This document shows positions 1 to 52,138 of a DNA stretch of 52,138 nt, one piece after another (within the stretch, counting starts at the first letter, position 1; every line of letters starts with the position of its first letter). The stretch spans positions 1 to 52,138 of IMG/VR virus record IMGVR_UViG_3300048623_000036; one strand, written 5' to 3'. The translations under genes were made by a program, and so were the position numbers. The notes beneath the pieces were generated by a model, which saw nothing but the letters and a program-made list of their open reading frames with translations, did not search any database and was not told the origin of the DNA. This stretch comes from a virus. Lineage: Duplodnaviria > Caudoviricetes.

Positions 1-127
1 GAGGCTTGTTCGCTCGTGTGTTACAGTTAACACCTGCCACACTGACGAGCGAACTTGCCTGAGGTAACCAAGAGGGAGGCAATGGCATGCTTCACTACAC
101 CGAAGACGGTATCACCTGGTTCTGGTG
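1..127. repeat. Terminal direct repeat, left copy (circular assembly overlap)
   Basis: Bases 1-127 are identical to 52012-52138; 127 bp matches a common assembler k-mer length. Confidence 0.95.
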
Positions 128-212
128 TCCCAAATGTCAGTGCTGGCTCCCGTCCTACGAGGTCGCAGAGTCACACAAGGGTCACGGTGCTTGGAACCGA
201 CCGAAGCCGTAA
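87..212 (+). CDS. Small Zn-finger-like protein (41 aa, not in the ORF track)
   Basis: GGGAGG RBS 7 nt before the ATG; MLHYTEDGITWFWCPKCQCWLPSYEVAESHKGH has CxxC plus HxxH. Confidence 0.6.
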   Translation: MLHYTEDGITWFWCPKCQCWLPSYEVAESHKGHGAWNRPKP

Positions 213-236
213 GTCAGCAATTGAGAGGAGTGCTCA

Positions 237-467
237 TTGAGCACGAAGCGTTACACCAGCGTTCAGACGGACAAGGGCCGTGTGATCTTCGACAACGCAG
301 CACAGCGGTACGTCAGTAACACCGCAACCGGTAAGGACGTACCACCGGCTGTCACTGCTGACATTGACAGGGCGGAGGTCTGGACTGCGAACGACGAGAG
401 CAGCCGCCGGATCTTCAAGGACGTGCTGAAGGAACTCAACAAGCAGCCGTGGCTGAATGAGGCCTGA
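237..467 (+). CDS. Hypothetical protein
   Basis: GAGGAG RBS, TTG start, phage-like codon usage. Confidence 0.7.
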   Translation: MSTKRYTSVQTDKGRVIFDNAAQRYVSNTATGKDVPPAVTADIDRAEVWTANDESSRRIFKDVLKELNKQPWLNEA

Positions 468-498
468 TCGCTGGAGGGATACGCTACAAGGCGCATTC

Positions 499-675
499 AT
501 GCTAACAATGATGCGACTTGTAGTCGTGGCACCTTTCATCCTCATCGGGCTTGGGTTATGCCTTACATTCATTGGCATTCCGTTGGGAGTGCTTCTGATG
601 GGGCTCGGCTCGAAATGGGCAACCGCCCCTCTGATGCGACTGCCACAACTGAATCCAGAAGGAGATTGTGACTGA
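499..675 (+). CDS. Small membrane protein
   Basis: Hydrophobic LCLTFIGIPLG hairpin; start uncertain. Confidence 0.6.
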   Translation: MLTMMRLVVVAPFILIGLGLCLTFIGIPLGVLLMGLGSKWATAPLMRLPQLNPEGDCD

Positions 676-860
676 TGGCTGCACAGAACGAGCCGGTGCC
701 TCTAGGCATCATCAAGGGGATCCTCGAAGCGGAACAAGCGTACCAACAGAAGATCTACGACATGCTGAAGGACGAGGTCTACCGACTGTCACAAACGTAC
801 GGCCTCGATGAAGCGACCACGATGCAAATCTGGGATGGTGAGTATGACCCTCGAGCCTGA
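675..860 (+). CDS. Hypothetical protein
   Basis: GGAG RBS, coupled to the upstream stop. Confidence 0.7.
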   Translation: MAAQNEPVPLGIIKGILEAEQAYQQKIYDMLKDEVYRLSQTYGLDEATTMQIWDGEYDPRA

Positions 861-1128
861 GAAAGCGGAGCTGAAGGACTTCGATTCCTTCAAGGCTGCG
901 TTCGCAGAGGCCTTGACCCCCGAACACATCCGTACGATCAAGTACGGTGCTCAGGAATACCTCACGAGGATCGAGAAGGACATCGCAACCTCCAATCACG
1001 CGGTGCCTGCGAGCCGTACCTTCACCGCGACGGAGAACCTGATGTTCCTGTACACCACAGCAGCGGCGTGCAGTACCATCCTGTTCACGATCACCGATCT
1101 CGCGAACGAACACGGCCTCGACCTCTAG
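844..1128 (+). CDS. Hypothetical protein
   Basis: ATG at 844 within ORF 808..1128. Confidence 0.65.
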   Translation: MTLEPEKAELKDFDSFKAAFAEALTPEHIRTIKYGAQEYLTRIEKDIATSNHAVPASRTFTATENLMFLYTTAAACSTILFTITDLANEHGLDL

Positions 1129-1236
1129 CTTCAGGTTACTACAGGGCTTCAACCTCCAACCCCGATCGCACGATGTGCCCTGTGGTTTCCTGTGTCTAGC
1201 AGACGCCGGTATGTACGAGAAGGAGGTACAGTCAAA

Positions 1237-1713
1237 ATGGCTTGGATTCCTGACCGTGAGCCCACATGGGTTGACGATCGCAAGGACACCTACAGTGTCA
1301 GGTTTTCGTACTGGGTGCTAGTGCCTAGTAAGGACGACGAGTTCACTCACAACTTCCAGATTGAGACCTGGAGGGAAGGCAAGTGGCTGGAGCAACAAAC
1401 GGCGTACTGTCGTGATGGTGTTGCTGCACGTGAGAAGGTCCAGTCGCACATCAAGTTCCTCACGGACTACTGGACTGAGTACGTTCACCGCCGTAACGAC
1501 GAGAAGTCAGTTCGAGCCAATGGGGTTCACAGCACCATCGGCGGAGAAGACGTCGTCTTCAAGGGCTACGGTGGTAGGAAGTGGAAGATCGTGTGGCTCG
1601 ACACTTCGCGTGGCGAGACCATTACCACCAACCTCTGGCACCAGGGTGACATCCCTCCGATCTTCCGAGACGCTCTGCCTGACAATGCAACCTTTGGAGG
1701 CCCGAATGAGTGA
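1237..1713 (+). CDS. Hypothetical protein
   Basis: AGGAGG RBS before ATG 1237. Confidence 0.7.
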   Translation: MAWIPDREPTWVDDRKDTYSVRFSYWVLVPSKDDEFTHNFQIETWREGKWLEQQTAYCRDGVAAREKVQSHIKFLTDYWTEYVHRRNDEKSVRANGVHSTIGGEDVVFKGYGGRKWKIVWLDTSRGETITTNLWHQGDIPPIFRDALPDNATFGGPNE

Positions 1714-1948
1714 GAAGTATCCAGCAATCGCTGAAGAGCCGATGAAGCGGTTCGCGACCTTTCACACTGGTGATGATGGCTACGTCATTCTCGCATGGAC
1801 GTTCCGTAGACCATTTCACATCCTGGTCTACAGTGGCTTCAGAACCGTCACAGACGCTCGTGCATTCGGGAGGACGTACTTCAAGCGTCGTTACCAGGTG
1901 AGCGGTGCATGGAAACACACCACTGCGATCAAGTACCACCTCAGCTGA
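1706..1948 (+). CDS. Hypothetical protein
   Basis: GGAGG RBS before ATG 1706. Confidence 0.6.
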   Translation: MSEKYPAIAEEPMKRFATFHTGDDGYVILAWTFRRPFHILVYSGFRTVTDARAFGRTYFKRRYQVSGAWKHTTAIKYHLS

Positions 1949-2004
1949 CGGCATAAACATAGTTTATGACCTGAAAGTTCCCAAAAAGATCTTGAGATGG
2001 GGCC

Positions 2005-2034
2005 TTGATCTCCTATCTCGCACCGCTGTATAAT
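2005..2034 (+). promoter_or_regulatory. SigA/HrdB-type promoter
   Basis: TTGATC-N18-TATAAT. Confidence 0.8.
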
Positions 2035-2111
2035 TAAACCAGAAGCGAAAAACCATCGCAAACACAGACACTGAACCACATGCCCGTGGAGCAAAGGAAC
2101 AAGGAATCGAC

Positions 2112-2723
2112 ATGACGACCGAATACGACCGTATGGTCGCGGAGCAGGCCTCGAGCCTGAATGAGAACGAGAACGACCCCGAGAACTTCGACACCGATCA
2201 CGGCCTGAGCGACACCGACGAGGACGTCGACGTGGACACGGACTTCAGCGCGGAGGACGACGAGGTCGAGGACGTCACCGACGCTCCGGCCGACGCCACC
2301 TCGACGGCGACCAAGGCCAAGAAGGAGCCGGCCAAGCCGAAGCGCGGCGACCTACCCGAGGGCTTCGTCACGCCGGTCGGCCTCGCGAAGGTCATCACGG
2401 AGCAGGGACTGCACGGCAAGGACAACGATGGAACGCCGCGTGTCTGCCCGCCGCAGGTCGTGTACTCCTACATCAAGAACGCTCCCAAGGAGCACCCGTT
2501 CCCGCTCGAGACGGTGAACGACAGCATCGGCAACCCGCGACAGGCGCTGAAGCTGGACGCCGGTATCGAGTGGTGGAAGGCGAAGAACGCTCGCGTCGCG
2601 GAGCGCAAGACCAACGCGGCGCAGAAGCTCGAGAAGAAGGAAGCTGCTGCGGCCGCCAAGGAAGCCGCAGGCACGACCGAGGCCGCGAGCGAGCCGGAGA
2701 CACCCGCCGAAGAGGCGGAGTGA
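2112..2723 (+). CDS. Putative HTH DNA-binding protein with an acidic N-terminus (paralog of 49323..49637)
   Basis: D/E-rich first ~60 aa; TPVGLAK...PPQVVYSYIK block shared with 49323; strongly biased codons suggest high expression. Confidence 0.55.
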   Translation: MTTEYDRMVAEQASSLNENENDPENFDTDHGLSDTDEDVDVDTDFSAEDDEVEDVTDAPADATSTATKAKKEPAKPKRGDLPEGFVTPVGLAKVITEQGLHGKDNDGTPRVCPPQVVYSYIKNAPKEHPFPLETVNDSIGNPRQALKLDAGIEWWKAKNARVAERKTNAAQKLEKKEAAAAAKEAAGTTEAASEPETPAEEAE

Positions 2724-2914
2724 GGGTCGCGACTTCAGGAGCTTGACGGGGGTCAAGTGATGGGCGGCTTTCACACAAGTGAGGCTACAGGGACTGCAAC
2801 GCGTCCCACCGTCCACGGTAGTAGTGAGTCTGATCAAACTAGCAATCCGTGCATTAAACGAGTGGTGCACGGGGAATGGTGTCGATCAGGACCTACGCCC
2901 AGGGGAAGATGGTC

Positions 2915-2997
2915 TGCCGGTAAGGTCCTTTTAGGGTGCAGGACAGTGGCTTAGCAGTAAAAGCCTCCCAGCGCGGGTTCGAGTCCCGCACCGGCAG
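2915..2997 (+). ncRNA. tRNA-like RNA with a non-canonical anticodon arm
   Basis: Perfect acceptor stem TGCCGGT/ACCGGCA, T arm GCGGG-TTCGAGT-CCCGC, D stem GTCCT/AGGAC; anticodon arm GGCTT-N8-AAGCC has no canonical 7-nt loop. Confidence 0.7.
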
Positions 2998-2999
2998 CT

Positions 3000-3081
3000 G
3001 GAACTGAAGTTAAATGGTCGTCGTACATACCGTCCGATCATGCCAGGTGCGTACGATAAGAGATGTCGCTGCTTCAGTTCC
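3000..3081 (+). ncRNA. Unknown structured RNA unit
   Basis: 11-bp closing helix GGAACTGAAGT/GCTTCAGTTCC with internal stem TCGTAC/GTACGA. Confidence 0.5.
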
Positions 3082-3088
3082 TCTTTAG

Positions 3089-3188
3089 TCAGGACGTTGT
3101 AACGTCACAGATGAAGGTCCACCGATAGAATCGCGCGGCTGCGATTCGCCACCGAGTGGCAAGTAGCAGTGACCGGTCGACGTCCTGA
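3089..3188 (+). ncRNA. Unknown multi-branched structured RNA unit
   Basis: Closing helix TCAGGACGTTG/CGACGTCCTGA; inner GTCAC/GTGAC, GAATCGC/GCGATTC, GCCAC/GTGGC. Confidence 0.55.
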
Positions 3189-3190
3189 TA

Positions 3191-3246
3191 GGAACCACAG
3201 TGTTGCGCGCACTCCTCCCCCCTCGGTGCCGTATTGCTGTGGTTCC
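3191..3246 (+). ncRNA. Long hairpin RNA with a C-rich (anti-SD-like) loop
   Basis: Stem GGAACCACAG.../...CTGTGGTTCC; loop TCCTCCCCCCTCG. Confidence 0.5.
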
Positions 3247-3251
3247 GCTAA

Positions 3252-3323
3252 GCACTCGTAGCTCAACGGGAGAGCACCGGATTGTCAGTCCGGAGGTTGT
3301 GGGTTCGAATCCCATCGGGTGCG
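3252..3323 (+). tRNA. tRNA-Asp(GTC)
   Basis: Full cloverleaf: GCACTCG/CGGGTGC, GCTC/GAGC, CCGGA-TTGTCAG-TCCGG, GTGGG-TTCGAAT-CCCAT; discriminator G; CCA not encoded. Confidence 0.92.
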
Positions 3324-3391
3324 CGGTCGTAGCTATAGATGCGACAAGTGAAGCACAGTATAACCCTTTGAACGGTGCTGTGTCATGTACG

Positions 3392-3523
3392 AAGTGGTGA
3401 AGACGTATGGTCAGTGTCTCACGCCGGTTCGCACGTAGGTGCTATCGGAAGAGACGAGCTCACTGTCGACGGACATAGTAAGGTAGCGCACCTGCCTGTA
3501 ACCGATCGACGTCTTCACCATTT
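3392..3523 (+). ncRNA. Unknown structured RNA unit
   Basis: 15-bp closing helix AAGTGGTGAAGACGT/ACGTCTTCACCATTT with several nested stems (CAGTG/CACTG, GTCTC/GAGAC, GCAC/GTGC, AGGTAG/CTGCCT). Confidence 0.55.
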
Positions 3524-3525
3524 AG

Positions 3526-3609
3526 GCGGGGCGTAGTGTTAATTGGTAGCACGTCGTAGGTTGTGGGGATAATCTACGAAGGTCCGGTTCGAATCCGGCC
3601 GCCGCACCA
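3526..3609 (+). ncRNA. tRNA-like RNA (His/Pro-like) with an extended anticodon arm
   Basis: TAGTGTTAATTGGTAGCAC D arm, CCGG-TTCGAAT-CCGG T arm, 3' ACCA; anticodon arm TCGTAG-GTTGTGGGGATAAT-CTACGA is too long; acceptor stem imperfect. Confidence 0.7.
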
Positions 3610-3697
3610 GGAAGGTAGGGGGTCGCGCCCCTCGAGATCGGATGGCGGTTCGATCGAAGTCCCAAGTCAGGATGAAGCCTGCGAGTCGGAGCCTTCC
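3610..3697 (+). ncRNA. Unknown structured RNA unit
   Basis: Closing helix GGAAGGT/GCCTTCC enclosing three small hairpins. Confidence 0.45.
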
Positions 3698-3705
3698 GGT
3701 TAACT

Positions 3706-3747
3706 GAAGGCCCTCTTTGGATTTACACGTACCTGGAGAGGGCCTTC
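3706..3747 (+). terminator. Hairpin ending the RNA array (probable terminator)
   Basis: GAAGGCCCTCT/AGAGGGCCTTC 11-bp stem just before the next promoter; no U tract. Confidence 0.5.
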
Positions 3748-3769
3748 GCCCATAGACAAAAACTGACTC

Positions 3770-3799
3770 GTGATATCACGAGCTGACCAGCTATATAAT
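3770..3799 (+). promoter_or_regulatory. SigA-type promoter overlapped by a 16-bp palindrome
   Basis: GTGATA-N18-TATAAT; palindrome CTCGTGATATCACGAG at 3767-3782. Confidence 0.65.
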
Positions 3800-3846
3800 A
3801 GAATCAGAGACAAGCCGCTTCGCGGCAAACATACCACAGGGAGGAG

Positions 3847-4332
3847 GTGTCGGTAGTGAACGATGACGATGCGACACCGGTCATGTATGACCATTGTGTC
3901 AAGGTGTTCGAGGAGATGCAGAAGACGGCCACGATCAAAGAGGCTGAGGGTGGCGTCCGCATTGCTGTCTGGGAAGGTTACCTGACGAGGCTGATCCAGC
4001 AGGATCTGGATCTCGCGGTGCCTTACTACAGCGCGATCCGTGCTCATCTGATCCGCATGGGCAGTGTCAAGCAACTCCGTCGTGGCGGTGGCTCCTCCAA
4101 GAGTCAGTGGGAGGTTGTCAAGCCGCCGACGAAGGAACTGTTCGAGACCGCTCAGGCGACGGGCAGTCAACGGCTGCAGCAGAAGGAGACGCACATCCAG
4201 CGGATCAACGACCTGACGCAGCGTGTTGCGAGGCTGGAGCAGAACGAACGCGCGCTGGCTGAGGCGCTCTCGCACCTGCAAGGTCAGTTCGCCGCGCACA
4301 TCAACGCCAACGGTCACGAAGAGGTGGCATAG
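3847..4332 (+). CDS. Possible winged-helix DNA-binding protein with a C-terminal coiled coil
   Basis: YYSAIRAHLIRMGSVKQLRRGGG...QWEV helix-wing pattern; heptad tail; GGAGG RBS. Confidence 0.45.
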   Translation: MSVVNDDDATPVMYDHCVKVFEEMQKTATIKEAEGGVRIAVWEGYLTRLIQQDLDLAVPYYSAIRAHLIRMGSVKQLRRGGGSSKSQWEVVKPPTKELFETAQATGSQRLQQKETHIQRINDLTQRVARLEQNERALAEALSHLQGQFAAHINANGHEEVA

Positions 4333-4616
4333 TGGACGTAGAAACAGGCCTCGACGGAAACATCATTCCGTCGACCATCAGTGATGCGCTGACCTTCGAC
4401 ATGCTCTACCGTCCTGGGAAGGGCTTCGGTCAGAGCGTCATCGGATGCAAACAGCGTGTGTGGGTCATGGACGACCTGACGGGCAACGCGAAGCGGATGC
4501 AGCGACAGTTCATTGCCGATCACGCTACCGATCCTGATCACGTACACATGCGGGACGCCGACCGAACGTTCGAGAACGAGGTTCGCCTTCACGGAACCCT
4601 TGGAGACCTCGCATGA
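4332..4616 (+). CDS. Hypothetical protein
   Basis: Coupled ORF in the operon. Confidence 0.6.
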   Translation: MDVETGLDGNIIPSTISDALTFDMLYRPGKGFGQSVIGCKQRVWVMDDLTGNAKRMQRQFIADHATDPDHVHMRDADRTFENEVRLHGTLGDLA

Positions 4617-4951
4617 GCGCCACGTGGGAAGAAGCACGCAAGTGTCCGAAGTGTGGTCTCAGTGGTGAGCCTCGTGGTGGAGCCAAGCCGTCACTGCGAG
4701 TCGGTGTGAAGCTGATCAACGTCTTCTGCACGAACGTAATGTGTACCTGGGACCAAACGAGCTGGGTCGTCCAGATCAACGAAGACGGTTCGATTCCGGA
4801 TGCTGCACCTGCAGGCCAACCTCGAGGCGAGAAGCAGTTCGGGTCGGAGCTCTACCTCCCTTCGTCGACGACCAACAAGTGGGTCGATGATGCCAACGTA
4901 CGAGCAGCTGGGATGGACAACCCTGGAGTGAAGGAGCTGGGATCAGGATGA
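4613..4951 (+). CDS. Zn-ribbon protein
   Basis: CPKC...CTNVMC; ATGA overlap. Confidence 0.65.
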   Translation: MSATWEEARKCPKCGLSGEPRGGAKPSLRVGVKLINVFCTNVMCTWDQTSWVVQINEDGSIPDAAPAGQPRGEKQFGSELYLPSSTTNKWVDDANVRAAGMDNPGVKELGSG

Positions 4952-5262
4952 CACAGGTCGTCTTCAAGTACCCTCTCGACAGCAAGACCCACCTGCACGG
5001 CAAGACAGGTCAGGCACTGTACGAAGTCGTGATGCCTGAGGGTGCCAAGGTCATCAGTGCGGGGCTTCGTGGCGAGCCGGTACCATGCATCTGGGCGCTG
5101 ATCGACACTCGTGAAGAGACGATGGTCTGTCACCACTTCCTCGCAGTGTGGACTGGTGTTCCGTTTCCCGAACTTCCGTACGACGATGGTCAACCGGAGT
5201 ACGAGTTCATCGCCACCTTCCGCGTCAGCGACCAGATCTTTCACATCTTCGAAGTGGTGTAG
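4948..5262 (+). CDS. Conserved phage hypothetical protein
   Basis: VFKYPL...MPEGAKVISAG...IWALID pattern; ATGA overlap. Confidence 0.65.
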   Translation: MTQVVFKYPLDSKTHLHGKTGQALYEVVMPEGAKVISAGLRGEPVPCIWALIDTREETMVCHHFLAVWTGVPFPELPYDDGQPEYEFIATFRVSDQIFHIFEVV

Positions 5263-5264
5263 TC

Positions 5265-5555
5265 ATGACAACCACACCGAAGCATGACCTGGGTAGTGGT
5301 GTCTCGTACAGCAAGATCGTAGACAGTGACGATGCCTGGATAGGCCTTCACATCTGGCACGCTAACTGTCCGGTACACGGCAACTCAAGCGAAGACAACC
5401 TCGGATGCATCGGTACAGTCTGGCTCACACCACTTGAAGGACGTCCCAGTTGGACTGTCGAGTCGTGGGAGCCACTGACCATTAGTCCATCCATCCTCCG
5501 CAAGGAATGTGGTCTGCACGGATGGATTCGTGAAGGTCGCTGGGTGGCTGCATGA
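5265..5555 (+). CDS. DUF6527-like protein
   Basis: W...PLTISPSI...CGLHGWIREGRW motif. Confidence 0.55.
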   Translation: MTTTPKHDLGSGVSYSKIVDSDDAWIGLHIWHANCPVHGNSSEDNLGCIGTVWLTPLEGRPSWTVESWEPLTISPSILRKECGLHGWIREGRWVAA

Positions 5556-5665
5556 GGTGGTACGAGTACATTGCGTTGCTTGCTCCGACCTTCGCTCTCG
5601 GCTGGCTATGCAGTGACGTTGCAAACCTCTTCTGGTTCCTACGCTACCTTGACAAGGAGAAGTGA
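5552..5665 (+). CDS. Small membrane protein (37 aa)
   Basis: ATGA overlap, hydrophobic. Confidence 0.5.
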   Translation: MRWYEYIALLAPTFALGWLCSDVANLFWFLRYLDKEK

Positions 5666-5803
5666 ATGGTCGGCTGGTGGTGGTTGATCGTAGCCTTCCT
5701 CGTCGGCATCTCGACTGCGTGCCTCATAGTAGGCCTGTCTGTACGCAAGGGCTACGCTGCAGCGCGTACACACGACCGTAACCGTGGCCGCTGGCCAGAT
5801 TAA
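5666..5803 (+). CDS. Small membrane protein (45 aa)
   Basis: AAGGAG RBS, single TM segment. Confidence 0.55.
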   Translation: MVGWWWLIVAFLVGISTACLIVGLSVRKGYAAARTHDRNRGRWPD

Positions 5804-5826
5804 CCAACACGAAGGAGGACCAGTGA

Positions 5827-5976
5827 ATGGCCGCGACCAGTAATGTCATCAGCTACCCGACGCACAAGATGATCAAGACTCCCGGGTGCGGCAAGGCGAT
5901 CTGGGACGGAGAGCTCGAGCGCTGGGTTGTCTATCGAGGCGTCAAGAACATCCGCATCGATGCACGTCAGAGGTAA
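5827..5976 (+). CDS. Hypothetical protein (49 aa)
   Basis: AAGGAGG RBS. Confidence 0.55.
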   Translation: MAATSNVISYPTHKMIKTPGCGKAIWDGELERWVVYRGVKNIRIDARQR

Positions 5977-5987
5977 TCTCGACATCA

Positions 5988-6005
5988 GCCCTGTGGTATC
6001 GGTGT
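5988..6005 (+). repeat. Operator-like box GCCCTGTGGT(RTCGGTGT), one of about 9 copies
   Basis: Other copies at 1173, 3831, 9709, 25077, 28689, 35705, 48546 and 51993. Confidence 0.75.
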
Positions 6006-6162
6006 AAGAAGCCATCACCGCGTGTCTATCTTGAAGTCTAACTTACGGTTCATAGCTAGCTATAGTAAGTCCTTAGGTAGCTATGTTCCATTGGTTAGAC
6101 CTTATATAGAGGTCTTAGACCATAGTTTAGACGAAGCTCGAGCACGAAGCTCAAAGTGAGTC

Positions 6163-6193
6163 TTGTGGATCCTAGCGTGTTCTCCTGTATAAT
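6163..6193 (+). promoter_or_regulatory. SigA-type promoter
   Basis: TTGTGG-N19-TATAAT with extended -10 TG. Confidence 0.65.
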
Positions 6194-6215
6194 AAAAAGA
6201 AAGGAGAGAAAGCGA

Positions 6216-6458
6216 ATGACCTCTAACGAATACCCAGAGCAGACGATACGTACTGAGCACCCGCTGAACATAGTTGTTCTGGACATGCGCACGCTTGGTA
6301 ACCTACTACACAGTGCACAGAAGTTCGCAGACGCCATGGTTGCGAAGCACCATGTGTGTCAGGAGCTGACCGAAGATGGTCTGACTCACGGTGCGGAAGA
6401 TGTCTACAGTGCCCTCGACGAGCTCGTGGTGCTGATGAGGGAGCGTGAATCGAAGTGA
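6216..6458 (+). CDS. Hypothetical protein
   Basis: AAGGAG RBS before ATG 6216. Confidence 0.65.
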   Translation: MTSNEYPEQTIRTEHPLNIVVLDMRTLGNLLHSAQKFADAMVAKHHVCQELTEDGLTHGAEDVYSALDELVVLMRERESK

Positions 6459-6793
6459 CTACCAATGATGTTCGTACGACATTCATCATGCCGTACACGA
6501 TGTTCAGGAAGGCTCCCTACCGAGAGACGGCGGAGTACTTCGATGCGGTTCCGATCGAGCTGGAACCATTCTTCAAGGACATCCTCAGCCAGGACAACCT
6601 CCGTCTCGAAGCTGAGATCCTGTCGACGAGAGAAGTCAACTTCACCATCACTCACTCAGAGTACGGTGACTACGACGGCTTCGTCAAGCCGAACGGACCT
6701 GAAGTTCCCATCGCCATCACTGACATGCTTCGCCGGTTCAACGTCGACGAGTACCAGCAGTGGCTGCGAGAGCAGGAGATGTCCAATGGGTGA
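6455..6793 (+). CDS. Hypothetical protein
   Basis: GTGA overlap. Confidence 0.7.
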   Translation: MTTNDVRTTFIMPYTMFRKAPYRETAEYFDAVPIELEPFFKDILSQDNLRLEAEILSTREVNFTITHSEYGDYDGFVKPNGPEVPIAITDMLRRFNVDEYQQWLREQEMSNG

Positions 6794-7022
6794 GGACCAA
6801 GAGCGTCCGAGGGGCTACTCGCTTCAGGAACAAGTTCGTGAAGCGGAACTCACCATCATCAAGGACAGCATCTTATGTGAGCACGAGATCGACCAGCGTG
6901 ACATCCGGATCGACGAGCTCGAGACGGCCCTAAAGCAGGTCAGAGAAATCATATACGGTGCCGATACTGTCGAGGACCTCTCCTCTGCTATGGACATCAT
7001 CGACGAGGTGATCGGTGGATGA
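6786..7022 (+). CDS. Hypothetical coiled-coil protein
   Basis: AGGAG RBS before ATG 6786. Confidence 0.6.
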   Translation: MGEDQERPRGYSLQEQVREAELTIIKDSILCEHEIDQRDIRIDELETALKQVREIIYGADTVEDLSSAMDIIDEVIGG

Positions 7023-7393
7023 GCATCTTCCAGGAGACGAAGCGTATGGCAGCCATAGGCCGTGAGGTCATGGAGCGTATGGATCCAGAAGACGCCTCGC
7101 TCCGTCCAGTACACTTCCCACATGCAATCGCATACTGGGCTATCGCAACACAGCGCGGTCTACTTGCCGTACTAAGCGATGGAGAAAGGAACTTCGACGA
7201 GCAGTTCCAGGTGATCCAGGAGGCATTCTCCATCGCCTTCATGACTGGGTTCGAGTTCGCCAAGTCAGGTGAAACATACAGTGACTGTGAGTGCGGGAAG
7301 TTCACGGCTGACAGCGTAGAGGAGCTGATGTCCGATGCTTGGCGGCACGAGTTCAACAGGGCCCACCCATCAACAGAACCTCCTCAGGAGTAA
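7019..7393 (+). CDS. Hypothetical protein
   Basis: ATGA overlap. Confidence 0.65.
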   Translation: MSIFQETKRMAAIGREVMERMDPEDASLRPVHFPHAIAYWAIATQRGLLAVLSDGERNFDEQFQVIQEAFSIAFMTGFEFAKSGETYSDCECGKFTADSVEELMSDAWRHEFNRAHPSTEPPQE

Positions 7394-8915
7394 GCTGCAG
7401 AGCAGGTTCGTCCTTCGCAACTTCCAGTACGAAATGGTAGAGAAGTTTCAGGACGTACCGTTCGTACTGTGCGGCGACGACATGGGCTTGGGGAAGACGT
7501 ACGAGGCCATCGCACTGGACCGTCTCAAGCGGCTTAAGCATGGCACATCAGCAGTGAATGCCAAGACACTCGTGGTGACAACCCTCACGATGGTCGATAC
7601 GTGGCGTCGAGAACTCGCGAAGACGATGCCAAACATGGTTGTGTGTTGTATCGATCCGAAGGACCGTCCTGCCTTCATCCGAACAGTCCAGCGCGGTGTC
7701 GCAGACATCTACGTCTGTCACTGGGACTCTCTGCGGATGATGCCTGAGCTTGCCGAGCGTACCTGGTTCCACGTAATCGGTGACGAGATCCACAAGGTGA
7801 AGAACCGGAAGGCGCAGGTCACCAGAGCGTTCAAGAAGATCAAAGGCGAGCACAAGCTCGGGCTCAGCGGCACTCCCGGCGACAACCGTCCTGATGACCT
7901 CTGGTCAATACTGAACTGGCTCTACCCGAAGAAGTTCACATCATACTGGAGCTTCCGGAAGAACTTCTGCGAGAGCATTGACCTGACCACCTCTACGGGA
8001 AACGGATACACCAAGATCACTGGCGTACGCAACGAGAAGATGTTGCATCGGGAGATGGCTCCCTTCTTCATTCGTCGCCGAAAAGAGGAAGTCCTCAAGG
8101 AGCTCCCGGAGAAGTACTACACCCAGATCTGGGTCGATCTCACTCCTGCACAGCGCAAGGCATACAACGACATGCGCCGTACGCAGCTTGCATGGGTCGG
8201 TGAGAACCTTGATCAACCGTTGGCAGCTCCCATGGCCATCACGCAGATGGTGCGGTTGCAGCAGTTCGCGGTGGGATCGGTTCGTATCGACCAGGTCGAG
8301 AAGAACGTACGGAACAAGTACTTCGACCCGACCAAGGCTGAAGAGCTCTACGACATGTTCATGCGAAGCAACTGGAAGACACGGAAGAAGATGGTCACTG
8401 AGTACCATCTCATCGATCCGTCTTCCAAGCTCGATGCCTGCATGGAGCTCCTGAGGAACACCGATGAGAGTATCGTCGTGTTCACTCAGTTCAAGGACAT
8501 CGTGAACAACCTGGCGCAGCGACTTCACAAGGAGAAGATCAGCCACTGCATCATCACTGGTGATGTGTCCAAACCACACCGTGATCGTGCGATCGAAGAG
8601 TTCCAATCGAAGAAGCGCCAGGTCTTCATCGGCACGATTGGTGCTGCGCGCGACGGCATCACGCTTCACGCCAGCTCGACGGAGATCTTCATCGACAGGG
8701 CCTGGAGCCCGTCATGGAACAGACAAGCAGAGGATCGCTGCCACCGTATCGGGCAAGACGATGCAGTGCAGGTGATCGACATCATGGCGAGGAATACTGT
8801 CGACCTCGGACGTCATCAACAGATCCAACTCAAGTGGACCTGGCTGCAGCGAATGCTCGGAGACAAGGTCCTAGACTACCAAGAGGCGATGCAAGAAGAG
8901 GAGGCAGCGGCATGA
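7335..8915 (+). CDS. SNF2-family (SF2) helicase
   Basis: GDDMGLGKT Walker A, DEIH, LSGTP, QAEDRCHRIGQ; start uncertain. Confidence 0.92.
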   Translation: MLGGTSSTGPTHQQNLLRSKLQSRFVLRNFQYEMVEKFQDVPFVLCGDDMGLGKTYEAIALDRLKRLKHGTSAVNAKTLVVTTLTMVDTWRRELAKTMPNMVVCCIDPKDRPAFIRTVQRGVADIYVCHWDSLRMMPELAERTWFHVIGDEIHKVKNRKAQVTRAFKKIKGEHKLGLSGTPGDNRPDDLWSILNWLYPKKFTSYWSFRKNFCESIDLTTSTGNGYTKITGVRNEKMLHREMAPFFIRRRKEEVLKELPEKYYTQIWVDLTPAQRKAYNDMRRTQLAWVGENLDQPLAAPMAITQMVRLQQFAVGSVRIDQVEKNVRNKYFDPTKAEELYDMFMRSNWKTRKKMVTEYHLIDPSSKLDACMELLRNTDESIVVFTQFKDIVNNLAQRLHKEKISHCIITGDVSKPHRDRAIEEFQSKKRQVFIGTIGAARDGITLHASSTEIFIDRAWSPSWNRQAEDRCHRIGQDDAVQVIDIMARNTVDLGRHQQIQLKWTWLQRMLGDKVLDYQEAMQEEEAAA

Positions 8916-9193
8916 CCGTACCTACGCCACTGACGATTGACGTCATGAACGTCGTCTGGACAACGCTCGATGCACTCGTTCGCAATCCTGAAGGTAACAC
9001 GCACTTCCAGATCAGAGCCTTCGATGAGGCATGTGAGTACATGCGATCAGTACGGAAGCACGTGCGAGATGGTCGAAGTACACCAAACTTCGCCAACGCG
9101 ACTGACAGGCTCTGCTTCGAGCAGTGTGAGCGCTTCATCATGATGCTCACACCACTGTACTCCGTGGTTCAACCTGCACAGGATCGAACATGA
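8912..9193 (+). CDS. Hypothetical protein
   Basis: ATGA overlap with the helicase. Confidence 0.6.
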   Translation: MTVPTPLTIDVMNVVWTTLDALVRNPEGNTHFQIRAFDEACEYMRSVRKHVRDGRSTPNFANATDRLCFEQCERFIMMLTPLYSVVQPAQDRT

Positions 9194-9540
9194 GTGACCC
9201 CATTGAGGACGAGAAGAGACTTCGTGAGACCATCCGTCTTGCACACGAGGCCCTCCAAGCCCTGAAAGAGGAGCGGAAGGAAGTCGAGCGTCTCCTTGTA
9301 TCATGGAAGGGCGAACTCGAGAAGGTAATGCAGGACTACGTCCGTGCTGAGCTAGTCGACATGGGCGAACAGATCACCAGACAGACTGAGAAGGGACAGA
9401 GGCGAATCATCGCTAAGTTCGACCACCTCTACGACACCTTGATGGGTCAGGACGGTCACTCGCAGCGACAAGGAAAGCCATCCATCCCCGAACTCCTACA
9501 AGCCAGTGCCACTATCAAGAAATTCAAGAACAATGGGTAA
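9190..9540 (+). CDS. Coiled-coil hypothetical protein
   Basis: Heptad-rich; ATGA overlap. Confidence 0.65.
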   Translation: MSDPIEDEKRLRETIRLAHEALQALKEERKEVERLLVSWKGELEKVMQDYVRAELVDMGEQITRQTEKGQRRIIAKFDHLYDTLMGQDGHSQRQGKPSIPELLQASATIKKFKNNG

Positions 9541-9682
9541 GGGACGATCACAACCCGTCGCAGAGACGTGGAAGCGTAGACGATGCAAGTGTCACGTCTG
9601 TAAACGTCAATACTCCCCATTGTGCGTGTGGTGTGTTTGTAGGAAGAAGCACCCGCGTATATCAACAGATCACAGGAGATGA
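9533..9682 (+). CDS. Small Cys-rich basic protein (49 aa, not in the ORF track)
   Basis: CKCHVC...CVWCVC; fills the gap between flanking genes. Confidence 0.45.
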   Translation: MGKGRSQPVAETWKRRRCKCHVCKRQYSPLCVWCVCRKKHPRISTDHRR

Positions 9683-9703
9683 ACGGCCGTGATGCGTTCG
9701 GCA

Positions 9704-9928
9704 ATGACACCACAGGGCAAGTTGCGAAACGTGTACATTCACGATCCGAAGAAGATCAACGAGCAGGAATGCTACCGTCAGGGCCTGCAACACCTGAGGG
9801 AGGGTGACGCCGACTACTTCCGAGTGCATTGGCATGCCTACAACGACGGCTGCCCGTTCGCAACGTACGCACGTGAGCGTCAGCCATCGCCGGCGTGCTA
9901 CGAGATCAGGAAGGAAGATCTGACATGA
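9704..9928 (+). CDS. Hypothetical protein
   Basis: HWH...C...C pattern; start uncertain. Confidence 0.55.
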   Translation: MTPQGKLRNVYIHDPKKINEQECYRQGLQHLREGDADYFRVHWHAYNDGCPFATYARERQPSPACYEIRKEDLT

Positions 9929-10200
9929 GCAAGCACGAGGTGACGATCGAGGTTACCGTTACGCACACGTACGAGATCGATCTGGAAGCTGACGCGTGGG
10001 CGTCGTTCGATACGGTCAAGCAGGCGCTCGAGTACGACGCAGGTCAAGCACATGAAGACCCAGTGCTGTGGATGGAACACCTGGGCGACCTCGACATGCA
10101 AGAGCCGCACATCAAGACGCGAGCACGCGTACGCGGAACGAACAAGTACGACGTGCTCCTGGAAGATAAGGAGCACAACTGTGCCGAAGCTGAGGATTAA
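9925..10200 (+). CDS. Hypothetical protein
   Basis: ATGA overlap. Confidence 0.6.
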   Translation: MSKHEVTIEVTVTHTYEIDLEADAWASFDTVKQALEYDAGQAHEDPVLWMEHLGDLDMQEPHIKTRARVRGTNKYDVLLEDKEHNCAEAED

Positions 10201-10411
10201 CCTGTCGGTCGTCATCGACACCGACCTGGTCGACATCAACGCAGGGAACATCTTCTCAGACGTCAACAACATGACTTCTGATGACTGGACGGATGCCTGC
10301 AAGCAGTACATCGATATGTACCCGGAGGAGGTGTTGGAGATGTTCCAGGAGACCGACCTCATGGAGCAGATCACGGACAACGCCACGGTTGAGTATGTGA
10401 GTGCGACGTGA
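10181..10411 (+). CDS. Acidic hypothetical protein
   Basis: AAGGAG RBS before GTG 10181. Confidence 0.6.
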   Translation: MPKLRINLSVVIDTDLVDINAGNIFSDVNNMTSDDWTDACKQYIDMYPEEVLEMFQETDLMEQITDNATVEYVSAT

Positions 10412-10686
10412 GCTACTATCCTCAGCCACAGAACGTCTACCAGCCGGCGCCTCAGAGCGGCATGGCTGTGACCGGCTTCATCGTTTCACTCATCGGAGGC
10501 GTCTTCCTCTTCATCGGGGTGGGTCTCGTCTTGTGTCCGCTCGGCATCATCTTCAGCGGCATCGGGATGTATGAGACTTCCAATGGTCAGCGACGCGGGC
10601 GAGGCATGGCCACCGCAGGACTGACGATTGGCGTCGTCGGTCTCCTCCTCTCCCTCATGTTCCTACTCGTGGCTGCGAGGAGCTAG
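10408..10686 (+). CDS. DUF4190-like membrane protein
   Basis: P/Q/Y-rich N-terminus, GMAVTGFIVSL, two TMs, GRGMATAGL motif typical of actinobacterial DUF4190 proteins. Confidence 0.75.
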   Translation: MSYYPQPQNVYQPAPQSGMAVTGFIVSLIGGVFLFIGVGLVLCPLGIIFSGIGMYETSNGQRRGRGMATAGLTIGVVGLLLSLMFLLVAARS

Positions 10687-10842
10687 TGATCTACATCATA
10701 CTGGCAGTTGTGTGGATGGTCTCTCCTGCCATCGGGGGACTCGTCGCGCACAACTGGACAGAGTTAGGGGGAGGTTTGACTGGCGGCTACAAACGATTAG
10801 CCAGGATGAACCCTCACTTCGTCGGACTGATCGGAGCCTCTG

Positions 10843-11235
10843 GTGGCCAAGTACCTGCTGTTGCAGTGTGACAACGAGGAGATCGCGGACCTCATCGTCA
10901 AAGCCATCCAGGAAGGTAATCTGGGCTGCTATCAGGAGAACATCGGTGAGTCAGATCCTCCTGGATGGTCACAGATCTTTGGTGGCCTGAAGCTACGTGC
11001 GCTCTTCAAGAAGCCAACCAAGTTCTGCGAGTGCACGAACGTCAAGAAGCGTGGCTTCACCCGCGGACAGAAATACGGCTGGTGGGTCTGTGATCAGTGC
11101 AAGAGACCTACTCAGGGATGGGCAAGGCTCGAACTGGCGTACCAGGTCTTCGGGAAGAACCTGCTACCACCATCAGAAGATGCTCCAGAGTACCGCGGCG
11201 ATGGTAACTGGGGCACATGGCATCGAGGGAGCTAG
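10843..11235 (+). CDS. Zn-binding hypothetical protein
   Basis: FCEC...WVCDQC. Confidence 0.65.
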   Translation: MAKYLLLQCDNEEIADLIVKAIQEGNLGCYQENIGESDPPGWSQIFGGLKLRALFKKPTKFCECTNVKKRGFTRGQKYGWWVCDQCKRPTQGWARLELAYQVFGKNLLPPSEDAPEYRGDGNWGTWHRGS

Positions 11236-11405
11236 TGCATGTCATGGCTCACTGAGTCACCCTGGTGGAAGCAATTCAATAAGTACGGTGAATGTCCTTA
11301 CTGCTTCGCTCCTGGTGGAGAGCCATGCATCGATCAACGATGGGATAAGAAGCATCCCCGTTGGTGTAGAAAGCCACATCCGGAACGAAAACATGTAAAG
11401 GTGAC

Positions 11406-11666
11406 GTGAGCATGCAGGACTGGACGATCAAGTTCTCCATCTCAGGCGAGATGCACTACATGACCATCCCTGCGGAGAGTGCCTCGGATGCGAAGGCGAT
11501 CTTCAAGGAGTGGATGTGGGGTGTGAGTGGTCAGAGCAAGGACGACCCTACACCTGACAAGGTCTGGAGGGTTCTCGAAGGCAGGAAACGTGGCGACGAA
11601 CTGGTCTTCAGGAACGACTGGGTGGCAGCGTGGGAGGTTCTCGCGAAGCGGTTCATCATCACCTAG
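11406..11666 (+). CDS. Hypothetical protein
   Basis: Phage-like ORF ending the operon. Confidence 0.65.
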   Translation: MSMQDWTIKFSISGEMHYMTIPAESASDAKAIFKEWMWGVSGQSKDDPTPDKVWRVLEGRKRGDELVFRNDWVAAWEVLAKRFIIT

Positions 11667-11688
11667 GGTCTGCAGAGGATTTTGATCG

Positions 11689-11718
11689 TTGAGATGTCCT
11701 AGGTGAGCCCTATATAAT
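11689..11718 (+). promoter_or_regulatory. SigA-type promoter of the replication/modification operon
   Basis: TTGAGA-N18-TATAAT. Confidence 0.8.
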
Positions 11719-11776
11719 TAGAATTACAGGGAAAGACCGATAAGCGCTAGCAGGAACCAGATGAAAGGTTATCCTA

Positions 11777-13060
11777 GTGTCAATCAGAGCCGGCAATGTA
11801 GATGACTACATTGAGGCTGGTCTGACTCACTCACTGCACACAAGTGAGCGAAGGTCATTCCGTGGTTGTCGTCGTAGGTGGAATTGGCTCTTCCGAGAGT
11901 ACTACTATCCACGAGAGACAGCCAAGCCTCTGGAGTTCGGAGTCGCCTTCCACAAGGCGATGGAAGTGTTCTACGACCCCCGTCTATGGGACAAGCCTCG
12001 TGCAGCCGTACTGGAGATGTCGATCCAGACCTTCCGTAAGGCATGTACAGACCAGCTCAAGGAGTACGAAGAGCTCGTAGGTCCTGCGGACGACGAGAAG
12101 CACAAGGACTTCAAGGAGCGCAAGGAACTCGGCGAAGGTATGATCAGGTACCATGCCGAGCAAGTAGCACCCGAGCTTGACTACAACCACTACCGACCGG
12201 TCAAGGTCGAGGTCAAGTTCGAAGTACCGATCAAGCATCCTGAGACTGGCGACCAGCTCTGGTGCGACTGCCTCACCTGTTGGGGCCGCTACCGTGCCTA
12301 CATGGCGACACAGTACCCTGAAGGCTCGGAGTCACTTGCTGAGATCGATGCCATGCACGGCAGGTTTCCGAATCGCTGGATCGGTCTGCCCGTCTCATAC
12401 GGCGGTCGCATCGACGCCATCTTCGAGCACATCGTCACAGGTCAGTACTACGTCGTGGACTGGAAGACCGCTGCTACATTGGCAGAGGAAAGCCAGCGGA
12501 TGATGTTCCTTCTGCTCGACGACCAGATCACGTCGTATGTGTGGGCGTTGAATCAGTGCAGTGTTCGAGTTGTTGGCTTCATCTACCACGAGCAGAAGAA
12601 GGCCTTCGCAGTACCTCCTGCTCTACTGGTGCGACGCTACAAAGGTAGGCTCTTCAGCACTGCGGCTGATCAGGCAACCAGCCTGGAGATCTTCCAGAAG
12701 ACAGTAGAAGAGAACGACCCTGAGGGCGTTGCTACGGGTGCTTACGACGAGTACTTCGACAAGCTTCGCGATGAGCCGATGCGCTTCCATGCCCGCTATT
12801 TCGTACCTCGCAGCGACGAAGAGCTTAGGCAGTGTGGCATCAACATCTACAAAGAAGCCGTTGAGATGGTCGATGCGAACCTGAACATCTACCCAAACGC
12901 AGGCCGCTTCAACTGTCAGACGTGCGCCTTCAATCAGCCATGCCTCGAACAGAACTCGGGTGGGGATGTGCTCTACACCCTGGAGAGTCTCTTCGAGAAG
13001 CGACGCTACCACTACTGGGAAGACAAGAAGCCCTCGACCGAGACCAAGGGTGGCGAGTGA
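11777..13060 (+). CDS. PD-(D/E)XK RecB/Cas4-like exonuclease
   Basis: GRIDAI...VVDWKT, QITSY, FGVAFH; N-terminal Cys plus C-terminal CQTC...C (Fe-S staple pattern). Confidence 0.88.
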   Translation: MSIRAGNVDDYIEAGLTHSLHTSERRSFRGCRRRWNWLFREYYYPRETAKPLEFGVAFHKAMEVFYDPRLWDKPRAAVLEMSIQTFRKACTDQLKEYEELVGPADDEKHKDFKERKELGEGMIRYHAEQVAPELDYNHYRPVKVEVKFEVPIKHPETGDQLWCDCLTCWGRYRAYMATQYPEGSESLAEIDAMHGRFPNRWIGLPVSYGGRIDAIFEHIVTGQYYVVDWKTAATLAEESQRMMFLLLDDQITSYVWALNQCSVRVVGFIYHEQKKAFAVPPALLVRRYKGRLFSTAADQATSLEIFQKTVEENDPEGVATGAYDEYFDKLRDEPMRFHARYFVPRSDEELRQCGINIYKEAVEMVDANLNIYPNAGRFNCQTCAFNQPCLEQNSGGDVLYTLESLFEKRRYHYWEDKKPSTETKGGE

Positions 13061-13224
13061 TGCAGTGCAAGTGTACTCACCTCCACAATGAGCACATGTG
13101 GGAACAGCAGCCTGAGCCCTGCCTCGTATCGAACTGTACGTGTCGGGAGTACAAGCCAGCCAAGCTGACTCGCTCGAAAGGCTTCCTCGTGCCTAAGCGA
13201 TTCTGGGGAGGTATTCGACTATAA
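13060..13224 (+). CDS. Small Cys/His-rich protein
   Basis: CKCTH...H...C...CTC. Confidence 0.55.
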   Translation: MQCKCTHLHNEHMWEQQPEPCLVSNCTCREYKPAKLTRSKGFLVPKRFWGGIRL

Positions 13225-13400
13225 TGACACTCGTAGTCGTTCTCTTCGTGGTCGGTGTCGTGGTGATGTTTTGCCTCGCAGTACCTATGCTAGTCGAGGG
13301 TGATACCCTTGCAGGTACTGCCTCTGCCGCCACGATGTTCATGCTTGCAGGCTCGCTCGTCTTCGTGCCTGTACTTCGTCACACGTTGGAGGCATGGTGA
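13224..13400 (+). CDS. Small two-TM membrane protein
   Basis: GGAGG RBS, TAATG overlap, hydrophobic. Confidence 0.55.
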   Translation: MTLVVVLFVVGVVVMFCLAVPMLVEGDTLAGTASAATMFMLAGSLVFVPVLRHTLEAW

Positions 13401-13594
13401 AACGAATCGAGCGCGCAGTTGCCATCGTCGTCTCCTCGCGAGGTGACATGTCCTATCCGGAGACAGAGGAAGAGATACAAACGTTACTGAATTTCTTCCA
13501 ACATCGATCGGCTGTACTAGTCTTCCGTAAGGACAAGGAGTACCCTCAGGTGCCTCTGCCTCCCTCCAAGTCGCTACCACTGGACCTGCCATGA
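13394..13594 (+). CDS. Hypothetical protein
   Basis: Coupled ORF. Confidence 0.55.
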   Translation: MVKRIERAVAIVVSSRGDMSYPETEEEIQTLLNFFQHRSAVLVFRKDKEYPQVPLPPSKSLPLDLP

Positions 13595-13788
13595 GACTAG
13601 TTGAATGTAGTTACGAGTACTGCAGTGACGATGGTCATCACCCTCGCTGCAAAGAGTACCAGCGACAGAACTATCGGATCAGATACAACGAGAAGCGTGC
13701 ACTGACCATCATTATCATCCTCTTCATCACCATGATCCTGGTCATGCTCGGTGGAGTCTATCTAGCAGGAGTGATGGCAGGTGCCTAG
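13591..13788 (+). CDS. Small membrane protein
   Basis: Cys/His N-terminus, C-terminal TM. Confidence 0.55.
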   Translation: MRLVECSYEYCSDDGHHPRCKEYQRQNYRIRYNEKRALTIIIILFITMILVMLGGVYLAGVMAGA

Positions 13789-14155
13789 CATTATTGATAC
13801 CCTCGAGCAGACAGAGATGTGGTACGGTCAGGATGGACTTCCGTACAAGCTGGTCGAGATGGAGCAGTCTCACCGTATCAACGTAGTAGGCTTCCTCCGA
13901 CGGCGAGCCGCCTCGCTTCAGGTTCACAGCTGGAGACTTGAGGCACACTACATGCGTAATGCTCCAGACGACGTAGTAGACTCCTGGAGTAGAGAGATTC
14001 CGAACAGTCCTGAGGAGTGGATCGAAGAGCGTCCGCTGATGATCGAGCTGAATAGACTCATCAAGCTGTATGACTCAATTAGGCCTGAGCAGCGACAGAT
14101 CACTGTTGGTCCAGATCGCACTGCAACTGTAACACAAAGGGCGGTCTTTTCATGA
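13781..14155 (+). CDS. Conserved phage hypothetical protein
   Basis: W...G...L.EM..SH..N...FL pattern. Confidence 0.65.
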   Translation: MPSIIDTLEQTEMWYGQDGLPYKLVEMEQSHRINVVGFLRRRAASLQVHSWRLEAHYMRNAPDDVVDSWSREIPNSPEEWIEERPLMIELNRLIKLYDSIRPEQRQITVGPDRTATVTQRAVFS

Positions 14156-14946
14156 GCAACTCCCTCGATGTTATCACTCCGAGGAATCTTGCAGGGCTCC
14201 GTATCGTCAAGGCTGCTGATCGAGCACCGTTCATCAACATGCTCGTCTACGGCAACAGCGGCATGGGGAAGACTCGGCTAGCAGGTACCTCGGACAGTGT
14301 ACCTTCGATGCGAAAGGTGTTGATCGTCGACGTTGAGGGTGGCACGCTCACCCTGACGCACAGCAACCCGAACGTCGACATCGTTCGTGTGAAGACCTGG
14401 AAGGAAGTGCAGGCTGTCTACGATGAGTTGTACGCCGGTAACACTGGCTACAACACTGTCGTACTCGACTCGCTGACTGAGATCCAGAAGTTCAACATGT
14501 ACACGATCATGGATGATCTGAAGAAGGATCCGAAGAACTCCGAGCGGAGTGTCGACGTACCGTCAATGCGCGAGTGGGGTATCAACCTCGAGCAGATGCG
14601 AAAGTTCGTTCGAGCCTTCCGAGACATGCCGATCAACACCATCTTCACAGCACTCGCCAAGGAAGAGAAGAACACCAAGACGGGAATGGTGCACAAGCAA
14701 CCATCCCTCTCAGGAAAGCTGGCTGGAGAGGTCGCCGCCTTCCTGGATATCGTGTGCTACATGTACGTCAAAGAGATCGACGGCGAGATGCGGCGCATGC
14801 TCCTGACTACGTCGACTGACGAGTACGTCGCGAAGGACAGGACCGGAAAGCTCCCCTTGGTCATTCCTGATCCGACCATGGTGGAGATCTACAAACACAT
14901 CGAATCCAACACCTACACAGAAGAAGCAGCCAACAACCTCACCTGA
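14152..14946 (+). CDS. AAA_24/Sak4-like NTP-binding recombination protein
   Basis: YGNSGMGKT Walker A, VLDSLTE Walker B, AKDR; located between the nuclease and SSB. Confidence 0.88.
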   Translation: MSNSLDVITPRNLAGLRIVKAADRAPFINMLVYGNSGMGKTRLAGTSDSVPSMRKVLIVDVEGGTLTLTHSNPNVDIVRVKTWKEVQAVYDELYAGNTGYNTVVLDSLTEIQKFNMYTIMDDLKKDPKNSERSVDVPSMREWGINLEQMRKFVRAFRDMPINTIFTALAKEEKNTKTGMVHKQPSLSGKLAGEVAAFLDIVCYMYVKEIDGEMRRMLLTTSTDEYVAKDRTGKLPLVIPDPTMVEIYKHIESNTYTEEAANNLT

Positions 14947-14963
14947 AGGACTAGGAACGAAAC

Positions 14964-15416
14964 ATGACTGAAGGTTTGCGCGTCAACTTCTCTGACAAGG
15001 AAGCGACGAGTGCTGCACTCGACCCGATTCCTCGTGGGGAGTACCACGTCAAGATCACGGACATCGAAACTCGTTACTCGAAGTCCGAGAAGAACAACGG
15101 CAAGCCGTACTGGGCGATCGAGTTCACCGTTCAGGAAGGCCCGTACTCCGATCGCAAGGTCTGGACGAACTGCATGCTGTTCGAGGGCGCTCTCTACACC
15201 CTCTCGCAGCTCATGAAGTCGCTCGGCTACAACGTCGAGGAAGGCGAGTTCCAACTGCCTGACCCGGATGACCTGATCACTCGTGACGTGATGGTCAAGG
15301 TGACCATCACGGCGGAGACCGAGCAGTACCAGGCGCGCAATGAGGTTCGGAGCATCAAGGCGTTCGGCGACCAGCCGAAGCCCGGCGGTGGCAAGACGAA
15401 CGCCATGCTCCCGTAG
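14964..15416 (+). CDS. DUF669-type ssDNA-binding protein
   Basis: PIPRGEYHVKI...GPYSDRKVW...RNEV. Confidence 0.8.
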   Translation: MTEGLRVNFSDKEATSAALDPIPRGEYHVKITDIETRYSKSEKNNGKPYWAIEFTVQEGPYSDRKVWTNCMLFEGALYTLSQLMKSLGYNVEEGEFQLPDPDDLITRDVMVKVTITAETEQYQARNEVRSIKAFGDQPKPGGGKTNAMLP

Positions 15417-15510
15417 TACCTCCTGACGGTGAAGGTGCCCGACTGACGGACGGGTAAATGGTTACTCCAAGGAACAGCAGCCTTCACTTCAAAGCCCGAG
15501 AGGGAGTGGT

Positions 15511-17739
15511 ATGCAAGGCGTCGAGATCTTTTTCAAGTACCTCTTCGGGCCATCAGTCCAAGGTTATGTCTGCCTGGCCAGCCTGACCAAGTCTAGAGAT
15601 GGGTGGAAGGAAAGCTTCTTCCAGTGGCCAGCTCAGTTAGACGACATGATCGACTTCGTGGCCAAGCGTATCAATACACACAACCTGTACGTCTGTCCGC
15701 AGATCCTGAGCAAGCCGACCAGGAGGAAAGAGTTCGTCAAGGCCTGCCCATCAGCCTGGGCTGATCTGGATCAGTGCAACCCTGACGATTGCATCGTACC
15801 ACCTACCATCTCGATCAGGTCCTCTGAAGGCCGTTACCAAGCGTACTGGGTGTTTGAGGATGCAATGCCTCCGGAAGAGGCAGAGAGCATCAGTCAGCGA
15901 ATCGCATACTATCATGCCTTTCAGGGTGCAGATAAGTCAGGCTGGGACCTGACGCAGATGCTACGCGTACCGCATACACACAATTACAACCACGGTCGTG
16001 ATGACGAGGTTGTAGAAGTGCTGAACATCTCACGTAGTAAGTATCGCATCGAGGACTTCGAGAAATATCCCCAGATCGTCAAGGATAAGGTAGAGCAACT
16101 TGACATACCTCAGCACCTAGGCGATCAGACCGGGGAGGATATACTCGGGAAGTATGCTGAGGTTCTACCTCCACAGGTGGACTTTCTCTTCAGCAACATA
16201 CCAGATTCAGATAGCTGGAGTGAGTCGCTCTGGAAGTTGCAGATGTTCTGTTTCGAAGCAGGCCTCTCAGCTGAAGAGGTTTATCTAGTCGCTCGAGACT
16301 CGAGCTGCAACAAGTACAAACGCGACAACAAGTCGATGGAGTACCTATGGAAGGAGGTATGCCGATCACGTGTCAAACACGCGGAAGTAGCGAAGCTCAC
16401 AGCACCACAGGATGCAGTTGAGCAGCCTCCACTTCTGACTAAAACCGAACGCGATCAGGTTGAAGCGAACAAAGGTCGAAGCGACTTCGTTGACGACTAC
16501 ATCGCATGGGCGAGATCACTAGGTGACGCAGCACCTCAGTACCATCAAGCAGGTGCATTCGTCATCCTGAGCGCGTTGCTGGGTGGTTCAGTGAGACTAC
16601 CTACGTCGTTCGGTACGATGAAGCCTAACCTGTGGTTCATGATCCTTGCAGACACAACCCTGACGCGGAAAAGCACTGCAATGGACATCGCCATGGACCT
16701 GATCGAGGAGGTTGACAGTGGCGCTATTCTCGCAACAGATGGAAGCATCGAAGGCCTCATGGGTTCGCTATCCACAAGGCCAGGACAGCCTTCGGTATTC
16801 CTGCGGGACGAGTTCTCTGGTCTACTCGAAGCCATCACCAAGAAAGACTACTACGCCGGAATGGCGGAGACACTTACGAAGCTCTACGACGGGAAGCTTC
16901 AAAAGAGAGTCCTGAAGAAGGAAGTCATCGAGGTCAAGGATCCTGTACTCGTCCTCTTCGCGGGTGGTATTCGAAACAAGGTATGTGGACTCCTAACGGT
17001 AGAACATATCTCCAGTGGGTTCGTGCCTCGCTTCGTGTTCATCACTGCAGAGTCTGACACATCTCGAGTTCGACCTCTTGGTCCTCCAACACAGCCGAAC
17101 ACTACAGGTCGCAAGGACATGCTCTCTCGTATGAGAGATATGTACATGCACTACAGACTGGAGCCAAGACTCGTCACCATCGACGGACGGTTACAGTACA
17201 ATGCGCCACCTCACTGGGATGCACGGCTCACGCCTGAAGCCTGGTATAGATACAACGTACTCGAAGCGGACATGATGAAGGCTGGCCTAGCATCTGATCA
17301 GCCAGAGATTATGACACCTATGTACGACCGCCTGTGCAAGTCAACACTCAAGGCAGCAGTACTGATAGCCTCATCTAGACAACGACCTGAGACAGGCGAA
17401 GAAGTTGAGGTGACACGCGACGACCTCCTACGGGCTATCGGTCTAGCTGAGGAGTGGCGTGAGTACGGTAACATGATCATCAAGGACGTAGGCATCACTC
17501 AGAATGAGAAGGAGTTTCAGCGCATCCTCGAAGCTGTGATCCGAAAGCCTGGTATCAGCCGTAGTCAGTTGATGCAGAACCACCACCTCACGGCACGTAC
17601 AGCAGATGCAATCTTCTCAACACTGGAGCAGCGAGGCCTCATTAACCGTCACCGTACTGCAGGTCAAAAGGGTGAGCGAATCTTTCCCAACAAGGCACCA
17701 TCCAAAGTAAGGATCAGTGAACATGAAGCGTCTCAGTGA
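15511..17739 (+). CDS. RepB-family primase fused to a DUF3987-like helicase domain
   Basis: WADLD, SSEGRYQAYW, MLRVP primase motifs; RKST and DEF NTPase motifs; C-terminal wHTH. Confidence 0.85.
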   Translation: MQGVEIFFKYLFGPSVQGYVCLASLTKSRDGWKESFFQWPAQLDDMIDFVAKRINTHNLYVCPQILSKPTRRKEFVKACPSAWADLDQCNPDDCIVPPTISIRSSEGRYQAYWVFEDAMPPEEAESISQRIAYYHAFQGADKSGWDLTQMLRVPHTHNYNHGRDDEVVEVLNISRSKYRIEDFEKYPQIVKDKVEQLDIPQHLGDQTGEDILGKYAEVLPPQVDFLFSNIPDSDSWSESLWKLQMFCFEAGLSAEEVYLVARDSSCNKYKRDNKSMEYLWKEVCRSRVKHAEVAKLTAPQDAVEQPPLLTKTERDQVEANKGRSDFVDDYIAWARSLGDAAPQYHQAGAFVILSALLGGSVRLPTSFGTMKPNLWFMILADTTLTRKSTAMDIAMDLIEEVDSGAILATDGSIEGLMGSLSTRPGQPSVFLRDEFSGLLEAITKKDYYAGMAETLTKLYDGKLQKRVLKKEVIEVKDPVLVLFAGGIRNKVCGLLTVEHISSGFVPRFVFITAESDTSRVRPLGPPTQPNTTGRKDMLSRMRDMYMHYRLEPRLVTIDGRLQYNAPPHWDARLTPEAWYRYNVLEADMMKAGLASDQPEIMTPMYDRLCKSTLKAAVLIASSRQRPETGEEVEVTRDDLLRAIGLAEEWREYGNMIIKDVGITQNEKEFQRILEAVIRKPGISRSQLMQNHHLTARTADAIFSTLEQRGLINRHRTAGQKGERIFPNKAPSKVRISEHEASQ

Positions 17740-18421
17740 CAGCGTTGCCGTGGTGAGTGGTGGCATGGACTCCGTGACCATGCTCTACCTCATGGTGCAG
17801 CGACTCTGTATTCCTCACGTCGTCAGCTTCGACTACGGACAGAAGCACGTCAAGGAACTGGAGTGCGCCGCATACCACGCTGACCTTCTAGGCCTACGAC
17901 ACACCGTCGTTCCGATGAAGCACCTCGGCGACTTCCTCAACTCGGCGCTCACCGACAGCGAGACGGATGTGCCTGAGGGTCACTATGCTGCGGAGAACAT
18001 GAAGGCAACCGTCGTCCCTAACCGCAACATGATCATGATGTCTATCGCAGCAGGCATCGCCGTGAGCGAGAAGGCTGCATACCTCGGCGTCGGCATGCAC
18101 GCAGGCGATCACGCGGTGTACCCTGACTGTCGTCCGGAGTTCGTCGTGCACATGGAGACGACGCTGAAGATCGCCAACGACGGCTTCATCCACCCCAACT
18201 TCCAGATCTTCTCGCCGTTCATCAACTCGACCAAGGGCGACATCGTCACCGTCGGGATGAACCTCAAGACCTTCCTGAACTACGGCAAGACGTGGAGCTG
18301 CTACAAGGGTGGCGAGCTGCACTGTGGCAAGTGTGGCACGTGCGTCGAGCGCAAGGAAGCCTTCCAGCTCGCCTGTTACGACGACCCGACGCAGTACGAG
18401 ACCACCGAGGCGATCGCATGA
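17723..18421 (+). CDS. queC: 7-cyano-7-deazaguanine synthase
   Basis: SGGMDS, FDYGQKH, VPNRN, YPDCR, TWSCY, CGKCGTC. Confidence 0.97.
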   Translation: MKRLSDSVAVVSGGMDSVTMLYLMVQRLCIPHVVSFDYGQKHVKELECAAYHADLLGLRHTVVPMKHLGDFLNSALTDSETDVPEGHYAAENMKATVVPNRNMIMMSIAAGIAVSEKAAYLGVGMHAGDHAVYPDCRPEFVVHMETTLKIANDGFIHPNFQIFSPFINSTKGDIVTVGMNLKTFLNYGKTWSCYKGGELHCGKCGTCVERKEAFQLACYDDPTQYETTEAIA

Positions 18422-18693
18422 GCGACCCGCTACAGATCGAGCTAGCCTACATCGACCGGATCGAGAAGCTCGAGAAGGAACTCCTCGAGGCTACACACCT
18501 CCTGGCTGCAGTCGTACACTGCAACGGAGGCGAGGTGACTCTGACCCAGGAGCTCATGACTACTGCTCCGGCAGGTGCAACGCTCGCAGTACACAATGAC
18601 CCTGAGGCGTTGACAGTCACGCTGCAACTTACCAACACGGATGAGGATGAGAAGGGGGGTTCGGATGACGCTTCAGGGAACGACGGTAGTTAG
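18418..18693 (+). CDS. Hypothetical protein inside the que cluster
   Basis: ATGA overlap with queC. Confidence 0.6.
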   Translation: MSDPLQIELAYIDRIEKLEKELLEATHLLAAVVHCNGGEVTLTQELMTTAPAGATLAVHNDPEALTVTLQLTNTDEDEKGGSDDASGNDGS

Positions 18694-19216
18694 TGTCAAG
18701 CACAACTTCGAGACCGCGCACCGTCTCCCGTTTCTGGGTGGCAAGTGTCAGAATCTACACGGTCATTCCTGGCACGCAAGGATCGGTCTACTCAATACCC
18801 ACTACCCTGAGGGCATCAACGAACACGGTATCAGCATCGAGTATGGTCTCGTCAAGAACGTGATCCGCGGCTGGATCGATAGTCACCTCGATCACGGCAC
18901 TATGCTCGGTGCACAAGATACGCTCGCCCAGTTCAGCTTCAGGACGCAACTAGGCAAGGTGTTCATCTTCGGTAGCGAGTTCGAGGGCGAATACCCTGCA
19001 GGTTCCATCACTGGCGTCTATACAGAGCTTCCATGGCCTACTGTGGAGGCTGTAGCGAAGATGCTCGCGGACAAGTTGCAGGAAGCCCTCGAGCAGTCCT
19101 GTGGCAGTCATATCTGGATCGACACCGTTGAGGTACGAGAGACAGCAGTCAATAGCTCGGTCTACATGCCTGGCTTCCTTCGCACGATGGAGAAGGTCGA
19201 TGCTGCGGATCAGTGA
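18665..19216 (+). CDS. queD: 6-carboxy-5,6,7,8-tetrahydropterin synthase
   Basis: AHRL, CQNLHGHSW, LDH, PTVE, ET. Confidence 0.95.
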   Translation: MTLQGTTVVSVKHNFETAHRLPFLGGKCQNLHGHSWHARIGLLNTHYPEGINEHGISIEYGLVKNVIRGWIDSHLDHGTMLGAQDTLAQFSFRTQLGKVFIFGSEFEGEYPAGSITGVYTELPWPTVEAVAKMLADKLQEALEQSCGSHIWIDTVEVRETAVNSSVYMPGFLRTMEKVDAADQ

Positions 19217-19895
19217 AGTGTACACCAGCATTCAGGGTGAAGGTCCTGGTGCCGGTTCACCTACCCAGTTCGTCAGGTTCGCCGGCTGCAACTTGAAGTG
19301 CCCTGGCTGGCCTTGCGACACTCAGCATGCCATCGATCCGAAGCTCTATCGGAACGAGTGGGAGACGATCAGTCCAGATACTCTCCTCAACCATGTGGAG
19401 TCATGGCCACGAGCTGTCACGCTGACTGGTGGAGAGCCTCTCCTTCAGAACAAAGACGATCTCGAAGAGTTTGCCATTCGACTACTGCAGCTCGGTTATA
19501 GTATTGAGCTGTTCACAAACGGTACGTACCTGCTTCCTCACTGGTTGTCCCATCAGGGTATACGTACCCGCATAATCATGGACTGGAAACTCCCGGACAG
19601 CGGAGAGGATCCCGACAATGAGACTCGCATCACAAACCTACAGTACCTCCGTAACCGTGATGCGATCAAGTTCGTATGTGCATCACGGAGGGACTTCGAC
19701 TCCGCACGGGAGATCGCACGCGAGTACATGCTCGAGGGAGGACGTCCGCAGCTCTACCTAGGCGTCGCATGGGGAAAGCTGGAGGAGAAGGAGCTCGTCG
19801 AGTGGATGCTGAAGGAACAGCTTCGCAGTGACGCATGGAAGCTGAACGTGCAGGTGCACAACTACATCTGGCCGAGGGACGAACGAGCGAGGTAG
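19200..19895 (+). CDS. queE: 7-carboxy-7-deazaguanine synthase (radical SAM)
   Basis: SIQGEG, FVRFAGCNLKCPGWPCDT, TGGEP, TNG, QVH. Confidence 0.95.
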   Translation: MLRISEVYTSIQGEGPGAGSPTQFVRFAGCNLKCPGWPCDTQHAIDPKLYRNEWETISPDTLLNHVESWPRAVTLTGGEPLLQNKDDLEEFAIRLLQLGYSIELFTNGTYLLPHWLSHQGIRTRIIMDWKLPDSGEDPDNETRITNLQYLRNRDAIKFVCASRRDFDSAREIAREYMLEGGRPQLYLGVAWGKLEEKELVEWMLKEQLRSDAWKLNVQVHNYIWPRDERAR

Positions 19896-19897
19896 CA

Positions 19898-20629
19898 GTG
19901 GCACACTGGAAGTCACCTCTCGTATATCTAGTTCGTAATGGTAAGACTGTAGTCAATAGAGAGGAAGTCCCCTTGGAAGAGCCTAAGGTAGTAGACATTG
20001 TAGGTCCCCTGACTGGCTCGACCTACAAGATCCCCATCGCACCTGGCATCGGGGAATGGGACCTCTCCACGATCGATCCTGAAGTCCTCGCCGATGCACT
20101 TCTGCGCCGTCTTACTTCCACCTACGAGCCCAACAAGGATCACAGTCGTGATACCGCACGTCGCTGGGTCGCTTCGATGCGGGAACTGGTGACTCCTGAG
20201 CCCTTCAACTTTACCACCTTCCCAGCGACATCGGATGAGATGATCGTACTCGGACCGATGCCCTTCTACACCATGTGCGCTCATCATGTGATTCCATTCT
20301 ACGGACAGGCCTACATCGGCTACGTACCCAAAGACTCGATCGCAGGTCTCAGCAAGTTCGCACGCCTAGTGAAGAACATGGCCAAGGGACTGTGGGTGCA
20401 GGAGGAGCTTACCGGAGCCATCGCCGATGGTATCGAAGCAGAGCTCGAGCCACGAGGTGCGGCAGTCGTCCTCGAAGGTGAGCACATGTGCATGTCGATG
20501 CGTGGCGTGCAGATGCCTGGCGTTGTCACCACTACATCGTCGATGCGCGGAGTCTTCGGCGATCACGAAAGGACTGCGAAGGCAGAGTTTCTACAGATCA
20601 TCGCTCCAAGGAGGAAGACCAGTGGCTGA
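19898..20629 (+). CDS. folE: GTP cyclohydrolase I
   Basis: CAHH, GLSK, VQE, HMCMSMRG; start uncertain. Confidence 0.95.
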   Translation: MAHWKSPLVYLVRNGKTVVNREEVPLEEPKVVDIVGPLTGSTYKIPIAPGIGEWDLSTIDPEVLADALLRRLTSTYEPNKDHSRDTARRWVASMRELVTPEPFNFTTFPATSDEMIVLGPMPFYTMCAHHVIPFYGQAYIGYVPKDSIAGLSKFARLVKNMAKGLWVQEELTGAIADGIEAELEPRGAAVVLEGEHMCMSMRGVQMPGVVTTTSSMRGVFGDHERTAKAEFLQIIAPRRKTSG

Positions 20630-21005
20630 GCCTATTGCTGAAGCGAAGATGAACTTACTGGATGTACTGGTAAGACAGTGCATTAAGGATAGTGCGGAGT
20701 GGTTTCCTGAGGCTGCAAACGCCATGGCTACCGATCCGACACACCGCGTAAGAGCCTTAGTGCACCACAGCCTTGCGCTCGCAGGTGAGGTGGGTGAGCT
20801 CGCAAACCTGGTGAAGAAGGTGGATCGTGGATCGACTGATATCACTGGCATCGTCTTCCTCAACGATGCAGGCGAAGAGTTAGTGGACGTTCTCATCTAC
20901 GTCCTCAACCTCGCAGGCATCCTGGGTGTCGATCTCCTGCAGGGCTACCTCAAGAAGCGTGACAAGAACGTCTCACGCTTCGCGAAGAACGGAACCGTCG
21001 CATGA
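20622..21005 (+). CDS. mazG: MazG-like nucleotide pyrophosphohydrolase
   Basis: LAGEVGELANLVKK...EELVDVLIY; AAGGAGG RBS before GTG 20622. Confidence 0.9.
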   Translation: MAEPIAEAKMNLLDVLVRQCIKDSAEWFPEAANAMATDPTHRVRALVHHSLALAGEVGELANLVKKVDRGSTDITGIVFLNDAGEELVDVLIYVLNLAGILGVDLLQGYLKKRDKNVSRFAKNGTVA

Positions 21006-21232
21006 CCAAGGAAGAACTAGTCGAGCTTCTCGACGTCTACTCGAAAGAGTTCGACGCGCTGTGCGCTGAGCGTCATGAGATGGGCGCTGAGAAGTATGGA
21101 CCCGGAAAGTTCCTCACGGTCGATACCCTTCAGGAAGCTCTCGAGGAGATCGTCGACCTCTCGAACTACGCACGCTACACGTTCATCAAGCTTCGTGCAC
21201 TGCAAGATCGACTCCCGGAGATCGTCGGATGA
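21002..21232 (+). CDS. Second all-alpha (MazG-fold) NTP pyrophosphatase-like protein
   Basis: R..MGAEKYG...EALEEIVDLSNY acidic motif. Confidence 0.65.
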   Translation: MTKEELVELLDVYSKEFDALCAERHEMGAEKYGPGKFLTVDTLQEALEEIVDLSNYARYTFIKLRALQDRLPEIVG

Positions 21233-21966
21233 AGCTCGCACTCATACCTCCACGCATCAGCCTGATCAACACTCAGAACACAGGATACCACCTCCTACTG
21301 CCTGAGCACGCAGATGACGCATACTATGAGAGCTACTACAACTGGCGTCGTGCGTGTGGTGATTTTCTCATGCTTGACAACGGGATCGCAGAAGGCAAGC
21401 CTACCGACCCTGAAGACCTCCTGGGAGTAGCCTTCAAGTATATGGTCAACGAAGTCGTTGTCCCTGACGTACTCTGTGACATGAAGGCCACCATACAGGC
21501 TGCGTGGGACTTCGAACAGTATGCAGATGAGGCACGCTCATTCAACTACATGGGTGTGGTACAGGGAAGCACTCTCGAAGAGCTGCTCAGCTGCATGCAC
21601 GACTTCGCTGTAATGGAGTACATCGACACTCTGGCTATCCCCAGACACGTCGAGACCACAGTCGGCTTCGGTACTCGACTCCGACTGGTCGAGCATGCCT
21701 TCAAGACGTACGACAAGGAAATCCACCTCCTCGGTACCAATCCTCGTGCGATGAGTGAACTACGAACATACGCTGAGCACTACCGCCTGTATGGCGTTCG
21801 TGGTATCGATACTGCTTCGCCGTACTACTACGCGATGGCAGGACAGTTCATCATCGAGGAGAATCACGTAGCACGTCCTGAAGGATACTACGACGACTGC
21901 AACTATGACGAGCATCTCGCACAGCAAAACGTCGCAGTCGTGAAGGCGTGGGTGTATGGAAACTAA
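21229..21966 (+). CDS. dpdA: Minimal TGT-fold 7-deazaguanine transglycosylase (divergent DpdA-like)
   Basis: LMLDNG, VVPD, MGVVQG, IHLLG, GIDT motifs in TGT order; position next to que genes. Confidence 0.7.
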   Translation: MKLALIPPRISLINTQNTGYHLLLPEHADDAYYESYYNWRRACGDFLMLDNGIAEGKPTDPEDLLGVAFKYMVNEVVVPDVLCDMKATIQAAWDFEQYADEARSFNYMGVVQGSTLEELLSCMHDFAVMEYIDTLAIPRHVETTVGFGTRLRLVEHAFKTYDKEIHLLGTNPRAMSELRTYAEHYRLYGVRGIDTASPYYYAMAGQFIIEENHVARPEGYYDDCNYDEHLAQQNVAVVKAWVYGN

Positions 21967-24352
21967 TGATGACCCTCGATCCGGACGAAAACATCCACTG
22001 GCAGAGTGTGAGCGATGCTCCCTACGAGATAGTGGAGTGTTCGTGCCGACAAAGTTCCCATCGACACGAGATGGACAGCCTCCTGTATATGCTGTTGTGG
22101 GAGAAGCACCCGGAGTCCAAGAAGCTCATCGTGGCATCCCCTTCACCGGACCCTCAGGGAAGCTCCTCGACCGAGTGTTGGAACATCACAACATTGCCCG
22201 AGAGGATGTGACCTTAACCAATGCGGTACTCTGTAGACCGCCGGACAACGACCTCAAGCCTCACAAAGGGGCTGTGGGATATTGCAGTAAGCGTCTCGCA
22301 AGTGATCTGGCTGGAACGGAGAGAGCTCTGGCACTGGGCAACACGGCGGCCCAGGTCCTTCTTGGAACGACACGCAACATCACTGCGCTCCGTATCGGGC
22401 CGCCTAAGCCATCTCGGCTCGTGGACGGTCTCGAGGTCGTCGCCTCGTTTCATCCGGCCTATTGTCTTCGATCAGGAGACAACTTCCCCAGCCTCGTCAA
22501 AGACGTCGGAAAGCTTCGACACATCCCCATCCACTGGGAGCCACCTCAATACGTCGTCGCGACTGAGGTTGATCAAGCAGTCGGGTATCTCACCCAGCTC
22601 ATCGACCGAACGGAACTTGAAGAGCTGGTAGTTGACATCGAGACTGGTATCGACAAGGAGAACTCGTACGACCACCCCAACCACTACCAGATGCTGTGTG
22701 TAGGTATCTGCTATGCGAAGGGGAAAGCCGTTGTCATTGGAGAGGAGCCCCTTAAGGACAAGGGAGTTCTCGATCTTCTGCGAAAACTACTCTCATCCCG
22801 TAAACTTGTCGAGCAGAATGGAAAGTTCGACAATAGCGGACTCTACCCTCTACTGGGCGACATTCGCACCTGGTTCGATACCATGCTGGCCAGTTACTGT
22901 ATCGACGAGCGTCCAGGTAACCACGGACTGAAGCAGAACGTAACCGAGATCCTAGGTATGCCTGACTACGAGGCAGAGATCCAGAAGTACCTCGGTGTAG
23001 GTAAGCAGAAGAACTACGCCACGATTCCCCGTCCGATTCTCTACAAGTACAATGCCTACGATGTCGTAGGTACTTGGGATCTGAAAGAGCACTACATCGT
23101 GGAACTCGACAGACTCGGTCTACGAGGTCTCCACGACTTCCTGGTAGCTGCCGCCAATGAGCTCAAGTTCCTGGAGCTCAACGGAATCAAGATCGACAGG
23201 CAATGGAACCTTCAGCTGAGCCAGGAGTACCTAGAGACTCTGGCTGACCTCGAAGAGAAGATGGATCTATTCCTTCCCGAAGGCGCGGTATACGATAAGC
23301 GAGGCGGTATCAATCCTCGTTCATGGCAGCAGCTTCTGAACTTCTTCCACGACAACAACATCATGATCAAGGACACCACGAAAGACACTCTCGAGGCGTT
23401 GTACGATCAGAGGGAGAAGCTGCAACTTCAGTCGTTCATCGTTAGCTTTCTGGAGCTCCTACTTCAACATCGCAAGGAAGCCAAGGCGTATGGTACCTAT
23501 GTGAAGGGTATTGCATCACGACTGTACCGTGGTCGCGTATACACCACCTATTCACTCCATGGTACAACTTCAGGTCGTCTGGCATCGAGGAACCCCAACC
23601 TTCAGAACATCATTCGTAACAACAAGATCAAGAAGCAGTTCATCGTTTCAAAGCCAGAGAACGTCTTCGTCGGCGCTGACTACAAGCAGGCTGAAGGTCG
23701 TGTCATCTGCACCCTCGCCCAGGACGAATACCTGAGGAAGATCTTCAGTGACCCTGACGCTGACCTGTTCACTTCGCTCGGACGGGATCTGTATGGGCGT
23801 TCAGAGAAGTTGTCGAAAGACGAACGTGTTCGAGTCAAGGCCTACTTTTACGGTCTGGGTTATGGGCGTGAAGCTTACAGCATCGCCAAAGAGTGGGGGA
23901 TGTCAGTACGTGAGGCCGAGGAAGGCCTCACCGCGTTCATGGATATCATCCCAAACGTACGCGACTGGCAACTACAAGTGCAACAGTCTATCCTCGATGG
24001 AGAAGACCTTGTTACATCATTCGGACGTCGACGTCGCTTCCAGCTCATTACCAAAGAGAACCGTAAAGACGTCCTCAAAGAAGGTCTGTCCTTCCTGCCT
24101 CAATCTACTTCCTCCGACATCTGCCTCTCGGCATTCATTCGTCTGCGACCAATGCTTCGAGGTCGTGCCTTCATTCGCCTCACTATTCATGACGCGCTCT
24201 ATGCCGAGTGCGCTGAGGAACACAAGGAAGAGGTGGGTGATATTCTTCGCTCTGTCATGGTTGAAGAAGGAGCGAAGTGGACCGACTACGTCCCGTTCGC
24301 AGTAGATCTCAGTTATGGCAAGTCCTGGGGCGAAATGGAAGATGTTGACTAA
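21956..24352 (+). CDS. polA: Family A DNA polymerase with an N-terminal family-4 uracil-DNA glycosylase and 3'-5' exonuclease
   Basis: UDG: CERC, GEAPG, PF.GPSG, TNAVLCRP, FHPAY. Exo: DIET, NGKFD, YNAYD. Pol: SGRLASRNPNLQN, DYKQAE, KAYFYGLGYG, IHDA. Confidence 0.95.
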   Translation: METNDDPRSGRKHPLAECERCSLRDSGVFVPTKFPSTRDGQPPVYAVVGEAPGVQEAHRGIPFTGPSGKLLDRVLEHHNIAREDVTLTNAVLCRPPDNDLKPHKGAVGYCSKRLASDLAGTERALALGNTAAQVLLGTTRNITALRIGPPKPSRLVDGLEVVASFHPAYCLRSGDNFPSLVKDVGKLRHIPIHWEPPQYVVATEVDQAVGYLTQLIDRTELEELVVDIETGIDKENSYDHPNHYQMLCVGICYAKGKAVVIGEEPLKDKGVLDLLRKLLSSRKLVEQNGKFDNSGLYPLLGDIRTWFDTMLASYCIDERPGNHGLKQNVTEILGMPDYEAEIQKYLGVGKQKNYATIPRPILYKYNAYDVVGTWDLKEHYIVELDRLGLRGLHDFLVAAANELKFLELNGIKIDRQWNLQLSQEYLETLADLEEKMDLFLPEGAVYDKRGGINPRSWQQLLNFFHDNNIMIKDTTKDTLEALYDQREKLQLQSFIVSFLELLLQHRKEAKAYGTYVKGIASRLYRGRVYTTYSLHGTTSGRLASRNPNLQNIIRNNKIKKQFIVSKPENVFVGADYKQAEGRVICTLAQDEYLRKIFSDPDADLFTSLGRDLYGRSEKLSKDERVRVKAYFYGLGYGREAYSIAKEWGMSVREAEEGLTAFMDIIPNVRDWQLQVQQSILDGEDLVTSFGRRRRFQLITKENRKDVLKEGLSFLPQSTSSDICLSAFIRLRPMLRGRAFIRLTIHDALYAECAEEHKEEVGDILRSVMVEEGAKWTDYVPFAVDLSYGKSWGEMEDVD

Positions 24353-24436
24353 CTGGGTTTGGCTCGGAATCATAATCCTGCTACAGATATTCGGAGCACT
24401 CCTCTGTTACTGGGATAAGAAGTACGGAGACATCCT

Positions 24437-24628
24437 ATGGCATATACGTCCGAAGAACAGGCGGCGTACCGAGCAGGGCACCCCGAGTACGTCAGGAGGT
24501 CGGCGCTTCAGTCTCGTGCACGTAATAAGGCCCTCGCGACTCTCAAGGAGCGGCACAAGAGGGAGTTCGACACCATCTACGCCGCGTGCTGCAAAGAGCT
24601 CGGCCTCGAACTCAGGTGGACACGATGA
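24437..24628 (+). CDS. Basic hypothetical protein
   Basis: GGAG RBS; overlaps the next gene by ATGA. Confidence 0.65.
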   Translation: MAYTSEEQAAYRAGHPEYVRRSALQSRARNKALATLKERHKREFDTIYAACCKELGLELRWTR

Positions 24629-24951
24629 GGGGTAGGAAGGCACCAGAAGGCAGTACGTATGTCTCTGCCAACGGATACCACTACACCAAGAGTGGTGATG
24701 CGTGGCGACTAACGCATCACATCATCGCCGAGGAGCACATTCTCGGACGCCCTATCTCTGAGAACGAACTAGTTCGTTTCAAGACAAACAACAAGGCAAA
24801 CCTCCATCCAGACAACATCGAAGTCGTCATCAAGGGCAAGCAGAGCCTACGACGTCGCAAGGCTCAACTCGAGGCTCGTATCGAAGAGCTCCAAGCACAA
24901 CTCGATCAGGTGAACAAGGAGATCGAGGCTCAGCGTGAGCTCAAGGTCTAA
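24625..24951 (+). CDS. Degenerate HNH-like protein with a C-terminal coiled coil
   Basis: GY...THHIIAE..LGRP..ENELVRFK.NNKAN...DNIE; the usual VHH is VRF. Confidence 0.7.
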   Translation: MRGRKAPEGSTYVSANGYHYTKSGDAWRLTHHIIAEEHILGRPISENELVRFKTNNKANLHPDNIEVVIKGKQSLRRRKAQLEARIEELQAQLDQVNKEIEAQRELKV

Positions 24952-25105
24952 ACTTCGTCTAACCCATTGAGACTCTAGTTAGACCAATCTGAAGTACAGC
25001 CTCAACGTAGTTATATGAGTCTCATGATCCTCAAGTTAGATCGCAAGTTAGACGATGGGAGGTGGCTATGACACACATACCACAGGGCACATGTTGGAGG
25101 TCTGA

Positions 25106-25663
25106 ATGATGAAGTCGGGGAAGCTTAACGTCCTCTGGTTCGACCCGGGAGGTACGACTGGCTGGTGCCTCTACTCATGTGACCTGATGGTTCACCGACC
25201 TGATCCTGCCGCCTACCCACGGTTCGAATTCTACGGCGAGAAGTGGAACCAGGGCGAGCTTGGTCCAGGTGATCACCATGGACAACTGTGGTCGCTGATC
25301 GGAGCTTGTCATACAGACAACTTCGTTCTGGGTTGTGAGTCGTTCGAGTTCAGACAAGGTAAACAGAGAGACAACATTGTACTCGATTCGAAGGAGTACA
25401 TTGGGGTCTGCAAGCTCTACAGTCAGCTCACGAATCCAACTGTGCCTGTGGTGTCAGTGTTTCAAACTGCCGCCGCCGGCAAGGGCTTCTGGTATCCGAA
25501 GAAGCGCGGCACCCAGCAGCGCGATGCAACCAAGCTGAAGGCTATCGGTCTTTACACCACAGGTAGTACACACATGAACGATGCCACTGCACATACGCTG
25601 CACTGGCTGACCGAAGGCCCCTTCAAGCGGCAGAAGTGGCTCGAGATGTTGAAAGGAGTATGA
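25106..25663 (+). CDS. RuvC-like Holliday junction resolvase
   Basis: FDPGGTTG, CESF, HMNDATAH. Confidence 0.8.
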   Translation: MMKSGKLNVLWFDPGGTTGWCLYSCDLMVHRPDPAAYPRFEFYGEKWNQGELGPGDHHGQLWSLIGACHTDNFVLGCESFEFRQGKQRDNIVLDSKEYIGVCKLYSQLTNPTVPVVSVFQTAAAGKGFWYPKKRGTQQRDATKLKAIGLYTTGSTHMNDATAHTLHWLTEGPFKRQKWLEMLKGV

Positions 25664-25800
25664 TGGCTACCGATTGGGGTGGCGGAGGAGAGAAGAGTGG
25701 TGGAGGTAGTGGTGGAGGGGGAGGATCAATTCCCTGCCCTATCGTTGTAGCAGGCATTGTGATCATCTTCGCCCTACTAGTGAAGCTGGTTCGCAAGTAG
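25660..25800 (+). CDS. Gly-rich small membrane protein (46 aa)
   Basis: AAGGAG RBS; GGGS-rich N-terminus plus TM. Confidence 0.55.
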   Translation: MMATDWGGGGEKSGGGSGGGGGSIPCPIVVAGIVIIFALLVKLVRK

Positions 25801-25802
25801 AC

Positions 25803-25859
25803 GGAAACCCCCTCAGTATGGACCGGCCGCGCCCGTGTACGGCCACTGAGGGGGTTTCC
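25803..25859. terminator. Bidirectional terminator between the convergent arms
   Basis: 15-bp inverted repeat GGAAACCCCCTCAGT/ACTGAGGGGGTTTCC. Confidence 0.8.
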
Positions 25860-25899
25860 TTATGCCCTCCTGGCGGAGGGTGTCTGTGTGTCTATGAAG

Positions 25900-26106
25900 T
25901 CAGTACGGACGCCAGGTGTTGACTGCTCCAGTGTACTTGAGCGTAGAGGCTCCACTGTTGAGCGTTACACCCTGATCCGTCTTCAGCGTGACGTGCGTCG
26001 CATCGATGATAGTCGCAACACGTGCGGGCAGCCACTTGCAGATGCCACCGACCACCACGAGGAAGCTGACAGGCTTACCGACACGCAGTCGGACCTTGTT
26101 AGCCAT
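25900..26106 (-). CDS. Hypothetical protein
   Basis: Last gene of the late operon. Confidence 0.65.
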   Translation of the reverse strand: MANKVRLRVGKPVSFLVVVGGICKWLPARVATIIDATHVTLKTDQGVTLNSGASTLKYTGAVNTWRPY

Positions 26107-26446
26107 TGACGACCGTTCCCGTCGGGGTGTCCTTGGGCTGGTTGGGAATCGCCCACACTCCAGCTGTGGAGCCGATCAAGATGGCGACGTCGTACCACTC
26201 CGTACCGGTGACTCCACCAGGGAGTGCGAGGATGAGTAGACCCATACCCGCCAGGGAAGCGTGTACCCAGGTCTTCGCGGTCGCCAGGAGGTCGGTGTTC
26301 GGGACGAGCCAAGTCTCGAGAGCACCCAGTGCCAGTGAGATCGTGGTAAGCGACTCGAAGACATCGAGGTGTCCGTCGTCCAAGAAGCCCTTCGTTCCGA
26401 GGAACAGGGCGCCAAGGATGGCCCATACGAGCTTGTTGAAGTTCAT
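26099..26446 (-). CDS. Holin-like multi-TM protein
   Basis: About four TMs with a duplicated W.VPN/W.IPN motif; lysis-module position. Confidence 0.7.
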   Translation of the reverse strand: MNFNKLVWAILGALFLGTKGFLDDGHLDVFESLTTISLALGALETWLVPNTDLLATAKTWVHASLAGMGLLILALPGGVTGTEWYDVAILIGSTAGVWAIPNQPKDTPTGTVVNG

Positions 26447-26799
26447 TGCAGTTCTTCCTTCTGTGTGTGGTGCGGTGTAAGACCGTCTCCCTTCCTTCGT
26501 GAACGAAACAAGATCTTGGTGAATACTGTCGCTCGCCATACAATGACGAACGCCATGAGGTGAAAGCAAGAGGCGACTATTATGCCGCGTCCAGGGAAGT
26601 TACCAAAAACAAAGAAGATTACACTGGGCGTGAGGTTTAGCCAGACAGCAACTCCATAAGTGAAGAAGTGCATGCCTAGCTCTGACTCCCAGAACCGCAT
26701 TGTCAAAGCGTAGGCGACGGGGAAGATTAGAGCAGCTATCCACGCCAGTAGTAGGATCACTACCGTCTCAAGGTACCAGAAGCCAGAGAGTTGACTCAT
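26443..26799 (-). CDS. Three-TM membrane protein (putative holin or accessory lysis protein)
   Basis: Hydrophobic segments; W.SE.G motif. Confidence 0.65.
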   Translation of the reverse strand: MSQLSGFWYLETVVILLLAWIAALIFPVAYALTMRFWESELGMHFFTYGVAVWLNLTPSVIFFVFGNFPGRGIIVASCFHLMAFVIVWRATVFTKILFRSRRKGDGLTPHHTQKEELQ

Positions 26800-27014
26800 C
26801 GCATACCCTCTTCCAGCGCCTTCATGAACGTACTCACGAACTGATTGACGTTCTGCAGGTGCTTGCTCTTCTTGCGGACGTCTTCGCCCTTACGGGTGAT
26901 CTCACGTACCTCTCTAAGTCGTTGGTCACCTGTTTTCGCTGCCTGGCGCCCTTCTTGAATGTCTCGGTCTGTCTCCTCTTCAATCTTCTTGCGCCAGCGC
27001 CACAATATGTTCAC
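26796..27014 (-). CDS. Basic hypothetical protein
   Basis: Coupled ORF in the lysis region. Confidence 0.65.
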   Translation of the reverse strand: MNILWRWRKKIEEETDRDIQEGRQAAKTGDQRLREVREITRKGEDVRKKSKHLQNVNQFVSTFMKALEEGMR

Positions 27015-27313
27015 CGCCCTAGATCCTTGTTAGCACTGAGCTTAGCCACTGCCTCACTGAGACTACCAACAAGCTTGACCACCACTTCGTGATCGTTATG
27101 GATCTCCTTGAGGACTGGGATGGTCTCTGTAAGAGCCTGCTCCCTCTGCGCCGCTGCGTGCTTCCAGAACTCGATGGCCTCATTCTTTGCAGTGATTAGG
27201 GACTCGACAGTCTTCCTAGGTACAAGGTATCCGCGGGCTATCATCAGGATGACGAGTAGCAAGATACCTATAGCACCGACATCCTTGACAATGTTAAAGT
27301 CTAAGCCGCCCAC
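27011..27313 (-). CDS. Membrane-anchored coiled-coil protein (lysis region)
   Basis: N-terminal TM, GYLVP motif, helical tail. Confidence 0.7.
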   Translation of the reverse strand: MGGLDFNIVKDVGAIGILLLVILMIARGYLVPRKTVESLITAKNEAIEFWKHAAAQREQALTETIPVLKEIHNDHEVVVKLVGSLSEAVAKLSANKDLGR

Positions 27314-27339
27314 TGTGCCTCCCAGTATGGACCGTATGA

Positions 27340-27507
27340 CTAGTGCGTCTTGAGTTGCGCCTCGAGCCGTTCGATACGACGCTCCAGTTCAGACAACTTG
27401 TCGAGTATGTCACCACCTGCAGCATGCTTCATGGCTTGAGTATCGGTCCAGTCAGGTCGCTTGCTCGGATCAGTTGACTGTCGTGAGAAAGGGTTAACAG
27501 AGGTCAC
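27340..27507 (-). CDS. Small coiled-coil tail-associated protein (55 aa)
   Basis: GTGA overlap; LSELERRIERLE. Confidence 0.55.
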   Translation of the reverse strand: MTSVNPFSRQSTDPSKRPDWTDTQAMKHAAGGDILDKLSELERRIERLEAQLKTH

Positions 27508-28649
27508 TCGCCTGCCTCCGTTATCTGTGCATTGTGATTCGTGGTGTTGAGGGTAATGGTTTCAGGACCATCCGAGCCACCGGGAGTAAGTCCCCATCCC
27601 GTTACACGTGTGGTCCCTCTACGCACCTTCGGAAACCTGTAAGGGTCATCCAGTACGTAGTCGAAGTAGTCGCCGAGGTTCCAGTTACCAAAGTCTGCGT
27701 CCTCAGTGGAGGGACTTAGCTGGAGTACGAGTGTGGGGTTGATCATTGGTGGTGCCACCACGTCTCGCATAGCACTCAGCGTCTGACCTAGGACTGTGAC
27801 ATTCTCAGTCTCACTGAATGTGTAGCGTTTGCGGAGTCGTGGATAACCTGCCGCAAGACTGGCACTGTTGATCAACGTGGCACGTGGTGTACTAGCATCG
27901 TTGGCCTTACCAATACCTGCGAGGACGTTAGCGGCATTGGCTGTAGACTCTGCCCACCAATACTTAGAGATCTCACCTGGGTATTGGAAGAGAAGCTTCG
28001 GTACAGTAGATGTCCAAGGCACGCCGATCATGTAGCCATCGCCTAGATCCCAACGGCCCAGATCTAGAGCTGCATGACGTCCAAGGGTATCCTTGTAGTA
28101 CCTGATGCGATACTCTACACCGCCGCGTACGTACTCCTTGACCACATCATCCCAAGTGTGGTAGTCGATACCCACCAAAACCTTGTTGTAGGTTATATCT
28201 CCATCACTACCCACAGCCACAGGAATGTCAAGCAGACCAGTAGGTGCATCACTACCGACTTCAAAGGCTCGACGGAAGGCCTCACGTACGATGTTAGTCT
28301 TGTAGTCGGTCAAGTTCAAGTCTACGTCGCAGTAGTCCTTGACCAAGTATGCATCGAAGGTCCTAGCTTGAAGCTGGCATGTGCGACCATCACTCTGATA
28401 TGTACGTGACCACAGAATGCCACCCCAGATCAACTGTGTATCACGCTCACACCATACAACTGTACGTCCAGGCATAGTGACATCGAGGATCTCCTGCGGG
28501 CTCCGATAGTCACTATCCATCCGTATAGTACCTGTCCAGTCACCTGCTTGCGATAAGTTACCTGACATATAGGTGCCATACATACCTGGCAACTCGTCTA
28601 GGAAGGTACCTGTCTTGAGGTCTTCGAAGAAGTATCTGTAAACGGGCAT
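27504..28649 (-). CDS. Minor tail protein (baseplate hub/Gp37-like)
   Basis: IWGGILW, LGD...DDP.RF patterns typical of actinophage hub proteins. Confidence 0.75.
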   Translation of the reverse strand: MPVYRYFFEDLKTGTFLDELPGMYGTYMSGNLSQAGDWTGTIRMDSDYRSPQEILDVTMPGRTVVWCERDTQLIWGGILWSRTYQSDGRTCQLQARTFDAYLVKDYCDVDLNLTDYKTNIVREAFRRAFEVGSDAPTGLLDIPVAVGSDGDITYNKVLVGIDYHTWDDVVKEYVRGGVEYRIRYYKDTLGRHAALDLGRWDLGDGYMIGVPWTSTVPKLLFQYPGEISKYWWAESTANAANVLAGIGKANDASTPRATLINSASLAAGYPRLRKRYTFSETENVTVLGQTLSAMRDVVAPPMINPTLVLQLSPSTEDADFGNWNLGDYFDYVLDDPYRFPKVRRGTTRVTGWGLTPGGSDGPETITLNTTNHNAQITEAGE

Positions 28650-28701
28650 TGCGGGCTTACACCTCCTGACGCGTACATCCCTAGACGAGTGCCCTGTGGT
28701 A

Positions 28702-29736
28702 TTACTGCGAGGCAGCTTCCGCCGCGTGGGCCGAGAGGCGATCCACCAGCTTCTGCATGAACAGGTCGGTGACCTGCTCTGCCTGATCCGAGTTGTCCTC
28801 TTGCAGCAGCTCGATCAGATCCGTCCTCAACGACGCCGCAGCCTGAGATGCGACCTGTGCAGCGATAGCTGGTGCTGCACTCGTCACCGCCGTGTTGATC
28901 ATGCCCTGCAGCATTTCGGCTGTGACGTCAGGATCGTTCGCGATTGCCGTCGTGATGGTCAGAAGTGCATCTACCTTCGTACCTACGACAGCGATACCCT
29001 GAGCCGCAGCCAGCGACGAACGAGCCGACTCCTTCAGGCAGTCACCGGGATTGCGGTTGTCCCCGAACTCCCGGTAGTTGTCAGCCTGAAAGATTCTGGC
29101 CTTGATGTTGTATACGATCTGATCCAGATCCGTAATGGTCAATGCCATGCTGCCACCTCCTTCTTGACCCCAGTCATCACTGAGGCAATCGTTGACGTCA
29201 CACTGAACGCCTCCTACGCTGACGTACCCTACCTTCTGGTACAGGTGAGCACCATTGAAATGAGCTCCACCGGACCAAGCTACGGTCTGCCAGTACCAAC
29301 TAACAGCACCGAAGGGTCGTAGGTAGGCGAGCAGTACGTACTTACCATATGCACCGACTCTGTCGACACCGATGACACTACCAAAGCCTCGCGCGTACTC
29401 CAGAATCTTCGGGTAGTCGCTTGACGGTGCATCGTAGTCCACCGCGAAGTAGATCGCACGAACATCGTTCGAGACCTTACGTGCTTCAGTCCAGGCCCAC
29501 GTCGCATCGTGTGCACCTGCCGCAAAGCCCTGAGCGACTCGACCTTTGCTCACGTGCTGATAGACGAACGCGATACTACGACCGGCATCGCGTAGACTCT
29601 TCGCCTCCGCAACATCGATGGGAACTACTGAGCTCGATCCCTCCTTACGAAGATAGCGGATTGCGCCATGGTAGTCGGCGTTCTTTACCGCTTGCCCATT
29701 GAGATGTGCGCCCGCACAGTCTAAGATCTCAGCCAT
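28702..29736 (-). CDS. Endolysin, DUF1906/GH25-like glycoside hydrolase
   Basis: AIRY, IYFAVDYD, VGAYG, WQTVAWSGG, DVND. Confidence 0.85.
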   Translation of the reverse strand: MAEILDCAGAHLNGQAVKNADYHGAIRYLRKEGSSSVVPIDVAEAKSLRDAGRSIAFVYQHVSKGRVAQGFAAGAHDATWAWTEARKVSNDVRAIYFAVDYDAPSSDYPKILEYARGFGSVIGVDRVGAYGKYVLLAYLRPFGAVSWYWQTVAWSGGAHFNGAHLYQKVGYVSVGGVQCDVNDCLSDDWGQEGGGSMALTITDLDQIVYNIKARIFQADNYREFGDNRNPGDCLKESARSSLAAAQGIAVVGTKVDALLTITTAIANDPDVTAEMLQGMINTAVTSAAPAIAAQVASQAAASLRTDLIELLQEDNSDQAEQVTDLFMQKLVDRLSAHAAEAASQ

Positions 29737-29751
29737 ATACCTCCTCCTGTC

Positions 29752-30837
29752 TTATACGTTGATCAAGTTACCAGCGTTTGCCACTGGTGGTTGTGGTACA
29801 ATTCGAACGTGATACCTACCGTCCGAGTTGAAGTTTCCATTTGCTGCACCGAATTGCTTCTCCATACGACATACGATGGAGTGCGCACCTGTCTGTACAG
29901 AGCTACGCCACCAGCTGGTACGTTGCCTGTGATTGTCTGTCGTACCGACAAAGGCATCACCAAGAATTGTACCTGAAGTGGTATCCAGTCGAGCAACTAC
30001 CGACCAGCCACCACCAGATGCAGCATTGTTAGCAATCCCACTGAACTCGCCCTCAATGTAGTAGGGGTAGCTAGGATCGGGAATGCTAATCGTGTTGACA
30101 GTGAAGCTAGCTGCCTGGTTGGTCAGATAGCTAAAACCGCCTGTACCAGACAGTACATTGTCAACGCCAACCGGACGCCAGCCTGTGGTAGCCTCTGCGT
30201 TCCAACCTTCAACGTGTCCGTTCCAATAGCGCAAGTCACCATAGTCGATACCTGCGTTAGCAAACTCGAACGACCTGATGTTGCGTACGCCACCCTGCAT
30301 GGAGTAGAGAACACGTGGATCGAGGATCTTGTTCTGCGTGATGGACGTAACACCAGGATCCACATATACATGACCTAGCTGAACAGCGTTGGAAGGTAGT
30401 CCAGCGAAGTTTGGTGTGGCAGACCCCACAGCTGCGTTTGTTCCTACTACAACGCCATAATCTAGCTTGTTCAGTGCGGTGGAGTAGACAGCATCGTTAA
30501 CGTATCCGTACACTAAGTCAACGCGCTGAAGCGTGGCGTGCGAAGCACCAATGGTTATCGGTGTGATCTCCGCATCGTTGGCCATTACATACACGCCCTG
30601 CGTGTTAGCTTCCAGACCCCTGATGAGACCGAGACCACGTGACAGTCGAACCGACATGTTCGGCGAGCTCTGTGCTAACACCTTGAGAGAGGTTGGACGG
30701 AACTGGACGCCGTCGTTACTGCCTAGTGTACCACCTGTGGAGTCGTTGCGCATGAGCGCCGACATAGCCAGACGGTGAGTGAGCGCGTGATGATCCGTGC
30801 GGTTCTGAAAGAAGCCGCTTGGCACCATAATAGCCAT
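29752..30837 (-). CDS. Minor tail protein
   Basis: RVDLVY...D and I.D.R motifs; downstream of Dit. Confidence 0.75.
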   Translation of the reverse strand: MAIMVPSGFFQNRTDHHALTHRLAMSALMRNDSTGGTLGSNDGVQFRPTSLKVLAQSSPNMSVRLSRGLGLIRGLEANTQGVYVMANDAEITPITIGASHATLQRVDLVYGYVNDAVYSTALNKLDYGVVVGTNAAVGSATPNFAGLPSNAVQLGHVYVDPGVTSITQNKILDPRVLYSMQGGVRNIRSFEFANAGIDYGDLRYWNGHVEGWNAEATTGWRPVGVDNVLSGTGGFSYLTNQAASFTVNTISIPDPSYPYYIEGEFSGIANNAASGGGWSVVARLDTTSGTILGDAFVGTTDNHRQRTSWWRSSVQTGAHSIVCRMEKQFGAANGNFNSDGRYHVRIVPQPPVANAGNLINV

Positions 30838-30845
30838 GGTACTCC

Positions 30846-31733
30846 TTAGAAGTAACCGTCACGATAAGTGCCGCTGATAGGTACGACAGCGCTTGATGAT
30901 GCCTGATACCTTAGTATGTTGGTTCCGGGCACAAGTAAGAACCAGCCATCCTCATAGGCAACAGTGCCTCGACGAGATGCACCATTCAGCTTTACTGTAC
31001 GACGCTTAAGGTCGATCGTAATGATGTCAGATACGCCTGCAACGAGACTGGACATGTTGAGCGTTACGCCTACGGTGTCACTAATGATCCTGGGACCTGT
31101 CACAGGACCGTACAGCGTGATGATCGCACCCACTGCCTTGGTGCCTGCATTGACTACGGACATCTGGCTGCCTGTACTTGAGGCGCCTCCGAAGCTGAGA
31201 TCGTACGCATGGTCGAATCCATGGCCATTGATGACCTCACTACTTAGAGCACCGCTGAAGGACTTGACTGTAGATCCGTAGACTACAGGATCTTGTGCTT
31301 GGAGAATCACACTGAAGGATGTCGAGTTGAACCTACGAGCCTGATCGATATCATACCTGACACCAAGACTCTTACAGAACACGACTCGCTGATCTACTCC
31401 AGGTGACTTGATGTATAGCGGTTTGTCTACAGTGCTTGGCTGAAAGTTGCTCTTCAGCGCGTCCAGTTGTGCTTCGATGGACTCTGAAGAGTGACAGAAC
31501 AGCGTACCTTCAATAGTGAGTGTCCGAGGATCCAGGAACTCACTCTCTACCGTACCGCCATCTTCACCCTCAGCGATGCGCATCGACGTACGTACGCTTG
31601 CGAGGTCGAGACCCGTAACCTTGTAGACGTCGTACACAGGTACACCGACTACAGGCGAGTTGTTGTTCCCGTTGAGTAGCACACCTGCATCAGTGAACAT
31701 GTATGCATAGTCATCCAGTACGGGCGCTACCAT
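30846..31733 (-). CDS. Distal tail protein (Dit-like)
   Basis: Follows the TMP; RTLTIEG, LQAQDP, NAGT, L.PGTN. Confidence 0.8.
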   Translation of the reverse strand: MVAPVLDDYAYMFTDAGVLLNGNNNSPVVGVPVYDVYKVTGLDLASVRTSMRIAEGEDGGTVESEFLDPRTLTIEGTLFCHSSESIEAQLDALKSNFQPSTVDKPLYIKSPGVDQRVVFCKSLGVRYDIDQARRFNSTSFSVILQAQDPVVYGSTVKSFSGALSSEVINGHGFDHAYDLSFGGASSTGSQMSVVNAGTKAVGAIITLYGPVTGPRIISDTVGVTLNMSSLVAGVSDIITIDLKRRTVKLNGASRRGTVAYEDGWFLLVPGTNILRYQASSSAVVPISGTYRDGYF

Positions 31734-34700
31734 CTATCCCACCCTTCCAGACAACGCGAAGCCAAGGATGGCTGCGTCACGCTCAGGTACGATCTCGGGT
31801 GTATTGATGGTGATCGACTGAGTCACACCACTGCCACTCCCGTTACTACCGACAGGCATGTACGTGTAAGGCAGTGGGTTACTCGCTGTAGACCTCATGC
31901 TGTAGTCTCCGCGCATCCCACTCGTGATGTCGTTCGTGACATCGAACATCGTACTGCGAAGCGAATCGCGCTGTGACTCGACACCTCTAATGAGACCCTG
32001 CATGATAGCGACACCGCTTGGAGTCAGGAGCTTCTTGTCCAGATCCATTGGACCCTTCCAAGTAGGGATCATCGCGGTGATCGTCTGGAAGATCTTACCC
32101 AGTGCTCCGATCTTCGACTCAGCTCCACTCTTCAAGGACTCTACAATGGCAGCACCCTCACTCCGTAGAGACACACCACCAAACAGTGCATGCAATCCTC
32201 CAGCTACTCGATTGGCTACATCCAAAATGGCTTGGTACTTTGAGCCTATACCATCACCAAACGAGGCAGCAACCCTTCGACCTGCTGCCTCATACTTTGC
32301 ATCGTCACCACTGAACACTCTATGCACTGCACCTACGATGGCATTGACAACATCTACGATGGCTTTGGACTGTGCAGACAAACCGCCATTGAACCTACGT
32401 CCGATGTTCTGCCCCGCAGCATCGAAGTCGGCATCTCTGGAGTGGAAGAGGTCATGCATCAAGCCGACTATCGTAGTGACCCGGTTCAATGCATTCTGTT
32501 GCTCCGAGGTTAACCCATCAGCCAAGGAACGAGTTATTATCTTACCCTCATTCAAAGCAGGTTCAGGAGCCCCACCAAAAACGCGTATAACAGCATCAAT
32601 GATGTCTTGTCCTGACTGGACAACTGCACCCTTACCACCAAGGACGCCTCCCGCGTACTTCTCAGCCATCTGCTTACCTACGCCTGCTACTGCTTCCATC
32701 TTAGCAGTACTACCTGTAGCGAAGTAATCAATGACGGCTGAACCCACGTCGTAGGCCCAAGTGAAGATGCCTGTCACAGATTCCCACAACGCCTTGAGGA
32801 TCTGACCAGGCAAGTCCCAGAAGAGCTTGACGATAGCATCCCATACTGCCTCAAGTGCACCTAGAATGATATCCCAAACCGCTTGGAATGCCTCCACCAA
32901 GATGTGGAAACCTTGCTTGACAATGTCAGCCAGAATGTGCCAAGCACCCTTAATGAGTCCGACGATAGCATCCCAGACACCTGTAAGGACTCCCCAGATA
33001 GCCTTCCAGACGCCCGCGAAGATCTTCCCGATACCTCTCCACGCGCGTTCCCAGTCACCTGAGAAGACACCAACAATGATGTCGATGATACCCTGGAAGA
33101 CCTTGATAATACCCTCAACAACTCCTGATATGGCTTCCCAAGCACCCTTGAGCACTCCGACTATTGCAGTCCATGTACCCTCGAACACTGACAATATCAT
33201 GTTCAGGATAGGTATCAGGATGTTCTTAACGTGCTCCCATGCATCAACTATACCATCAACTAGAGGTTGGATGATCTTCATGACATCGTCCCACAGACCC
33301 TGAGTCCAGTTTACGATATCATCCCAGATGCGCTTGATCCAGTTGCCCATAGTCTTAACTGCAGTGATTACATCGTTACTAATCCGATTCCATAGAGCAA
33401 CTAGACGCTCACCGAAGTTACGAACGATCCAATCCCATACAGGCTTCAGGACACTGTTGAGCAGCCAGTTCCAAGCCTCCCCCAAGGCCTTGATGATCTT
33501 ATCCCAGTTCTTGTAGATCAGGTATCCTGCAGCTACTAGCAGGCCGATACCTACTACAACGAGCGCGAAGATACCCAGCAATGCCCCCAAGCTAAGGCCT
33601 ACAAGACTTGCCGCACCACTCAGCATGACGAAGGCGCCTGCGACCGAAGTTACTATACCTAGCAGCGAGCTGAGCACTGCACTCATGGCTATGATCTTGA
33701 TGATCAGGAACTTGGTACCATCATCTAGCTTGTTCCACCAGTCCAAGACTCTACCCAGTACATCAAGCAGCTTGTTGAAGACGGGGATCAGCGCCTGACC
33801 AACCTCGATCCGCATGATCTGCCAACGGTTCTTCAACAACTGCGACTTAGCTGCAGTAGTGTCAGCCATGGTGGAGTATGCGTCTGTGAACGCCCCTTGC
33901 GCGTTCTGCATGTCTCCGACTAGACCCAGGAACTGCATCACTGAGTCACGATCCTTGAGTACTGCATCATAGAACCGTCGTGCTTGAATCGTACCACCAG
34001 AACTCTTGAACAGTTCCTGCAGAGCTGCAGCTCGCTCGGGTGCAGTCAGATTGGCCAGCTTACCTTGAAGGTCAAGCATGATGCCACCGATGTCACGGAA
34101 CTGTCCCTTGGCATCCTTGGTGACAACGCCCATCTTCTCCAGACGTTGAATCGTCTTGGGATGCGCCAGCGCATCCAATGCACGAGCGGCAGACGCTGCA
34201 GCCATGTCTGCTGACAGTCCGTTACGCGTGAGATACGCGAGCATGCCTGCAAGGCTCTCAATGGACTGTCCTGCACGTGCTGCCGAAGGTGTAGCCTTAC
34301 CAATGGCACCTGCGAACTGCTCGAACGTACCAACACCCTTACGTACCAACTGGAACTGTACGTCTAGAACCTTGTTCACATTCTCCGCAGGAATGTGAAA
34401 AGCGTTCAAAATGCCAATCGTGGCACGAGAGGCAGTCTGCAGATCAACCTGACCTGCGACGGCTTCCTTGGCAAACTCCTCTAGCAAGTGCCTAGACTGG
34501 GGTACAGTCACACTCAGCGAGGAGAAGATGTCATACAGACCTGCGGATAGCTGCTCGATAGGTATAGCTATCTTACCTGCAGTATCCTTGACTATGTCTC
34601 CCAACTCTTTCTGGGAGACTTTCACCTTGTCTGTCTGTGTGGCTACAAGGGCAATGGATCGCTCGAACTCGATGGCCTGCTTGGTTGAATCGTACAGCCA

Positions 34701-34898
34701 CTTACCTGCAGCAGCACCGGCAAAGACCATTCCCGCACCCAGCGATACCAATGCTGAGCCTGCAGAGATCTGATTTCTTGCTGCACGTTGAGCAGCCGCA
34801 TTCAGGTTCGAGAACTCTCCCCCAAGACCTCTCAGTACTCGACTAGCCTCGTCACGTGCACGCAGCACTAACAGGAGCTCACGACTACTGAGGGCCAT
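31734..34898 (-). CDS. Tape measure protein
   Basis: 1054 aa, helical, TP901-type core and W-periodic repeats. Confidence 0.95.
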   Translation of the reverse strand: MALSSRELLLVLRARDEASRVLRGLGGEFSNLNAAAQRAARNQISAGSALVSLGAGMVFAGAAAGKWLYDSTKQAIEFERSIALVATQTDKVKVSQKELGDIVKDTAGKIAIPIEQLSAGLYDIFSSLSVTVPQSRHLLEEFAKEAVAGQVDLQTASRATIGILNAFHIPAENVNKVLDVQFQLVRKGVGTFEQFAGAIGKATPSAARAGQSIESLAGMLAYLTRNGLSADMAAASAARALDALAHPKTIQRLEKMGVVTKDAKGQFRDIGGIMLDLQGKLANLTAPERAAALQELFKSSGGTIQARRFYDAVLKDRDSVMQFLGLVGDMQNAQGAFTDAYSTMADTTAAKSQLLKNRWQIMRIEVGQALIPVFNKLLDVLGRVLDWWNKLDDGTKFLIIKIIAMSAVLSSLLGIVTSVAGAFVMLSGAASLVGLSLGALLGIFALVVVGIGLLVAAGYLIYKNWDKIIKALGEAWNWLLNSVLKPVWDWIVRNFGERLVALWNRISNDVITAVKTMGNWIKRIWDDIVNWTQGLWDDVMKIIQPLVDGIVDAWEHVKNILIPILNMILSVFEGTWTAIVGVLKGAWEAISGVVEGIIKVFQGIIDIIVGVFSGDWERAWRGIGKIFAGVWKAIWGVLTGVWDAIVGLIKGAWHILADIVKQGFHILVEAFQAVWDIILGALEAVWDAIVKLFWDLPGQILKALWESVTGIFTWAYDVGSAVIDYFATGSTAKMEAVAGVGKQMAEKYAGGVLGGKGAVVQSGQDIIDAVIRVFGGAPEPALNEGKIITRSLADGLTSEQQNALNRVTTIVGLMHDLFHSRDADFDAAGQNIGRRFNGGLSAQSKAIVDVVNAIVGAVHRVFSGDDAKYEAAGRRVAASFGDGIGSKYQAILDVANRVAGGLHALFGGVSLRSEGAAIVESLKSGAESKIGALGKIFQTITAMIPTWKGPMDLDKKLLTPSGVAIMQGLIRGVESQRDSLRSTMFDVTNDITSGMRGDYSMRSTASNPLPYTYMPVGSNGSGSGVTQSITINTPEIVPERDAAILGFALSGRVG

Positions 34899-34912
34899 GC
34901 CGACTCACCACC

Positions 34913-35122
34913 TTACCCCTGTGCTTGCTTATTACGTTCCATCTCTGCTCGCTCATTCTGTGCTGACAGTACACACTCGATCATATACACATGTAGTGCA
35001 TCCTGATCAAGTAGGCCACCAGCTTGAGGTAGAACGTGTAGTGCTTGGCAGAGGTTAGTCATCGTGATCGCTTGTGCTACCACTGCATCGGGCTTGCGAG
35101 TCAGAACGATCGAGGCCCTCAC
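34913..35122 (-). CDS. Tail assembly chaperone, frameshift extension (G-T)
   Basis: Lies in the -1 frame of 35119..35541; LPQAGGLLDQD motif. Confidence 0.8.
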   Translation of the reverse strand: MRASIVLTRKPDAVVAQAITMTNLCQALHVLPQAGGLLDQDALHVYMIECVLSAQNERAEMERNKQAQG

Positions 35123-35541
35123 CCGGTCAAAAAATCGCCGTCCTCCGTGTTCAGGTTCTTCTCGAAGTTGTTCAGCTCGTCGATGAGGACGGAGATCTCC
35201 TCACCAATGCGAGGGTCGAGCCTCTTGATGTTCTCTTGCTGAGTGAGGTCGAGCTTCTGGCCGTTCTCGTCTTGCAGGTTGTGATCAACCAGACAGGTAC
35301 GGAAGTCGAAGACAGTCGACACCATAGCCAGCATGTCGATCTCAGCCTTCGCACCCTTACTCCGACGCTGCTGACGGTTGCCTCCTCCACCCCCACCCAT
35401 CTCCATGGTCATCTTCATCGCCAGCTCCTGGCGCTGCTGCTTCTCGCCATACGACATACGACGAAGCATGACCCAGCCTTCAGGAAGGGTCTCGAGTTGG
35501 ATCTGTTCCCCTGGGCTCTGGTCCACAGTTGCACGGGGCAT
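35119..35541 (-). CDS. Tail assembly chaperone
   Basis: Between the major tail and TMP genes; slippery site at its end. Confidence 0.85.
   Translation of the reverse strand: MPRATVDQSPGEQIQLETLPEGWVMLRRMSYGEKQQRQELAMKMTMEMGGGGGGNRQQRRSKGAKAEIDMLAMVSTVFDFRTCLVDHNLQDENGQKLDLTQQENIKRLDPRIGEEISVLIDELNNFEKNLNTEDGDFLTG
35128..35134 (-). other. Programmed -1 frameshift slippery site T TTT TTG
   Basis: GAT TTT TTG just before the chaperone stop; the -1 frame is open. Confidence 0.8.
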
Positions 35542-35740
35542 TTCTACTCCTAGGTTCTTAGTAGCGTCTCTAGTGTCTGTTCTTTGTCTAACCGGTTTAG
35601 ACTTTAGTTAGACGAACAAACCCGGGCTCTAGATACAACTACTACGGGCTGATCTGACAAGCTGGTTAGACTCTAGTATAGACGCGGGTAGTGCTTGGAC
35701 ACCGATACCACAGGGCACATTGAAGCGCTTGAAGGTTCAC

Positions 35741-36682
35741 TTACGTGATATCGACAGTTGCCTTGATGGTGACCTTGTATGCAGCTGTCGCAGTCGCATC
35801 GTATGTGCCCATGTAGTTGATGGCTGCACGCACCAGATCGCCTTGCGACGAAAGGTTCATCACGTAGGTGTCCTTGATTGCTGCAGCCATGTCGATCTGG
35901 ATGCTCTCGTTTGCAGACTTCGATGCGAGAAGCTTGATGGCTTGCGACGTGAGAGCCTTGAAGGCGTCGTACTCAGTACGCGTGAGGAAGTCACGTTCCA
36001 TGGCAAGCGTGACGGAGCGCTCGCCGTACTTCATGAACTGGGCGCCACGACCGGTGTTCTTCAGACGAAACTGTGGCTCTGCGTTGTCTGCGACCGAGAA
36101 GGTGAACGAGTCCGCATCGAAGACCTGAGTCGTGGTAGGAATCTCGATCGTGTACTCGCCTGCACCAAACGGCTGAGTCTGTCCACCGGTCCATGCGGGC
36201 GTAGGAAGCGTCTGAGCTGACTCGTCTGAGCCGACGATGTTCCACGTCGTCTTGAGCAGACCGTCTTCGACAGTGTAGTTGAACCCCGACACAACGCAGC
36301 CAGTGTAGCCGAAGATCTCACCATCGCGTACGATGGTGATTGATGCCGTCGCCGCAGCAACAGCGTTGGCGTTGGGAGTAAAAGCGTACGTCCACGGAGA
36401 GGCAGCACCCGTCTTGACGAGGGTCGCACGGGAGATCTTGTGGAAGTACACGTTCTTGTCGGAGAAGGCTTCCATCGTGATGTCACCGGCGATGTTCACG
36501 TTACCAGGTACACCACCGAGCACGTCGACGTTCTGCCTGATCGGACGACGCCAGACAGTAGCCTGTGGACGTGCCAAGCTCTCTGACAGGAACGGGATGT
36601 AGATTGTTGGAGCCTGGTACGTGCCAGAGACAGTCTCAATGGCGAAACCGAGGAACCCACCGCCACCGATGCCGTAAGCCAC
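35741..36682 (-). CDS. Major tail (tube) protein
   Basis: GFAIETVSGT, GDITME, YTGCVV patterns; synteny. Confidence 0.85.
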   Translation of the reverse strand: MAYGIGGGGFLGFAIETVSGTYQAPTIYIPFLSESLARPQATVWRRPIRQNVDVLGGVPGNVNIAGDITMEAFSDKNVYFHKISRATLVKTGAASPWTYAFTPNANAVAAATASITIVRDGEIFGYTGCVVSGFNYTVEDGLLKTTWNIVGSDESAQTLPTPAWTGGQTQPFGAGEYTIEIPTTTQVFDADSFTFSVADNAEPQFRLKNTGRGAQFMKYGERSVTLAMERDFLTRTEYDAFKALTSQAIKLLASKSANESIQIDMAAAIKDTYVMNLSSQGDLVRAAINYMGTYDATATAAYKVTIKATVDIT

Positions 36683-36699
36683 TTCAAACCACCTTCTTA

Positions 36700-36927
36700 C
36701 TATTCGACTACGATGAGTTCACAACCGTCAGGGACTAACAGGAATGAGAAAGGCATGTGTGCGACACGCTCGAAGCCAGCAACCCTTTCAGGGTCAACAT
36801 CGTACGTGCCCATATTTGCTAGCTCACCAACCCAGCTAACACCGACAATCATGCCTGGAGCAACGTCAGGCACTTGAACGATGATCTGATAGGTTCGAGC
36901 AAAGTCTTCAGGTGCGTAGTCCGTCAT
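36700..36927 (-). CDS. Hypothetical virion-module protein
   Basis: Coupled ORF. Confidence 0.6.
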   Translation of the reverse strand: MTDYAPEDFARTYQIIVQVPDVAPGMIVGVSWVGELANMGTYDVDPERVAGFERVAHMPFSFLLVPDGCELIVVE

Positions 36928-37403
36928 TGGTTGTACCCCGGGCTCATAGGTAGCATCGTCTTGCTGAAGGCTTCCACAGTTAGTCGAGATGCACGGAACT
37001 GTGTAGTGGTCGTGTTGACCAACCGAGTGATCTCACCGGCATCGATCGAACTAACCAGACTGTGGATTACGAGACCCCCCAGTGTAGGATCCTTGTGAAT
37101 CTCTGCCTCCAACGCCTCAGCGAGTTGGTCCACTTCCTCGCTGTTCTTCTGAACGTCCTGCACCTTGCTGTGATACAGAACCATGAAGCACTTCAAGTTG
37201 TTGCGTGAACGACGAGGTGCCCCTTCGATCTCGCGCGTCTTACCATCCGCTACCACGCACAGAGTAGGTGTGGTAGGAATCTGCTGCTGGTCGCCGTAGT
37301 AGATGGCAGCGATCCCTAGGTCTTCCTTTACATCTTCAGCAATAGTCTGAAGCTTCTTGGCAAAGACGTAGAAGCTGTCAGTAGCTCCACCGGGTGCTGT
37401 CAT
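36924..37403 (-). CDS. Tail terminator-like protein
   Basis: DPTLGGLV motif; synteny. Confidence 0.7.
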   Translation of the reverse strand: MTAPGGATDSFYVFAKKLQTIAEDVKEDLGIAAIYYGDQQQIPTTPTLCVVADGKTREIEGAPRRSRNNLKCFMVLYHSKVQDVQKNSEEVDQLAEALEAEIHKDPTLGGLVIHSLVSSIDAGEITRLVNTTTTQFRASRLTVEAFSKTMLPMSPGYNQ

Positions 37404-38062
37404 GTAGCCCTCACCGCCAGAGCAACTAGTACAGCCAGCTGCTCAGTCAGCCACTGATCGAAGATCTCCATCACTGCATCTTCATCTTCTGGCTGGAACA
37501 TGACGAAGGGGCGTGCTGGAATGTTGACCGCGGCTCCTCCAGAGCTTCCTCTACCTGAAAGGATCTTCTTGTCGAGATCAGCCATGGCAGCCTTAGCCGC
37601 CATAGCAGGGGAGAGACCCTTCTTCATCCCTGCCTTGACCTTACGACCCATGCCGCCGTAGCCCTCTTGGTGAACATTGCCATAGCTCACAGAGGCAGGT
37701 AGTGCCTTAACCGCTGCGAAGACATCAGTGACTGACCAGAGACTCTCCTGGGTCACTGCATGTTCTAATGCGCCCGTCTTGTGAAGGAGTCGACCAGCAC
37801 TTCCTCCACCCATACGAGTACGAATCATCTTGGTAGCTTCCGACATGGGAACCCAACTGGGACGACCCTCAGCTGCGAAGTTCTTCCTGAAGGAAGGGAT
37901 CATCACTTCCTTGATGGACCTTTGCAGAGGTTCCTTGAAGGAGGATAGACTCATACCTAGGAGCTCGATGTCACGAGCGAGGATGCCGATCGAAGGTTTG
38001 AATTCAAAGCTGACGATACCTGAGTCAAGCCGGAGACCACTCAACAGCGCCACAGGTATCAC
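37400..38062 (-). CDS. Virion morphogenesis/tail completion protein (Mu gpG-like)
   Basis: F..EGRP.W, L..TG.L, YGNVHQEG, IPARPF. Confidence 0.85.
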   Translation of the reverse strand: MIPVALLSGLRLDSGIVSFEFKPSIGILARDIELLGMSLSSFKEPLQRSIKEVMIPSFRKNFAAEGRPSWVPMSEATKMIRTRMGGGSAGRLLHKTGALEHAVTQESLWSVTDVFAAVKALPASVSYGNVHQEGYGGMGRKVKAGMKKGLSPAMAAKAAMADLDKKILSGRGSSGGAAVNIPARPFVMFQPEDEDAVMEIFDQWLTEQLAVLVALAVRAT

Positions 38063-38068
38063 CTCGCA

Positions 38069-38524
38069 TTAGTAGACCTGACCCATTGAGAACTTCGCAT
38101 CACCAAGCGACCGGTCTGAATCGGTCGGAGTGAGTGAGGAAGAGACGTCATTGGGATAGTAGCCTGGATCCTCGATGCTAGGTACGATGACTCCAGGGAT
38201 AACGATCGAGCCGTCGATGATACCTTGAATCAGAGATTCGGCTTCTGCACGAAGAAGCACTGCGTAGTCGTTGAGTGCTTCCTGCTCTTCGGAGTACTGC
38301 CTGTCGTAGAACCACGCCACGTACTGCATGGCGATGACAGTCTTGACGATCGAAGGTGTAGTTGCAGACGAGACCCAGGTACCAACGTCGTCGGGGTAGG
38401 CTACTATCAGCCGCGCCAGTACCCGGGTCTCGATCTGATCGACCAGCTCAGAATCCAACTGCGCAATCGGGAGCTTGGTCTTCTCAGACCAAGCTTGCGC
38501 GTCTTGCGGCTGGATCCTGGGCAT
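38069..38524 (-). CDS. Head-to-tail adaptor (Mu gp36-like)
   Basis: TP.IVK...AW.Y, I.DG.I pattern; synteny. Confidence 0.7.
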   Translation of the reverse strand: MPRIQPQDAQAWSEKTKLPIAQLDSELVDQIETRVLARLIVAYPDDVGTWVSSATTPSIVKTVIAMQYVAWFYDRQYSEEQEALNDYAVLLRAEAESLIQGIIDGSIVIPGVIVPSIEDPGYYPNDVSSSLTPTDSDRSLGDAKFSMGQVY

Positions 38525-38533
38525 GACCGCCTC

Positions 38534-38941
38534 CTACTTCTTCTCTTCTGTCTTCGGAGGAGTGCCGCCCGTGTCGGTGGCCTTCTGTTCCGAAGTTCGC
38601 TGCGGAGGCACGTTGGGATCCTGCACTACCGGACCCCCCTCCGTCTTGTACTCGTCGACCGCTGCCTTGGCCTCTTCCTCTCGGAGCTCCTGCAGAGCCT
38701 TGACGACCTTGCGGCCTGCAGGAGTGTCAGGGATGTCAGCCAGCGAGAAGCTGTTGGAAACGCCGGGGAGGTTCTGCTTCAGGTAGAAGAGTTCCTTCTC
38801 CTTGATGATCGAACCCGACTCCTCCAGCTCTTCCATCACGTCCTCAGGAAGACCCTTGACCTCCATGCCCTCCTGGATGTTGACGACACTGTCGCCGTCA
38901 CCGTGTTTGATGTTCGTGGTGGCGATCCACGTGTCAGCCAT
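38534..38941 (-). CDS. Hypothetical head-associated protein
   Basis: AAGGAG RBS; follows the major capsid gene. Confidence 0.65.
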   Translation of the reverse strand: MADTWIATTNIKHGDGDSVVNIQEGMEVKGLPEDVMEELEESGSIIKEKELFYLKQNLPGVSNSFSLADIPDTPAGRKVVKALQELREEEAKAAVDEYKTEGGPVVQDPNVPPQRTSEQKATDTGGTPPKTEEKK

Positions 38942-38954
38942 GCGCTTCAGCTCC

Positions 38955-39947
38955 TTACGGGATGGCACTCTTGATCAGGTATGCCGTGATGAGAAGGTTG
39001 TCGCCCTCGTGCCCGACCAACTTCAGGTCGTAGCGACGCGAGCAGCGGATGAGGTCCGACTTGCGAGGGTCTTCCCTCCATCGGTCGACCTGCTGTGCCT
39101 GCGCACCGTAGCCCCACACGAACTCATAGCCGAAGCCGATGGCACGAGGCGAAGGGCGCGGAGGAACGTAGGCGAGGATGACGTCCTTGCCCCACAGGTA
39201 AGTGATGTTGGCGGAGGTAGCCGCCACACCAGCTGCCGCAGTGGAGTAACCGGTTCCCGGCACGACCACGTTGGGCAGGCCGAGGATCGATGCGATGATC
39301 TCCTCGGTCAGGATGCCACGCTCGGAGTACTTGATTCGCTCGATGAAGTCCGGGTGGTCCTCCAGGTTCGACATCACCAGCCACGGGATGAGAGCGAAGT
39401 TCGGAGGCGAGAACAGCTTCGAGTGGATCGTACGAACACCCGTGCGGATGTCACCGATCGGGTTGGAGGTCGCGTAGTTGGCGACGTCCCACTGAGCCGT
39501 ACCGGAGAGCGTCACCGAATGACCCGCGGCGTAGTTCGACGCGTTGGTAGCCATGTCCTTCATGGCCTTCTCACGCCCGAGGATGATGCGCTCGGTGACG
39601 AGCTCCACTGCGTCCTGATCGGGCGTGAGAGGAACGTCGACGTTCGTACGCTCTTCGTCGGTCACCGCGATCTGCAGCGAGTGCTCGTTCGCGTAGTAGG
39701 TGTCCACCGACACCTGACGACCGGGGATTTCGTTGGCAACCGTGCCAGGTGCACGGATGTCGTGAATCTCCAGCTTGGTCGTCTCACGGTCGAACACGTA
39801 GTACTTGTCCGACTGCTTCTTGACGTTGACCGCCGGGAAGAGCATGGGCCCGGCGAAGTTCTTGTTGATCGGCCACTCGATGGAGATCTCGGTGAGAACC
39901 TTGTCGATGTGGACGTTGCCGGAACCTGTCGGCGAGTAAACTGCCAT
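38955..39947 (-). CDS. Major capsid protein
   Basis: 330 aa, very high GC3, LSGTAQW...SNPIGD; synteny. Confidence 0.9.
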   Translation of the reverse strand: MAVYSPTGSGNVHIDKVLTEISIEWPINKNFAGPMLFPAVNVKKQSDKYYVFDRETTKLEIHDIRAPGTVANEIPGRQVSVDTYYANEHSLQIAVTDEERTNVDVPLTPDQDAVELVTERIILGREKAMKDMATNASNYAAGHSVTLSGTAQWDVANYATSNPIGDIRTGVRTIHSKLFSPPNFALIPWLVMSNLEDHPDFIERIKYSERGILTEEIIASILGLPNVVVPGTGYSTAAAGVAATSANITYLWGKDVILAYVPPRPSPRAIGFGYEFVWGYGAQAQQVDRWREDPRKSDLIRCSRRYDLKLVGHEGDNLLITAYLIKSAIP

Positions 39948-39965
39948 TGTGCCTCCTCCCTATTC

Positions 39966-40394
39966 CTAGGCGGCCTGCGCGCCCATCGGCGCCAGCCACA
40001 CGTCGAAGTACTGATCCGTCGCGGTCGTAGCCGTCATGGCCTTGCCAACGATGTTGGTACCTGCCGAGGTTGCCGACGCGACGAACTTGCCTGCCGAGTC
40101 GATCGTCACAGGAGCACCAACAGTGATGGCACCACCTGAGACAGCCCTAGAGATACCAGCCATACGGACGTTGACCGTAGCCTTGCCCGTCGCGACCTTA
40201 GCGGCATCGATGGTCTCCTGGAAAACACCCAGGAACATTTCACCACCGGTGGCCACGATGTTGGCTGCGACTGCTGTCTTGACGAATCGACCATCCTTGG
40301 TACGATCGAGCGCCGCAGCGAGACCGAACGTGACGGTGGAGCCGGTGTTGACCAGATAACCCTTATCGAGTCCCTGGAAGTTAGGACCAGCCAT
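39966..40394 (-). CDS. Capsid decoration/cement protein (DUF2190-like)
   Basis: GAITVGAPV...G, IVGKAM; between the scaffold and MCP genes. Confidence 0.75.
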   Translation of the reverse strand: MAGPNFQGLDKGYLVNTGSTVTFGLAAALDRTKDGRFVKTAVAANIVATGGEMFLGVFQETIDAAKVATGKATVNVRMAGISRAVSGGAITVGAPVTIDSAGKFVASATSAGTNIVGKAMTATTATDQYFDVWLAPMGAQAA

Positions 40395-40410
40395 GTTTGC
40401 TTACCTCCCG

Positions 40411-41610
40411 TCAGTCGTTCTCGCCGGCCAGCGTGGCTGCCCGGTAGTCGTCGAACAGCTTGGGGTTCTCCGCCGAGACCTTCTGAACCGCCTCGGTGTA
40501 GGAGAGCTTCCCGCCGTCACGAGCTGCTGTGATGGCGTCGTCGAAGGCCCTCGTGGCGTTGGAACCGTTACCTGCGCGAGTGCCTCCGATCTCACCCAGC
40601 TGCACAGTCGCAGTACCTGCAGTGACCTTCTCGAGCAGACTGACGAACTTGTCACCCAGCTGCTTCGGGACGCCGATCATGATCTCGCGAGCTTCCGCAC
40701 GGATCGCGGGGGACAGAACGACCTTCGCACCGTTCGTCTCATCCGCGAGCTGCAGGAGCTTGTTGTCTGCGTCCTGGAACTTGTTGGCCGTGACGAGCAC
40801 GTCGATCGTCTTCTGCGCGTCAGCAAGCTGCGTTGCCTGAGCATCCGCGATCTCAGCCAGCTTGACCAGGAAGGGATCCTTCTTCTGGTCGTCGGAGAGC
40901 GTCTGCGACAGAGTCGACGGAGGATCCGTCTTCGGCGGATCCATGACGGCAGGCGGGTCGGTCACGGGAGGCTCGGTCACGGGAGGCGCAGTCTTGGCGG
41001 CCTCAACAGCTGCGACGATCTCCTCAGGAGTGGCCTTCTCCGGGTCCAGGCCGTGCTTCTTGGCGAGCTCCGCCATGGCCTCATCCGCGGATAGCTTCTT
41101 CAGCGAATCTGGCACGGAATCACCCTCTTTGTGCGCATTCTCGAACACCTCGGATAGGTTGATGGGCAAGATGTCCTTCAAGAAAGGACGGTTGGTCAAA
41201 GCCCCACCCAACAGTACGTCCTTGTGAACGGCCTGCGTCTTGGGGTGCTTCCATTCATCTACATACTCAGGACTGAAGTAGCGATACTCCTTGTCCCTGA
41301 GCTTCTGCCTAGCCGCTGGGGTCCAGTCGACTTGGATCCAGAGGCCATCTTGACGTGCCTCGGCCGCCTTGACCCACCCCGCAGCATGATCGACACGCTT
41401 CTTGTGGTCGTAGTCGATGTCAGGCTCTTTGTCGATGACCCTATGCATCACACTCTCAGCGAATGCGTTTACACGCTCAGGAGTGATCTTCAGTTCACCG
41501 TATTGAGGGTGCTGGTACGTACCCAGTGGCAACGCCTGGAGCCAGGTAGGACCTTCATCAGCCAGAGTGACACTCTGCAGATCTACCCAGAATCCTACCG
41601 TCTGAGACAT
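40411..41610 (-). CDS. Mu-like prohead protease/scaffold
   Basis: DYDH, AAGW, WT, YRYFSPE, ALTNRPF; helical C-terminus. Confidence 0.92.
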   Translation of the reverse strand: MSQTVGFWVDLQSVTLADEGPTWLQALPLGTYQHPQYGELKITPERVNAFAESVMHRVIDKEPDIDYDHKKRVDHAAGWVKAAEARQDGLWIQVDWTPAARQKLRDKEYRYFSPEYVDEWKHPKTQAVHKDVLLGGALTNRPFLKDILPINLSEVFENAHKEGDSVPDSLKKLSADEAMAELAKKHGLDPEKATPEEIVAAVEAAKTAPPVTEPPVTDPPAVMDPPKTDPPSTLSQTLSDDQKKDPFLVKLAEIADAQATQLADAQKTIDVLVTANKFQDADNKLLQLADETNGAKVVLSPAIRAEAREIMIGVPKQLGDKFVSLLEKVTAGTATVQLGEIGGTRAGNGSNATRAFDDAITAARDGGKLSYTEAVQKVSAENPKLFDDYRAATLAGEND

Positions 41611-41633
41611 AATCGCACCTCTCTTCTATCGTT

Positions 41634-41663
41634 ATGATACATCACACCAGTGAGTGTACGCAA
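41634..41663 (-). promoter_or_regulatory. Late promoter of the capsid operon
   Basis: agTTGCGT-N18-TATCAT, same -35 as the promoter at 48469-48498. Confidence 0.7.
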
Positions 41664-41673
41664 CTAACCGGTA

Positions 41674-43287
41674 TCATACGGTAACATTGATAGTAGAACT
41701 GTCCCCACGACCTACAGCGATGGGATACTGTGATCCTTCACCCACTACTGCCGAGTAGACGTTCTTACCCACACTCACGGCCACAACAGTGACCTGTGTA
41801 CCGACAATGAAAGTCGCAAATGACGTGGCACTAAAGGTGAGCGCCCCCAGTTGGAGCTGTACGGCACTTAACGTAAAGGTAGAGTTCCCCTGTAGTACAA
41901 ACACACCGAGCTTCAGGACTATAGCGCCAACAGTCAGTGTGGAGCCCGCTACAAGTACGAGTGCACCCTGCTTCTGCAGAGTTCCCGTTAGCGACAGTGT
42001 GGAGCTTGCAGAGAAAGTAACCTGTGCAGGCTTAACCAATAACCCGGTAAGGCTTAGACTGGAGTCAGCCTGCAGGGAAAGAGCTGCAGAGACTTGACCA
42101 CCTGCAGATACGTTGAAGAAGGATGTAGCAGCCAATGACAGCGCTAACATGAAGATCTGTCGAGCTGTCAGTGAGAGTGTCGAGTCAGCTGTGAGACTGA
42201 GAGCTCCAACCCTAACCGTAGTAGCAGTCAGGGTGAGCGTCGAATCAGCCGCAAAGGTAATCTGTGCAGGCCTCTGAACGATAGATCCAAAGGTCGCCGT
42301 AGAGTCTGCTGTAAAGGTTGCCTGAGCCACTCTAACTGGTGTAGCACCGAACGTCGCAGTACTGTCTGCACCGAACGTCACTGCTGCAGGTACTGTAGCT
42401 CCCGCAGAGACACCGAATGTAGAGTCAGCAACCAACGAGAGAGCTGCCTTAGCCTGAAGCAATCCACCGAAGGTAGCAGTGGACGTAGCTGCAAAGCTTA
42501 CTGCACCCAAGGCCAATAGCAGAGCGCCAACAGTTAATGTTGAGCTGGCTGCGAGTGAGAGCGCACCAACCTTAACTATCGTACCGCCAACAGTAAGGGT
42601 AGAGTCGGCAGCAAAGCTGACCGTAGCCGTTACAGTACTGCCACCAGCAGCCAGCTTGAACTCGATGCCAACTGCCACCCACTTCTGACCGGTAGGTGCG
42701 CTGTACCCCAACGCGTCAGTGGTGGCTGTACCTGCATCAAGGTGGTGGAAGAAGTACCAGCTGTACTGGCCTGAAGACATACTGACATCGTCTTCAGTAA
42801 TCGCACCTGCGTTAGTACGTGCAGTACGCGAGCTGTTAGAGACCGCATTCCAGTCACCGATAGCACCAATGACACAACTGTTAGCAGCTGTCTCAGTGAT
42901 GTTGTACGACGATCCCGTTCCAGTGCCGTTGGTGGAGACAGTCGCACCCACACCAGACGTACCAGTGATAACGAAGCAGTTCGCATGCCACTGGTTAGAT
43001 GTAGCTGACCTGGCGATCGTGAGGGTTGATGTCTGACCTGATCCCACACCACCAGTAGTATACCAACCGTTGATCCAGCAGTTCTGCCCGATATTGACGG
43101 GAGTCATCGCTGTCCAGGACAGCCCCGTACCACCAGTCGGCGCAGTGATGTTCGTAGTCTGGTCAGCAGTAATGCCGGCGACGAAGACATAATCGCCGGC
43201 ACCCATGACCACGTTGTTGAAGGTCTTCGGCGTGGTCGTAGTACTACCTGCGGCCGATGGGCCATACATCGTAACAGTCAAGGCCAC
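41674..43287 (-). CDS. Beta-rich repeat fibre-like virion protein
   Basis: 14 tandem 20-aa repeats after an N-terminal beta-rich domain. Confidence 0.7.
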   Translation of the reverse strand: MALTVTMYGPSAAGSTTTTPKTFNNVVMGAGDYVFVAGITADQTTNITAPTGGTGLSWTAMTPVNIGQNCWINGWYTTGGVGSGQTSTLTIARSATSNQWHANCFVITGTSGVGATVSTNGTGTGSSYNITETAANSCVIGAIGDWNAVSNSSRTARTNAGAITEDDVSMSSGQYSWYFFHHLDAGTATTDALGYSAPTGQKWVAVGIEFKLAAGGSTVTATVSFAADSTLTVGGTIVKVGALSLAASSTLTVGALLLALGAVSFAATSTATFGGLLQAKAALSLVADSTFGVSAGATVPAAVTFGADSTATFGATPVRVAQATFTADSTATFGSIVQRPAQITFAADSTLTLTATTVRVGALSLTADSTLSLTARQIFMLALSLAATSFFNVSAGGQVSAALSLQADSSLSLTGLLVKPAQVTFSASSTLSLTGTLQKQGALVLVAGSTLTVGAIVLKLGVFVLQGNSTFTLSAVQLQLGALTFSATSFATFIVGTQVTVVAVSVGKNVYSAVVGEGSQYPIAVGRGDSSTINVTV

Positions 43288-43303
43288 GCCGAGTCACCCC
43301 CTT

Positions 43304-43606
43304 CTAGAAGAAACCAGGACCCAGCGCCTTCTTGATGCTATTCCTGAACTGACGAACTGCAGGCAGAGTGACGTTGCCACGGTAGATCTGCTTCAGGAGG
43401 ATGAGGTCGTTCAGCATGGCTACGACGTCATCAGCCTCGGAGGCAGTGTAGCTGAATGGGGCTGCAGTGAACTGTGCCTGCGTAGGGTTGTTGCCCGTGG
43501 AGTCAGTGTGCTGGTCGATCGCCGCCATGACGCTCTCGAGCGACCTGGCGATTCGTCCGAGCGCCTCGTCCTCAGTCGCACGACTCTGTTGGATACCAAT
43601 TGCCAT
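43304..43606 (-). CDS. Hypothetical protein
   Basis: AAGGGGG RBS before ATG 43606. Confidence 0.65.
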   Translation of the reverse strand: MAIGIQQSRATEDEALGRIARSLESVMAAIDQHTDSTGNNPTQAQFTAAPFSYTASEADDVVAMLNDLILLKQIYRGNVTLPAVRQFRNSIKKALGPGFF

Positions 43607-43616
43607 TGCTGCCCCC

Positions 43617-44012
43617 TTACGTGAGCGCGAGCGTGATCTGACCCGATGGGAACTGAAGAGTGTCACCAGCACCCGTAGTCTTCGACGCAGCCAGAGCACC
43701 CCACCATGCACGACGAGGCGTACCGTTCGAGTCGTAAACCTCAGCAGACGTTGTCGTTGCGGCGGGCATGCCTGTGAAGTTGACTGCAGCATTCGAGGTG
43801 ATCGAGCCATTCGTACCTGTGGATGGAAGTGCTGCCGAGAGATCTTGCCGAGCGTACGAGCCACCCGTGACCTCAGTACCTGCCGCCGATGCCGAGCCAG
43901 TCGTAGTGTGCAACGACAGCTTCATCGGAGTGGTAGGAGCTGTGAAGGTGTTCTTACCAAGCGACGCTTCGAGGAGCCTGTTCGCTTCCGCCTGTGCGAG
44001 AGCAGCCATCAC
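43617..44012 (-). CDS. Conserved virion structural protein (fibre/decoration family)
   Basis: EANRLL...LSLHT...EVTGGSYARQ...F..G.I. Confidence 0.7.
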   Translation of the reverse strand: MMAALAQAEANRLLEASLGKNTFTAPTTPMKLSLHTTTGSASAAGTEVTGGSYARQDLSAALPSTGTNGSITSNAAVNFTGMPAATTTSAEVYDSNGTPRRAWWGALAASKTTGAGDTLQFPSGQITLALT

Positions 44013-44263
44013 TCACCACTCCCTCGGGCAGCGTCAGCTTCCATCTTCGCGACGAGGAGCGAGCGGAACTTATCGCCGATAATGCCGCGCACATAACCGG
44101 GGAGCGCCTCGAGCTCAGCACTACATGTTTCACAGCCAACGTTGGCGTGACAATCCTTGTGCCAGGAGATCCACGGCCTCGCTGGATCCGCCGTGTAGAC
44201 GTGACACTTGGGGTGATCGTCTGTCTGTCCACATCCTGTACAGGGATCGACAGGGTTTGTCAT
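44009..44263 (-). CDS. Cys/His-rich small protein
   Basis: CTGC, HPKCH, HKDCH, CETC. Confidence 0.7.
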   Translation of the reverse strand: MTNPVDPCTGCGQTDDHPKCHVYTADPARPWISWHKDCHANVGCETCSAELEALPGYVRGIIGDKFRSLLVAKMEADAARGSGE

Positions 44264-44274
44264 TGCGCCTCCTT

Positions 44275-44637
44275 CTACGTGGTAGTATCGGGTGACACGA
44301 ACACATCACCCTCAAGCATACGGATAAGCTGACCTGCAGGACCTGTAAGGAGAACGTCGTACTTTGCTTCGACATCAACCCAAGTCCAGGCCTTAGAAAC
44401 TGACCCTGCGATCTTGAACGTCACCCATCCATCAGCACCTAAGAGGATAGTTCCTCCAGCCGAAGTGAGCTCGTGCAAGAGCGTGCTAGAGTCCGTCGAG
44501 GGTCTGATCTGTGCCTTTGCAGTCCATCCAGAAGCAAGGTTCACAGGCAGTGCGGTGATGGGATCAGTTACCAGATTCTTCCGTTGGAAGTCAGCACCCT
44601 GATCGACCTTCCAATCTTCTGTACGTACAGCCATCAC
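44275..44637 (-). CDS. Ig-like virion protein
   Basis: DQGADF...AKAQIR...YDV...LEG pattern. Confidence 0.7.
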   Translation of the reverse strand: MMAVRTEDWKVDQGADFQRKNLVTDPITALPVNLASGWTAKAQIRPSTDSSTLLHELTSAGGTILLGADGWVTFKIAGSVSKAWTWVDVEAKYDVLLTGPAGQLIRMLEGDVFVSPDTTT

Positions 44638-44640
44638 TCA

Positions 44641-46191
44641 TCACCCGCCTGATCGATCTGTACCGGCGTTACGAGCTCCAGTACCTGACGGCGGTAAGGG
44701 TTGCTGCCGAGGAGGCTTTGCAGGTGATGGTTGCGGAAGCTTAGGACCACCCGGAGCCCCTCCTCCACCCGGTACCTGTGGCGTTGCTGGCATCCTGACG
44801 GTATCTGGATCGACTTTGGGAAGATCCATTTCGTCACGAATGCTCTCCTCGAGCTTGTCATCAGGCCTAATGATGCCTGCACCAACCATGTTGCGGATCG
44901 CGAAGCTCATCGTACGCCAGTCTGCCTGCTCACCGATTCGCCTAACACACAACCGTGGATACTTCACGCGACTGTAATTGTAATCAACAAGCTGCTTGAT
45001 GCAGTACTTGTTGATCACGTCTGAAACGATGTCTGCGATGTAGCGAGACGACTTCAAGAACATGATCTTGTCGTCATCCTTGCCACCACCAGTTCCACCG
45101 TTCATGAAGGGGGCAAGAACATTCTTCTGGATCTGAAGGTCGTGGTAGTTGATGCTGTCTAGCGCATTGACAGGCTGACCTTCAAGCTTTGCGAACAGGA
45201 TCTCCCAACCAGGAGGTAGAACGACGTGTGCACGCTCGTTGGTACGAAGGTTACGTCCGAGATCCTCTGCCAGAAGCTTGTCATTTTTGGTAAAGTTCAT
45301 CGGCAGCTTGATGATCGGAACACCGATACCGTGACGCTCCTTCTGAATGGCGTCGATCTTCTCGAGGTTCGACTTGAAGTGCCACGCCTTGTAAGCCGAA
45401 CGAAGAACGGAGATCCCCTGCATGTCTCCGCCCTCCTTATCGAAGGTGAAGACCAGAAGCTTGTCGATTGGGATCGACTTCGTCTGTTGATCAACCGGAT
45501 CGTAGATCTCGATGCCTGCCGGACCACCCCGACGGTCCCAGAGCCATGACTGGATATCCATCGGGTGTCTCGGCGCGAGCTTCTGCCAAGTAACCTTGTC
45601 GGGATACTCACTCGACATACCCACATCTCGGAAGACCTTCTCGAAGACGTAGTATCCGAAGTCTAGCATCAGCAGCATCTCAGTCAGAAGCTGAGGCCAG
45701 GACGAAGTCATTCCCTCAGTCAAGTTCCACCAGATGAACTTGGCTACGTTCACATCTCGGGTGCTCTCACCACCAGGCTCAATGAACCAACGAGCTGAGA
45801 GAACAGGTGTCTTGAAGAGACGAAGCGAACCGCGTACGGTGGCATCAGACCTTCTCATCTCGTCGTACTTGCGAAGGCCGCGAATATCCTTCAGATCGTT
45901 GTTGTACTCCTGTCGCATCCATCCCGTAAAGGGTGAAGGCGAGGTCATACCAATCTCACTGAAGTCTGGCGACGTACTACTGGAGATGCGCTCAGCCATC
46001 ATCACGACACCGTCGTCAGTGACGCCGATCAGGTCGTACCGCTCCAGAGCCTCACGCATCTGAATCACTGGATACGTAGGTTCAACCAGCTCTACAGACT
46101 CGACCTTAGACCCGGGTGTTTGCTCCGACAGTGACGCCACAGGCTGCTGATCGGCGGCGTCTACAGAAGCTGAATCATCCATCGGTATCAC
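44641..46191 (-). CDS. Portal protein (DUF935/Mu gp29-like)
   Basis: GYYVFEKV, GISVLR.AY, ERHGIG.P; synteny. Confidence 0.9.
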   Translation of the reverse strand: MIPMDDSASVDAADQQPVASLSEQTPGSKVESVELVEPTYPVIQMREALERYDLIGVTDDGVVMMAERISSSTSPDFSEIGMTSPSPFTGWMRQEYNNDLKDIRGLRKYDEMRRSDATVRGSLRLFKTPVLSARWFIEPGGESTRDVNVAKFIWWNLTEGMTSSWPQLLTEMLLMLDFGYYVFEKVFRDVGMSSEYPDKVTWQKLAPRHPMDIQSWLWDRRGGPAGIEIYDPVDQQTKSIPIDKLLVFTFDKEGGDMQGISVLRSAYKAWHFKSNLEKIDAIQKERHGIGVPIIKLPMNFTKNDKLLAEDLGRNLRTNERAHVVLPPGWEILFAKLEGQPVNALDSINYHDLQIQKNVLAPFMNGGTGGGKDDDKIMFLKSSRYIADIVSDVINKYCIKQLVDYNYSRVKYPRLCVRRIGEQADWRTMSFAIRNMVGAGIIRPDDKLEESIRDEMDLPKVDPDTVRMPATPQVPGGGGAPGGPKLPQPSPAKPPRQQPLPPSGTGARNAGTDRSGG

Positions 46192-46676
46192 CTGTAGCTA
46201 TAGGTACCGGGAGTGCTACCCTTAGGTGCAACCACGTACCTATCCTCGGAGGGAATCCAGATCCTCGCATCGCCGGCAAGCGCCGTGGGCGCCGCACCAA
46301 CTGAGGCCGCACCAGTGTCTACGTAGACGTTCGACGCCTGTTCGACCAGCAGGCCTTCCGAGCCACCAACTCTACCGTAGAAACGGTACGTGGCGGCACC
46401 AGTAACCACCGGTGCGGTGATGGTATTACTACTCGTCGCACCGGTCGTGATCTGAGTGGTCGCACCGCTCACTGGCCTCGGGACACCATCTACCACTGCC
46501 GCCGTCTTGTACGAATACGTCGCCGCTGCAAGCGTTCCGCCACTCGTACTAGTCGCAAGCCCCGGCGCCGCAGCCGCCACTCCCTGTATTCCCACCACAA
46601 CAGCATTGCGCGTCTTCCCAGCCGAGTTCTCGTATCGGACTGTTTGCTTCTTCTTCCAAGCGGCTTGTACTGGCAT
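46188..46676 (-). CDS. Hypothetical Ala/Thr/Gly-rich virion protein
   Basis: GGTLAAATYSY...GAATYRFYGR...YVDTG fibronectin-like segment. Confidence 0.6.
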   Translation of the reverse strand: MPVQAAWKKKQTVRYENSAGKTRNAVVVGIQGVAAAAPGLATSTSGGTLAAATYSYKTAAVVDGVPRPVSGATTQITTGATSSNTITAPVVTGAATYRFYGRVGGSEGLLVEQASNVYVDTGAASVGAAPTALAGDARIWIPSEDRYVVAPKGSTPGTYSYR

Positions 46677-46679
46677 CTC

Positions 46680-48116
46680 TTAGAACCGCCCCTCCATGGT
46701 AAATGTCCCCGCGTAGGGGTCGAGGTCTAGACCGTCGTCTCCAGCCAGGCTACGCATCTCGCTGCTCGACATTACATCCTCAAGGTGGTAGTTTACACCA
46801 ACCACATAGAGGTGCATGAGTCCGTAGCGGATCGCATCGAGTGCGTGGTTCTCTCGCTTCTCATCACCCTCAGGCGCATTGGTACCCTTAGGCGCCTTCT
46901 TGGTCTTATAGTTGTTGAACTCATGGATCACGTACGTACAGTCGTGATCGATGGCTAGCCCTGGCCGCATGATCGGCGTACCGTACTCATCAGCCACTAA
47001 GCCGGTGTCACGCAGCTTCAGGAACGACTTGACGAGGTCTATACCCTCGCGCCAGTTCTCCTTGGCACGTGGGTCACCGATACAAGGTGCCAAGTCCGCC
47101 GAGACCGTTTCAATCGCCTGAGGGTCAGCGCTATCTCCGAAGCACATGTCAATCTTGTACCCGGACGGCTGGTCCCGCTTCTTCATCTGCGCAATGAAGT
47201 CATTCAATGTAGTGAGGTTCTTGTAGTGCTCTCGCCAGATCCTGATCTCATCACGCGGTGTGACCTGGAACTCGATCGCCGCCATAGGGTTGGTGAAACC
47301 CCAGTCCCAACACACGTAGTTGGGAAGCGCCGGGTCGTACTCGACCTTCTGGACGTGCTGCTCTTCGTCGAACTCCGCGTAGATCTTACCGACGAAGGCC
47401 GTGAAGAGCGCCGCGATCTCCTGATCGAACCAATCCGGGATCGTCGTTTTCTCGATCTCCAGGATCTCCGAGTCCCTTCGGCCGCCAGGATAGACTACGG
47501 TATTCGCCCATGACGGAAAACGCCAACTCGCCCAGTTCGGATAATCAGGATGCCTACCCAGCTGGTAGAGCTTGTGTATCCAGTTGAAGCCTTCAGGTGT
47601 CGTAGGAAACGTCGCGAAGCCCCGCTTGTCGGCCAAAGCCGGTCTCAAGAAGCGTTCCCACGTCTCGATCTTCTGCTTCGCCGCCTCAGATAAAATAACA
47701 CCGTCTAGCGCCTCACCCACGAGGTTCTCCGGGTGGTCTGCGGACCGTGCCTCTAACCGCGTACCCCAAGGGAACTGGATATACATATCCCCTTGCTTCT
47801 TGTTGTACGCCTTCTTGACCCGCTTATCCCGACCGAACTGCTTTCCGATGATCAGATCATCCCAGACGACACGAAATTCTTTCTCGGCCAAATCATACGT
47901 GGGTCCGACGATCCAGTACCGCCTCTTCGGCATGAAGAGATACGGCTCTAGATCGCGGGCCGCCATCGTACTCTTACCAAAGCGCCTACCACAAACAGCC
48001 ACACGAAAGCGCGCCAGACTACAGTGGAACTTCATCTGCTCAGCATGCGGCACGTACCCGATTGACTCGAAGAAGCGGGTCTTGTCAATGGTTACGTTCG
48101 CCGCTGCGCCGCTCAT
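46680..48116 (-). CDS. terL: Terminase large subunit
   Basis: GRRFGKS, PTTPEG.NW, WDWG, HALDAIRY. Confidence 0.95.
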   Translation of the reverse strand: MSGAAANVTIDKTRFFESIGYVPHAEQMKFHCSLARFRVAVCGRRFGKSTMAARDLEPYLFMPKRRYWIVGPTYDLAEKEFRVVWDDLIIGKQFGRDKRVKKAYNKKQGDMYIQFPWGTRLEARSADHPENLVGEALDGVILSEAAKQKIETWERFLRPALADKRGFATFPTTPEGFNWIHKLYQLGRHPDYPNWASWRFPSWANTVVYPGGRRDSEILEIEKTTIPDWFDQEIAALFTAFVGKIYAEFDEEQHVQKVEYDPALPNYVCWDWGFTNPMAAIEFQVTPRDEIRIWREHYKNLTTLNDFIAQMKKRDQPSGYKIDMCFGDSADPQAIETVSADLAPCIGDPRAKENWREGIDLVKSFLKLRDTGLVADEYGTPIMRPGLAIDHDCTYVIHEFNNYKTKKAPKGTNAPEGDEKRENHALDAIRYGLMHLYVVGVNYHLEDVMSSSEMRSLAGDDGLDLDPYAGTFTMEGRF

Positions 48117-48430
48117 TCGTTGCTGACCCCGCTGATGGTCTTGTAGAACTTCATCAGCTCGTCATCCAACGCAGGTGCAGCGTCCTTGGCCACAGGTCCC
48201 AACGCGCGCTCGGTGATGTACTTGGCCGCATCGAACCGAATGCGGTCGGTGCTTCCGTGCTTGCAGATCTTGATGATCGCCATCGCCGCGTCCGCCGCGT
48301 TCTCTTCGAACAGGCGCTTCGCCGTCTCGATGGGCTTCTCTGCCCCAACTCCAGTACCGAAGGCCTGCTTCTCCAGGTCCATCGCAGCCTTCAACTCGTC
48401 CTCGGAGAAGTCCCACTGGTCGCTAGCCAT
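48113..48430 (-). CDS. terS: Terminase small subunit (probable)
   Basis: Helical 105-aa ORF overlapping the terL start; AAKYITERALG. Confidence 0.7.
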   Translation of the reverse strand: MASDQWDFSEDELKAAMDLEKQAFGTGVGAEKPIETAKRLFEENAADAAMAIIKICKHGSTDRIRFDAAKYITERALGPVAKDAAPALDDELMKFYKTISGVSNE

Positions 48431-48468
48431 TGTCTCCGCACCTCCTCCGCCTGTGAGTCCCTACTGCT

Positions 48469-48498
48469 ATTGTAGCATCTCTGTGCTAGTGGACGCAA
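48469..48498 (-). promoter_or_regulatory. Late promoter of the terminase operon
   Basis: agTTGCGT-N18-TACAAT. Confidence 0.7.
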
Positions 48499-48772
48499 CT
48501 ATTCGGTAAGATACGGGAACACATGGGCGGAGCTCCTACACCGACACCACAGGGCAGCGCTGTAGGCGTGAATTGCTATCGTGAAGCTACGATAGCTTGC
48601 TGCTTCGTGTCTGAGCTATGGTCTAAGCCGTCTATATAGAGTCTACTGAGAGTGTTGCTAGCGGTGCGAGGCTTTATATGTAGCGAGTTAGACAGTCTGT
48701 AGACTCAATGCCTAGCCGTTCCTCACAGTAACACATACATGTACATCTGACTCACCCAGTACCGGAGGGGGG

Positions 48773-48802
48773 TTGTAGCAAACCAAGATCCTAATGTATA
48801 AT
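48773..48802 (+). promoter_or_regulatory. SigA-type promoter
   Basis: TTGTAG-N18-TATAAT. Confidence 0.7.
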
Positions 48803-48850
48803 ATAGTTACAAGCAAAACAAAAGCAACAAAAAGAGAAAGAGAGTAGGAT

Positions 48851-48955
48851 ATGAAAAAGTACCTATACTATCCCTATACCATCATGGCATTACTCTCAGC
48901 AACTACTCTCGGCATCATCATGATCATCAACCTAGACTACTCGTACATCTTCTAG
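48851..48955 (+). CDS. Small membrane peptide (34 aa)
   Basis: First ORF after the promoter; single TM. Confidence 0.45.
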   Translation: MKKYLYYPYTIMALLSATTLGIIMIINLDYSYIF

Positions 48956-48969
48956 AGTTAGGTAGGGTA

Positions 48970-49176
48970 ATGTACTACGATGTCTCAGGTGCGAAACAAT
49001 TCGACTTCAACTACTCTCGAGAGGAAGGTAGGTATCGTCGTAGCGTACCTAGTACCTTCCCTACCTACCTACGTAAGAAGAAGGTAAGTACTGATCGTAG
49101 TAACCTACGAGGTAAGGTATGTCCGAGTTGTGGAATAACTCGTAGCATGACTAATCTCTGCGACTGTAACTCTTAA
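48970..49176 (+). CDS. Zn-ribbon protein
   Basis: CPSCG...CDC. Confidence 0.6.
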   Translation: MYYDVSGAKQFDFNYSREEGRYRRSVPSTFPTYLRKKKVSTDRSNLRGKVCPSCGITRSMTNLCDCNS

Positions 49177-49260
49177 CGAAGAGACGGAAAGGATCTTGCA
49201 GAGTATGTAGAGTAGGTACTTACTGCCTCTACATAGTCTAGAGGATCTTGTATATCCCCC

Positions 49261-49290
49261 TTGAAAGGATCTACAGGTCTCCTGTATAAT
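49261..49290 (+). promoter_or_regulatory. SigA-type promoter
   Basis: TTGAAA-N18-TATAAT. Confidence 0.85.
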
Positions 49291-49322
49291 TAGATCAACA
49301 GCCAAACAAACAAGGAGTCGCA

Positions 49323-49637
49323 ATGACCTCGACGACCTCGACGACCTCCGCCACTCTCACGCCCTACGCGTGTGCGAAGATCGTCAATGACGAACTGAAG
49401 ACGCAGGGAGTCGCGAAGCAGCTTCCTCCGCAGATGTTCTACACGTACGTCAAGAAGGGCTACATCAAGTCCACTGACAAGAAGGTCGCACTCGTCGATC
49501 TGCAGGTTTGGTTTGTAGCCTACCTAGCGAAGCTGCAGGGCACGAAGGCGTCGACGCCGATCGAGGTCGAAGAGATCGTCGCCGACAACGACGGAACTGT
49601 TGGCGAGTGGACTGACTCGAACGACAACGACATCTGA
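49323..49637 (+). CDS. Putative HTH DNA-binding protein (paralog of 2112..2723)
   Basis: TPYACAK...PPQMFYTYVKKGYI. Confidence 0.6.
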   Translation: MTSTTSTTSATLTPYACAKIVNDELKTQGVAKQLPPQMFYTYVKKGYIKSTDKKVALVDLQVWFVAYLAKLQGTKASTPIEVEEIVADNDGTVGEWTDSNDNDI

Positions 49638-49684
49638 AAGAGTAGGTTGGCGTCCTCTTCGGAGGACGCTCTCCTATCTTTTCA
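49635..49684 (+). terminator. Intrinsic terminator-like hairpin
   Basis: GGCGTCCTC-TTCG-GAGGACGCT followed by CTTTT. Confidence 0.7.
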
Positions 49685-49712
49685 GACCTCAAGTTCAGAA
49701 AGAAGGGCTCAC

Positions 49713-49907
49713 ATGCTGAACGAAGCAGCCATCATGTTCGTCTGCACAGACGTCAATCACGACTATACCTACACGAAGGTCGTACGTGTAGAGTTCGAAG
49801 GCTCGCCTGAGCAGTTCCTCGACGCGCTAAACGCCGCGAACGGAACGATGCGCAAAGGTGCTCCGGAGGCGTTCAACATCGTTGCGACGGAGACCTTGTC
49901 GGCCTGA
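49713..49907 (+). CDS. Hypothetical protein
   Basis: GAAGGG RBS before ATG 49713. Confidence 0.6.
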   Translation: MLNEAAIMFVCTDVNHDYTYTKVVRVEFEGSPEQFLDALNAANGTMRKGAPEAFNIVATETLSA

Positions 49908-49943
49908 ACATTCAGACACCTCAGAGAGAAGGTCTCTGCTCTT

Positions 49944-50162
49944 ATGATTCACGTGAAGAAGTGGGTTGCTGTTGCAGCCTTCCTGGTCACAGGCGCCCTA
50001 GGTTATGGCATTGGTGTCGGCGAGTACAGGGACGCCCAGGCCACCGAGCGGAAGCTCGAGGAACAGCTCCACAGGGAGCAGTCGCTACTTCGGGATTGTG
50101 TCACAGGGCCCCAAGGCGAGAGGAAGACACTCCCTCCGCTGTGCATGTACGAGGACTGCTAA
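49944..50162 (+). CDS. Membrane-anchored small protein
   Basis: N-terminal TM plus coiled coil. Confidence 0.6.
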   Translation: MIHVKKWVAVAAFLVTGALGYGIGVGEYRDAQATERKLEEQLHREQSLLRDCVTGPQGERKTLPPLCMYEDC

Positions 50163-50524
50163 TCGTCGACAGTCCTCGTAGTGATGGTCTGTGCTCTGAC
50201 GTAAGCGTTGTACGAGGCATACCCTTCGCACATCCAACAGCCACAGGACTCGGGGTGTTCGTCTAATCCAAGGCTGTACTCCAAAGGCACAGGCCTTGCA
50301 GCTGGCCGGCCACGTTGCTTACGTGGCACCGCCTTATCGAGGTCCGTGACCCCGAACTCAGCGTTAAGCTTCAAGTGGTCACGGAACTCCTGCATCGAAT
50401 GATCACGTCCAAGGTTCTGTTTACGCCACCTTTGATATGCGTTGAAGCAACGGCGGTGGTACGACGGTTCGTACTCTTCACGCGGTTCGTTACATATAGC
50501 GCAGTACTTTTGTAATTGACCCAT
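50159..50524 (-). CDS. Zn-binding putative regulator, probably leaderless
   Basis: CAIC...H..C and CGCWMC; ATG 6 nt after TATAAT. Confidence 0.7.
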   Translation of the reverse strand: MGQLQKYCAICNEPREEYEPSYHRRCFNAYQRWRKQNLGRDHSMQEFRDHLKLNAEFGVTDLDKAVPRKQRGRPAARPVPLEYSLGLDEHPESCGCWMCEGYASYNAYVRAQTITTRTVDD

Positions 50525-50530
50525 ACTATA

Positions 50531-50620
50531 ATTATACTAGAGGTTCCATAGGTAAATCAACGTTCAAAAGGTTGCTCTTCTCTTTTCTTTAATTATAACT
50601 TCGAGACCCTAGAGGCTCAA
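50531..50620 (-). promoter_or_regulatory. Two tandem leftward SigA-type promoters
   Basis: TTGATT-N18-TATAAT (50560-50531) and TTGAGC-N17-TATAAT (50620-50592). Confidence 0.75.
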
Positions 50621-51200
50621 CTATACGGGATCATATGGCCGACACATTTCTATACATACGGTATATATAGCTCCTAAATACGTATAGTGTCTTAACATCT
50701 TGTTTTAATTACCAATGATATACTGGTCACCAGAACGTTCGACTAGGAGATGTCTACTATAGACATTGACCTGGAGTAACACTACAATCATAGTTGCTCC
50801 CTCAAGGTGACATCTCGGGTTTCTCTAACATCATTATCCCATGATCACTAGCCTCCGCACTACCTCTTCTGCGAAGAAGCGTAGTATAGTCAAACGTAAC
50901 CAATCGCTATAGAGTATTATACTTCTCAAAAAGGAATTAAAAAAGAAAAGTATCACAAAGTATATATCCCTTGTATAACAACCCATGAATCTTCATGCCT
51001 CATGTTAACATGAGGGAAGGTATTTCATGTATCATACGATCCTCAATAGCCAGTGATACAAAGCGTCTAAAACTAGTTGTTGCCTAACCTCAGTTCTATC
51101 GTTGAGCAGTAGTTATACGGTCTCGGCGTAACTACACAAAAGGTAGAAGACTTGCCTTAAACGCAGAATTCAGTTCGAGCCTTGTGAGGTTCTGCGCTTA
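50560..51200. other. AT-rich non-coding region (candidate origin or genome-end region)
   Basis: No ORF of 60 aa or more, markedly AT-rich, palindrome at 50998-51015, flanked by divergent promoters. Confidence 0.45.
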
Positions 51201-51209
51201 AAGTGGGCC

Positions 51210-51239
51210 TTGATATCCCTTTAAGGTCTGATATATAAT
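51210..51239 (+). promoter_or_regulatory. SigA-type promoter
   Basis: TTGATA-N18-TATAAT. Confidence 0.8.
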
Positions 51240-51307
51240 TAGAGTAGCGCAGAAAGACTAGCGCCACTCATGCCAACGAACCCTCTCAAAGGTGAGAGAA
51301 GGAAACC

Positions 51308-51493
51308 ATGGGACAGCCTTTCAGACCTCAACAACTCGACATCGTAGACCCCTTACCTACTGCTATACATCAGACGTACGGAGTAGTACTAGCTACTAAT
51401 CCGAACATCAGGCTGTGTAGCCATTCAACGTGGATTGCAGCATGGAAGTGCGTCCACGGAGATTGTACGAAAGGACATAACCTCAATGCGTAG
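51308..51493 (+). CDS. Hypothetical protein
   Basis: AAGGA RBS. Confidence 0.55.
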   Translation: MGQPFRPQQLDIVDPLPTAIHQTYGVVLATNPNIRLCSHSTWIAAWKCVHGDCTKGHNLNA

Positions 51494-51770
51494 TAGTGGC
51501 AGTAAGAGGCTCATAGCAGTGATTGCGTTGATAGGTGCCCTCACAACGACGTTGACTGCTTGTCCCAGCACGACGCCGAAGGCTAGAACCGTGGCGGGGA
51601 AGCGAGCGCCATGCTCGACCAAGGCACGAGGTTGTGAAAAGAAGGGCGAGAGGATCGTCGAGGTGAACTGCTGGCAGCTGCAGTACGTTGTAACTCCTGG
51701 GAACAAGCAGGAGTTCGAGTGTGTGTCGAAGGAAGTCTGGGACCACACGAAGATCGGTGACAAGGGGTAA
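51486..51770 (+). CDS. Putative lipoprotein
   Basis: Basic N-terminus, hydrophobic core, LTAC lipobox. Confidence 0.7.
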   Translation: MRSSGSKRLIAVIALIGALTTTLTACPSTTPKARTVAGKRAPCSTKARGCEKKGERIVEVNCWQLQYVVTPGNKQEFECVSKEVWDHTKIGDKG

Positions 51771-51773
51771 CAA

Positions 51774-51971
51774 ATGCAAATACCTACAGGTACGTCGTTC
51801 ATGTTCGTGTGTTGTGGTCACAACACACGCCTCGAAGGCACACCCAGGCTAGTACATCCGAACCCTGAGGCTACTGCAGTTTGGACGTTCGACATTTCAA
51901 GTATGACTTGCCCTGAGGGTGGCGTGTCGAACTCAAACTGCGATATCCTCGACTGGGAAGCTAGAGCCTAA
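51774..51971 (+). CDS. Small Cys-containing protein
   Basis: AAGGGG RBS. Confidence 0.55.
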   Translation: MQIPTGTSFMFVCCGHNTRLEGTPRLVHPNPEATAVWTFDISSMTCPEGGVSNSNCDILDWEARA

Positions 51972-52011
51972 CCCAGCCAACCCCAACGACGTATGTGCCC
52001 TGTGGTTGTTT

Positions 52012-52138
52012 GAGGCTTGTTCGCTCGTGTGTTACAGTTAACACCTGCCACACTGACGAGCGAACTTGCCTGAGGTAACCAAGAGGGAGGCAATGGCATG
52101 CTTCACTACACCGAAGACGGTATCACCTGGTTCTGGTG
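52012..52138. repeat. Terminal direct repeat, right copy
   Basis: Identical to 1-127. Confidence 0.95.

What the first reader, a model, noticed from the sequence alone, without database searches (positions are those of the whole stretch)
2724..3747. About 1 kb polycistronic array of tiled structured RNAs (tRNA, tRNA mimics and unknown folds)
Seen: no credible ORF. At least nine self-contained units are each closed by their own 7-15 bp terminal helix, mostly only 0-8 nt apart: 2829-2890, 2915-2997, 3000-3081, 3089-3188, 3191-3246, 3252-3323, 3392-3523, 3526-3609, 3610-3697, then a final hairpin. Many stems contain G-U pairs, which points to RNA-level rather than DNA-level selection. Only one unit is a normal tRNA. 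The array sits downstream of a consensus promoter (2005) and a highly expressed gene. Inference: a precursor cut, perhaps using the tRNA units as RNase P/Z punctuation, into a set of small RNAs acting as decoys or antitoxins against host defence, or as translation regulators. I do not recognise these units as known RNA families.
Basis: partly seen in the sequence, partly recalled or inferred. Interest (0 to 1): 0.87.

Follow-up and report, generated by a model that had tools for sequence, protein, structure and literature searches.

The report
Phage operon of tiled structured RNAs
An uncultivated soil phage carries, between a strongly codon-biased gene and a closing hairpin, a 1-kb run of back-to-back folded RNA genes (one tRNA, two tRNA look-alikes and several unknown folds) whose stems are kept by matching mutations in its nearest relative.

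Summary
Window 2724-3747 has no credible ORF and is the most strongly folding stretch of this 52-kb phage genome, on the + strand only. Five of the nine units and the final hairpin fold with z of -4 to -6. Five or more long-stemmed units per kb occur nowhere else in the genome.

Only tRNA-Asp(GUC) is a canonical tRNA. Units 2914-2997 and 3526-3609 are tRNA-like, each with a T arm and an acceptor stem. The rest match no Rfam family.

Relatives exist only in soil metagenomes. The gene order is conserved: upstream gene, variable RNA region, hairpin, conserved -10 box, next gene. In the closest relative, 93 of 119 comparable pairs stay paired and 13 carry compensatory changes, against 3-8 in slid controls. 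Closing helices and junctions are better kept than interiors. A C-rich hairpin loop and a 22-nt motif are kept across the subclade.

In 113 related loci I found 58 distinct tRNA-like elements on the gene strand and none on the other. ARAGORN calls only 15 of them.

Best reading: a co-transcribed array of stable small RNAs cut out by host tRNA-processing enzymes. Processing and function are inferred, and no expression data exist. I rate it a new variant of a known kind.

The parts
2005..2034 (+). promoter-like site (TTGATC, 18 nt, TATAAT) upstream of the gene that precedes the array
   Evidence: The -10 box (TA[T/A]AAT) is kept in L046 and L047, but the -35 box is not.
2112..2723 (+). upstream gene P0001 (203 aa: acidic N-terminal part, well-predicted C-terminal domain). 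It is the conserved neighbour of the RNA arrays.
   Evidence: 85 homologues, all from metagenomes. GC3 = 0.89. AlphaFold2 model pLDDT is 92-97 in the 10-residue blocks covering residues 81-170. Fold search gave only weak winged-helix matches, best E = 0.16. No Pfam or PHROG family.
2724..2828 (+). leader segment with three small hairpins, not exceptional by energy (z = -1.13)
   Evidence: It aligns with L045, L046 and L047.
2785..2806 (+). invariant 22-nt motif CTACAGGGACTGCAACGCGTCC. It forms the hairpin GGGAC / 8-nt loop / GTCCC at 2790-2807.
   Evidence: Identical in W, L045, L046 and L047 and absent from the other 112 loci held at that point. A 20-nt core has no match in viral contigs. A 19-nt core gives 14 scattered matches in genome contigs, none with further similarity.
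2829..2890 (+). unit 1: 62-nt irregular hairpin, z = -5.06
   Evidence: In L045 the closing helix keeps all 7 pairs counted (2 with one-sided changes), the second stem carries one compensatory change (2838/2880, AT to GC), and the inner hairpin is replaced by a different hairpin.
2914..2997 (+). unit 2: tRNA-like RNA with an 8-bp acceptor, a perfect 5-bp T stem and a TTCGAGT loop. It has a 5-bp D-like stem, an 8-nt 'anticodon' loop and abnormal spacers, and is not called as a tRNA.
   Evidence: (tRNA-Sec model, 18.2 bits, E = 1.6). The L045 homologue keeps the acceptor through 3 compensatory pairs and keeps the T loop. It scores 24.7 bits on tRNA-Sec.
3000..3081 (+). unit 3: 82 nt, 11-bp closing helix, z = -5.06
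   Evidence: In L045 the closing helix is kept 11 of 11, with one compensatory change (3007/3074); the interior has diverged.
3088..3189 (+). unit 4: about 100 nt, 11-12-bp closing helix, z = -4.08
   Evidence: In L045 only the closing helix remains, as a 7-8-bp hairpin with 2 compensatory pairs; roughly 80 nt of interior is absent.
3191..3246 (+). unit 5: 56-nt near-continuous hairpin (12+4+5 bp) with an 11-nt C-rich loop CCTCCCCCCTC, z = -6.18
   Evidence: Hairpins with unrelated stems carry the same kind of loop in L045 1031-1068, L046 3633-3673 and 3677-3716, and L047 3263-3302.
3252..3324 (+). unit 6: tRNA-Asp (anticodon GTC), with no encoded CCA
   Evidence: ARAGORN. Rfam tRNA 69.2 bits. 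The L045 homologue has the same acceptor 5' strand and a near-identical D arm. By my own reading its anticodon loop is CTCTTAA, which reads as Lys CTT. Three compensatory pairs lie in the anticodon stem.
3326..3390 (+). 68-nt spacer (3324-3391) whose two small hairpins span these coordinates; not exceptional (z = -1.26)
3392..3523 (+). unit 7: 132 nt, a 15+5-bp closing stem on a multi-branch junction, z = -5.23
   Evidence: No homologue was found in any relative.
3526..3609 (+). unit 8: tRNA-like RNA. It has a canonical-looking D arm and a T loop TTCGAAT on a 4-bp stem. An 11-bp hairpin capped by GGGG stands in place of the anticodon arm. The acceptor is imperfect and the 3' end reads ACCA.
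   Evidence: The T arm is recognised inside a weak YrlA match (15.9 bits, E = 4.7). It is not called by ARAGORN or the Rfam tRNA model. At the same position in front of unit 9, L046 has tRNA-Cys(GCA) (Rfam 58.7 bits) and L047 has a 96-nt tRNA-like element ending TCCA.
3610..3697 (+). unit 9: 88-nt cloverleaf-like four-way junction closed by 7 bp. Weak by energy (z = -1.02).
   Evidence: The closing helix GG[A/G]AGGT...CCTTCC is kept in W, L046 and L047, and the first inner hairpin is kept with different sequence.
3705..3748 (+). terminal 15-16-bp hairpin with a 12-nt loop and no U tract, z = -5.52. It sits where relatives have the terminator of the upstream gene.
   Evidence: It is not flagged by the terminator scan. 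Relatives L010, L012, L015 and L034 have a hairpin there with a U tract and 8 compensatory pairs. The minimal gaps of other relatives consist of hairpin plus promoter. One natural variant, C>T at 3726, lies in the loop.
3770..3804 (+). promoter-like site for the next gene (GTGATA, 18 nt, TATAAT, then AGAAT)
   Evidence: CTATATAATAGAA is also present in L046, L047 and in L010, L012, L015 and L034.
3847..4332 (+). downstream gene P0002 (161 aa, unknown function), the conserved right-hand border
   Evidence: (synteny in 37 of the 41 loci L004-L044).

Best explanation
The region is a set of RNA genes inside one transcription unit on the genome arm that also carries the replication genes. The inferred mechanism is as follows. 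RNA polymerase starts at the promoter-like site near 2005, reads the gene 2112-2723 and continues through about 1 kb of back-to-back structured RNAs to the hairpin at 3705-3748. The precursor is then cut into separate stable RNAs.

The tRNA-Asp and the two tRNA-like units offer an acceptor/T-arm stack. That is the feature RNase P and the 3' tRNA-processing enzymes recognise (established knowledge). The units closed by 11-15-bp helices, separated by short A/U-rich junctions, would be released by the same cuts or by RNase E or RNase III.

The products would be one decoding tRNA plus non-decoding RNAs that act on the host during infection. The most concrete candidate is unit 5. Its conserved C-rich loop contains CCTCC, the core of the anti-Shine-Dalgarno sequence (recalled). 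It could pair with G-rich ribosome-binding regions, as the C-rich loops of actinobacterial 6C sRNA do. The tRNA-like units may also serve as decoys or stable scaffolds in the conflict with tRNA-targeting defences.

Shown here: non-coding character, strand-specific structure, conservation of helices through compensatory change, and the operon context. Inferred: co-transcription, processing and function.
For: Structure and strand. This is the lowest GC-corrected + strand energy of any ~1 kb in the genome, with the largest strand asymmetry. The whole region folds at -438.8 against -370.9 kcal/mol. Five of the nine units and the final hairpin have z of -4 to -6, with 0 of 200 shuffles as stable. 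The region holds 5 domains with long closing helices; two tiles lying mostly within it score 4 and the other 98 tiles score 2 or fewer. 34 of 264 predicted pairs are G-U.

Not coding.

Comparative. Gene, variable gap, gene is the order in 37 of the 41 loci L004-L044. Gap length ranges from 304 to 3229 nt. In the closest relative L045, 119 W pairs have letters on both sides: 68 unchanged, 12 one-sided, 13 compensatory and 26 broken. Controls with partners slid by 1-3 columns give 3-8 compensatory and 65-77 broken. The tool's own count is 13 against 0-4. In L045 the closing helix of unit 1 is 100% paired and that of unit 3 likewise. The 8 comparable pairs of the unit 4 closing helix are all paired. 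The unit 2 acceptor is 94.7% paired. Several interior helices are only 50-75% paired.

The C-rich loop is kept on unrelated stems in 5 hairpins from 4 arrays. The 22-mer is invariant in all 4 arrays. The unit 9 closing helix is kept in 3 arrays.

Operon. No promoter-like site lies between the gene and the array except one weak match at 3104 (9 of 12). In relatives without an array, the gap is only a hairpin plus a promoter. In L012 the tRNA-like element starts 3 nt after the hairpin that follows the gene, which leaves no room for a promoter of its own.

Clade trait. There are 58 distinct acceptor-plus-T-arm elements on the gene strand and 0 on the other strand in 527,773 nt of 113 loci. ARAGORN of the 58. 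Rfam scores several 97-113-nt elements as tRNA with large insertions.

The array is identical in the contig pieces of four other soil, root or rhizosphere runs. Its only variant lies in a loop.
Against: There are no expression data, so discrete small RNAs are not shown.

Covariation rests mainly on one pairwise comparison (W against L045). The structure was derived from W, which inflates the share of paired cells. 26 of 119 pairs are broken.

Units 2, 8 and 9 are not exceptional by energy (z = -1.0 to -2.0). Unit 7 has no homologue anywhere.

The terminal hairpin has no U tract and was not picked up by the terminator scan. The -35 box of the upstream promoter is not conserved.

Array RNA shows no excess complementarity to the phage's own genome: 33 exact 11-mers against 28.4 +/- 7.6 in shuffles. 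The C-rich hairpins do not match Rfam 6C.

Interiors can be lost entirely, as with unit 4 in L045. That would also fit a model in which only the helices matter.
Confidence: 0.6

Rival explanations
1. A long structured 3' untranslated region acting in cis. The hairpins would protect the mRNA of gene 2112-2723 from 3' exonucleases, or form an antitermination or attenuation device. The invariant 22-nt hairpin just after the stop codon would be a protein-binding site. Only the tRNA would be released.
For: The array lies between the gene and its hairpin. A hairpin follows the stop codon in the relatives examined. The 22-mer is conserved in sequence rather than merely in structure. Closing helices are better kept than interiors.
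Against: The array contains a canonical tRNA that must be excised, and in relatives tRNA-Cys and a probable tRNA-Lys stand at equivalent places. Units are gained and lost one at a time, and gap lengths range from 304 to 3229 nt. The C-rich loop is conserved as a loop sequence, which points to a trans contact. Relatives also place tRNA-like elements upstream of the gene.
Confidence: 0.17
2. A decaying tRNA gene cluster. Apart from tRNA-Asp, the units would be pseudo-tRNAs and remnants with no function of their own.
For: Units 2 and 8 are degenerate tRNA shapes. L046 has an intact tRNA-Cys where W has unit 8. Most tRNA-like elements of the clade are non-canonical: ARAGORN does not of 58. Interiors diverge fast.
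Against: Decay should erode helices. Instead the non-tRNA units have 11-15-bp closing helices more stable than any shuffle, and these are kept by compensatory changes. Units 1, 3, 4, 5 and 7 have no T-loop motif. The C-rich loop and the 22-mer are conserved. The array is invariant in four other runs.
Confidence: 0.13
3. A DNA-level element built from inverted repeats, such as a replication origin, single-strand initiation signals or a recombination or packaging site.
For: The region holds many inverted repeats in a non-coding stretch on the replication-gene arm.
Against: A DNA cruciform would be strand-symmetric. Here the + strand is 68 kcal/mol more stable and 34 pairs are G-U, which become A-C mismatches on the other strand. 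tRNA-like elements occur 58 to 0 on the gene strand. Arms lie 30-120 nt apart and enclose further structure.
Confidence: 0.04
4. A cluster of very small protein genes.
For: ORFs of 46-76 aa can be drawn on both strands.
Against: They show no coding GC pattern. None has a GGAGG-type Shine-Dalgarno motif in the 20 nt upstream. Seven of eight have GTG or TTG starts, and the only ATG ORF is antisense to the tRNA. Indels of 1, 2 and 8 nt against L045 fall in the aligned part.
Confidence: 0.02

Closest known systems
Bacteriophage T4 tRNA gene cluster with the small stable RNAs C and D
   Same: A phage transcription unit that mixes tRNA genes with other small stable RNAs. [quoted passage not shown] That they lie in the tRNA cluster and are matured by RNase P is my recollection, not from a call.
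   Different: T4 has eight tRNAs and two extra RNAs. Here there is one tRNA and eight or more non-decoding units. There is no sequence or Rfam relation. The host and phage lineage are different.
Polycistrons of irregular tRNA sequences from soil metatranscriptomes (Mukai et al., Nucleic Acids Res 2017, PMC5389517; section 16 read)
   Same: Both come from soil. Both consist of several non-canonical tRNA-like sequences transcribed together, some with longer acceptor stems or extra loops, and some charged but not used in translation. The authors raised regulatory non-coding roles. Unit 2 has an 8-bp acceptor and weakly matches the tRNA-Sec model, as those RNAs did.
   Different: Those polycistrons were assigned to acidobacteria and linked to toxin-antitoxin loci, not to a phage operon. 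They consist of tRNA-shaped units with anticodons, whereas most units here have no T loop. Unit 2 has an 8/5 arrangement rather than 8/4 or 9/3. Their sequences are in supplements that I could not open, so identity or relatedness is untested.
Actinobacterial 6C sRNA (Rfam RF01066; PMC6486639, title and start of abstract seen in the listing)
   Same: Hairpins that display C-rich loops, which in 6C bind mRNA targets. L046 carries two such hairpins side by side, like the two loops of 6C (the two-loop layout of 6C is recalled).
   Different: The Rfam search gave no 6C match at E up to 10 in W or up to 5 in L045-L047. W has a single hairpin. The host is unknown.
Phage tRNAs as counter-defence against tRNA-cutting immune systems (PMC10264068, PMC11555353, PMC11464382, PMC12445682; titles and starts of abstracts seen in the listing)
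   Same: Phage-borne tRNA genes whose anticodon arms evolve quickly. Here the homologous tRNA is Asp(GTC) in W and appears to be Lys(CTT) in L045, on the same acceptor and D arm (my reading). Many relatives carry enlarged or replaced anticodon arms.
   Different: The known cases are decoding tRNAs that replace cleaved host tRNAs. Units 2 and 8 probably cannot decode, and most units are not tRNA-like at all.
Bacterial Y RNA-like YrlA
   Same: A non-coding RNA with a tRNA-like module. There is a weak Rfam match over the T arm of unit 8.
   Different: The score is 15.9 bits against a threshold of 69. The ends of unit 8 lie at the acceptor, so the topology differs (the YrlA layout is recalled). 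No Ro/TROVE protein is encoded in the phage.

Membership tests
tRNA (Rfam RF00005 / ARAGORN) | Cloverleaf with a 7-bp acceptor, D arm, 5-bp anticodon stem with a 7-nt loop, and T arm, scoring above the curated threshold | tested here: met
   Only 3252-3323/4: 69.2 bits (threshold 29) and ARAGORN tRNA-Asp GTC.
tRNA (Rfam RF00005 / ARAGORN) | The same features, applied to units 2914-2997 and 3526-3609 | tested here: not met
   Neither is called by ARAGORN, and there is no tRNA-model match at E up to 10. Unit 2 has an 8-nt loop and abnormal spacers. Unit 8 has an 11-bp hairpin instead of an anticodon loop and a 4-bp T stem. They keep the acceptor plus T arm only; unit 2 meets the strict 7/7 plus 5/5 scan.
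tRNA-Sec / allo-tRNA | Long acceptor branch (8/5, 8/4 or 9/3), long variable arm, a decodable anticodon, and a score above threshold | tested here: not met
   Unit 2 has an 8-bp acceptor and a 5-bp T stem. It scores 18.2 bits, and its L045 homologue 24.7 bits, against a threshold of 47. It has no 7-nt anticodon loop.
YrlA / bacterial Y RNA | Rfam score above threshold, and a Ro60 (TROVE) protein partner encoded nearby | tested here: not met
   15.9 bits against 69. PF05731 is absent from the phage at E up to 1, while the positive controls matched in 2 of 14 genomes.
6C sRNA (RF01066) | Match to the covariance model; two hairpins with C-rich loops | tested here: not met
   No match in W at E up to 10 or in L045-L047 at E up to 5. 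The C-rich loop feature alone is present.
Self-cleaving ribozymes (hammerhead, HDV-like, twister and others in Rfam) | Match to a ribozyme covariance model | tested here: not met
   None in W 2600-3900 at E up to 10. One Hammerhead_II match (40.1 bits, threshold 37) exists in a distant relative, L018 1290-1349.
Type III toxin-antitoxin RNA or CRISPR-like arrays | Tandem direct repeats of one unit | tested here: inconclusive
   By reading and the fold, the units differ in length (56-132 nt) and in sequence. No dedicated repeat search of the window was run.
Phage tRNA cluster with accessory stable RNAs (T4 type) | tRNA and non-tRNA stable RNAs cut from a common precursor by RNase P | not testable with these tools
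   The genomic layout fits. Transcripts and processing cannot be examined, because no RNA run holding this phage was listed.
Intrinsic terminator (for 3705-3748) | G+C-rich hairpin followed by a U tract | tested here: not met
Relatives L010, L012, L015, L034 and L021 have a U tract at the equivalent hairpin. The subclade members L046 and L047 do not.

The most novel reading that the evidence does not exclude
A clade of soil siphoviruses keeps a fast-evolving island of RNA genes around one conserved gene on the replication-gene arm. tRNA top halves (acceptor plus T arm) and roughly 12-bp minihelix-like closing stems would serve as standard processing-and-stability frames. Into these frames, changeable inner 'payload' hairpins are inserted, swapped and deleted. 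The payload RNAs would include C-rich-loop hairpins aimed at ribosome-binding sites and tRNA bodies with replaced anticodon arms. They would be the RNA counterpart of protein anti-defence or host-takeover islands.
Probability: 0.3. Interest if true: 0.85.

Novelty: new variant of a known kind. Interest (0 to 1): 0.68.

Why it matters
Phage non-coding RNAs other than tRNAs are barely catalogued. Even the two accessory RNAs of the T4 tRNA cluster remain without a function.

This locus offers a compact, conserved array of at least nine folded RNAs. It has clear borders and comparative support, and a whole clade of relatives shows the same habit: 58 tRNA-like elements, three quarters of them non-canonical.

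Two outcomes would matter. If the units are released as stable RNAs, they are candidates for RNA-based host takeover or counter-defence. That is timely, because many newly found defences cut tRNAs. The frames (tRNA top half, closing helix, short junction) would also be a natural version of the tRNA-scaffold trick used to express stable RNAs in bacteria (the scaffold comparison is recalled, not from a call).

It also shows that standard tRNA finders miss most of what these phages encode.

Tried and rejected
- Cultured-phage relatives: in the INPHARED phage collection only the tRNA matched. A tblastn search with the head protease reached only distant phages.
- Single-protein scans of viral contigs with P0001, P0002 and the helicase found nothing useful. 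An alignment was needed.
- Expression: no RNA holder was listed for window 2000-4400. Contigs of four DNA runs carry the array unchanged, so they gave no covariation.
- Host. The one genome contigs match to P0001 is a 5.4-kb contig binned with a Pedobacter MAG. Terminase gave nothing. A 20-mer of the tRNA D arm occurs in many phyla. The host stays unknown.
- A 19-mer core of the conserved 22-mer gave 14 scattered matches in genome contigs. None has further similarity or the neighbouring genes, so I read them as chance.
- Antisense targets: complementarity of the array to the phage genome is no higher than in shuffles (33 against 28.4 +/- 7.6 11-mers; 143 against 114.5 +/- 18.3 10-mers).
- P0001 function: the structure model is good for the C-terminal domain, but the PDB fold search gave only weak winged-helix matches (best E = 0.16).
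- MAFFT could not align the tRNA-like units of W, L046 and L047 because of their different inserts. My statements on their correspondence rest on position and on my reading of the D arm.
- A first 1-kb sliding fold timed out and was replaced.
- A strict scan for C-rich-loop hairpins over all loci gave 6 on + and 6 on -. That motif is therefore specific only within the W subclade arrays, not clade-wide.
Full report
**What the window is.** The window is a complete 52,138-bp virus record from a metagenome. Its 127-bp terminal repeat may simply be an assembly overlap of a circular or permuted genome, so distance from the 'left end' carries no meaning. The + strand from about 1 to 25.7 kb carries small orphan genes and the replication genes: helicase, exonuclease, primase and DNA polymerase. 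The - strand from 26 to 48 kb carries the tape measure, protease, portal and other structural genes. No cultured phage is close.

Coding potential. The longest ORFs in 2724-3747 are 46-76 aa. They lack the codon-position GC pattern seen in 12 of 13 reference genes. None has a GGAGG-type Shine-Dalgarno motif upstream, and seven of the eight start with GTG or TTG. The only ATG ORF runs antisense through the tRNA.

Unit borders. Its closing helices are 11, 12, 12, 7 (tRNA), 15, 7 and 16 bp.

Folding against shuffles. Units 1, 3, 4, 5 and 7 and the terminal hairpin have z between -4.1 and -6.2, and none of 200 shuffles was as stable. The tRNA, the two tRNA-like units and unit 9 lie between -1.0 and -2.3.

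Genome-wide control, because units picked by their closing helix are a biased sample. With 120-nt windows, this is the most stable ~1 kb of the + strand after GC correction and has the largest strand asymmetry. With 1024-nt tiles, the two tiles lying mostly within the region hold 4 domains with a closing helix of at least 10 bp, and the exact region holds 5. The other 98 tiles hold 2 or fewer on either strand.

Strand. The whole region folds at -438.8 kcal/mol on + and -370.9 on -. 34 of 264 predicted pairs are G-U.

tRNA finders. ARAGORN and Rfam find only tRNA-Asp(GTC) at 3252-3324. A permissive Rfam search adds only noise-level matches: tRNA-Sec at 18.2 bits on unit 2 and YrlA at 15.9 bits over the T arm of unit 8.

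**The tRNA look-alikes.**

Unit 2 (2914-2997) has a perfect acceptor helix and a perfect 5-bp T stem with loop TTCGAGT. In the whole window it is the only element besides the tRNA that meets a strict acceptor-plus-T-arm scan. Its spacers, its 5-bp D-like stem and its 8-nt 'anticodon' loop are abnormal.

Unit 8 (3526-3609) has a D arm and a T loop of normal appearance. It carries an 11-bp hairpin capped by GGGG where the anticodon arm should be, its acceptor is imperfect, and its 3' end reads ACCA. That end abuts the first base of unit 9.

**Relatives and context.** The upstream protein P0001 (2112-2723) has 85 homologues, all from metagenomes and many on 50-60-kb contigs. With an alignment of 30 of them I fetched three sets of loci:
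- 40 from IMG/VR;
- 1 from a MAG;
- 72 from JGI metagenomes; some duplicate the IMG/VR ones.

In 37 of the first 41 loci the order P0001, gap, P0002, next gene is kept. The gap ranges from 304 to 3229 nt.

Where the gap is minimal it holds only a strong hairpin, usually with a U tract, and a promoter with a TATAAT-type -10 box in front of P0002. In L010, L012, L015 and L034 the hairpin stem shows 8 compensatory pairs, and the box TATATAATAGAAT is invariant. W has the same box at 3791-3804. So the array in W sits between a gene and the hairpin that ends that gene's transcription unit in relatives. Apart from one weak match at 3104, the scan finds no promoter-like site inside it. This is the basis for the operon model. 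Co-transcription itself is inferred.

**A clade-wide habit.** A strict scan required a 5/5 T stem, a TTYRANN loop, and a 7/7 acceptor closing 60-124 nt. It finds 58 distinct elements on the gene strand and none on the opposite strand in 527,773 nt of the 113 related loci. ARAGORN calls only 15 of them, three with 2- or 4-nt 'anticodons' (first seen as 48 to 0).

Rfam scores several 97-113-nt elements as tRNA, with the extra length falling in the anticodon arm in the folds. Folding shows normal acceptor, D and T arms joined to enlarged or replaced anticodon arms.

In three distant relatives the same gap also holds an ATP-dependent ligase gene.

**Direct comparative test of the W units.** Three metagenome loci form a subclade with W:
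- L045: a 1125-nt contig, P0001 65% identical;
- L046: P0001 54%, P0002 57%;
- L047: P0001 51%, P0002 55%.

All four share an invariant 22-mer (W 2785-2806) that forms a 5-bp hairpin with an 8-nt loop about 60 nt after the stop codon. It is absent from the other 112 loci held at that point and from IMG/VR.

W 2732-3100 aligns with L045 at 69% identity (alignment). I projected the W fold onto that alignment. Of the 119 pairs with letters in L045, 68 are unchanged, 12 are changed on one side but still paired, 13 are changed on both sides and still paired, and 26 are broken. With partners slid by 1-3 columns, the compensatory count is 3-8 and the broken count 65-77. The dedicated tool gives 13 against 0-4. 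Two of 500 column shuffles reach the observed value. The tool's own warning applies here: there are only two sequences, and the structure was derived from one of them.

Unit by unit in L045:
- Unit 1 keeps its closing helix and gains one compensatory pair, and its inner hairpin is replaced by another hairpin.
- The acceptor of unit 2 covaries at three consecutive pairs, and its T loop is kept.
- Unit 3 keeps 11 of 11 closing pairs, one of them compensatory, around a diverged interior.
- Unit 4 is reduced to its closing helix, with two compensatory pairs.
- The junctions TCTTTAG and GCTAAG are identical.
- The tRNA keeps its acceptor and D arm. By my reading of the alignment its anticodon arm reads Lys(CTT) instead of Asp(GTC), but the contig ends inside it.

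Unit 5 behaves differently. Its stem is unrelated in every relative. Its loop (CCTCCCCCCTC in W) recurs on 11-15-bp stems in L045, twice in tandem in L046, and in L047.

The unit 9 closing helix is kept in W, L046 and L047, and its first inner hairpin is kept with different sequence. The slot in front of unit 9 holds unit 8 in W, a canonical tRNA-Cys in L046 (Rfam 58.7 bits; ARAGORN) and a 96-nt tRNA-like element ending TCCA in L047.

Unit 7 has no counterpart anywhere.

**How it most likely works.**

Shown: an RNA-level, strand-specific, non-coding array. Its helices, one loop and one hairpin motif are under selection, and it lies inside a conserved gene-hairpin-promoter frame.

Inferred: one precursor from the promoter-like site near 2005. 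Its -10 box is conserved in L046 and L047 but its -35 box is not. Release of the units would be by RNase P and the 3' tRNA-processing enzymes at the tRNA and tRNA-like units. These enzymes recognise the acceptor/T-arm stack (established knowledge). RNase E or RNase III would cut at the short A/U-rich junctions and long helices.

Several features are what one expects of processing frames around changeable contents: the ACCA end of unit 8 abutting unit 9, the conserved junctions, and the better conservation of closing helices than of interiors.

For function I commit to trans-acting small RNAs used against the host. The clearest lead is the C-rich loop of unit 5, which contains the anti-Shine-Dalgarno core CCTCC and resembles the working part of 6C sRNA (PMC6486639, listing only). 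Membership in 6C was tested and not met. The tRNA-like units fit the current picture of phage tRNAs in conflicts with tRNA-cutting defences (listing). However, they probably cannot decode, so a decoy or scaffold role is a guess.

**Rivals.**
- A purely cis-acting structured 3' UTR or antitermination device remains possible, mainly because the helices and the 22-mer are what is conserved.
- A decaying tRNA cluster is unlikely, given helices stronger than any shuffle and kept by compensation.
- A DNA-level element is contradicted by the strand asymmetry and the G-U pairs.
- Small proteins are contradicted.

**Comparison with what is known.** Three systems come closest:
- The T4 tRNA cluster with RNAs C and D, whose function is still unknown (PMC9697503, passages).
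- The polycistrons of irregular tRNAs that Mukai et al. found in soil metatranscriptomes (PMC5389517, section 16). Their sequences are in supplements I could not open, so relatedness is untested.
- The C-rich-loop sRNA 6C.

The array is not a member of any Rfam family apart from the tRNA. I found no paper describing such arrays in phages in searches. These cover only the open-access library. I rate it a new variant of a known kind, namely a phage tRNA cluster with accessory stable RNAs in which the accessory RNAs dominate.

**Limits.** There is no expression evidence and the host is unknown. Covariation rests on one to three relatives per unit. Three units are unremarkable by energy alone. The terminator role of the last hairpin is inferred from position and from relatives, not from a U tract.

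Noticed in passing
window 17717-20629: A complete-looking preQ0 / 7-deazaguanine pathway: QueC (17717-18421, E = 1.4e-59), PTPS/QueD (18641-19216), a radical-SAM QueE-like protein (19101-19895) and GTP cyclohydrolase I (19835-20629). No TGT or DpdA family appeared among the Pfam matches. The array's only canonical tRNA, Asp(GUC), is one of the tRNAs that carry queuosine (recalled). Whether the pathway serves DNA modification or tRNA modification is open.
   Followed up: partly
L018 1290-1349: A Hammerhead_II ribozyme match just above the Rfam threshold (40.1 bits against 37), upstream of the P0001 homologue in a distant relative. This suggests that self-cleaving ribozymes take part in some of these RNA regions.
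   Followed up: no
L038 5527-6561, L040 3910-4848, L041 4487-5479: In three distant relatives the same gene-to-gene gap holds an ATP-dependent ligase (DNA_ligase_A_M plus the OB domain), in L041 about 430 nt downstream of a tRNA-like element. The Pfam scans of W ORFs found no such ligase.
   Followed up: partly
L012 4050-4146, L019 5526-5621, L033 2482-2583, L036 5098-5207, L047 3483-3578 and others: tRNA genes with normal acceptor, D and T arms but 20-45 extra nt in the anticodon arm. Some keep a normal-looking 7-nt anticodon loop sequence followed by an insert: L025 2530-2606 is read as Trp CCA plus 5 nt, and L047 is read by ARAGORN as Val GAC. They could be intron-like inserts, nuclease-resistant variants or payload carriers.
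   Followed up: partly
window 38881-39960: A second ~1-kb stretch whose + strand folds almost as well as the array after GC correction. It lies among the - strand structural genes, and its strand asymmetry is much smaller (diff about -3 against -6). I have no explanation for it.
   Followed up: no
window 1-127 and 52012-52138: The direct terminal repeat is exactly 127 bp. That is a length typical of an assembler overlap (recalled), so the record may be a circularly closed assembly rather than a genome with true terminal repeats.
   Followed up: partly
window 2112-2723 and its homologues: P0001 combines a very acidic, disordered N-terminal half with a confidently predicted C-terminal domain (pLDDT 92-97 over roughly residues 81-170) that has only weak winged-helix resemblance. 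It has GC3 = 0.89 and is the fixed neighbour of the RNA arrays across the clade. Its role, and any link to the RNAs, is unknown.
   Followed up: partly
window 3252-3324 versus L045 1074-1125: Homologous tRNA genes share the acceptor 5' strand and a near-identical D arm but differ in anticodon arm: Asp GTC in W and apparently Lys CTT in L045. This suggests anticodon-arm replacement on a constant body. The L045 contig ends inside the gene.
   Followed up: partly
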